Source: Rhina ancylostomus
Taxonomy: Eukaryota
Assembly (NCBI GenBank): GCA_030265395.1
Contig: JARFYF010000059.1
Span: 18,406,207-18,470,206, forward strand
Length of the DNA: 64,000 nt
Direction: 5' to 3'
The number at the start of each line of letters is the position of its first letter. Positions within the stretch are counted from its first letter, which is position 1. Below, piece by piece: positions 1 to 64,000 of this stretch. The notes under the pieces were generated by a model. The model saw nothing but the letters and a program-made list of their open reading frames with translations. It did no database searches and was not told where the DNA came from. The translations under genes were made by a program, and so were the position numbers.

Positions 1-126
1 AACCTTGTCAAACACCTTACTAAAATCCATGTAGACCACATCTACTGCACTGCCTTCATCAATCTGCCTGGTCACCTCCTCAAAGAATCCTATCAGGCTT
101 GTGAGACATGATCTGCCCTTCACAAA
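1..126 (-). mobile_element. CR1-type LINE reverse transcriptase fragment
   Basis: Translates FVKGRSCLTSLIGFFEEVTRQIDEGSAVDVVYMDFSKVFDKV, typical of CR1 ORF2. Confidence 0.9.
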
Positions 127-129
127 ACT

Positions 130-1510
130 CCATGAGAAAAGTTGACCTCCAGTTAGCTGCAAATGGATAGGATTAAATTAAAAAAGGTTTACGATGCTGT
201 CATGAAGAATATATTAGAAGAATTGTGGAAGCAGCAATGAATGACTAAAAAAAAGTTATTAAGAAATAAGAAAAATAGCACGAAACAAAAATGGTTGTTC
301 CTGCAATATTTAAGAGTAGCAACAATTAAATGCAAATCCCATGAAGGAAATGACTGGAGAATTAAAATAGGGAATGAAGTGGCTATAGCATTAAATATTT
401 TGTATGTCTTTACCGCAGGAGATTTATAGACTGTAAGAAGCTTAGTCATTAACATCACTACAAAAAAGTACTGGAGAAATTAAGGGAACTAAAAGTAGAC
501 AAATTTACTCAACCTGATATCTCCTGTTGCAAGGTCTGAAAAGAGGCAGCTGCAAAGATGGTGATTACAGTAGTATAGATTTTTCAAAATTCCCTAATTT
601 CTGCAAGTCTCTGCAGATTTGAATGTAACAACTGTATCATCGTTATCTAAGGAGACATAAAATAGGTTACTATCAACAAATTAGTCTGGAATCTGTTGCT
701 GGCAAAATCATTAAGGATTCAGTCATATATCAGTTAGAAAATTGTAAGATTCATGCTGATGCCACTAATCATATGGAGAAATTTATCAAAGTTTGAAAAT
801 ATATCTAGCACTAAGTGATATAAATATGAATTAGAAAAAATCATAGGGATAAACAGAGTTTTCAGGTGGAAGACTGCTGTATTAATGATTTTGATGAGAA
901 GACGGAGCAACCAATTCAAGTTTGTTGCCAACACAAAAGCTTCATAAGGTTGTCTAGAGAATGCAGAAAGTCTGAAAAGAAATATAGACAGTTGGAGTGA
1001 GTAGGTAGAAAAGTGGCAGATGGAGTATAATGTGAAAAAATGGAAAAACAGTTTGGGTGACACTAACTGTTGCTGTACAAAGGGCCATTAGTGTGCTGGT
1101 TCATGAGGTGCTAAAAGTAAACATGTAGTTATTAGCAATGTTAGGAAGGCAAAATGGTATGTAGGACTTTATTGCAAGTGTTTGGAGTTCAAAAGTAAGA
1201 AAGTTATGCTGTGATTGGCAAGAGCAGTGAACTGTTGTGTGCTGTTTGGGTCTCTGTACCTGAAGGAGGATATGCATGCCTCGGAGATAGTGCAACATAA
1301 ATATACCAGATTGGGATGAAGGGGATGACCTTTGTGGAGAGCCGTTAAAATGGGGATACTCAAGCTTAGAAGAATGAGAGAAGATATCATTGAAATAATT
1401 ATGATCAAATAATGCAGGGATCAGAAATTGGACCTAAAGCACAGAATCAAACCCGATCTTACTGAATAGCAAAACAGGTTTGAATTGCTGTCTGAATTGC
1501 TCTTGCTTCT
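130..1510 (+). mobile_element. Degenerate CR1 LINE ORF2 remnant
   Basis: Decayed motifs (VLEKLRELKVDK, FQNSL, WQMEYNV.K, GSVLWSPYL-like) with many stops and frameshifts; boundaries approximate. Confidence 0.7.
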
Positions 1511-2432
1511 CCTATTAACACTCATCATACCTCTTGACCACCTATACAAGGAGGACAACTACACCTTCACCAGTTCATCAATATACTTGAAGTGTCTGAT
1601 AGCATTCTAATAAATGCCTTCTATAACAAGGCCTTAATAGGCTTCCTAAAGATTGATGCCATTATTGAATACAGTACTCAAGATATAACCAGCAAGGTAT
1701 ACAGGGTTAGCAGATCCATGTACCTTCTGTACTCTAGTCAATGGGAGGCAAGGTTCCCAAATCCCTTTACAGCCTTCTCAACTGGAACTGCCATCTTCAA
1801 AAATGTGAATGTACACCATCTCAGATCTCAGTGTTCTTGAAACTGTCAGTTATTTAATCACATTGAACACCATCTTGGCTAACAGTTCCAGCATTGATTA
1901 TTGAGTGGTGAATGGGGCTGGAAACCAAGGGCAAATTTTTCACTGGCCTCAATGAGCTTAAAGATTGACATGAAACCAAATGACCTGTCTAGATCAGCTC
2001 CTCATTGGTATCGCAACTGAGCAACCAGGGAAGCCCCTGTTGTTGCTATCACACAATCAATCATGTTTGCATTGTTTTTCATGTATAGAGGTGGTTATTG
2101 TTTGGAGAGCAGTGTGTTAATTCCCATCTGCGGTAAAACGCTGAAGTGAGAAAAAGGAAGGTATGAAGGAGTAGCTTCACAAAGGAAAGAAAGGTGTAGA
2201 GACAAATGCCAGATCTCAAGGTTCAAATGGTAGACAAACAAACAGAAATCATATGCAGTGCACTCTCAAAAGCTGAGATGAGTAACAGAAGCACCCTATT
2301 TTCCTCAATATCAGCTGAAATGTGGGGTTTGGGAATGGACTGAAGGTATGGGGAAGGGGACCAATAAGATGAAAACAGAAATGTGTAAATGAGAGAATTA
2401 TCTGATGAGATCCATGATTTCCCTCCCCAAAA

Positions 2433-2750
2433 GGGTGGCACTGTGGAACAGCAGTTAGTACTGCTGCCTGATTGCTCCAGGAACCTGGGTTCAGTCCTGA
2501 CCTTGAAACTATAGTCACAAAGCAAGGGTGCAGTTTCCTCCAAATGTCCAGTTTCCTGCTACATCTCAAAGATGCAGTGGTCAGTTAATCAGCCACTATA
2601 AATTACCTTTTAGTGTGAGTTAACTATAAAAAGAATCAGAAGGGAGTTCACAGTATGTACAAGGACAAAGTTGTACGAGTACAAGGACCTAGGACTACTA
2701 ATGGGATGTTCCCCAGGGAGCTAGCATCGACCCAATGGCTGCCTCCTGTG
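2433..2750 (+). mobile_element. Degenerate tRNA-derived V-SINE (HE1-like)
   Basis: Box-B-like gggttcagtcctgacc head plus a V-domain-like core gtttcctccaaatgtccagtttcctgctacatctcaaag. Confidence 0.55.
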
Positions 2751-2929
2751 TTATAAGAAATTGAACTTCAAGCTATTTTGAGGATTCCTGCACACATCAG
2801 CAATCCTCAAACCTGCTTCCAACAGTACCTCCACTGAAATATGTTTTAAAAACAATCAACAAATAAATTTGAATTGATTCTTAACAAGTAAAATTTCCTT
2901 AAAGGTACAGAGCTCCACTTCAAAGGAAA

Positions 2930-4140
2930 CAGGAAACAGTTACCCAGCCTAATCTCACCTTCCATAGCCTTGCAGGCAATAGCTTTTCATATGCACTTTG
3001 AAATACCAAGTTCTGCTTCCAACAACCATTAAGTACAAAAACTCAAGCTCCCTCTAATTCTCCTACCAATTATTTTAAATCTTTGCCTCCTGGATTTTGA
3101 CCCCTCTGCTAAGGAAAATGTCCTTTCTAATTACTTTAACCAAGCCCATCAATTTTATATACCTCCATTAAATCTCCCCTCAGCCCTCTTCTAAAGCGAA
3201 CAACCCCCAGCTATCTTTTATGTAATGTGGTGGCCAGAATTGTATACAGTACAACTACCGCCTTAAACAGTTATAGCATAACCTTATAACATTCTCTGTC
3301 TCAGCCAAAGAAAAGCATCTCATATGTCTTTTTACCCACCTAATTGACCAGTCCTCCTACCATTAAGGGCCTGGGGACATAAACTCAAAATCTCCTGTTT
3401 CTCCTGAACACTTCCTTAGCCCATTGCGCCTCCCCAAGTGCATTAACACTTATTCTGATGGAATTCTAGGCGCCACTTTCTGCCCAGATGACCAGTTCAT
3501 TGAAATCCAACAATATAAAGTATTCCTCAGTGTCACCCGCATGGACAATCATCAGTAAGCATATTCACACACCCTACATTTAAGTGCAAGTCATTAGTAT
3601 AAACTACAAATAGTGAGGGATCAAGCACCAAGTCCTATGAAGCATCACTGGAAACAGCCTCCCACTTGCTAAAACACCCATCAACATAACCCCTTGCTTC
3701 TTGCTCCCAAGCCAGTTTTGAATCCAATATGCCGCTTCCCTTTGGACTTTAATGTTTTAAAGCAGCCAAACATGGCAGGAACTTCTCAGAAACCTCACTG
3801 AAATAGACTTGGATTACTTCAAAAGCACTGCCCTCATAAAACCACAACAAAAAATTAAATTTAGTCACACTGTCTCTCAACAATTCCATGCTGTATGTCC
3901 TTGATTAATCCATGCCTTCCTAAATGAAGCTTATGTTGTCCTACAGAATTGATTCCACTAATTTGGCCATCACCAAAGTTAAACTAACTGGCCTGTACTT
4001 CCTCCTTTAAACTACAGCTTAATGTTGACAGATAACAAACATTAGCAGTTCTGCACCCTCTGGTTCCACATCTGTAGCCAGGGAGGATTGAAAAATGGTG
4101 GTCAAAGCTTCTGCAATTTCTTCCCTTGCTTTTAAAACCT
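2930..4140 (-). mobile_element. Degenerate CR1 LINE fragment (RT region to 3' end)
   Basis: Reverse-strand CR1 signatures (aaatctcccctcagccctctt, gtggccagaattgtatacagtac, gtcacactgtctctcaacaattccatgctg); boundaries approximate. Confidence 0.65.
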
Positions 4141-7100
4141 GGGCTGGCTGCCCAGATAAACGACCACATCGTCTGCCTTACCTTAGGCAAAATATCAAAT
4201 GGAATCCTGTGAATTCCGGTGGTGTGAATCACTTTGAGACATTTTTATATGCCTGGCATGTGTTCTAGGTCTGTAGTCATAAATGGGAGAATTGTCTTTA
4301 TTATTTTGGAATGAATTTCTGTGCTCAAGACTGAGAATAATTCCCAATGTTTGCTTCTGAGTTCAGTATTGCAAATTCTCATGTAACCTGTGTAGTATAG
4401 ACATGATTTTCCATAAAACTTTCTACCCAGCATTGTCCTGTGTTGCATTGCAGAGATCTCTCCAGTTTGCATACACAGCCATCTGTGATCTGTCCAAGTA
4501 ACACAGACAATTCACATACAAGCCCCACGTCAACAGAATACTGAAACTGTTTCAGATTAATTCTTGGCAATCTTCTTTCCTTCAAGGCCATACAGTCCCA
4601 CTAGTCTATCCTTCCATTCAGTTAGAGGACTGATCCATACTTTAACCACGTTTAGGTATAGATTACACACTCTTTACATCTCAATATACTTACTTAATAA
4701 AAAATCTATCACCCTTAGCCTGAAAAGTTCCAACTGCTCCTCAGTATTCACAGCCTTTCAAGAAAGATTGTTCCAGATCTCATGAAAGCGATTCTTCAAT
4801 TTGCCTCTAATTGTCAGACTGCAACCATTGCTCCCGATTCCCCCCACCCCCACCCAATGCTTTCCCCATCTTATTTTCCAATTCTTATCTTCCATCTTGG
4901 GAGAGTTTATATCCCCCTGGAGTTAGAACATGGAAAGGACTAACAGTGGAATTTTCCTCTTTATACAGGAATTCTTGTGAGGAATTTTCTTTGCTTAAAG
5001 GGGGAGTGGGAAAGTGGAAATAGAGGATACCATTCTTTACACGTTGGTGACCACATTCACCTGCCCACTACACATTTTTTTTCTTTCACTTGATATCTCA
5101 GAGGTGATTATACAGATGGTTAACTTGGCATTGTCTCACCCAGATATGCCCTTACAATCCTCTGCAACCCTCCACATGCTTCCCTCTCCATAGCTCATGA
5201 CATCCTGTGAGACCCCAAATGGCTTGCCAGCAGAGTACACCTGTTACCCCAACAAACCGGCAGAGGGAAGCAACATAATGGTTTATAGCTTTATAAATAA
5301 CAATTGAACACATTGGCTTCAGCCTCAGCTGATGTGGAGAATGAGAGGAACGAGACAGGAGGACAAAGCTGCATTGTTTTTAGGGACTGTATTAAGATGC
5401 ACTTTGAGTTTATACAGTCAACTTAAAGCCTTTCAATTTGAGAGAGACTTTCTTACCAAATAGCTTATTAATCTCAAGTAGGACAGCAGTAATATTCTGT
5501 ACACAAAATTGGAAAATACAATAACACCTGACAAGGTACTGTTTTTTAAAAAAAAAACAAGTTAAAACACTGGGATTTGAACAGATATGTGCAAATGGCT
5601 GGTATTTCTCTCAATAGGTCTCCCATGTATTAAATGAGCAAAACAATACCTACCATTTATAACGTAACACTGTTAAGCAAAAAGATGCTTTATCAAATCA
5701 CCCTCAAACCAACAGTCTTGCACTGGATTGGAGATAGTAGGGAAAGTAGAACCGAACTCGTGCCGAGTGAGAACCTGGCTAAATGTACAAGTACAACCTC
5801 TGTCGGGTTTACAACTCCAGACACTTGTGTCTGGTTACTAGCATGCATCATCCCTGAAGCTTAATTGATTGGCTTTAGAAATTTAGCATGGATCTGCCAA
5901 AGAAATTGACCCCATTTATATTTTGTTTTTTTACTTCCTCCAAGAGTTAACATCACTGTGATTGGTAATATCTAATGAATGGATCAGCTTCTCCTTCCTG
6001 AACCTGGACCAAACACATCATCAGCCCTTATCCATGACGTGTAGGCACAGGGTTGAGAAACTGAAGGACACAGACTTCCTGGAACAAGTATGCAGAAGAG
6101 TAAGTACCTTTACAGAGGAGAACAATAAGGAGAGCCAGGGGGAAAGGAAGGAAATGAGAAGCATGGGTGAGAGGGAAACAAGAATGAGAGAGAGGAGAAA
6201 GAAGAAAGAAAATAAGGAAAAATGAGGAGCCAGTAAGCATGAATGGAACAATTTTAATCTACAGAGAGCTTTCAACAGAACTAAAGATGAAAGCAAAGAT
6301 AAAAAGCAATGAGAGAGGGATAGAAAGTATGGGAAGGGGCCTCGCATACAATCTCCTAAATGGGCATCCCCAGAAGCTTAAACCTTTGAGTTACAACACT
6401 TCCCCTCAATTTATATAACCTGGCTTTAAAAAGCATTGGAATTTCAATATTCAAGCCTTTTGATGCTTGTAATAAAGCAGCTTAATTGACATTTAGCAAA
6501 AAAAATTGCATCACAAGGTTCATAAAAACATTAACTTCAGGAAGAGTGAGTCATTACCAATAGCAATGAGATTTGGGACTTCTCCCTCTCCTGAAGGCAC
6601 CAATTCTAACTTGGCTGTGTCGGTTCTGTGATGCCAGGGTAGGTGGGTTCCAGTATGATTGGTGCAAGGGGAGGGGAGTGCCGGGACCCTGGCAGCCCAC
6701 CATTACCTTATCCATAGACCATTTGTTATCCTTGAGCATCAGCATTGACTGGGGGGAGACCTTATTGCTGAGCACAGCCCTGGTCTTGTCCCGATTCAGT
6801 CACTTTCCAACTAGAGGCACGACCAGGATTTCTCCACTATGTGTGGCAGAATTCTACACTGTGCACAGCTACAACCTGCTATTGTAGTATAATTTTGGAC
6901 AAATATCCCCAGATTACCAGTAACATACAAGAACTATTAGATACAGCATTCGGATATGGAGAATTTTCCAATGATNNNNNNNNNNNNNNNNNNNNNNNNN
7001 NNNNNNNNNNNNNNNNNNNNNNNNNNNNNNNNNNNNNNNNNNNNNNNNNNNNNNNNNNNNNNNNNNNNNNNNNNNNNNNNNNNNNNNNNNNNNNNNNNNN

Positions 7101-8003
7101 NNNNNNNNNNNNNNNNNNNNNNNNNNNNNNNNNNNNNNNNNNNNNNNNNNNNNNNNNNNNNNNNNNNNNNNNNNNNNNNNNNNNNNNNNNNNNNNNNNNN
7201 NNNNNNNNNNNNNNNNNNNNNNNNNNNNNNNNNNNNNNNNNNNNNNNNNNNNNNNNNNNNNNNNNNNNNNNNNNNNNNNNNNNNNNNNNNNNNNNNNNNN
7301 NNNNNNNNNNNNNNNNNNNNNNNNNNNNNNNNNNNNNNNNCTCCTTTTCACAAGAATCCTGAACAACTCTGAGTTCTCAGGGGAGCAGGGTGACCCTGGC
7401 TGGGGTTCACTTTGGGATGGTGTATGATACCAAGGGTGATTGATAGTGGTAGGAGTTATTTATGGTAGATTGTACTGGACTTGATAATACACCATAGCAT
7501 TGGGTGTGGGGTGGGTGGGTTAGGGATGGTATACTTTGGTTGGGGGCACTGTAGTGGGCCAGTACATTAGAGAGGGGTGGGGTTAGGAAGAGTACACTGT
7601 AGCTGGGGAGGGAGGTAGTTTACGGACTGTACACTATGGAGGGTACCGGGGGTTAATGATGGTGATGAGGGATATTATGCTGAGCAGAATCTGTAGAATC
7701 AGTTCCAGAGTTTGCAAGTTCTGGTTAGGATCATGGTTTTCTTGTCCCTCAGCCCATGTCCCTAACCTCTGGCATTATTCTCCCTGAAACAACACTCAAT
7801 GCAACAGGAACAGCCTTCCACGAACGTGCAAAGAAAGTGCAAATATGTACAAGTGAACACAGCACTCCCCCCACCTCCTCACCCCACCACCCTCTCCCCA
7901 GATGAAAACACATGATGTTTCCAAAGAATGTTTAAAGAAGGTCAGGAGTGTGGTGGCTGGCTGGACTAGCTGTTAGCTGGGAGCTGCTCCTGGTGACTTG
8001 CTG

Positions 8004-8125
8004 TCAATCTTCAATGCAGATTACATCACTGACTTTATCTTTCCTTTCTCCTGCTTCCATTTCCTTCAGTCCTTCCGACAAGTGCTTTTTATCTGGGACA
8101 CTCACAGCAGAAATATTTGTGGTCG
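8004..8125 (-). CDS. CHD5: CHD5 terminal coding exon ending ...SDVICIED*
   Basis: tttgcag|(A)TTNISAVSVPDKKHLSEGLKEMEAGERKDKVSDVICIED-TGA; phase 1 fits the preceding exon; not in ORF track. Confidence 0.8.
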
Positions 8126-8918
8126 CTGCAAACAAGCAGAATTCCTTTAGTATATTTTTCTTCCAGCAGGCAAAATTCATTTTTTTCCTAAACTAAATTT
8201 CTATAGTGCCTTTAATGTGGCAAAACTTCCCATGGAGTTTCACAGCTGCATAACAGGTGATAAGTTATCCAGGACGAGACTTTAGGACCAAACACTCAGT
8301 TAAAAAGTTTTTAAGGATCATCTTGAAGTGGAGAGGTGAGAGGTTTGCAGAGGAAATTGCAGATAGTGCCTTGGCAACTGAAGGGACAGGGGCAAAAGTT
8401 CAGGAGATCCAACTGAGGCAGAAACCCCACCCCAAAGGTTTGCATTGCACCAGTTTTGCTAGAGATATTTAGTTTTATCCATTGTTTGGCTCACCAGAGC
8501 TGCATTAGCCATGATCTTTAATCCTAAAATTCCCTCTGGACAATCATTTAATCTAGACCACTGTGTCCATGAGGCCAGTGAGATGTCCTGCCCCAGATTA
8601 TCCTGATTCTCAGCACAAGGTGATCAGGGAGTGCGCCATGCCAAATTCAATCCACTATAGCAAGGGAAAGAATTCCTTCCTCCTAAGCAACGTTCTTTAT
8701 GATCATTCATTTTTTAGGACTGGGCATCTTCTTATTGCCCAAACCTAGATGCCCTGGATAGAATGAGTGTCTTGCTATGCCACCTCAATGATCATGGGGA
8801 AGGAGATTAGAGTTACAAGTCTGGTAGCTTCATGGTCACTTTTACTGACACCAGCCCTTATTTTCCAGATTTGTAGTTGAGGAATTTAGATGCAAGGATC
8901 TGCACTTCTCAGACCTAC

Positions 8919-9033
8919 CGCTGATATAGGGACCCAGTGGCATCTGGTTGTAGTTGATGAGGGTTCCTGTCCCTGGCCCTCGGAAGGTGGGCCCAAAGCT
9001 GTTACCGTACATCTGTGCTGCTCCATACTGACC
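8919..9033 (-). CDS. CHD5: CHD5 exon (~exon 40), CHD5-type C-terminal segment
   Basis: cacag|[38 protein letters not shown]|gtaggt; 115 nt; alternative in-frame acceptor at 9046-9047. Confidence 0.9.
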
Positions 9034-9544
9034 CTGTGGGAACGGCTGCAAAACATGGTTCATTTAAACAAAAATAAACCAAGTGGTCAAACAAAGTGTG
9101 GAGCAGAGAATTCACAACTTTAACCCTCTCCTTGTCTACAGGCATTGAATAAGTGATCATCCAGTGTCAAGGGCACTGACCATCTTGTGCTTTGGACTTT
9201 TGACTACAGATGGAATCTCAGTCACAAGTGACCCTGCCCTCACCCAGTGTAGACACTCACACAAACACACTCACACCCTCCACAAACAGGGAGCTTTACT
9301 GTATCCAGCCTGTGTTGTATCTGCCCTGAGACTGATGGTGCATGTGACACCTGATGAGGGAATATCTTCTGTTAATACCTTTCTCATTAATAAAGAGAAA
9401 ATTCACACCAAAATAATGCCACAGAACATGTGTACTGAGCCTTTCTGACCCATCACTGCTGACTGGAAGAGTGAGGCCCTGTGGATTCTTTGGGATATGT
9501 CGCCCAAGGGAAGTGAGAGCGGATTAAACAGTAATGCTCCCTCA

Positions 9545-9868
<324 letters not shown>

Positions 9869-12800
9869 TTATCACAGTAACAGCACACACTAGGCACAGC
9901 AACATTCAGGAGGGCAGTGACAGGAACAGGAGCCATTAATAACAGAAGCTGCTACTAACAGCTAGCAACAGGAGGCCATCTAAACCCTTGTTCTAGATGT
10001 AGAACTCAGCTCTAATATTATGCTCAGCAACTTGCCTTTAAATGGACTCATTTTTGCTGCTTTACCCTGTTATGAACTTCAATCCTTGTGTGTGCACTGG
10101 AGAAATGATAGATTGTGCAGAATGAATCACAACATCCCGAACTGGTGTCTGGCTGCTGTACACAAGTCACAGGGTTCAGAGGGGTAGTGGTTTTTTTTTA
10201 GAGTAGTTCAGAAAGCAAAAGATTGAGATATTAAATTAAAAACAAAACTGTAAGGGTCTGGCATTAGTGAAAGCGACCATGAAGCTGTTAGGACACAATT
10301 GGTTCCCTAATGGAAGGAACCCTGCAAACCTTGCCTAGTCTGGGCCACTAAGCAACTCCAGTCTCATGTCAAAGTTGGTGATTTTTAACTAACTCTGAAG
10401 TGGTGTCTCAGCTATACTAAAACTTGTGTAGGCAAATGGTTCAAGTCAGCCGCTTCTCGGGTCATTTGCTAGGCAATAAAGTCCAATCCTGGGGAGGACT
10501 TCCACATGCCAAGAACAGCACTGCTGCTCAACCTAGCTTTACTGCTGCAGGTGGGAGCAGGCTGCTGTTGAAGTTAAAGGGACATCATCTCTGATTAGTG
10601 GATTGATCCTGAGCCAATCAAAGCACAATCCCAGGTTCAGAGTCAGGCTCAGTTTGCTAAACTTAACAACAATGGTAAAATCTTGGTCTTAGGGGCAATG
10701 GGGGAGGAGTCTTAATTAAACTTGATGTGCACTTCCCTCTCCTCCCTACCCCACCCCCGCCGAAAATAAACACAAAAAATGCTGGAAAATCTGTTTATAT
10801 CTCAGATTTCCAGCATCTGCAGTTGTTTTATTAGCTTACAGTTCCGCTGCACCTCCCACACCACCACCACGTTCAGTCCCTTACTTTCTTCTGAGCAGTA
10901 TGATTCCACTGAGATTGCTACCCTTCTACCTCAGGAACAAGAGACACAAGGAGACTCATTGAGAGAGAGAGAGAGAAGTATGCTGGGCCGGGGAGGTTGG
11001 TGGTAAGAGGAAGAAAATAGCTGATAATTCATTGGTCTACAAACTGAACAAGTACAAATCACCTCCAACTGCCTCATAGTGAAATCAGGGCTTCAAATTA
11101 ACAATACAACAGAGAATAGCATCAGCAGTCAATAAGATCCTAAACAATTAAAAGCCAGTTTTACTAGGTCCACATGAATATAAACACTTCCTGCACCAGC
11201 TTCCATGGGAAGTATGGTGCAAGAGGAAGAAATCATAACTTCAAAACAAGTTTTACTACAAAAATACAAAATGGGGAGTATGAGTACATATTCTCCTTAA
11301 CTGTCTCTGCTCCAAGGAGAGATACAATACCCATGCTCAAAATCATGAACAACTTTGAAAAGTAAATAAATTATTTCCACTTGCAGGGAGATTGGTAAGC
11401 AAAGGATTCAAATTTAATTCAAACTAGCAAAAGACCTAAAATAAAGGTGAGTCTTTACTTAGTTTATGCAGCAAGTTCTGGAATACACTGACCTGAATGA
11501 GTGGTGGAAATCAATCCAATAACTTGCAGAATACAACCATGCAAATATGCACAGGGGTGTAATTTACAGGATTTTGGAAACAAATAGGGGACTAGCACAG
11601 GTATAACTGGTTAGGTAGCCACCTTCTGTGCTGTAGAATTCTAGGGTTCTAGATCAGCACTGTACAACATACAGCATTAAGTATATTATCCCTCTGTACT
11701 TTACAGAACAAGGAGAATGTTGCCTCTGTGCATTGAACAGAATAAGGAGAATATTCCTTTTGTGCAGTGTAATGAATGAGTACACTATCCCTATGTACAA
11801 TCCCAAATTATAGCTTGTAATTATGCAACACCTTTAACTTAATTAAATATCCAAGTGATTCACAGCAACATTATCAAGCAAAATCCACAAAGTACACATC
11901 AGGAGAGGTAACTGAAGGCTTGCTGAGAAAGGTAGTTTTATGGAGCATCTTTGAGAGAGTGGGAGAATGAGAGCTTGGGGCAAGGATTTCCAGAGCTTCT
12001 AAGCAGCCAAAAGTACAATCACCAATGGATTGCAAGAGCTCTAAAGTGCTGGAGGGCAGAGATCTCAGCCTGACTTACAGCTGGAGGCGGCTAAAGAGAG
12101 GAGGTGGGTGAGACTAAGGAATGATTTGGAAAGGATGCAAATTTTAAAACTGAAGCTTTACTTGACTGAAACGGAATGGTGTTGAGGGAGCACACAGACC
12201 AGGCGGGCAGTGGGCAGGAATTCGGTCAATAATGTCAAGATTATGGAGATGGGAGTCTGGCCAGGAGAGGATTTCATAGCCAAATTCTAGAGATAACAAA
12301 GACTCGGATAAAGGTTTCTGCAGCAGAGGTGAGGAAGAGCTGGATGATGTTGCAAAGCAGTGGAAAGCAGTCCAAGAATGATGAAAGGATCAAAAATGAC
12401 CTACAGCTGTAAACCATCCAGTGCAGCACCAGATAACAGCGAGGGAGAGGGCATGGTGTCCTATATCAGCAACCCAGGGAAAGATAAAGACTATTTCTGT
12501 ATGTTGTTGTTGAGGAAAAGGAAGAACCGAGGATCTGGGATTGGTGGAGGGAGGTCAAACTCTACGTTAACTGTGCTGGAATGGGAAAAATGCTGTTATG
12601 CTGTTATTGCAGATGTTTCTCATGCTGCAGTTTGATCAATAGAAGCAGCAGCAGCCGAAATTGAGAAGGTATTTTTAGAGACTGGAGTCAAATGTACCTA
12701 ACACTGCATCAAGGGGAGGGGTATCATGTAGGAGGATACATAACAAAGGGTACACTCTCTGTGTAGTGTACAGGGTTATATTCCCTGTGTGTCACACAGG

Positions 12801-13774
12801 AGTAGATTCCCCAGATATTTATGTGAATAAGTATAATTTGTGTACTGAAGAGTGAGGCATTATGCCTGAAATCCAGTTCTTTCAAGTGCAGAGTAACTAA
12901 CACCATCCACCTCTGCCCCCTGGTGGGCTTGGCATGTGGTACCGCAACGAGCTGAGCAGGGAAACGTGGAGCAGGTTGCTGATATGGAGTGAGACTTACA
13001 CTAATCGCTCACATTTCCACGTTAGCCAGAGGCTCAGTGTGGTTTATCCAATGCATGGTGTTAGTTCATTTACCACAGGCCTTGAAGCTCAAAACAAATC
13101 CACTTTAGCTCATTTCTTTAGTTATTGTCAAATTTCCACCATAAATCATTCCAAACAGGAATGAATTAACTGCTCCCTCTGCTGGTGAAGCTGGTTAATA
13201 AAGACCCAGTTTTAGATACTGAGATAAACAAATTGAGGGAACCCAGGCCCAAATATTTAGCCAGAGATGGAGGAGTCAAGCTCCCTCTGCACTGTACCAT
13301 TAACACTCCCAGAGCAGGTACAAACATTAATCATACAATAGAGTATAGGTCCTTCCACACTGAGCCACCAGTCACTCCCAAGGCAGCTCAACAAAGCCCC
13401 CTCTTTACTGTCTTAAAACTATACATTAATTTTCCCCAAGTAAACCCATCCCCCTCACTCCACTATGTAGTATTGTCTGTACCATGCAACCTGGCAGCTG
13501 TTGAAACTCGGACTGAGATGAGCCAGGCTGAGCCTGGTTGTCAGCAGAGCAGCCCAGAGTTTTTAAGATCAGTGTGATAATACATCTCTAGTCCTTACTG
13601 TTTCAAATATTTTTTATATCCAAAAATAAATTAAGATCACAATTACACCAGAGGCACTTCATTACAAAAAGCTGAATTTATTAGCAGATTCGCTAAAAAA
13701 AAGGAACAATTTTTACAAGATATTGCGGGGCTGTGCAATGGTGCCGAAACTATCCTCTTATCTTTCAATCTCTA

Positions 13775-14452
<678 letters not shown>

Positions 14453-14559
14453 CTACACCACCACAGATTCCCAAACTGCTTTTCAACCGATAACTTTGTG
14501 AATTGTAAAAACAAGGCCACTCCCTCACACAATCCAATTTCCCACAAATTGTAACAATC

Positions 14560-14760
14560 AGACAATCCGAAACAGCCAGACAGATATCAGCCCGGACACC
14601 CAGGAATATTTCCTGCTTTTTAAAGTAGGCTATGGGATCTTTCACATTCCCCTCAGAAAACAAAGGGTGGTGCATCTGACAGTGTTCCCACAGTGCTGCA
14701 CTGAGACACCAGCTCTACAACAGCCACTCAAATCTCTGGTTTGAATCAACAAATTTCCAA
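14560..14760 (-). mobile_element. Ancient Deu-domain SINE (SacSINE1/AmnSINE-like) remnant; related copies near 34130-34450 and 37170-37410
   Basis: gggatctttcacattcccctcaga...catctgacagtg...cagtgctgcactgaga resembles the Deu core as I recall it. Confidence 0.45.
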
Positions 14761-15482
14761 TTCAAAGGCAATTGTAAAAAGATTTGTGCACGGACACATA
14801 GACATGGGATACGCGCACATGCAAATATATGCACTTAAAAGTCAAAGTTGAGTTTATTGTCATATGCACAACATACATGTGTGCACAGGTGCAATGAAAA
14901 CTTACTTGCAGCAGCATCACAGGCACATTGAACCTAGTGCCAAGATGTGTGTAAGCACACATACACAATACAAAACATGCTGCTTGTTGCCAACATTTTA
15001 CATGGGACTTCCCATTTACCAGTAAAAATGTTGGCAGTTTCCTATGATATTAGAACATTTGTTTTATTAGCACTCCTCACCCAAGCACTCAGGCTGGGAA
15101 AGACCTGAGAGCCAGGATTTTGAGTTGGGAGAGGCAGCAGAGAGCGGGAGCAGTGGTGAAGAAGCAGGGAGATCTAGGACTGTAAATGGCCTTCTTCTGG
15201 TTGAGACCCCCAGTACCTAAATGTGAAATCAGTTGTCCCAGATAACATCAGCACAAGGCACCAGCTTTTCTGTGTATATTTTTCATCCCAGGTACCTGAC
15301 CTATAAGGGATTGAGTGACTCCAGGACATTGTCAGCTGACAGACACAAAGAACCTGGATTTTGCATTCAGTGACAAATTCCTTGGAGTCATCCTCACAGC
15401 CAGGAATTCCAGGAATCACTGACTCCTTTCCAGAGTGAAAGCAGAAGCCCATCCACAGCCTTATGTTTGAAGTACAATGTCA

Positions 15483-16745
<1,263 letters not shown>

Positions 16746-17392
16746 TTAGTCTCCAATATTACAAAACTGTTTGCCTCCAAGGAAACCAATGTGCTCAGGG
16801 AGGCAGGGTGGGGACGTGGGGGGCGGGAGGGAATCCCACCAGCACCAACACACAATGATAGACTGGAAGGGGGGAAACATCCACCACCACTGACCCAGGT
16901 GGAGGGAGTGGGTCCCACCAGAGGCAACAAGAGAATTAATCTGGGAGACAAAGAGACTGCAGAAGGCAGAATCTGGAACAACAAACAATCTGCTGGAGGA
17001 ACTCAACAGGTTGAGTACCATCTGTGGGGAGAAAGGAATTGTCGACGTTTCAGGTCAAATCACACTGCATCAGGGCAGGGTGGAGGGGGATGATAGCTGG
17101 TAATAAAGAGGAGAGAGGGAGGGGTTAGACAGGAGCCAGTAGGTGATTGGTGGATCAAGGAGGAGTGAAGGATGATGGGCAGAGGGAACCAGGTAGGAGA
17201 GGGAGAGGAAGAGGAGCAGAAGTGGGAGGCAGAGGCAGGCGGGTGATAAGAGACGGCAGACAAAAAAAAAAGGCAGATGGAGCGAGTTGGGGAGAGGGGA
17301 GGGCGAGAGAATTAATCTTGTTCCTCTCAAATGTCAACTTCAATGAAGTGGGGGCAGCAGGATTTATAGACCAGGCATACACGGTTCAGTAC

Positions 17393-17536
17393 CTGTGAAA
17401 CCTCCGTCTGCGATGTTGAACATAAATTTTCCTTTGCCAGACTGCTCCTTTCTGCCCTCTTCCTCCTTCATGTCTTTCACTATCTCTCCATTCTGCAGAC
17501 TCTCTGCAACATCTTTGTCCTCATTTGTCTCTTCAG
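17393..17536 (-). CDS. CHD5: CHD5 exon (~exon 35), CHDCT2 start
   Basis: gaaag|EETNEDKDVAESLQNGEIVKDMKEEEGRKEQSGKGKFMFNIADGGFT|gtactg; 144 nt. Confidence 0.9.
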
Positions 17537-18205
17537 CTTTCAAAGAAAAGTCAAATAAATACCATTCTGGGCAAAGTTCAATGATCAGAGCACAAGTGCA
17601 AGCCCATCTCAGCCCCTCCTGCGAACTGAAGGGGCTCCACATGTAGATACCAGGGAATTATCGCCAGTGACTCTGTGCTGCCCACCTCACCCCCTTCCCC
17701 TTCCCGCCAGCGTCAGGGATCAGCAAACTCTGCACAAGCACAGGTCAGGCAGCACTCTCGCCTTTACGTGGGCAGGTCACCAGTTTGCTCCACTGCAGGA
17801 ACTGTACCCATAATACAGGCCAATCCTCTGCAATGTTGTACTGAGGGACTGTCATGCTGTCAAGATATATTCCCTCAAAGTGTGAAATCTCACAACTGCC
17901 TGTGGATCAGCTGGAAGATCACAGGGTATTGTGGAGCATCTGACCAAACTGCTCATCCTAAAACCAGTCATTATATCACTATTTGTGGGATCTTGTTGTG
18001 TGACACTTGTACATTGCAGCAGTGACTGCTTCAAATGATCTTAACCAACTGAGAAACCTCCTGAGGGTATGTATGTGCCAAAGAGGCAAGTATTTGAGTC
18101 CAGGTGTGGGGTTGGTGGGGTGGGGGACACGGAGGGGGCAGGGGGCCTCATGCCCAGTAGCAACAGACCTTCAGACCCATCCCCGCCACCGCATTTAATC
18201 AGCAC

Positions 18206-18344
18206 CTTTGGGATGAGGGGGTGCAGCCTGCTCCTGCAGCTCACGCTCCCCTTTCTCCTCTGCTCCAGACTCGCTCACTTGCTTCTTGCACTCCAGTTCC
18301 TGAGGCTTCTCACTGCTGGAAGCAGTTTTCCCCCCGCTGGGAAT
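18206..18344 (-). CDS. CHD5: CHD5 exon (~exon 33), Glu/Lys-rich linker
   Basis: gacag|IPSGGKTASSSEKPQELECKKQVSESGAEEKGERELQEQAAPPHPK|gtgctg; 139 nt, phase 0-1; identified by composition and phase, not by homology. Confidence 0.65.
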
Positions 18345-19799
18345 CTGTCACAATAAAACCATTAGAAAACATATCAGTGCTGGCCCGGGCATTCCACTGC
18401 CCAGGCTGACTTGCCGGGCTCCTCCTCTGGAGGAGGAAAAGTTTCACAGGGATGCCCCTCTCTGGGTCAGTATTTGTAGATCTGAGACCTTGACCCGGAG
18501 CCCATTGTGAGTGAAGCCAACCAGTGTGTGTTCAGACACTGAACTCGCTGGGAGGACGGTGACTGGGGACAGAAACCCTGACAGGTTTCCTCCTCCCTAC
18601 ACTAGGGTGTGGAGAGTTTCCAGACACAAATCAGCTAGAGCCAACAGTGCAGACTGGGGATTGGGGGACGTTAATGAGCAAATGCAAGGGAATAAGTTAC
18701 AGGGAAATAAATGAGGGAATGGCATTGATGGGATTGCTCCAAGAGTCAGTGGGCTGAACAGACCCCCAATGTGGTAGGGAAATACGATATGAAATAGGTT
18801 TGTGATCTTTTAGCTTTGACTATTGAAAGAACAGTTTGAGCAACGAGGGGATTCCCTCCAACAGCTGAAGGGTCAAAGTCACAAACTCCATGGCCACATC
18901 TTAGAGGGAAGGAGTGTTCATCACCTTCAGCTTGAGCCTAAACTTCTTATAGATTCAGCTTGTTCAATGGCTGGGCATGATTTTAGTTCAAACCTAAGTC
19001 AATGCTTCTATTGAAATAAAAAACAAATGCTAGAGATACTCAGGTCAATAAGCAGCTGTGGAGAGGGAGAAGCAGAGGTAATGTTTCAGGTTAATGACCA
19101 TTCATCAGTCCACAAGCACGAATCCAACTTCCAATCACTTGTCAGTCTAATAATCCACCTCATCCTGGCCTCAGTCCCCTCGAACCTTCCAATGAATGGG
19201 CACGTTACAGTCGCCAGACTCAATATCCTTGGATAATGACTCCGCGGTTCTTATTCATGACTCCTCTAGACCCACCTGGTGTTCTTCACTTGTGCGATGG
19301 TCACCCAGCTGCCTTGCACCATCATGCCTTCTGTCATTAACCCACTCCTGCCCACCTCTCCAAAGCTCCCCCTTATGCTTAAAGCCTGTTTGTATTTTTA
19401 ACCCCGTTGAGCTCTGATGAAAGGTCATTGAGCCAAAATGTGAACTGTTTCTCTTTCACAAATTTCACCGCTCTGCCGGGTTTTTTCAGAGTTCCAGCAC
19501 TGTGTCTTTTGCATTAATGCAGCGATTGGCTGACACAGTGCCTCGAGTAGCCAGACTAGAACTAGCCATCTTAGTACAAGTGTAAGTGTTCATAACAATA
19601 GTTATCGCTGCTTAATTCACTGCTTAAGACCAATAAATGTCTTTAAATCTCATTATTGTAAAATAACTTCAAGTGAACAGAACCACTCTGATTTCAGTTC
19701 CAACCAGAGCACTGGGCAGCTCTCATTCATCAGCTCTGAACTCAGTCATTACCAGTAACTCCAGGCACAGAGACTTGCTCACGCCCCTTCAATACTTGC

Positions 19800-19861
19800 C
19801 TCGCACTCTTCCTTCTCCCTCTCGTTATCATCCATCGCTTCTGCACAGCAGCCATTCTTCT
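19800..19861 (-). CDS. CHD5: CHD5 exon (~exon 32), low-conservation linker; probable GC donor
   Basis: Polypyrimidine tract ttcctttcctctttag|EKNGCCAEAMDDNEREKEECE|gcaagt; 62 nt, phase 1-0, bridging the neighbouring exons in frame. Confidence 0.6.
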
Positions 19862-21690
19862 CTAAAGAGGAAAGGAATTCCTTTGGTCAGATTAAAGCTG
19901 CAACACCCCACACTGGAAACAAGGTACAGCTGATGGCCAAGGCTCTCTTTGCCATGGGTTAAGCTACTGATTGACTTGTTTTACAAGTACCACCCAATCC
20001 TTGGAACTAGATAGTAGTGTAAGCTTGAAGCACCCCCATCACCCACTGCTGAGACTCCCTCCAATCGAGCTTCTTGGCCACTGGTCCAAGGAGCTGCATA
20101 TCATAGAGATGTTAAACTCTGGCTCAGTGGCAGCACTGACTCTCTGCCCGAAGATTATGGGTTCAAACCAAACCCCAAACATGAGACTATAATGCAGAAC
20201 TGACCTCCATGCTTGCCAAAAGGACCAAAGTGATAGACAGCAGAGGGCAGGCACAGTCACACCTATACCTGTGGAATACCTGGAGAGTTTATCCCAGCCA
20301 GACAGCAACTTAATCTGCTGTAGCAAAAGCAAGACAAGCACACACTCGCCGTCTTCCTCCGACACAGCCTTCGCACACCCAACTTATCCCTTCACAAACC
20401 CTCCTTTCCTTTCCAAGAACTTATAATTATCTGGCATCCTTAATTCAGTGAAAGGAGAGCAGTTATCAACAAACACTTGACACTGAGCCACACAATGAGA
20501 TGGTACAGCAGCTGCCCACAATCTTGATCAATGAGGCTATAAGCAACATCCTATAGGAGGAAAGAGATGGAGAGGCAGCTGGTTCTGGGAATGAGGTCCC
20601 AGAGCTGGTGGCCTTGGCAGCAGAAGGTCCAGGATCCAGAAGTGCAGTAACAGATGGAGGGGATTTGCAGGAGGTCAAAACTGCAGGAGCACAAATATCT
20701 CCTAGGATTGTGCAGCTGGAGAAAGTTTGAGAGGTGTGAGATCTTGGAGGAATTTGGATAAAAGAATAAGAATTTTAAAATCTAAGGCAGTGCTTGACTG
20801 GGTCCAGTGTAGGTCAGCAAGTCCAAGGGTGATGAGCGAACAGAATTTGGTCCGTTAGGACTCAGTCTGCAGAGTTTTAGAGGAGCTCAGGTTCACAGCG
20901 GGTAGAATGAGAGAAGATGACCAGGAATGGACTGGGATAGACTTAATGTTTCAGGCTGATGACCATTCACTGGCTAGAGTTCTGATGACCAACCTGAAAA
21001 TATTAACTCTGTTCCACTCTCCAGTGATCCCTCTGACCTGCTAAGCTCTGCCAGCATTTTCAAATTTCATTTCATGCATCTGCAGCATTTTGCTTTTTTT
21101 AAGCACATTGGAAATAGCAATTTCTAAAACCATGGATGCAGTTCAGCAGCACACAAGCTTAGACAGAGGCAGAATCTAGCAAAGTTAGAGGCTACTAGTT
21201 ATCCTGGAGTCTGTCAGATATGTAGGCTGAAGCTCACCTCAGAATTATACAGGACCTGAGACTGTAAACAAGGCGGATCACTTTCAGGGAGAGGGATAGA
21301 ATCAACGACCTGGAACATTCTCTGTAACAGGGACTGAACACAATGGTATCAGATTCTCCATTATTTGGGGGAGGGAATTTCTGTTCATCCAACACTGTGC
21401 TGGAGAGGCAGACTCTCAGTCAGAATGGTGCAGGGGTGAAGCTGTTTATCATCAGCATGAGTACAGCTACTCATGTGGTGTTCTCAGATGCTGCTGCATG
21501 ACAAGGGAAAATAGATGAGGACTAAGGGCATGACCAGAGGGAAACAGTGGGAAGAGAAGCCACCACAGGTCTAATTGGTGAGATCAGAATTGAGCAGGTG
21601 ACAAAGAATGGAGAGTTCAGGTCAACGGACAGGTCTGAGGGACAAGCAGCAATATCTTACCTTTGTCTTACTCACCCAGAAACATATTAG

Positions 21691-21756
21691 CCCACCAGCC
21701 ATTATCCTTGCTCCCCTCCCACCAGCCATTATCCTTGCTCCCCTCCCACCAGCCAT
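21691..21756. repeat. 27-bp tandem repeat (~2.4 copies)
   Basis: cccaccagccattatccttgctcccct twice exactly, then cccaccagccat. Confidence 0.95.
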
Positions 21757-21808
21757 CCCCATAGACAGGCAAACAGTGGCCTTTGGAATCTGACCAAGTG
21801 GAACCCAC

Positions 21809-21974
21809 CGGTGGAGCTGTGAGCTGGTACACCGGGCAGAGGACAGGAGGGACTGGCAGCAACAGGTGTACTGGCATCAGAGGACATGCAGTCGATGGGC
21901 TTCTTGGTCTCCACGTTCTCAGGCACCATCTCCGGCGTGCTGTACCTCCCATTGATGTATTCAAACTCCTGCAC
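21809..21974 (-). CDS. CHD5: CHD5 exon (~exon 31)
   Basis: ctaag|VQEFEYINGRYSTPEMVPENVETKKPIDCMSSDASTPVAASPSCPLPGVPAHSST|gtgggt; 166 nt, phase 0-1. Confidence 0.85.
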
Positions 21975-22209
21975 CTTAGATTTATTTTCCAGAAAGATAA
22001 TTTTAGTGACAAGTGAAATCAGAAAACAGGTACAAAACAGAACTGGCCAAGGGAAAAGATGAAACTCAAATCAGATCTAGGTGGTAGGGATGAAATTTGG
22101 TTATGAAACAGGTTGGGAAAATGTCCATCCAACTCACTGTGACTTCAACTGTCAATCTCACTTAGAAACTGCCACAATGCAACAAGTTGGGAACAAAAAC
22201 CTACTTGCA

Positions 22210-22470
22210 GGACTGTAGAGGGAGCATTCGTCCATATCTAACCCATGTTGGACAGACCCTGGGAATGTTTGAAAGGACATTACGAATACAGCTTTACTCC
22301 ATCTCTAACCAGTGCTGTAGCTGTCCTGGGAACATTTCATTGAATGGTGTAGAGGGAGCTTCATTCTGTATTTGTGTTGTATCTTTCCAGGGAGTATTTA
22401 ATGGGAAAGTGTAGAGAGCTCTTTACTCTCATCTAATTCATGCTGCTGCTCACTCAGGAATATTTGAAAC
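22210..22470 (+). repeat. Degenerate ~65-bp satellite-like array (~4 units); a similar array lies at ~25990-26310
   Basis: Recurring tgtagagggagctt(t)actctgtatctaacc..tgctgt..c..cctggga.tgtttga motif. Confidence 0.7.
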
Positions 22471-23463
22471 TGTCATTAATTGCCAGAATGTTCCATTTTC
22501 CAACATTATGTTCACAAAACTTAGAAGGAATTTATCATGAAAACACTACTTTATCAGAATGCTGTCATTAATCTTTCTTTGCTTATCAGCCAAGCCTGTA
22601 TTTGATGTATTAAGAGATATAAATGTATATGTCCCCTTATAACTGGAGCTGTAATAGTGGTTGGTTGTGGAGTTGGTGTCTGGTCTCCAAGTCCACTCCT
22701 GACCAAAGGACAACCATTTGTGACATTCATGGCCTGCTGCTACTTAAATTGACCACTGGTGGGCAGTATTGCTGGCCAATCTGCTGGTTCTGATTTCGTC
22801 CATTTGCTCAGATTGAAAATTTTGAAATGGTACAAAAAATCCTGGAATCTCTATAATATCAGAGTTGGTGAACATCTTTCATATTTTCTGCTTTTGTTTC
22901 ATATCTCCAACATACATGGTATTTTCCTATATAACTGATGTGTGCCAAGTACTGAGGTATCTAGGCCTCTTGTTGATGGGGACTGTATTGGGGACCACAG
23001 GTATTGAATACATCTGAAGTGCATCAGACACCTTTCCATTGACAGATATAGAAAATACTACAGGAGGCTCTGAAAACACAAAATGCCCGGGCCAATATTT
23101 GTCTCACAGCCAATGCGACAGCAACTGATTTCATTTTGTATCTCATTGCCGTTCAATGGATTTCAATGTATCCAAAGAATGGGGCTCCCACATGCCCCTT
23201 TACAATAGCTAAAGTATTTCAATGGCTGTAAAATGTTTTGGGATATCCTTTGGCCATGAAAAATCCTTCAGACCAGGAAATATAACCCAGTGAATAATAA
23301 AAGCATTTTTACCAAACCCAAATTCACCACGTTCAACAGAATGAAGCAGTAAATAAGAAACACATGAGCAAACTGAGCAGAGGTTCCTCAACATCAAGGA
23401 TTAAGATTCCCAGAGAATGCAGGGACAGACTGGACAACCTGCTGGAGCGTTCCCTTGTGGATC

Positions 23464-23622
23464 AGCTGAAGAGGTACAGGAGCCTGAAGACCCACACTCA
23501 AAGTTTTAGGAAAAGCTTCTTCCCCTCTGCCATCAGATAACTGAACTGTCCATGAACACTGCCTCGTTATTCGTCATTTGCACTGTTTATTTATTTGTGT
23601 AACTTATAGTAATTTTTATGTT
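23464..23622 (+). mobile_element. Rex1/Babar- or L2-type LINE 3' end, copy A
   Basis: Encodes RYRSLKTHTQSFRKSFFPSAIR (ORF2 C-terminus), followed by an AT-rich tail. Confidence 0.7.
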
Positions 23623-23890
23623 CCTCCAGGAACATCAACGCAAGGTAATTCTTTATACCATTTTTCTTCCAGCTCAAAACCCAGGTACTCCTGCCCCACC
23701 ATGCCCAGCCCACTCGAATATAGCCCACACATCAATGGGGTGGAAGGGACTTCAAGGTCTTCCCATAAGCACTGCCCCTTTCTCCCAAACTCATTTGCCA
23801 CAGACTCAATCCTTAAGCAATGTTACTGCTTTTAACTTGAGCTTGCATGAGAGGAGCTCCCAGAACATAAACAACTGGCATTTCTACTTA

Positions 23891-24139
<249 letters not shown>

Positions 24140-24238
24140 TTAAACCCCCAACACTGGGGATCGCGCACTGTTAGCAGAGGAATTTGGTGAAACATTCTCC
24201 TTAGAGCCTTCCCTTGGGGGCCAGTGGGAGGGTTAGTA

Positions 24239-24460
24239 AGCTGAGAAGGTACAGGAGCCTGAAGACCCACACTCAGTGTTTTAGGAAAAGCTTCTTCCCC
24301 TCTGCCATCAGATATCTGAACTGTCCATGAACATTACCACGTTATCCCTCTTTTGCACTATTTATCTGTGTGACCTATAGTAATTTTTATGTTTTGCAAT
24401 GTACCTGCTGCTGCAAAACAAAAAATTTCACGACATACGTTGGTGATAAACCTGATCTGA
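24239..24460 (+). mobile_element. Rex1/Babar- or L2-type LINE 3' end, copy B
   Basis: Near-identical to copy A; ends ...aatttcacgacatacgttggtgataaacctgatctga. Confidence 0.7.
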
Positions 24461-24667
24461 TTTACAGCTCGAGAGGACTGAGGGGCTCCTCTGAACCACC
24501 TTGCACCCTGGGACCTGAGTTTTGGGGGTGAGGTTAGAGAGTGTGGAAGGGCAGGCCAGGATGATCCAAGGGAAATGAGGAGAGCTGGACATGCAAGGAG
24601 CTGGGGGACAAGTGTAAGGGAGTAAAGGAAGCAGGCAATAGGGATCCAAAACAGTTTACTTCATTTA

Positions 24668-24808
<141 letters not shown>

Positions 24809-26224
24809 CTATTAACCGTCACAGGGAGGAAAAGGCAGGTCAGGGATCTTTCTTACCTCTGGAGCTTTCTGATTACCCCCAGCCCCTGTGAATTTCCATA
24901 AACTGGAGTGGGCACTCACATGATTGTATATCATACACATCATTGGTATCTTCTCCCTCCTCAATGGAACCAGTAACATTTCCATATCAGAATTCCAACC
25001 AATCCAACCATGCTATTATTATTCACATCTTCCTTTGAGTTAGTGAGTGATTTTCCTGCTGAGGGTAAGGGGTTTTTGGACACAAGTGTGACCTGGATTT
25101 ATGGGACATTTCTCGGATTGCATTGCCAGTGGCTGTGGTGATGACAGAGGAGGAGTGGATTGGTTCTTAATTGAGGCAAAAATAACATCTTGTAAAAGGG
25201 AAAGAATATCACAAGCAGGCCTGTGAGTAATCCTGGACCAACTCCTATTTATCATGGAGGAATCAGAAAGGAAATTTCAGCAGAAATGTTCCCTTTTTAG
25301 CCTCTATTTGTCTATAAGGCAGGGAAGTATCCAGTGCAATGCTCCTGACATTGCTTCTGTGAAGCAGACTGCGTGGACCAACTGGTTTTGTCCTTCCAAC
25401 TTAGCTTTGTGTTAATAATCATCCATCCAATTACGTCTCGCACCCTCATCCTCCCTACCCCACAGGACATAGCCTGGGCTGGAGGCTCTCAGTTATGTGG
25501 AGAGACAGGATTGGCTGGGTTTGTCTGTCTTGGAATGGAGAGGTGACAGAGAGAGTCACAATAAGAGCAGTTTTTGATACTTAAATGTTACAAGAGTCTC
25601 TGCCTCCACCAGTCTCTCAGGCACTGCATTCCAAACTTCAACCACCCTCTGGATGTAAATGTTCTTCCATATCTCCCCTCTAAATCCTTTGTGTTATCCA
25701 CCTGGTCCCTCTGGTTACAGAGCCCTCGGCTGCGGGGAAGTGCACTACTGTCTACTCTATCTATGCCCCTCAACTTTGTTCACCGCTACCAGGTTCCCCC
25801 TCAGCCTTCTCCGCTCCAAGGAAAACAAACCCCGCTTATCCAGTCTCTCCTCATAACTGAGGCACTCCAGCCCAGGCAACGTCCTGGTAAATCTCCTCTG
25901 CACCCTCTCCGGAGTGATCACACCTATTCACCTGTATTAGCTCAGCCAAAAAAATAAAAACTTACAAACCTGCGCTCAGATATTGTCCTATCAGGTGTTT
26001 GTTGGGACTGAGAGACAGGACGTTTATTTTGTAATAACCAACACTGTACTTGAGCCTGGAGCAGTATAGAGAGCATTTTATGCCGTCCCTAACTGATGCT
26101 GTTCATATGATGGGTTTGACTTGGAGAGAGAGTTTTGTTCTGTAACCAGTCTATACTATACTTGGCCTGTGAGTATTTGATAGTACAGTGTAGGGAGCAT
26201 CAAACTGTACCTAACCCATCTTTA

Positions 26225-26482
<258 letters not shown>

Positions 26483-26546
26483 TCACGATTTCAAGATTAA
26501 ATTACTACCCTAAATTAGAAAAAAGGAGCCATCGCAAAACCCTCAC

Positions 26547-26633
26547 CTTCCAGCTTCTCTTCAAAGTCTTCGTCCTCATCCTCTGAGCCCACAGAATATT
26601 CAGACTGGTTGTCTGATAGGTCATCCTGCCACT
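26547..26633 (-). CDS. CHD5: CHD5 exon (~exon 27), acidic
   Basis: ttcag|[29 protein letters not shown]|gtgagg; 87 nt, phase 1-1. Confidence 0.92.
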
Positions 26634-27274
26634 CTGAAAAAGAGAATGCGAAAAGAGAGAAAGAGAACTGTGACCAAAGAGGGTTGAAGATTCAATGGAA
26701 CAAAAGGAGAAGGATTTTTCACTACCAAATTGACCCTGCCTTCTTTCCAAGTGACCTTTTACCCCCCCCCCTTACACTTGGTTTCACCCAATATCCAATT
26801 GTCCAGCACAATCTCAGACATTCCAAATTGCTTCACAGCCAATGAGGTATTTTTATGAAATCAATGTTGTAAGAGATTCTTGCACTGTAATACAATCATC
26901 TGTTTAACTGTTGTTGTTTGAGGGATAATTCCTGGCTCAAAACAATAGAGGGAAGAGATGTGGCCTTCATCTGCTGAGTCAGTGAATCAACAACATTGCT
27001 CTGGGCTTGTGATCACAGTTAGGTCCAAACAGGATGAGGAAGTCAGATTTCCTCCCCAAAGGGCATCAGTAAATCAGGAGGGCTTTTAATGAGACTCTGG
27101 TAGTTTCATAGTCACCGTCTTTGATACCAGCTTTTAATTCCACATTTATTTTATAAACTGGACAAATATCCTGCCTGTCAATAGTGGGATCTGATTTTGA
27201 GTCGCCAGATTATTAGTCTACAATTATGAGCATGGATTCATAACCATTTATGCTATTGCAAGCTCTCCTCATCA

Positions 27275-27475
<201 letters not shown>

Positions 27476-28159
27476 CTAAATATTGCAAGATTAACAATAA
27501 ATCAGTTTCACTAAATTAACCATGGAAGATTCATTTTAAAACAAGGAGCTTAATCCATAATCTACATGTGTAATTAATCCTGGTCATTCACACCCATCTC
27601 ATTGATCACTTTTCACATGGTGAAATGTATGTATCCGTGGAGGTGCATATTTGCAATCCCCACTCATCCTATACGATGAGCTTTAATATCATTGCAACAA
27701 AGGACATTTCTTGGATACATGTCAGAGAGAACACGTAACTAAATAAAGAAATTAGTACTGCGATCAAAATCTACGCCCCACAAACAAGAAACCACATTAA
27801 AAAGCACATACAAGTGTCTTTGTTACTTCGGGAAATCAGAGTTCCATTAACGTTAAATTATTTTATTGTGTGCTGTCCAAATTTCAAAGAAACAGGGTTT
27901 GCTCCAAAACTTGAGCACAACTTGAAACCAGCACAATTTCACCACCAATTTGACCTTGCCTCCCTTTCAATCCTCCAGCACAATCTGCTGAGCACAAGAG
28001 ATAGATTCATCAAAAGCAGGGGTCGAGACCAATGCTGCAGAGCTCCCCCTCTCCACTCTGCCAGAAAACGTTCCCCGCCACTTGATACTTTCTTTACAAA
28101 TTCCCTTCTTCACCCTATGTCACTGCCTTGGGATAGTCCAGCTCTGCTTCACAGCCCTA

Positions 28160-28384
<225 letters not shown>

Positions 28385-30604
28385 TTAAAGATCAAACAAT
28401 CAGCAATTTCCCTGCATCAGTGCTGAGCACCTTAGGATTAGCAACCTGTAAAGTAACTAGCTCGACTCATAGGGTTAGATCATGTTTAGTTATTCCCCCC
28501 TTTCCCGAAAACTGCAACTGTCATTCATGCATTCCATCATCCCTCACCTTATTTATCTCACTGTTTGGCTTCTGCTCCATTGCCGAGAGACTTTGTTTAG
28601 TGTTTAATTCATGTGGGGAAAATCTAAGCTTGTAAATCTACCCCTGCCCCAGGTACGTTAGACCTCCGACACTGTTTACACATTTATCCATCGAGGATAT
28701 GTTAAAAGGGATGAAGAAGGAATGGAGGAATTTCTTGGAGCATTGACACCAGTATAAACCTGGTGAGTCCAGCAGCCTGTTTCTATGCCATTGTGTGTTG
28801 ATTGATTCAATCATTCTCCACAACTATAAGTGCAGGAATGTAGCTGCAGGAGGCCATTCAACCCCTCAAACCTGTCCCACTATTCTGTTGGAACATAACT
28901 GACTGGTACCTCAGCTCTGTTCAATATTCCTGCGTATCCCTTTAAAAACCTTTTACAGGGCTGAAAGCTCCAATTACCACTCACTCCCATATCCACCACC
29001 TTTTCAATGATTTCCTGTCTTTACTTTCACTCTTCCTAGAACCTTCCTTCCTAACAAGTACACATTTTTAAAAAACTTGGCACAGAAATACCTATGTAGC
29101 CCAGATATACTTGGCCATCAATTGTCTCCTCCAATAACTTATTCATCAAATCCCTTAAGTTGGTGAAAAATTCCCTTTTACTGTTAGTTTTCCTTTTTTT
29201 TAAAAGGAGGAAACTTTTCTCCTTAAAATAAGTAAAAGCAGGATTTGGTCATTTGAGCCCTTACACCTGCTCTGCTCTTCCAGTTCATGGCTATTCATTA
29301 ACTCAGCACCACTTTTCAGTACCAAACCCCATATCATTTGATCCCCATTAACATCCAAGAATCAAGGAACCTGTTACTGAACTTCCACTGCGTAAAGAAC
29401 TCCACATGTTCACTATTCCCTGGGTAATGAAAGTTCCTCTCATCTCAGTCCTGACCAGCTATCTCCTTATTTCTTGATTCACAAGCAAGGGAAAACATCA
29501 GTCCCATGTCCATCCTGTCAAGTCCTGTAAGAATTTTGTACATTTCAATGAGATCATTCTTCCAAACTCTACAGAGAAAAGGTCCAGTCAATTTAACGTC
29601 TCTTCAAAAACTAATATCCCATTTCAGATATCCACCTGCTGAGCCTTTGTTGCACTCTCTATCCCAAGTGCCTGCTTCCATTGGCAGGAATTCAGACTCA
29701 TACTAGGTTAACATGGTATCTCCATTGATTTGTGGAATTAGTTTTCCTTGACAATCATGAAAACATCACTTGAAATCTCTTTATTCCCTTTGCAGATAAA
29801 TCTAGCTTCCTTAACATTTTGCTCAGAATATGAATTCCCAGTACCCTGACCATTCATCCCATTTCCCCTCCTTAGATGCCACCCACTTGTCCCTTTTCTT
29901 TAATCTCTGAAACCCAAGATCAAACCCAGCCCAGCCTGTGGCAAAGTTTCTCGCACTCTCTCACACTAAAACACTTTGCTCTCCAGTATTATCTCCTCCT
30001 CGGTTGGAGGCAGTGATTGGCTGGAACTTATTTCAACAGGTGCTAATTGTCATTCACTAATTCACCCAACTGGCCAGGACAGTAAGTGCTGGTAGACTGT
30101 TCATCCACAGACTCACCCGAATCCTACACAATTTCCACTCATGGGTTATTGGAGAAGAACCACAACAGACCACGATCTCCTCCACTACAACCGCTACTCC
30201 AGGCACAGAGACTTATTACCAAGGCAGCAATTGACATCAACTGACCCACCAGACACCTGAAAATGACTCTTCCTAATTTGAGATGTGTATCCAAGACCTA
30301 AAATTAATCAATCTTTTGTACACAAAGGTATAAAAGGATTATGAATTGCACAAAATATACAATGCAAGTTACAGGTGGGCCATTCAGTCCATCACACCTA
30401 TGCCAGCTGAAAACCAGCCACCCAACCTAATACCATCTTCCAGTTCTTTATCCAAATCCCTGCAGATTACAGTTCATCAAGTCTACATCCAACATAGAAA
30501 CATTGAGCCAAGGTAGATAGTTGGGGCTGAGATACAGAACAGCATGTTACTATTGATTAGACTCAAAGAGTAGCCTCATGTTCCTACTGTGCAAGTTTTC
30601 ACTA

Positions 30605-30970
<366 letters not shown>

Positions 30971-31845
30971 CTACAGTACAGAGGCTGGATAAGATTCGAA
31001 GCTTGCATTCCCTTACTGAACATATCACCCACAGACGGAACCTCTGACATGACCCACTGTCCAGATTTTGTAACTGGCTGCCTTTATGCTCAAGGAAGGC
31101 AGCCTGGAGAGGTTTGACTTTACAATTTCCCCTGCCCAAGAGAATGTTCCTGACCTCTCACCAAAGGCAGGGTTAGCTCATCAGCAAGCTGAGGTAACAA
31201 ATAGTCCCCGACTGCAGCCAGGCAAGCAGTGATAGACCAACCTCACAAATCTCACTGGCCCAGAGTCATATAGATGTTAAAGCTCCTAAAGAACATTGGT
31301 CAGCCAGCTTCATGGTGACATTTACCTAAGCTCTTTTTCTAGTGTTTCCACATTGGATTCACAAAGCACTCACCATTCCATATACAGCTTCTCTCAGCCC
31401 CATTCCCACCCTGGTCTAAACACCATCAAGTGAGCAAGACCAATTAAAATGACCTTATTTATAAATATCCTTGTTCTCAGGGATCTGAAGAAATGGGTGA
31501 TGTTAGTCAGACCGCCCCAATTGTCCATCATTAACTGCTTGCTCTGTGCCCTGAAGCACGAGAGTTGACCAAGTACTGCTGAACTGGAGTCACGTGTAGG
31601 GCACAGTGAGCAAGTTCCTTTTTACAAATATTGACAAAGCAATTGAAGTATTAAAACCAAACTTGGCACTCTTCATGGTCAGTTTCTCAGGTTCCAATTT
31701 GTCAAAATTACCCCATCCAATTCCAGACAGATCAGAACTCTGGGTTCCTCACCTGCAGTAACTCCTGATCACAGTATCACATTTTACAGAATTATTTCAA
31801 AAGTTTAAAAAAAATAATATAAGTAATCCCCTAAAGTTTTATCTA

Positions 31846-32199
<354 letters not shown>

Positions 32200-33779
32200 T
32201 CAGGAGTCCGTTGATGTGAATTGAAATGAGGAACATCAGTCAGAAAGGTCAAGGGCAGAAACTGTTGAGTTTTAGCCAAGGCAGCTGAAGGCGCATTGGC
32301 TAAAGGTGCAGCAATTAACTTCAGGATTAACGCAAGGCTGAAAATGAAAAGCACTAGGACCTTGGACAGACTCAAGGGAAAATTAATTCAGTTTTACTTT
32401 ACTCACTGGCCTTTTTGACCCTCAAACCTTGTCAGGGCACATTTCTGGACCTTGGAGGAAGCACATGAAGGAGTACAGGAACAGGCCAGTCAAACCTTCA
32501 AGAGCTGATTACTGGAGAATGGGAGGAGGACATTCAACCCAGTGAGCCTCTTCTGTCATTCACAAAGTTTGTTGCTGATCTGCATCTGCTTAAACCCAGC
32601 CAGTAGCCTTGATTCCGCAAATTTTAACTTCCTAACCCAACAATACACCAGCCACCTCAGCTCTTGAAAGTTTTAGAGTCATGGAGTCATACATCACAGA
32701 GGTGGGCCCTTTGGCCCATCATGTCCATGCTGATCATGCTGTCTATCTACACTAATCCCATTTGCCCACATTATGTCTGTATCCCTCTATGCCTTGCCTG
32801 TTTAAGTATCTGTCTAAAGGTCTCTTAATCATAGTAATTTTATCTGATTCCACCACCTCCTCTGGCAGCACATTCCAGATATCAACCACTCTGTGAGTAA
32901 TAAAAAAATGTACCCCACAGATCCCCTTTAATACTTCTTCCTCTCACCTTTAACCTATGCCCTTTTGTTTTTGATACCTGAAAGCACACTGAAAAGAAGA
33001 GTCACATCTCAATTTGCACTTTGGGTAATTCATTCCCACTTGTTATACAAAATAAAATTCACTGCACTTGCAGGAGGTCCAAAACAAAAACAGAAAATGC
33101 TGGGAACACTCTGGCAAATCTGTGGGAAAAAAATAGAGTTAGTGTTTTAGGTTGTCAGAACTGGGCAGGTGGTAAAACAAATTAGTACTTGGGTGCAGAG
33201 AAGGTGGCGCAGGGATAACCAGGGCACAGGGAACATCTGCAGTAGGGTGAGGCCAAGATTGCTCAGGGGATAAGTTGTGACCCTGGCCTCAGCCAATCAC
33301 AGATGTTTCCTTTATCCTTCACCCACCTTCTCTGCAACTAATAGATTTTCCCTTTCCCAGTTCTGACAAAGGGTTTTTGAAACCTAAAATGTTAACTCTT
33401 TTTCTCTTTCAACGAATGCTGCCTGACCTGCTGAGAGTTTCCCACTTGCTGTGTCCTCACCAACTAATGGAAACTAGTGATGCTTTTCATCAACACCCTT
33501 CATAATTGCAAGCTTCACCAAGTCTCTCACTAACCTTCCTTGTTTGTAGACACAGACCTTTTTCTTTCATATCTCTTCTCACGCGATCACATTGTCTGGA
33601 TCGTGATACGGATCCCTTTTGCAATATCTCTGGACGTCCTTCCCAAAGTAAAGCAGCCCAGCAGCGAAAGCAGTATTCTAACTGTGGCCCAGGAACAGAG
33701 TCTGGCTGCTGTTGTTTTATCACTGGAATCAACTCATCCAGGGGGAGTTTTCAATCTCATCAGACCTGGGGCTGCCTCA

Positions 33780-34007
<228 letters not shown>

Positions 34008-34499
34008 TCAGTCAAAAACCAGATACTTATTCACAGCAGGACACCACGACCCCAAACTCTCACCCATCACCCACATGGAACCTACCCTATTGTTTTCAAA
34101 TCTTTTACTAACAGCGAAATCCCTCCATAACCTTAGCACTGCAATCTCTGTTGAAATATGGTTAATGCAGCAAACCTGCACACAGCAGGATCCCACAAAA
34201 CAGCAAAGAGATAACTTACTAATTGACCTGCACTGAGCTCTGAGGCATGGGTTAAGAACTGGGTAGAACACAAGGGGGCACTGCTCTGCTTTCCTTCCAG
34301 TGATGCCTTGGGACCTTTCATGTCCATTGAAGGTAAATGGGACTTCAGTTTAAAAGCTAATGCTTAAGATGCAGCACTGCTGGGAACATCTGGATTACAT
34401 GCTCAGGGTGGGCTCAAACATAAGCGTTGACAACTAAACTGACAGCCTAGTGAGGGATTTATCATTTTAGCTGCTTGAGAGCAGGGAGAAAGGAACCTA

Positions 34500-34655
<156 letters not shown>

Positions 34656-36083
34656 TCAATACCAGCAAGGCAGCAACACCATTAACACAGGTTCCAGAGA
34701 GCAGAATGCTAATTAATGAGCCTGATCACACAGAGTCAGATCCCATGCTTGGCTGTCCACCACAGAGTGGAACCTTCACACCTTTGTCCAAAGCCACACT
34801 TCCCTGCTTGAAGCAAATCAATGTTATTAATAATAATTCCCAGGATGTTGCATCAAGACTGACATTTATTTTCCAGAATAGCAGCATCCTGATCCAACCA
34901 AGTGACATGCTAGAGGGAAGTTAATTGTCAACCAAATTGTTGTGTGACTAGAGTTACATATAGACGAGAGATCCATAATGGGCAAGGACAATAGGTTTCT
35001 TTCCCAGTAATGAACCAATTGTTTCTTTCAGGACAATCCAGTACATTGTTATCGATATCAAACTCTTGAGAGCCAAATCCTAAACAGTTGGTGCCCTGGT
35101 GGGATATGGATTTATGTTTTCTGGATTACCTGACCGATATTAGAACCATTACACCTCTCCCTCTATATTACACAAATAGCAAATACCTCAATGCAAACTG
35201 TGTGATAAGGTCAGTCAGACTGCTTTACAAAGAGACTGCAGATGCTGGAATCTGGAGAAAAAACAAACTGCTGGAGGAATACAGCAGATCAGACAGCATC
35301 TGTGGAGCATCATGGACAGTCGATGTTTCAGATCAAGACCCTGCATCAGACTTGCTGTGCTGATCTGCTGGTACCTTTGTCCTGAACTGGGAACAACTCA
35401 AGCATCTTAGTGCGTTCACTGTGAAAGGTCAGAAATTCACTCCCTCCCACAGTCACTGCTGACAAAACCAACCCAGTGGGGTGAAATTTTTCAGCCTCTA
35501 TGCAACTATATTCTACAGCTTAATTGATCCTAAATGTACAAACTGGATTCCCCTGAGTTGCACAAAGCAGAAAAAAACCATCACTGTAAACCAGGCAAAA
35601 TGTGGGATTAAGGTGGGGGGTGGGGTAAAGACTGCTAGGCTTCTGATGATGCCTACTTAATAGCCATTCAAGTTGGTTTCCAGAGGCTGCACAGTTCCTG
35701 TTGAATTTGTTGCTGTACCTCAAGCTGTGCAGCATTCCCTCACCACTGCACTACGAGTGTCAACCTGGATTATATGCCTCAATGATGAGAATATGCAACT
35801 TTAACTGGAGTAGTCAAAGGAACAAAATAATGTATTATGGGGAATCTAAATACATACACAAAGGAATAGAGAAGTGCACATTGATATCTTGATATGAAGT
35901 AATTTGGAAGGAGTCACATATGAAGCAAACATTTCAGTAGGGACTGGATGACATGTATTGTAATTCTCTGAAGTTGATCTGAATGCACCATCTTTTACTT
36001 CAAAGATAATTATGTGAACTGACATGTAGTTAGAGATTGTAACACTGTTCACCCACTGGAAGGAAATCTTTGCTGCACTTTCA

Positions 36084-36529
<446 letters not shown>

Positions 36530-37495
36530 TCACTGCTACCCCATGTGTCCAGCGCTGGTGTTTGTCTGCATTAAGACTCAGCAAGTCTCTCAAACTAGTA
36601 CTACCATGCCCTGATACCCCTCCTTATGCCTCTTCACTCAAACACGAATTCCAGTTCTACCACTGCCTATGCGCTCCTTCCCCACAACATCTAAACACCT
36701 GGGTAACACCGGTGCACCACCAGTGCACCAGACCCTGAGCAGCAGTGACCAGTGCAGCAAGCCCTGAATCCCAGCAAGGAGAAATAGAATTTGCTCCTTA
36801 GCTCAGCAGATGAAGGGCATATCCACTGACCATTGTAACAGGTGAGGGTTTCAGGTCCTACATCAAGTCTGCGCCCATTAGTGGGTCTGAGGTCACCAGC
36901 TATTCCTACCACCATCTAGCTGCTTTTTCTGACTCTGTCAGATAAGGATCTCCATTGAAACTGGTCCACTCTTCTCAACATGGACCTCCATGACTGAATA
37001 GGCTAGGCATTAACTGGGATCATACATGGAAAGAGGCCACTTGGGTCAGAGTCAACATCCTCGGGACAGGAAAGAATTTTTAATTAAGATGTCAATCCTG
37101 ACGTAGTTGGAGGCAAGTGTACAGAAGGTTGTCCGTTCAAATCTCCATGCCAGAGACTCAAAAACTTATGCCACAGTGCAGAACTGAGGCAATGCTGCAC
37201 TGTCACACATGCTGTCTTCAGATGAGATGTTAAAAAAGGTTCTTTCAACAATTTGACCTTCAAGCCAATTCAAAGAAGAGTGATAATTTTCCCCTGATGT
37301 GCCATGCCAATATTTTTCCCCCTCAGTGATCACCAAAACAGGTTATTTGGTCACCATCACACTACCTACCATGTGTGGGAGCTTGCTATGCACAATCTGA
37401 CTGTGGACATCCTATGACGCAAGGCACTGTTGGCCACTTGATTATTTTCCTTTCAGTGAAAATGAGAGATGTAAATTTTGAAATAATGAAACTTA

Positions 37496-37714
<219 letters not shown>

Positions 37715-38084
37715 TTATACTTACGTCATGGGACTGTAGTGCTTTCCTTTTATATATTTAACCAATTCCTTTTTGAAAGTTATCACTGAATCTGCTTGCA
37801 CTGCAGATTACAGCAACTCAGAATAAAAAAAAGTTCTTTCTCAATTAAACCTCCGGTTCTTTAGCCATTTACCTCAAATCTGTGTTCTGGTCAAGGACTC
37901 TTCTGTAGTGGAACCAGTTTCCCTCTATATACTTAATAAAAACTTCATAATTCTGAATATCTATGTTAGCTTTTCTGCTCCAAGATTAAAACAACCATAC
38001 TTCTCTAGACTCTTCATGTCATAGCTCCAGAGATCAATTGCTGCACTCTTTGAACAGTTATTATTACAGGTTGGTGTTTGGGGG

Positions 38085-38535
38085 TATCATACAGTACAGA
38101 AACAGAACCTTTGGCCCAACTCATCCATGCTGACCCTAGTTGTCTACTTGAGCTAGTCCCATTTCCCACGTTTGGCCCACGTCCCTCTAAACCTTTCCTA
38201 TCCATGAACCTGTCTAAATGTTTTTTAAACATTGTAATTCTACCCGCCTCTACCACTTCCTCTAGCAGATCATTCATAATCTCACCACCCTCTGTGTGGA
38301 AAATATGTCCCTCAAATCTTTCCCCTCTGACCTCAAAACCTATGCCCTCTAGTTTTGGAGTCCCCACCCTGGGAACTCTCCATGCTCCTCATGATTTCAT
38401 AAACCTCGATAAAGTCACCCTTCAGCCTCCTTTGCTCCAGAAATCCAGTCTTTCCTCTTAACTCAAGCCCTCCCGTCCTGCAACAACCTTGTGACTCCTT
38501 TCTGCACCCTCTCTAGCTGAATCACATCCTTTCCA
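38085..38535 (-). mobile_element. CR1 LINE 3' fragment
   Basis: Reverse-strand ORF2 tail (EVVEAGRITMFKKHLDRFMDRKGLEG) plus 3'UTR. Confidence 0.8.
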
Positions 38536-39808
38536 GGGAGTGTGTGGGGGCAAGGAAGAGAGGAGGGGAAGGGGGTTGCCACTGCTATTCCCTAAAGTGG
38601 ATGCTTACAGGAAATGAGTGAAAGGATCTTGGTTCCTGTGAGCATTAACGTAGCAGGGCTCCTACTGAAGCATTTGTTAAGCTTTACACAAATATTTGCA
38701 GTTCAAGAGCTCCAGTGAAGTATACAAAGAGAGGCGGGAGGATCCTCTGTGCATCTCAATGAAGCATTAGAGACTCTGTAGCCGAGGATCTTTGTGCTTG
38801 AGGAGCATTTCTTCTACTCAAATCTTCTTGTGATAGAAGCCAAACATTTGATTTCTTAAGCACCCGTCTGTTAAATTTCAGTAATTCATGTAAAGGGGCA
38901 TCCTGTTCCCTTTCATCATTTAAAAAAATATTCTATTTTTTCTATCAAAGTGGATGACCTCACATTGTCTTCCATCTGCCACGTCTTTGCCATTCACGTA
39001 AACTGTTGATATTACCCTCGTGGAGACACAAGAAATTCTGTCGATGCTGGAATCTGGAGCAACACACAAGTGCTGGAGGAACTCAGCGGGTCAGGCAGCA
39101 CCCATGGAGGGAAATAAACAGTCAACATTTCGGGCTGAGACCCTTCATCAGGACTCAAGCATCTCTGCATTTTCCTCACAGCCCACACCGCCAACCAGTT
39201 TCATACCAGCAGCAAACTTGGATCACCTCAAAAATTATTGACATAATTGTGAACAGCTGGGGTCCCAGCACAGATTCTTGCAGCACATCAGCAGTAACAA
39301 CCTTCCAACTCAAAAATGACCAGTTTATTTCTGCTCTGTTTTCAGCCCAATAATCAATACTCATTCCAGGTCAGTATATTACCTCAATAACATGAATTCT
39401 TAACTTTGTTTAATAATCATGTGGTAATGATTTAACCATCACTGGATTTTCTCCAAGTCCAAATCCACCACATTCAATGGTTTGCCCTTATCTATTTTGT
39501 TCTCGACCTTAAACATTCTCTAACACATTTGTCAAATATGAATTCCCTTTCATAACTTGATTTTTCCCAGTCCTATCATCATTTTACCACTTCCTTCATA
39601 ACGCAACACCCACAAGAGACTTTGGCTAGAGTCAAGAATTCCCAGCTACTCAAACTACCCACACATTATTGGTTTTGGGCAAGATTTGGGGCAGCAATTG
39701 GAGAAGCTGTGTAAACAGAGCATGTAACAAGTGACACAAATGAGAGTAATGGGAGATTCTACAGGCAAATACAATGATAAAGATTCTTTGGAGTAGCAAG
39801 TGGAAATC

Positions 39809-40534
39809 TGTAATGTGAAAGGTCATGGCTGTCATGTGGCACCAGAGAGTACTAGTCGAAAGTGACACCACTATCAATCAGGGTCCAGCTCCACCCTGCC
39901 ATTAGCAGCACACGCCTGACCATTGGTCTCTGTGCACACCTCTCATAACTTGCCATGACCCATTGGACTTGTTGAATTACCTGAGCTAGCTCCACCCAGC
40001 TCTCCAGCACTATAAAGGATGCCACATGNNNNNNNNNNNNNNNNNNNNNNNNNNNNNNNNNNNNNNNNNNNNNNNNNNNNNNNNNNNNNNNNNNNNNNNN
40101 NNNNNNNNNNNNNNNNNNNNNNNNNNNNGTGGCTCTTCCTCTCTTTTGATGGTCGAAACCATGTCAAGGGACCACACGCAAGACTGTGCACGTCCACAGG
40201 GGTTTAGGGACATTTTTAAGTAGATTCCCAGTAGCATAGAGCCGTTGCTTGTCCAGAGGCAGGGGGTACAGGCACCGTTTTGCGTTTTTCCTGACCGCTT
40301 GTAACTAGTTTACTGTGTGTGTGTGTGTGTGTGTGTATATATACACTTCGCCCCCATTGCAACTCCCCTCATATTTTGTGATTACCCGAGTGCGTGCGTG
40401 TGAGTGAGTGTGCATCCATTCCCGTTCATTCTGTTCCCTTGTTGGTCTTTGCAAATAAAGTCTTTTTAAAATCTAAAGACTGTGTCTGGATTCCTCTGCC
40501 TTTGAGACCCAAAAGAACCTTTTCCCCCACAACA
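39809..40534 (+). mobile_element. Solo LTR with 5-bp target-site duplication
   Basis: Starts TGTAATGTGAAAGG, ends CCTTTTCCCCCACAACA. Flanked by AAATC at 39804-39808 and 40535-40539. TATAAA at 40011, AATAAA at 40454. Confidence 0.8.
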
Positions 40535-40890
40535 AAATCCCAGATAACTGGTGACCAGATCAAGGCAATCACAGAATGGACAGAACTCACCCTTTTGAGA
40601 GCAGCCAAATCATTGCTGGGTTTGGAACCAGCGAGATACATAGTGGGAATTTAGGAGCCGATTGAGAAAACATTTCTTGGACCACACTCCAGATTGGATC
40701 CTTCTCCACATATGGGACCATTCAGGAACAGACAGCTGGAGTGGTGGTACAGAAGAGGCAGAGTGGGTGGAGTTTGGAGGAACGTTCATTGTAATGTCAG
40801 ACAATGCATGGGCAAAGATTAAGTCCTCTGGATAAGGAATCAATTAAAAATTACCACTCCATCAGAAGGAGAGGATATTATTTTTGTATA

Positions 40891-41794
40891 TAGTAAACTC
40901 TCATTCATCCAGTATTTATGCATCCAGAATTCTCATACAACCAACAAAAAATCTGAAGCACTTTGACAAGGATGCTCCTATTGTAGTGACATTAAATACT
41001 GCTGAAATCATAGAAAATGTTTTGAATCACAACAACCCTAAAGAAAGCAATGATGAAGGGGAGACAGGAAAAAATCTCTTGGAAATTTGCTGCTGAAGGG
41101 TTCAAAAATGCCTTGAAACTTGTTGAGCAACAAAATTGCTTCATTCACACTTTTTGCACAAGGCAGGCACAGAAGCAAGCAGAATAAGGGAACTGTTCAA
41201 GAAGGTCAGTAAGCCTAAATCTCCTAAGCCTTTGACTTCAATTTGTGAAAGTTCTGTTGAACTTGAGGAAATGCTGTTAGAGTATCCAGAACACAGTGAA
41301 TAAATTGCACTGCCCTTTGGACATTTAGAATTAAGTGATTTAGTTTAAGTGGGCTAGGCTCGGCTAGTAACAGTCTATGCATAGCCTACATAAAATTGGC
41401 TTGGTTTTTATGAAAATCAACTACAATTTTATTTCAAATGATATGCAAAATAAGTGTGAAAAGACATTTTTAGTTTATTTATGTTTATACACAAGGGCAG
41501 TGCTGTTGTTGGCTGATTTGTAGCAACAGACAATTTGGCACTTCATGTGATGGTGAGTACAGTCATTCATTTATGTTTCCTGTATTTCACATCAATATTC
41601 TTTGGCCTTAAAGTACAGAACTGCAGAGTAAACTATTGTTATTTATAAGGGTAAGGAGATGACATATAGTTCAGCAATTTATTTAAAGGTTTAGGCGTAG
41701 AATACCAGTGTGATGTGCAGTAATTTTTTTTTGAGCAATTCTCATGCAGCCAGACCCCCATTCCTCATGGATGCCGGATGATGACAGTATACTG
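40891..41794 (+). mobile_element. Tc1/mariner (Tigger/pogo-like) DNA transposon remnant
   Basis: Imperfect TIRs (tagtaaactctcattcatccag / ccggatgatgacagtatactg) flanked by TA. The internal remnant DKDAPIVVTLNTAEIIENVL..ESNDEGE resembles a pogo transposase C-terminus. Confidence 0.65.
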
Positions 41795-42069
41795 TACAAG
41801 CGCTGCATTAAAGGAAACTTTCACAAGCACTGGAACAGGAAGGTAAAGCACGACAGGGAGAGTAGGATTAGTTTTAGATTGTACCAGCAAAACGCCTACA
41901 TTGAAATGCTGAGCTGAATGACCACTAGAGGCTGACAACCTTTATACTTCGACAATCCTCTATTAGCAGTCATCTATTTAATTATCAAGCTAATCATTAC
42001 TTCTACATTCCTCTCAATTCTCCAACTATACAGTATATGGATTTCAAGGACATCAGACACCATTCTTCA

Positions 42070-42402
<333 letters not shown>

Positions 42403-43121
42403 TCACTCGGGCAATAAGACAGGCCCAGGGTACACAAATCAAAACAAGCCAACAAGAGCAGTAAATTCACAGTACATTACAGTGGGGGGGTTTCTCCCAT
42501 TGAGATCACCAAGTAAATCCTCCTCATTTTCAGCCCCCATACTCAATTAGACCCAGTAAGGATAAAGGATATATCATTACCTTCCCCACCTCCTTCCTTC
42601 CCCCTGAAAACACACATAATTCAATGGTTCCCCCTTAAATTCCTCATCCAGATGGGCAATTTTCACAAGCCTAGACTTTGAGGTCCAGCAGGCTATTTGG
42701 TCACACAGTGCATCACAGTTTGGATTCAGTTCTGTCCTTCCCAGCACAGGTCACTTGACTACAATTAAGAGACAGAGCCCCAAAATATTTTTCCTGTCCT
42801 TGCCCATGGGCACTGAGCCCATAACACTGCTAAATCTCATATCCCAGCAAACATTAGTCATTTAACCAGAGATTAACTACATACTGCAACTGATTTACCA
42901 AGGCCATAAAAAGATGTTCACATTCAAANNNNNNNNNNNNNNNNNNNNNNACGACAAGGCAGTTCACTAGATTAGCATTCTATCCGCCACGTTAAAAATT
43001 CATTCACTTCACCAGCTGGGCACCACGGCTGCAGTGTGTACCAACTTCAAAGTACAGTGCAGCAATTCACCAAATCTCCCAATCTTCAAACAGAAACCAT
43101 TGGGAACACACAACTATCAGA

Positions 43122-43295
43122 GAGACACAAGAGACTACAAATGCTGGAATCTGGAGCAACAAACAATTTGCTGGAGGAACTCAACAAGTTGAGGAGCATC
43201 TGTGGGAGGAAAAGAATGGTCTTTTCCTTTTCAATTCCCTTCCACCCATAGATGCTGCTCGACCCATCAAGTTCCTCCAGCAGATAGTTTGTTGC
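43122..43295. mobile_element. Self-complementary short interspersed element (gctggaatctggagc..ctgctggaggaactc family); further copies at ~16951, 33080-33440, 35231, 39020, 46070, 47605, 62501
   Basis: The same core occurs in both orientations and many copies are foldback structures; family assignment (possibly Penelope-derived) is uncertain. Confidence 0.7.
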
Positions 43296-43460
43296 ACCAC
43301 CACCAGGTTCATTACCAAGTCCAACACCAACCTCAGATGCATATCAGTTGTTCCTTTAGTCACTGAGTCCAAATCCTGAACCTCCTAACCTTACAGAGTG
43401 GTGGGAACATCATCACCACAGGAGCTCATGGTTCAAGGGCAGAGGCTTGCCACCTTCTCA

Positions 43461-43745
<285 letters not shown>

Positions 43746-43934
43746 CTAGTAAGAATAAGGCAGAGGTAGATATACAATTGAAAAACAACAGGGTGAAAGT
43801 TTACCACAGACAGAAGGGGATGTGGACAGCAGCTACAGTTAGACCAGCAGGGGCCTATACCTGTGCCTAATTCTTAAAATCATGTTAATTTGTACAATTC
43901 ACCCATCCTGTTAAATCTTATCATTGTGTCTGTA

Positions 43935-44350
43935 ATAAGACCACAAGATATTGGAGTAAAATTAGGCCATTCAGCCCATCGAGTCTGCTCTATTCAATCA
44001 TGGCCAATTTCTTTCTCCTCACCCCATTCTCCCCGTAATCCCTAACCTATCAATCTCTGCCTTAAATACACCCAATGACTTGGCCTCCACAGTCCTCTGT
44101 AGCAACAAATTCCACAGATTCGCCACCCTCTGGTTGAAGGAATTCCTCTTCATCTCAGTTCTAAAAGGGATGTCCCTTTATTCTGAGGCTGTGCCCTCAG
44201 ATCCTCGACTTTCCTACTAATGGAAACATCCTCTTCACATCCACTCTATCCAGGCCTTTCAGTATTTGTTAGGTTTCAATGAGATCCCCCACCTCATCCT
44301 TCTGAGCTCCACTGAGTACAGGCCAGTACCCTTTCATTCCTGGGATCATA
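43935..44350 (-). mobile_element. CR1 LINE 3' fragment
   Basis: ataagaccacaagatattggagtaaaattaggccattcagcccatcgag 3'-end signature and decayed ORF2 tail. Confidence 0.75.
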
Positions 44351-45008
44351 CTGCAGTGAACTGATTTACCAGGCATGTTGTCCATATGACATCAAAGACT
44401 GAAAAGATCCCAGACAAACATCAAGCAGCATTTGCTNNNNNNCAATATCCTGACTCTTAGGAATCAGAGCAGATCAAAAACCTCAAATTATACATTGAAT
44501 AATACTTAATGGAAACTTTTGTACAAGGCTACATGATTCAAGGAAATGTAGACCAATATAATAATAAAATTATATAAATCCCAAATTATTTCATCACAGC
44601 ACAGGAGGAACAAGTGATGCATACCGAGTTCAAACCAGAAGGTTCAGAAGAAAATTCTTGACAACCCATTAAACAGCTGGAATAGTCTAGAGACAATTCA
44701 GGGTTATTCAAAATACAAATTTAAACTATGATGGTTTGTAGCAAAGAGAGATTGTTGGGATATTTTTGGATATTGTTGAAGGTCAGGCTCCAAGAAAATG
44801 TCAGCATTCTGGGGGTGATGAGCTAAAACATCTGTCCAATTCACAAACTGAGAAGAATGTTTACACAGGTTCACCTGAACCTCACAATCTAGCCCCAAAT
44901 CTTAGATGCTCACTCAAGCCCCTGACTCCTGACTGCCTTAGCCTCTGTATCCCCAATGCTTGCACTCACCACCCACCTACATTCCCCATACCCCACCACC
45001 ACCTGTCA

Positions 45009-45381
<373 letters not shown>

Positions 45382-45702
45382 TCATTTGGAAAATAGGATC
45401 AGCAGAGTGTGTCAGCTTCAGCTACATTAACTGCATAACTAGTCCCAATCAGGCCTGATCTCCCAGTCAGGTGTTCCCCCAATCTGCCAATTCTCAAAGA
45501 CACACTGGTTTACAAGAAAGCTGACAGAATGCAGAGATTTTATTGTACCTAAACCTGGAAGTGTTTGTTACGATGTTGTAGAGGAAGCTACGATCTGTAT
45601 CAAAGTGAATCACTTTTGAAGTTTGGCTTGTAAGGTCCAGGACCTGAGAATGGGGCAGCCCCACCAGTGCTGAGGCCCTGTCCCAACCTCCTGTTCACTT
45701 AC

Positions 45703-45811
45703 ATCCACAACAGGCTGGCATGGGGGCGGGTCAAAGATCAACTCCCCAGCTTTCCGTCCTTTCTTGTTCAGTTTCCTCACTGGTCGTATGTCTTCACCCA
45801 TAATCAACTGC
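45703..45811 (-). CDS. CHD5: CHD5 exon (~exon 13)
   Basis: tgcag|QLIMGEDIRPVRKLNKKGRKAGELIFDPPPCQPVVD|gtaagt; 109 nt, phase 2-0. Confidence 0.88.
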
Positions 45812-46796
45812 CTGCAGAGAGNNNNNNNNNNNNNNNNNNNNNNNNNNNNNNNNNNNNNNNNNNNNNNNNNNNNNNNNNNNNNNNNNNNNNNNNNNNNNNN
45901 NNNNNNNNNNNNNNNNNNNNNNNNNNNNNNNNNNNNNNNNNNNNNNNNNNNNNNNNNNNNNNNNNNNNNNNNNNNNNNNNNNNNNNNNNNNNNNNNNNNN
46001 NNNNNNNNNNNNNNNNNNNNNNNNNNNNNNNNNNNNNNNNNNNNNNNNNNNNNNNNNNNNNNNNNNNCCCCCCCCCACATGCTGCTCGACCCACTGAGTT
46101 CCTCCTGCGGATTGTTCGGCACTCCAGATTCCAGCATCAGCAGTATCTGTGTCTCTACTGATCCATGTCTCTCCTCACTTTTTTTGTGTGGGCGATGCTT
46201 GCAAGCTTACATTTACACATACTAAAGCGAGAACAAACCTGTGGATTGAAGGCCAGTTTTAGACAGCGAAGGTCAGCTAAACATTGACAGTTCCTTCTTT
46301 TACACCACCTCCCTCTGCCACCGGGATAACAAATGCAAGATCACCCTCTACCACCCAGAATCACACATCACTTCATCTGGTAAATGCACGTGGAATTCCT
46401 GACCCAAGAGGGTTTTGGAAGCACCTTCACCACACAAACTATTCAAGCATTTCAAGTGGCAGATCACAAGTGCCTCCTCAACCAGGAATGGTCAACCCAC
46501 ACTGGTTTACCCTGCAACACTCACAACCCACCAACAGATTTAAGAAAGCAGATGCTGGGACTGGAGTTACACAAATATCTGACCAGGAATATGTGACAGG
46601 TTTCTGCATCTGAAGGACATTTGTGAATTAGTCAGACATTTACCGAAAAACTGCAGTCTTACAAGCCCATGGATTATCAGATTAATGAAATTCAGTTCAT
46701 GCCCGGAGTATCAAGGGGTTTTGCTTTGGGTTACCAGTTCATGCTATGCTTGGTGAGCAGTGTTTGGTTGTACTAAACTAATTAATGAGTTCACTA

Positions 46797-47132
<336 letters not shown>

Positions 47133-47904
47133 TTACATCAAGAACAAAAGTTAGATGCAAATCTGTGCAGAACCTTCCCTGGGAAGGCTTGAGTTCAACA
47201 CTGGCTTGACTCAATATTTAACCTGTCCAGTACCAGGCCTGGAAGCATCTGAGTCGGGATACTCAAACAGTGAGGTTGTATTATAGCTTAGTTTCCAAAG
47301 ACAAATGAACAATAACTTCGACTGCATCACCAAATCCTTGCTTCAAGTGGTTTCTTTTATTTTAAAAAGCACCCTTGTACAGGTAATGCCTTTGAAGAAT
47401 TAACCAACCCTGTGCAGCTGGATAGAGAGGAACTGCTGGCTCTGGTAGCAAAGGAATGCAACATTACAATAAGAGCTTGATTGTTCAGCAGTGATGTCAG
47501 GAAGCATTTCTTCAAGCAAACAGTGGTGGAAATCTGGAACCCTCTCCCTACTGATACAAAGCTCAAATCAAAATGACAAATCTTAAATCAACAACAGTTT
47601 TAAAAAAACAGAAAATGTTGAAGATACTCAACAATCAGGCAGCATCTACGAAGAAAGAAACAGAGTTAATGTTTCAGAGCAATGTCTATTAACTCTGTTT
47701 CCTCTCTACAAATACTGCCTGACCTGCTGAATTTCCTATTTTTATTTCAGATTTCCATTATCTGCAGTTTTTTGCTTTTTGATTGATGGAGTTTAGTGGG
47801 CAGAGTTGGAGAACCACGACAGGTGGATGGGCCTACAGTACAGGTAACCCATCATCTAACTGAATGGGGCAGAAAGGCCACACCTTTCTCTGATTGGTTC
47901 CTCA

Positions 47905-48135
<231 letters not shown>

Positions 48136-48220
48136 TTAATATTTAAACACACTTGTCTGCTGTGTCAATTGGCTCCCCCAAGATTACCTTATTTTCAACC
48201 TAACTGGAGAGGAAGCAACA

Positions 48221-48226
48221 AGAGAG

Positions 48227-48306
<80 letters not shown>
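48221..48306. repeat. (GA)n(GT)n microsatellite
   Basis: Directly visible dinucleotide run. Confidence 0.98.
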
Positions 48307-48312
<6 letters not shown>

Positions 48313-48672
48313 CACGGAGGCAGAGGGTGACAAAGTACTTGACAGGGTTCTCAGAAAAGAAATTTCTACTTGCAGATGATATCAGAAATAGCAGCAGTAA
48401 ATATTACAGACATGAAGAAATCCAAGTGGGAACCTGACAGAAATCCCTTTACCCTGAAAATGGTTAAAATGGGGAACTCACTTCCATGTACAACAGCTGA
48501 GGTTAACTGCATTAATATTCTTATATATAAGCACAAAAGTGAAAATAAGAGGATATGCCAGCTGGCTTGATGACAAGACGTGAGAAGGTTTGTGTACAGT
48601 TTAAAGAATAAAATGGACAAGTTGGGGCAAAAGTGTCTTTCTATGCTGGTGTCCAATTACCATCTCTTTTGG

Positions 48673-48846
48673 AAATCTGATTCATATTGTCCCATCACTG
48701 AAGGCCAGACCTTCTGCTATTGAAATTCCTCCCCAAATCTCTACATTTTCCTCTTTTCAAAATCTGATTCATATTGTCCCATCACTGAAGGCCAGGCCTT
48801 CTGCTATTGAAATTCCTCCCCAAATCTCTACATTTTCCTCTTTTCA
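48673..48846. repeat. 87-bp tandem duplication
   Basis: Two adjacent copies starting aaatctgattcatattgtcccatcactg, one mismatch (ccagac/ccaggc). Confidence 0.95.
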
Positions 48847-49924
48847 AAATGTTCTCTTATAAACCACCCAATTAGGAAATTCATGAGAAACTTCTTCACC
48901 CAGAGAGTGGCTGTTAGCAGTAATTGAGGCATCATTCCATTTAAGTGGCAGCTAGTTAAGGACATCAGGGTAAGGAAACTAAAGATAAGAAGGATGAAGG
49001 ACGAGCCAATGGCCTATTTCTCTACACTTATACAGTGTAACATTGCATCATTTTGTTTTGCTGGACACCAAAGCAAAGCCAAGTATCCCAACACCATTTG
49101 ACCATGTTTTGTCACCGCATCAGACCCTTAAAGCAAGCAGTCCAGGCCCAAATTACAGGAGATGTAATCTTTAAACTCTCTCTGCCCTATCAAGTGGATG
49201 TTGAAGTTCCAATGCAATTAGTTCAAAGAAAAACAGCAAGTTCTCCCTACCGCCATAGCCAAGAATCAACTTCCCCAAGACAAAACAGAAGTTCTTCTGC
49301 ACTTAGGTTGTGCTGTGCAGTGTATGACACCAAGGTCCAACATGCATATCCTATATTGTGCCATGCACACAAGTATCACAAATCGCCAGCTTTCTGCACA
49401 AAACTATGAATGCTTTTGAAGACCAGCAAAAGCCATAAATTGACTTGGTAGTAACTCTTCAGCAGCAGCTCCCATTATTAACTCATCCCATGAGAGGTGG
49501 GCATCCAGGGCAAAGTTTGCTGTGGCACAGTCACTTAAAGGAGAAAGCCTGGATAAGAATGAGTCATTTACCCAATGCTGAGACTGATGTCACCCTCCCT
49601 AGGTGGCTTGCTTCTGTGTTCGAGGTTCACGTGTTTTGTGTCAATGCCTGTTGCTGCAACTCTGCGAACTTGCAGCACAAGCCTGTCAGTGCAGCTGCTT
49701 TGCATCAAGTGCTCTATTCTGCGTCGACACAGAAGTTGCTTTAGCTTATAGTGATCTTATTTTCACACATAAGCTCTGCAGTGTGCAACAGAATTTCAAC
49801 TTTATTTAAATAGTATTATATCACTACTGCTACTGGGACCTTGCTGTGGATGTTATGTTTCCTCCATTACAACAATGGCTATACTTCAAAACAAAACTTT
49901 GGAATGTCACAAAGCTGTGATAGC

Positions 49925-50212
49925 AGAAGATACAGGAGCCTGAGGGCACATAACACCAGGCTCAAGGACAGCTTCTATCTCTCGGTGATAAGACTATTGA
50001 ACAGTTCCCTTACATGATGAGGACTCTTGACCTCACAATCTACTTTGTTTGACCTTGCACCTGTTGTCTACCTGCAATGCTCTTCCCTGTAGCTGTGACA
50101 CTTTACTCTGTATCCTGTTATTGTTTTTACACTGTACTACCTCAATGCACTGTGTAATGAATTGACCTGTACGAACGGTATGCAAGACAACGTGACAATA
50201 ATAAACCAATAC
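49925..50212 (+). mobile_element. Rex1/L2-type LINE 3' end (second subfamily; tail also at ~61400-61475)
   Basis: RRYRSLRAHNTRLKDSFY-like coding tail, ending acaataataaaccaataccaat. Confidence 0.65.
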
Positions 50213-50430
50213 CAATGGACACAATATACAAATCACCCTTTACCATAAGAATGAGCACAGTATATGTCAGCAGCAACAAAAAAAGGTGCTGACAGTGTTG
50301 GGTGCACGTATAACTAATGAACATTTGAACCAGGTAAACAGAGGATAACTGAGAACCCATTGCCCAGAAGAACCTCAGCTATTCTGCAGCAGGGATGGGT
50401 TGGAGCAGGCCAGAGGACTTTGCTCACTCA

Positions 50431-50640
<210 letters not shown>

Positions 50641-51829
50641 CTAAAATAGCACAAAGACATACACAATCACTTTTGAAAGATTGATATAATCTGTCTAAAC
50701 CTCAATTAAAGCTCTAACGTGTACACAAATACCCTAGCAAACCTTCAATAAAAACATTATGTCTTCTCCCTAACCAATTTGTTGCATTCCCAACTCTCTT
50801 CTACCTTTTTCAGTTGCGTTTTCACTATACAAAATTTTATCCCACACCTGCAGGGGACTTTAGGACTTCAGTCAAACAAGATTTGTACGATCCAAGAGAC
50901 TGAGTCTGCTGTACGAACATACACAAGTGCAGGCATGTACACACACACACAGCTGTAAATACATCACATGCAGTCCACCGATACTCAATGGATAACTTTT
51001 CCTTCCCATGTATCTATTGTATCTTCAGTATCTATTTTGCTCCAGTTTGTGGTACACCCAGAGGTCATAGGTTCAAATCATCCGAAAAGTACAATGAACT
51101 TGGAGGAGAAGACCCAGCCAATGGTATGGATAGGAGATGGCCAAACCATGATTTACAAGTCAAATCTGACCCACAGCAACTTTGGAAGTGGCCAGTTGAA
51201 TGGTCTCTGACATTCTAACACATGAGATTCAAGGATTCCACTGTGGAGGAAGTGAGTTTTAGAGAGGATCATGTGTAGAAAGTGATCAGGCAATTGATCA
51301 TTTTAGGAGGAGGAGGCATGTCCATGAGTGGGAGGGNNNNNNNNNNNNNNNNNNNNNNNNNNNNNNNNNNNNNNNNNNNNNNNNNNNNNNNNNNNNNNNN
51401 NNNNNNNNNNNNNNNNNNNNNNNNNNNNNNNNNNNNNGTACATCAACATGAGGGAAGGGCACGGGGGCAACCAACAACAATGGAAAGTACCAGGAAGCAG
51501 ATGGGTGCCTCAAACTCTCCAGTAGCAGCCCAGATAGTGTGGACGCTTAAAACTGACAGTCATGCAAACGTCAATATTCTCACAGACCTCATGGAGAATC
51601 ATAGCAAAGTTTACTACAAGCAAGCTTTGTGCAATGTTTGATGTCACTACACCCATGTTCAGTAGGCTCAGAGCACTACTACGACAGGTGCTGACAACAC
51701 TCCAGCTTGTTCACTTCTGATCATCCCTGAGAATAGCCCAAATATCCATCCCCTGCTTTAGAGAAATAAGCAAACAACAGCATGGAAACCTAGAGGCACT
51801 TGAAGGTCAGTACATCTTGTGCTCAGTTA

Positions 51830-52147
<318 letters not shown>

Positions 52148-52698
52148 CTAACTTCAGCCACAGCTGGAAGGAAAACAGACTCTGTCTTCAGAACATGAAC
52201 AATTCTGAGTCATGCACCTTCCTGACTTGGAAATACCTTACCTCCCTTTCCTCAGTACCACACACTTAATATCCTACAGCATTCTGGCAGCATGTTCACT
52301 GGAATGCAATGGTTCAAGGTAACATCCCACCACGACTTTACCAAGAGCAATGAAAGATGGGCAATAAAGGTCAGCATTGTCAGTGACACCCACATCCCAG
52401 TCGCAGTGAATGCGACAGTGGGCTGAATATTCCGTCATGATGGGCATTGCAGTGTTAGGGCTAAATGAAGAGAAAACAGAAGTTGCATTGAATTTCTCTG
52501 CCAAAGCCTGCCTCACTGATTTCACACAAACACATCCATTTTCTAGTACTGGGCTGTCATCAGGTCACTTGCTTGCTTGTATTGGGATAAGGTGGAACAC
52601 CAATGTGGGAGCTTCCTGCTCTTGCATGGTTGAATATCAAATTGTAGGTGGGAGGTTCATTTATCCCTATACACATATACTTAAGATTAACAACATTA

Positions 52699-52929
<231 letters not shown>

Positions 52930-54653
52930 TTAAAAGAAATGAGTCAGGGAAATTATGGCATCCCAACACAGTATACTGAAGGGGCAATTGAACTGCAGCT
53001 CCAAATTGCAACTTTATTTTTTTAGGACAGAATTTGTTTTTTTTATTTTTTGTGTTGGAAAACTCCAGGGTTGAAGACACTTTCTTAAAGTAAAGTGAAT
53101 TAATAACACTGGACTAAGGTTTTCAAAGACACAGGAAGATCCTGAGAAAATGAGTTGGAGTGGGAGGCAGCATTTTGTGACTAGATTTTAATGTAATCCA
53201 GATGCCTAAAGGAGGAAAAGTATGCATTAACAAGTATAAGGAACTAAACAAGTTTTAAACCAGAATCAGGAGCTCAAGGGGTCAGTGGTGGTGAGGGGGG
53301 CATTAAAAATTAAAATTTTAAGATGAATTATGGAATTAGCCTTGTAGATTGTTCCAGATCTGAAAAATTCTGAGTGAAAAGAATTCTCCTCATCCCTACA
53401 TTGAATCTTTAACCAATCATTTTAAATCTGTGTCCTCTGGTAATTGACTCCAGTCAGACAAGTTAGCTCTTTCTTCTCCATCAACATCTATCTTCTCAAC
53501 AACCTTTATCAGGTCACCTCTTCATCCTTAATCTTTTCTGTTCCAAGGTGAACTGTCCTAGTTTTCAAACTTCTCAAAAGTGAAGTCCTTCATCCCCAGT
53601 GCCATCCGGGTAATCCTACTTCATCTCCCTTCCAGAGTCTCAACATCTTTCCCAAAGGGTGCAGCCCTGAATTGTCCACATTACCTAGCTGAGTCCTGTT
53701 GAATTCTATAATTATTTCACTGCTTTAATATCCTGTTCCTCTTATTTATAAAACTCAGTGTTTTCTTTTAAAAACAAAAACACCATGTCAATAAGTCCTG
53801 TTGCTCCTATATCCCATGTGAGAATCATGTACAATCCCAGGTGATGAACATTATGCCCAGTCTACACCTTTTAAAATTTTGCCCTTTTCAGTACCCAGGC
53901 TTAGGACAAGTTACAAGGGTTGCATAGGGTCAGATTGTATTTCCCAGTGTATAGAAGGTTAAGGAGTCATTAGAATGGGACGTTTAAAATGTTAGTAGGG
54001 TAAAATGGGTTGATCAGAGAGAAACTATTCCCCTTGATGAAGCAAATCAGGGACACATGCTTAAAATTAGAATTGGACCTTTCAGGAACAAAATCAGGGA
54101 GCATTTTATCCATAAAATGGGCATTGAACACACTCTTTCAAAAGTTTGGGAACCAACAGATTTTTTTGGACTCCTGTTTTACTAAGTTTAGGAGTGTCAA
54201 TGGATATGAAGCACAAGTGTATAAAATGAACTAAGGTCCAGATCAAATATTTTCAAATTGATTGGTGGTATGGGCTGGATGGGCTGAATAGCCTCCTCCT
54301 GTCCTGTATCCCATGTGGGCATCATGCAAATACCCAGGCAGAGAACATTGTACCCAGTCACAGCTCAAAAACACAAGTTCTGGTCATATTTCTCACTGCT
54401 CACCCAGCAATAACAAGGCTATCTTTGCACCACTCCAGCCAAGGTCAGATAGTTCACTACAGACCAGGAATCAATCAAGACTCCTCCTTCCATCTGCCTT
54501 GGGTACCTCACCATGTGATGGACCTATTGATTAGACCACAATTGGTCCCCATACATGCAACTGCCTTACACACTGTGGCAAGTGCTTCAAGGGAAAACAC
54601 TGCGACCCAATGCATCAAACAGAGAATCTTTCAGGAAGGAGTTGATTGTTTAC

Positions 54654-54780
54654 ANNNNNNNNNNNNNNNNNNNNNNNNNNNNNNNNNNNNNNCCAAACCA
54701 GCCGAGCCCTCGGATCGTACAGAGCAGCTATGGACACTGGCACTGTCCAGATCGGATTCACCGTGGTCATCTTCGTCACT
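54654..54780 (-). CDS. CHD5: CHD5 exon (~exon 7); 3' part in N-gap 54655-54692
   Basis: cacag|SDEDDHGESDLDSASVHSCSVRSEGSAGL...; probable donor gtaaac at 54653-54648; 127 nt keeps phase 0-1. Confidence 0.8.
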
Positions 54781-55027
54781 CTGTGGACATGAACATAACA
54801 AGTACAAGGAGAATTTAAGGTTTCAGGTTGCCACATTCCTTTATTAACCCTGCTGGGATCGAGTTCCATACCAATCTCACCATCACCTCCTCCAAGTGAG
54901 GTATCATTAATTCCCACCTATGAGCCACGTTCAGATACAAGTTCAGGATTAGTGAAGGACATTCCATCAGAATTCCTCAGTCAGGAACATCAACATCACA
55001 ACAAGTCCGAAACAAGCCCCATCTTAC

Positions 55028-55158
55028 CGAAGATTCCTTTTTCCGTTTGCCACTGAATCCTCCTAATTTGATTTTCAGGGAAACCATCTTCTTCCCTTTC
55101 CCTTTCTTCTTCAATTCAGCAGCTCGAGTACTTTTGGTTTTCTTCCGGACCCCAGGCC
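55028..55158 (-). CDS. CHD5: CHD5 exon (~exon 6), basic N-terminal region
   Basis: cacag|GPGVRKKTKSTRAAELKKKGKGKKMVSLKIKLGGFSGKRKKESS|gtaaga; 131 nt, phase 1-0. Confidence 0.88.
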
Positions 55159-55708
55159 CTGTGAACAAACAGTGATAACCACAGTTATAAGCTGGATGCT
55201 GTGGATTCCTACAACAAATCCATATTTTGATCCTTCCTTCACATTTAGTTTTAAGCCCTCCTGTCCCGAGAACAGTGACTCTTAGTGGACTGCAGTTCCT
55301 AACCACCACGCCTGAAATTATTTGCTCACAATCAGCCTCCTTCCTATGCAAGCATAGATAGTAAACATTAGAAGGCTATTTAGCCATAGGGGTTAAAAAT
55401 CACGACAGAGCTCAATCCTGTAATTAGCAACATCCACACATGAACACATCCCATTAGGACCCAGTGATGCAAATCTTTGTTAATTCCTTGGCAGGGCCAT
55501 CAAAATATTGCAAGCATTCTATTGTTAAGTATTTATCCAATTCCCTTCGGAACATCGTCTCTCAGGCAGTTATTCCAAGTCACAACAAATTTCTGCACTT
55601 AAAATAAATTCTTGAGGTAATCATTATACATTGCTTTCCTCTGATTAATGACTATTCTGAAATTTGAAACAGGTGGCTGTGCTCTCTTTACTATCATGGA
55701 ACTATTAC

Positions 55709-55959
55709 CTTTTCCTTCTTTGGTCTTGGCTTTCCTTAGAGGGGCTGGAGGCTGTACAGGGGGCGGCACCTGAATTGGTACGGATGGAGCCACGATNNNN
55801 NNNNNNNNNNNNNNNNNNNNNNNNNNNNNNNNNNNNNNNNNNNNNNNNNNNNNNNNNNNNNNNNNNNNNNNNNNNNNNNNNNNNNNNNNNNNNNNNNNNN
55901 NNNNNNNNNNNNNNNNNTTTGACATAGGGATTTTTGGATTTTTCTTGGCAATGAGTGGC
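55709..55959 (-). CDS. CHD5: CHD5 exon (~exon 5), CHDNT; interrupted by N-gap 55797-55917
   Basis: attag|PLIAKKNPKIPMS...IVAPSVPIQVPPPVQPPAPLRKAKTKEGK(G)|gtaata. Confidence 0.88.
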
Positions 55960-58199
55960 CTAATGGAGAATAGAGGATACAACAATGAACATTGTATTTA
56001 AGGTACTTAGATAAACTGAAGGTAACAATTGAGCACTAACAATTTTCAAAATAACTTGCACTTACATAGCACCTTTCATGTAATTAGGTGCCTCAAAGCA
56101 TTTCACATGAGCATTACCAGATCAAAATTGACACAGATAGTGAGGAATAATGACAGTGAAATTCTTATATTGCATTACACAGGCTATTCAGTCTAACTGG
56201 TCCAATCCAATGTTTATGCTTCTTCAGAGCCCCTATCCAGCACAATCAATTCATCCTTCTCATTCCTTCACCCAGGTGCTTATCCAGCTTCCCCTTAAGT
56301 ACAGTTGTGGGCATGCTATATTGGCGCCAGAAGTGCAGCGACACTTGCGGGCTGCCCCCAGAACACTATGCAAAAGGATGCATTTCACTGTGTGCTTTGA
56401 TAAGATATCTTTATTAGTCACATGTACATCAAAATGTACATGTGACTAATAAAGAAATCTTATCAACTTATTGGCTCAATTACTCCTGTGATTCTGAGTT
56501 CCACCCTCTCACCATTCACTGGGTGAACAAGTGTGTCCTAAATTCCTNNNNNNNNNNNNNNNNNNNNNNNNNNNNNNNNNNNNNNNNNNNNNNNNNNNNN
56601 NNNNNNNNNNNNNNNNNNNNNNNNNNNNNNNNNNNNNNNNNNNNNNNGTTTGTCCTAAATTCCTTCACTTGGTCAAATAGGTAGATTTAAAGTAGCAGAG
56701 AACAGCAGTTTTCCAAACCTGGGGTCACAACCCAATCTGAGTTTACAAAAACACCTGACAAGTATTGTAATGCATTTTTATGACATTGACTGCCTCACTT
56801 CAGGGTCAGAGAAAAATTCTGCTCTTAAACCAAATCAAACAAAGCAAAAGTTTAGGAAATAGCGGAGAGAGAATTAGGAGGAAAATTCCACAGATTAGAA
56901 CTAAGACAGGCCTGGTGATAACAGAGCAATAAAAATCAGATCTGCGCAAGTTGCCAGAGTTAGAGGATTTCAGGCCCTGAGGTGTTGTAGGGCTGGAGGA
57001 CAGTACAGAGAAAGGGAAGTTTGAGGGCATGCAGGAATTTAAAAAGAAACATGCACATTTTAAAATCAAAGCACTGCTGGATCAGGAGCCAGAAGGTGAG
57101 ATGATATATGACCTAGAGCAGGTGCAAGGTGGAATAAGGCAGCAGAGTTTAGATGAGTTCAGATTTGTGCAGGATTGAGTGCAGTCGGCCTGCCAGCAGC
57201 ACAGTGGAATGGGTGATACTGGAGTTAACAAAAACGTAGGTAGGGGTTTCAACAGAAACAGTGTTTGTCCTATTCAATATTCACTTTTCAATCCTCTACC
57301 AATTTCTGGGGTACAAGTCATTGGCACCATTCAGAAACTCAAAAAGAAATAGGTGACGCCCCTGAGTTATCTCAAGTGCAGGTGGGCTGGTTCAGCACTG
57401 GGAATATCACCAAGCAGTGGGAAAGGAAGGAGAGGTGAGGTGGGGGAGAAAAGGTTAGGGATGAAGGAGAGAGGTTTGGGGAGGAGAAAGAGGAGAGAAG
57501 AGGGATGGGATGAGGGAACATTACATTAATCGGGGAAAATAATTTCCACGCTACCATTCCTGTTTAATTTAATGGAAAGTCTCGCTTGACAAAGATCAAG
57601 GATACATTATTGAGATTCTATAACGACTAAAAGAGAAGCTCAGACAATGAGTTTTCTGTGGCAAATGACTCACCAAAAGCTTTCCACAAGCTGTTTGACA
57701 GAACACACTTCCCCTACCTGATCAGAGGAGCTCCAACACCAATGAAGCTCAACACCATTCAGGACAAAACACTTGTTTAATTAGCAAGCTGAATAGTCAC
57801 TCCCTCTACCACCCATACACCATGGCTGGCGTGCACACCACCTACAGAATGCATTGCAACAAGTCAGCAAGACTTAGTCAACAACATCCACTTCCCACAA
57901 GTGAATTAAAATACCCTCCTGAAGTGGTGACCTTACCACCAAGAGAAGTTTGTGGGGGGGAGGCAGGAAATAGCAGGATAAAAGTGTTACAACCTGCAAG
58001 TTTCCTTCTAGTCACGAATCATCCTGACTTCAGAATTTATTTTTCAAAATCTTGGAGCTCCCTACCCAACAGCACCTTGGAAGTGCCCTCACTTTGTAGA
58101 TTAGGAAGCTGGTTGCAAACTTTTAAATGTTCAGTTAGGGTTTTAACATACAGAAGTGTCCCAAAACACTTCACAGGAGGCAGAAAGATTAAATTATTA

Positions 58200-58447
58200 A
58201 ATTTTTTAAATTTGATTTACAGCGTGGTAACAGGCCCTTCTGGCCTAACGAGTCCACGCCACCCATTTTAAATCTCAAATTAACCTATCCGTACGTCTTT
58301 AGAATGTGGGAGGAAACCGGAGCACCCGAAGGAAACCCATGCAGACAAAGGAGAACGTACAAACTCCTTACAGACTGCGACGGGAATCGAACCCTGATCG
58401 CTGGTGCTGTAATAGCATTGCGTTAACCGCTATGCTACCGTGCCGCC
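58200..58447 (-). mobile_element. tRNA-derived V-SINE (HE1-like), comparatively young
   Basis: Minus strand: ggcggcacggtagcatagcggtt (box A), gttcgattccc (box B), V-core gggtgctccggtttcctcccacattc; many CpGs retained. Confidence 0.8.
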
Positions 58448-58631
58448 TGAGACAAACAAGGAAATATTAAGAAGGGTGACCAGTAGTTGGTCAGAGGATT
58501 TTATAACAAAATATTATGAAAAGCCTTGGGGTGCATGACAACAATGATATGGCAGCCCATCTCATTCAGCCCATGGATAAGATGTTGATTCTCTTCCAAC
58601 AGGCCACTGCTCTTTCCCCACAGCACTACAG

Positions 58632-59545
58632 ATATTGTACCTCCAACTTTTTACCCTGTACGTCAACGATTTGGATGATGGAGTAAATGGTTTTGTGGCT
58701 GAGTTTGCGGATGACACCAAGATAGATGGAGGAGTAGAGAGTACTGAAGAGTCAAGAAGGTTGCAGAGAGACCTAGATAGTTTAGAAGACTGGGCAAGGA
58801 AATGGCAGATGAGATTCAATGTTGAAAAATGTGCAGTTTTGCTCTTGGAAACATAAATAAACGGGCGGATTATTATCGATAAGGGGACAATTCAAAGTAC
58901 ATAAGTACAAAAGAACTTGGGGGTACTCGTGCTGGATATCCTAAAGGTTAGCCACCACGTCGGATCGGTAGTAAGGAAAGCGAATGCTATGTTAGCATTA
59001 TTTTCGTGATATAGTGTATAAAAGTAAGAGAGTGTTGCTGAAAATCTACGGGGCACTGGTGAGGTCTCATTTGGAATACTGTGTACAGTTTTGTGCCCCA
59101 TATCTTAGGAAGGTAGTGCTGATGTTGGAGAGATTTCAGAGGAGATTTACGAGTATGGTTCCCGTAATGAAAGGGTTGACATATGAGGAGCTTTTGTTGG
59201 CTCTTGGACTGTACACACTGGAGTACAAAAGAATGAGAAGGGACCTCATAGAAACATTTTATTTTAGCCAGAGGGTAGTGAACTTATGAAATTCCTTGCC
59301 AAGTGCAGCAGTGGAGACCAGATCACTGGGATCACTGGGAACGTTTAAGGAAGAGATAGACAGATATCTAATTTGTCAAGGTATCAAGGGATGTGGGGAT
59401 AACGCCTGAAAGTGTTTTTTCCTCTTGACTCCCTCCACTTCTCCTTTCTCATTTCTTTTTTCCCCTTTTCTTTGGAGCAGATTCGTTGGGCAGAATGGCC
59501 TATTTATGCTCCCCTATCTTGTGATCTTGTGAATTGTAATCTTGT
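58632..59545 (+). mobile_element. 5'-truncated CR1 LINE (RT core to 3'UTR)
   Basis: LFTLYVNDLDDGVNGFVAEFADDTKI...WQMRFNVEKC and LVRSHLEYCVQFCAPYLRK..LERFQRRFT; tail ttgtgatcttgtga. Confidence 0.92.
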
Positions 59546-59626
59546 CCACTGAATGTTGATTAAGAATTTTGATATTCTTTGAGTTAAAACGTTTAATGTT
59601 GTTGACACTTTCTGTTCCCATGGAAG

Positions 59627-59753
59627 ATGTTCAACAGAAACACAAAGAGACTCAGCGGGGACAGACTGAAACACTGAGAGTGAACACGATCCTGATGAGG
59701 GAGAAGGTGAAGGTTTTCCAGCTGGTTGATCGATACACTGAGCTCACGGTCAT
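59627..59753 (+). pseudogene. Fragment of an NLR (NACHT-LRR, NLRP3/NLRC3-like) exon, pre-NACHT FISNA-like segment
   Basis: Acceptor ...ttctgttcccatggaag| then DVQQKHKETQRGQTETLRVNTILMREKVKVFQLVDRYTELTV, which matches my recollection of batoid NLR proteins; cut by a 100-N gap. Confidence 0.65.
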
Positions 59754-59853
59754 NNNNNNNNNNNNNNNNNNNNNNNNNNNNNNNNNNNNNNNNNNNNNNN
59801 NNNNNNNNNNNNNNNNNNNNNNNNNNNNNNNNNNNNNNNNNNNNNNNNNNNNN

Positions 59854-59971
59854 TCTCTTCCTACCCCCCCCCCCAACTTCTCCTTTCTCATTTCTTTTTC
59901 CCCTTCCACTGGAGCAGACTCGATGGGCTGAATGGCCTACTTCTGCTCCCTTATCTTGTGATCTTGTGAAC
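59854..59971 (+). mobile_element. Second CR1 3'UTR end
   Basis: Paralogous to ~59437-59533 (cttctcctttctcatttcttttt...tggagcaga..cg.tggg..gaatggccta..t.tgctccc.tatcttgtgatcttgtgaa). Confidence 0.8.
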
Positions 59972-61135
59972 TTTGTATCCAATACCCTTTAAATTTCAGT
60001 AGCAAGTCTGTTGCCATCACTCTTTCAGATGGCAAACCATGGTCTGAAATGTAGTCTGTTCAAAAAAAAACTTTTCCTCATTTTCCCTCCAGTTCTTTTA
60101 CCAAGTATTTTAAACTTGACCTGTTACTTTGAAGTAGTAACCATAGGAAGGGAACTGTACTGAGTGGGACCACCAACAATGGAAGAAAGGGAGAAAAACA
60201 AGGAGAGACAAAGCCATCAAGCTGAAATGTTATATTTGTCCCACAGACACTGTTAATCTGAGTATTTCCAGTATTATCTATTTTTATATCAAATATCCAA
60301 CATTCACATATCTTACTTTTATAGAGAAGTATTGTTTTCAGTGGCAAAGGGTTTGATAAACAGAGGACATACCTAAAGTGATATGAGAAAATCTCTTCTT
60401 TTAATTTATACAGAGAATATCGTGTTCTTAAACACTATGGCTGAAAGGTTGGTGAAAGGAGATTAAACAGTAACAACCAGATCTAGAATTAGATAAACGA
60501 AAAAAACTTGAGTTATGGGGTAAGAGCAGGAATACAATTAATTGAATAACCCTGTCAAACACCCTGCTCAGGCACAAAGGACTGAATAGAATCTTTCTGT
60601 GCTGCACCATTCCAAGTTGTACAAATGGATAGTTCACAACCCCACCTCATATAGACAAAACAAAGGAAATCAACACACTTTAATTCTAGAGAGTACTTAC
60701 ACTTAGAATCTTTGCTGGCACCAAAATGTAACTAACATTTCATTCCAATGAACAACCAGCTCTCCTATTAAGACACCCTGAAGATGCAGCAAAGACCTTT
60801 AACTGAACCCTTTAACAATGTAAAGAAAGATTGATCCTGCCAGTAACTGTTATTCATACACATCCAATGAACAATTCACTGTGTCAGAACCACAAGGTAT
60901 GTGAGGTATCACATGGGGCCTAGAAGTGTATCTAATGCTTATTACGTAGATTGGATTTGACTCAGACTTCTGAAATGAACTACATTTGGTTTTCATTTAA
61001 TAAGATCAGCACAGAACTGCATGGAAAATCTCAGCAACATGGCACTGTAATAGGATACAACAGCACAGGCAAGTCAAAACAAAAATAATCCTTTTTTTAA
61101 AAAAATGATTGTTTTGAAATATTTTTAACCAATTA

Positions 61136-61357
<222 letters not shown>

Positions 61358-63469
61358 TCATCTCCCCATTCCTCTTCTGATCTTCAGAATTGAATTCACC
61401 TGTACGACCGGTTTGTAAGACAAGCTTTTCACTGTACCTCAGTACAAGTGACAATAATAAACCAATAGCAATACCAGACTTTTGAAACTAAACATTGGCA
61501 ATGAACTGGAATGCCCATCTCACTTTCCAATCAGCATTTCCAGTCATCCAGGTTCAACAACTTCAGGTGGTATATTTAGTCCTGGTCTGGTACTTCCAGC
61601 ACTTTTTGTTTATATTCCTAACTTGTTATTACTTCTTCTCTCTCCATCACTGAATATAACATTAATCTTTCATTGAACAGGTTCACTTAACCCCTGAAGA
61701 TCCACAATGCTATGACTACTGCAAGATCATACAGTTGTCCGTATTCTTGCCATGTAAATTTCTCTCTTTTGCAGAAAGTGGTGACTGTACTTGGGTACAA
61801 AATGGCAGGTACTCTTTGCACCAGTCCAAAGCCTCTGTCTTTGCAACCAAGACTACATAGTAAGAGCAGGTTCGGTAAAAGACCTAAAAACACCAGAACT
61901 TAGCTCAATTCTATACTTGTCTCATATACACACATATAACACAGAATACTAATGAAGCAAGAGAAAGAACTGTTTTTACTTAACCTCAACTCATCACATC
62001 CAATGAACAACCAATCCTTAGAAGGCCAGTATGGGCATAATGGGATGAATGGCCTCCTATGCTGTAACCATTCTATGGCCAATCAAGTACTTACAAAGTG
62101 TAGCCACTCTTGGAAAGTAGATTTCAAAATTCCTGTTTACAAACTGCTCCATGCCCTTAACTCTGTAACCACCATCTATCTGTATACCTCTCTCACCCCT
62201 TTCAGGTGAATTCCTGATTTTAATTATTCCATTTTTGATGGTCACACCTTAATAGAATTTTGTTGCTAAACCTCTCTGTGCTCTTTCTTTAAGGTGCTGC
62301 TTAAAACAACTCTTTGAACAAGCATTTCACCACCTGCCATAATATCTCAAATGGCTTTGTCTCAAATTTTATTTAATGATTTTATTTGAAGCCCCTTGAA
62401 ACATTTAACCATATGTTAGGCACAGAACAAATGCAAACTGTTGCTGGAAATCTGGCTACTAATTTGCACACAGCAAGCTCCACAAACAGCATCATGATAA
62501 TGGAGCAAAAATCAAACTGCTGGAGGAACTCAGCAGGTCAGACAGTATCCGTGGAGGCAGAAGGAAGTTTTAAGTTTTGGGTCAAGACCTTACATCAGGA
62601 GTTCTGGTGCAGCTATCTGACCCACTCAGTTCCTCCAGCTGTTTCTTTTTTGCTCCAGATTACAGCATCTGCAGTCTCTCATGTCAGCATTGTTATAATT
62701 ATCATAATGTGCATTTGGTGATGTTAGTTGAGATGCAACAGGCAAAATGTAATTTTGGCCGAGGACAGCAAGGAGGTACAGACAGAAACTCTGGCTGAAG
62801 TATTGCCAACAACCAACCGTCCCCCTAACCCAGGGATACCAAGGCCAGTTTAAAAACCTCAACTGATATATTAAGTTTCAAGACAGTTCTGCAGCCCAGA
62901 GGAAGTTACACTTGGAAGCATGTGAAGGTAATTATCTTACACAGCAGATTCTGCAACCTGTAAGTGTTTGACTGTGCTCCCTCGGCTGGCCATTTAGTCA
63001 CTGTGAATTTCCATTTAGCCTGCCTTAAACATTTGGCAATTACTGCCCTTGATTGTTGGCTTAAACCAAGAGGCAGGAGGAATTATTCCAAAAAGGCAAG
63101 GATGAATTTTGATGGTTCAATAAAGGGATGATCTGGGTTATTTGAAGATCAGTAAACAAGTACTCCATTTAAGGGATCACTGATACAGGAAGGAAATATG
63201 TAATACCATCAAACCAAAAGCACACGCTTCCTTCCTGTATTAGTAGTGTCCCAAATTCACCAAAAACCACGAAGCCCACGAAATGCCAAGGGAATCTTCC
63301 TGATTAAATCACAAATGTTGCTGGTAACATCAGTTACATTTATATATTATTTTAAGTTATTCTTTCTAATTAATGACAGTGACAAAAAAAATGAAAGTTC
63401 ACTGCAAATCTCCTGTGGTATCAAATAGATCACAGAATGCCTCCTACAAGCAATAACTTGCAGTGAGGG

Positions 63470-64000
63470 AGATGTCCAGCATGGAAACAGGCCATTTGGC
63501 CCACCACATCCACACTGACCAATGGGCACCCATCCATACTAATCCCATCTCCCAGCATTTAGCCCATACCATTCTAAGCCTAAGCAATTTGCATGGTCAT
63601 CTGGAGACTTCTTACATATTGTCAGCAACCCCGCTTCAACCACACTCTCAGGCAGTGCCTTCCAGGTACTCACCACTCTCTGGATTTAAAAAGGTACCTT
63701 TCATATGCATCGGAATCTCTTCCCACATATCCTAAATCTATGTCCTCTTGCTCTGTCTACTTCTGATAGGAGGTAAAGTTTCCTGCAATCTACCCTATCT
63801 ATACCTCTTGTAATTTTATAAACCTCAGTGACATCTCCTCTTAACCCCCTCCACTCCAGGGAGAACAGACCTAGTTTCTCCAGTATATCCTCATAGCTGA
63901 AATACTCCATCCCAGGCAACATCCTGGTGAATCGCCTCTGTACCCTCTCTAGTGCTATCACATCCTTCCTGTAGTGTGTGCCTAGAACTGCGCACAGACT
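63470..64000 (-). mobile_element. CR1 LINE 3' fragment
   Basis: [56 protein letters not shown]...RGHRFRI. Confidence 0.92.

What the first reader, a model, noticed from the sequence alone, without database searches (positions are those of the whole stretch)
58632..59971. NLR (NACHT) immune-gene fragment sandwiched between two CR1 3' ends inside a CHD5 intron
Seen, in order on the plus strand: truncated CR1, its 3' tail, ~80 nt of intron-like DNA, an AG acceptor (59625-59626), an open 127-nt segment DVQQKHKETQRGQTETLRVNTILMREKVKVFQLVDRYTELTV, a 100-N gap, and a second diverged CR1 3' tail. Recalled: this peptide matches the pre-NACHT segment of the greatly expanded NLRP3/NLRC3-like family of rays. 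Inference, two alternatives: (a) CR1-mediated 3' transduction or duplication carrying NLR exon pieces, a possible mechanism for NLR dispersal in batoids and the most novel reading of this window; (b) a chimeric contig that crossed from this CR1 into an NLR locus. The adjacent gap and duplicated CR1 tail make (b) at least as likely. A weak ttgta..tccaa match at both outer flanks could be a decayed TSD.
Basis: partly seen in the sequence, partly recalled or inferred. Interest (0 to 1): 0.7.

Follow-up and report, generated by a model that had tools for sequence, protein, structure and literature searches.

The report
Misjoined CR1 copy carrying NLR scrap
A scrap of an immune gene really is in the sequence beside a jumping-gene copy, but it likely belongs to another locus and was likely pulled into this intron by an assembly error, because the same two-copies-around-a-gap pattern recurs at other copies of this jumping gene.

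Summary
The parts are there: a 5'-truncated CR1-type LINE (58647-59532), 94 nt of NLR intron plus 127 nt of the NACHT exon (59533-59753), a 100-N gap, and a second tail 85% like the first. A relative has the empty site (joint 58644/59969, two studies), and a 6-bp repeat AACTTT flanks the unit, so this intron holds one insertion. The composite is probably not real. Among 161 pieces of this LINE family, 9 pairs show two different copies overlapping in element coordinates; all 9 have a 100-N gap between them and none is gap-free. In 7 of 7 checked, the outer ends pair across the gap; mirror-image and tail-less forms also occur. No donor copy was found, and 0 of 38 other NLR loci carry this LINE nearby. 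Best reading (0.8): the contig switched from the resident copy into a paralog inserted in an NLR intron elsewhere. No read bridges the gap, so real recombination or capture keeps about 0.17. The scan earlier noted two other gene pieces inside CR1s in this genome; this artefact may bear on them (untested).

The parts
55960..61151 (-). Host intron of a CHD3/4/5-type gene, most likely CHD5
   Evidence: Flanking exons read from sequence; chromodomain exon best PDB match CHD5 77.6 bits vs CHD4 71.4; an ICMT exon lies about 90 kb beyond the window (CHD5-ICMT linkage in human is recalled). No CHD3 chain was listed, so CHD3 was not compared.
58645..58650 (+). Left copy of the 6-bp target-site repeat AACTTT (last 4 bases also match the LINE)
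   Evidence: Joint 58644/59969 with 6 letters fitting both sides in X1 and X3
58647..59532 (+). 5'-truncated, decayed CR1-type LINE (end of RT frame, 3' UTR, tail A); likely a mosaic of the resident copy (5' part) and a paralog (rest)
   Evidence: RVT_1 E 1e-06, 29.0 bits, just under the 29.6 cut-off; best paralog 88%; stops and frameshifts
58753..58825 (+). Stretch without private substitutions; candidate switch point (inferred, not located)
   Evidence: other contigs break here (element positions 138, 170, 172); change-point permutation p = 0.10
59251..59260 (+). Site of an internal deletion of about 120 bp
59533..59626 (+). 3' end of an NLR intron, joined directly to tail A
   Evidence: 84-88% to five paralogs that have no LINE at this point; exact X11 contig 59515-59640 (only 18 letters on the LINE side)
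59627..59753 (+). First 127 nt of an NLR NACHT exon (pre-NACHT segment)
   Evidence: 40 of 55 candidates scored in own genome; paralog frame continues into PF05729; last 77 bp identical to paralog L010
59754..59853 (.). 100-N placeholder gap of unknown true size
   Evidence: 100-N gaps inside this LINE family stand for -383 to +732 bp of element in 22 measurable cases
59854..59969 (+). Tail B: 3' end of the LINE copy that belongs to this intron
   Evidence: Abuts the right target-site repeat; 1 private change in 94 columns vs 6 in 97 for tail A
59969..59974 (+). Right copy of AACTTT

Best explanation
This intron holds one CR1-type insertion between two AACTTT repeats, and the NLR scrap inside it is likely an assembly misjoin: the left contig likely crossed from the resident LINE into a paralog that sits in an NLR intron elsewhere, followed that paralog's tail and flank, and stopped in the repeated NACHT exon. 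Shown: the empty site and 6-bp repeat, the NLR identity, the two different tails, and the recurrence of the pattern at gaps. Inferred: the switch itself, its place (probably 58753-58825), that the gap hides about 730 bp of the resident copy, and that the donor is an ordinary NLR gene or pseudogene with an intronic LINE whose other parts were not assembled.
For: (1) Of 161 distinct pieces of this family, 12 neighbouring pairs run backwards in element coordinates; 9 are different copies (75-95% alike), 2 are same-copy overlaps, 1 has no shared stretch. All 9 have a 100-N gap between them and none is gap-free, while 53 of 112 tails have any gap within 400 bp upstream. (2) Four of them have this window's layout, LINE-tail-foreign DNA-gap-second 3' piece, among 76 tails with at least 1.2 kb in view. 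(3) In 7 of 7 checked the outer ends pair across the gap: split older repeats rejoin in L204 (9 collinear hits vs 0 for tail 1) and L205 (16 vs 0), and 6-7 bp repeats match in L206, L207, L053, L239, L259 (read by eye; L093 and L242 not checked). (4) Mirror forms exist, where the right contig carries the foreign copy (L239, L053), and 5 of 50 bodies run into a 100-N gap with no tail after it. (5) No second copy of the filler was found in 3 of 3 searched (this window; L204; L205, best 85%), as expected for moved rather than copied DNA. (6) L181 has the predicted uncorrupted form: break at element position 170, restart at 903. (7) The contig ends in 77 bp identical to another NLR paralog.
Against: No read or contig bridges the gap or the candidate switch, so the misjoin is not seen directly. 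The donor's upstream half was not found: two searches return the same five intact loci, and 200 kb of the C79 cluster shows none, though a 9,612-N gap lies beside the two nearest paralogs. The longest exact match to any fetched paralog inside the LINE is 40 bp. The gap style (14 of 100 N and 3 of 10 N in 264 kb) resembles Supernova, which uses k = 48 and joins read-pair paths on 200-base overlaps and writes 100 N for pair-bridged gaps (PMC5411770, passages and section 17); that should resist such switches, and the assembler is only inferred. The younger-ends signal is weak (p = 0.10). Real tandem near-copies might themselves attract gaps. Control loci were picked by likeness to this copy, not at random.
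Confidence: 0.8

Rival explanations
1. Real ectopic recombination: a break in the resident LINE was repaired by copying from a paralog in an NLR intron, synthesis ran past that paralog's tail into NLR sequence, and the end was rejoined to the resident tail.
For: Predicts the same anatomy: intron-containing filler, two tails, one target-site repeat, ends closer to the family majority than the interior (4 of 179 vs 31 of 434 private changes). It could also give mirror forms.
Against: Needs about 1 in 20 copies to have done this (4 of 76), every rejoined end to fall in or beside a 100-N gap (9 of 9), and the donor to be lost or collapsed in 3 of 3 cases.
Confidence: 0.1
2. Real retrotransposition-based capture: reverse transcription primed on a CR1 tail copied an unspliced NLR transcript that held an older CR1, by read-through or template switch, and inserted it here in one event.
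For: One target-site repeat encloses the whole unit and the relative has the empty site. Template switching is reported for several LINE clades including stringent ones, and tripartite chimeras are known (PMC4476161, passages). The tail A/NLR joint is in X11 contigs.
Against: No source element with this flank; 0 of 38 NLR loci carry the family nearby; it does not explain why the 5' end is a same-family LINE in each control case, nor mirror forms, nor the gaps. Tails A and B differ by 15%, so they were not copied recently from one RNA.
Confidence: 0.07
3. Two independent neighbouring insertions plus a separate NLR fragment.
For: Opposite-orientation neighbours of this family occur (2 loci).
Against: The relative's contigs join 58644 to 59969 directly and the repeat pairs the 5' end with tail B, not tail A.
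Confidence: 0.03

Closest known systems
Repeat-induced misjoin in a short-read or linked-read assembly (general knowledge; gap conventions from PMC5411770)
   Same: Switch inside a high-copy repeat, run into a paralog's flank, stop at another repeat, placeholder gap, duplicated repeat end.
   Different: The outer ends remain correct, so a perfect target-site repeat and an empty orthologous site make the artefact look like a captured cargo. I found no paper describing this exact form (listings only).
LINE 3' transduction (L1; recalled)
   Same: Element, tail, downstream flank, one target-site duplication around all.
   Different: No source element; the unit ends in a second, different LINE tail; continuity unproven. 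A search for CR1 + transduction + flanking sequence + shark returned 0 papers.
Template-switch and tripartite LINE chimeras (PMC4476161, passages)
   Same: Several templates inside one target-site duplication; reported for stringent LINE clades.
   Different: Those partners are mostly U6 snRNA; here the filler is intron-bearing genomic sequence and the key joint is a gap.
Expanded NLRP-related NACHT genes of cartilaginous fishes (PMC8455134, passages)
   Same: The fragment belongs to a multi-copy NACHT family (38 other loci fetched); nearest Atlas clusters are chordate NACHT/FISNA proteins named NLRC3- and NLRP3-like.
   Different: Orthology with the whale shark expansion was not tested; the window holds only 127 nt of exon.

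Membership tests
NLR (NACHT-LRR) gene family | NACHT domain | tested here: met
   By homology only: paralog L003 frame has PF05729, E 5e-37. The window's own 127 nt stop before the domain and have no Pfam match above cut-off.
NLR (NACHT-LRR) gene family | C-terminal LRRs and intact gene | not tested
   Not in the window; LRR exons of paralogs were not examined.
CR1-clade LINE | Reverse transcriptase remnant, 5' truncation, short tandem-repeat 3' tail, short target-site repeat | tested here: met
   RVT_1 E 1e-06; octamer tail in 39 paralog ends listed; AACTTT repeat.
CR1-clade LINE | Placement in the CR1 clade by RT phylogeny or repeat library | not testable with these tools
   No repeat library on hand; the label is recalled.
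LINE 3' transduction | Source element with the same downstream flank | tested here: not met
   None in own-genome searches; only the best 40 candidates are scored per search and NLR clusters have large gaps.
LINE 3' transduction | One target-site duplication around element and cargo | tested here: met
   a misjoin inside the element predicts the same.
LINE 3' transduction | Physical continuity of cargo with both flanks | tested here: inconclusive
   No bridging contig in the four runs laid.
Repeat-induced assembly chimera | Pattern recurs at gaps and not in gap-free sequence | tested here: met
   9 of 9 different-copy pairs have a 100-N gap; 0 gap-free.
Repeat-induced assembly chimera | Reciprocal donor remnant | tested here: inconclusive
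   Tail-less class exists (5 of 50) but this locus's own donor half was not found.
Repeat-induced assembly chimera | Spanning reads contradict the assembly | not testable with these tools
   Only short contigs of public runs were available.

The most novel reading that the evidence does not exclude
A CR1 family in this lineage really swaps in the tail and downstream flank of other copies, by homology-guided template switching or one-sided gene conversion, at about one copy in twenty, and so scatters pieces of genes, here an NLR intron and NACHT exon start, into unrelated introns.
Probability: 0.15. Interest if true: 0.6.

Novelty: not a real feature. Interest (0 to 1): 0.12.

Why it matters
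If the best reading holds, there is no biology here beyond two ordinary LINE insertions. The practical value is a warning: in this assembly several percent of copies of this LINE family appear to be chimeras that keep perfect target-site repeats, so 'gene piece inside a CR1 beside a 100-N gap' should be treated as suspect, including the two earlier notes from this genome. If the composite were real, it would show a stringent LINE family moving flanking gene sequence at a high rate, a route to exon dispersal that my searches did not find described for CR1. Even then this copy would be a dead, antisense, NACHT-less scrap.

Tried and rejected
Contig depth: in X11 the interior is tiled by exact contigs at 6-22x while both flanks and both LINE ends are thin or uncovered. 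This looked like a boundary, but the tool warns that holes and depth are no finding, so it is not used. X11 may be the assembly's own sample and is not independent. X12 (organism C) gave no readable verdict on presence or absence. Orphan contig C38918 as the missing exon continuation: rejected, it overlaps C65726 (L013) by 77 exact bases and the window by only 28, and does not group with the window's intron subfamily in a rough tree of 30 of 38 loci (8 dropped for under 400 aligned bases). The argument that a 100-N gap means a short, pair-bridged gap: rejected, such gaps hide up to 732 bp. The argument that no run of 48 identical bases allows a switch: weakened, 58753-58825 has only family-polymorphic differences. 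Sister copies of tail B or the interior: none (best 95% and 91%); a 17-nt pattern gave 2 other matches, unrelated and at control level. The idea that the two outer flanks are halves of an older repeat: no hits for the left flank in the fetched loci, left untested. Matching tail-less loci to fillers: only an 86% repeat match. Microhomology at the tail A/NLR joint is not diagnostic: 35 of 39 paralog tails are also followed by A. PMC7757076 and PMC2881922 (passages) gave nothing that bears directly.

Full report
Observation. The window is G000:C59:18406207-18470206. Between 58647 and 59969 the plus strand reads: a 5'-truncated LINE with a reverse transcriptase remnant and an internal deletion of about 120 bp, its tail (A, ending 59532), 221 bp of NLR sequence, 100 N, and a second tail (B) that is 85.5% like the first over 110 bp. 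The unit lies antisense in a 5.2-kb intron of a CHD3/4/5-type gene whose best PDB match is CHD5, with an ICMT exon about 90 kb away (the human linkage is recalled).

The NLR piece. A search of the own genome scored 40 of 55 candidates. Five loci share the intron as well as the exon; the window differs from them by 12-16% in the intron, as they do from each other (13-18%), so none is a recent donor. In L003 the frame continues into NACHT (PF05729, E 5e-37, from residue 100), and the Atlas places it with chordate NACHT/FISNA clusters. The window covers only the first 42 residues. NLR homology begins exactly where tail A ends. An exact X11 contig covers 59515-59640; it has 18 letters on the LINE side, under the tool's 31 for a bridge, but it agrees with a real LINE insertion 94 bp upstream of a NACHT exon somewhere in this genome. 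Of 38 other NLR loci, none has this LINE family in the DNA fetched; one has a 65% match to an older element 1 kb upstream, and seven had under 500 bp upstream in view. The dispersal idea has no genome-wide support.

One insertion site. Contigs of organism A from two studies (X1, X3; flanks about 93-97% alike) join 58644 to 59969, with 204 letters on the shorter side and six letters that fit both sides. These are AACTTT at 58645-58650 and 59969-59974. The 5' end at 58647 and tail B are therefore the two ends of one insertion. At this point I gave a real composite 55%. But an error inside the element leaves the ends untouched, so this result does not separate the readings.

The control that changed the reading. 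I asked how other copies of the family look in this assembly. Among 77 distinct loci, four had the window's layout with non-NLR filler of 595-900 bp. Sixty more stretches gave 113 distinct tails, 76 with at least 1.2 kb downstream in view, and the same four, plus one exact duplicate across a gap. A wider test on 161 distinct pieces found 12 neighbouring pairs that run backwards in element coordinates: 9 between different copies (75-95% alike; the 95% case could be allelic, and L242 could be independent), 2 same-copy overlaps, 1 without a shared stretch. All 9 have a 100-N gap between them. With 53 of 112 tails having a gap within 400 bp, 9 of 9 is unlikely by chance: about 0.1% at 0.47 each, and about 2% for 8 at 0.6 each; these are rough figures of mine, and the loci were chosen by likeness to this copy. 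In 7 of 7 checked, the 5' flank pairs with the end beyond the gap. In L239 and L053 the foreign copy is on the right of the gap, the mirror of the window. Five of 50 bodies end at a 100-N gap with no tail after it, against 23 complete, 12 with gap and tail, 4 with two tails, 1 at a large gap and 5 tail-less without a gap; 8 more had too short a view. The fillers of L204 and L205 have no second copy, nor has the window's interior.

Where the switch would be. Private substitutions number 4 in 58647-58825 (179 bp) and 31 in 58826-59259 (434 bp); the split was chosen after looking and a permutation test gives p = 0.10 (200 of 2000). Tail B has 1 in 94 columns, tail A 6 in 97. The stretch 58753-58825 has only family-polymorphic differences, and 3 of 30 left-hand contig breaks in the family fall there. 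L181 shows the expected clean form, break at element position 170 and restart at 903; the window's tail B restarts near 925. The contig ends in 77 bp identical to NLR paralog L010. This is consistent with a switch but does not prove it.

What speaks against. Nothing bridges the gap. The donor's upstream half is absent from two searches and from 200 kb of the C79 cluster, which however is 16% N and has a 9,612-N gap beside the two nearest paralogs. The longest exact match to a fetched paralog in the LINE is 40 bp. The 100-N and 10-N gaps with short exact overlaps resemble Supernova output; that program uses k = 48, joins read-pair paths on 200-base overlaps and writes 100 N for pair-bridged gaps (PMC5411770: passages, section 17, and code passages in one supplement), which should make such switches rare. 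The assembler is inferred from gap style only, and here 100-N gaps hide up to 732 bp.

Rivals. One-sided ectopic repair from a paralog gives the same anatomy and could give mirror forms, but needs a high rate, lost donors and a gap at every rejoined end (0.10). Tail-primed capture of an unspliced NLR transcript has precedent in kind (PMC4476161, passages) but no source locus and no account of the mirror forms (0.07). Independent insertions are excluded by the empty site (0.03).

Literature seen. Passages: PMC5411770, PMC4476161, PMC8455134 (an NLRP-related expansion in whale shark), PMC2881922, PMC7757076. Listings only. One search returned no paper. L1 3' transduction and one-sided repair are cited from recall.

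Verdict. Interest is low (0.12). The lasting point is that a perfect target-site repeat and an empty orthologous site do not prove capture in this assembly. Two earlier notes on this genome describe gene pieces inside CR1s; they prompted the control, and I did not test them.

Noticed in passing
L204, L205, L206, L207, L053, L093, L239, L242, L259: Copies of this LINE family with two different copies on either side of a 100-N gap; probable chimeras of the same kind, some mirror-imaged.
   Followed up: partly
L230, L232, L234, L235, L245: LINE bodies that run into a 100-N gap with no tail after it; possible donor-side remnants.
   Followed up: partly
L204:5592-5672: About 80 bp of other sequence joins tail 2 directly without a gap; it looks like an inverted piece of another LINE family (by eye), either a nested insertion or a second wrong path.
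   Followed up: no
G000:C79:570001-770000 (L288-L307): NLR cluster with five NACHT exon pieces, two tandem members of the window's intron subfamily, and a 9,612-N gap beside them; one exon lacks its 5' part at an 820-N gap.
   Followed up: partly
L002-L030, L103-L126: Large NACHT family, at least 38 loci; many have early stops, several are open for 490-540 codons. Upstream introns fall into many unrelated groups.
   Followed up: partly
L013 and L103: Unplaced contigs C65726 and C38918 overlap by 77 exact bases and probably form one NLR gene.
   Followed up: partly
window 58919-59028: X11 holds two contigs here, one exact and one with 4 differences; allele or near-identical paralog, unexplained.
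   Followed up: no
window 58270-58445: Very high-copy short repeat (SINE-like by its depth in all four runs) just left of the insertion; present in part in organism A's contigs was not determined.
   Followed up: no
window 45163, 56548; L131-L136: Several 100-N gaps have exact overlaps of 8-43 bp between their sides, so they are placeholders for negative gaps.
   Followed up: yes
L139:3798-4148 (-): ICMT exon (PF04140, E 4e-22) about 90 kb beyond the window.
   Followed up: no
window 55797-55917: A 121-N run inside a coding exon of the host gene; frame is kept across it.
   Followed up: no
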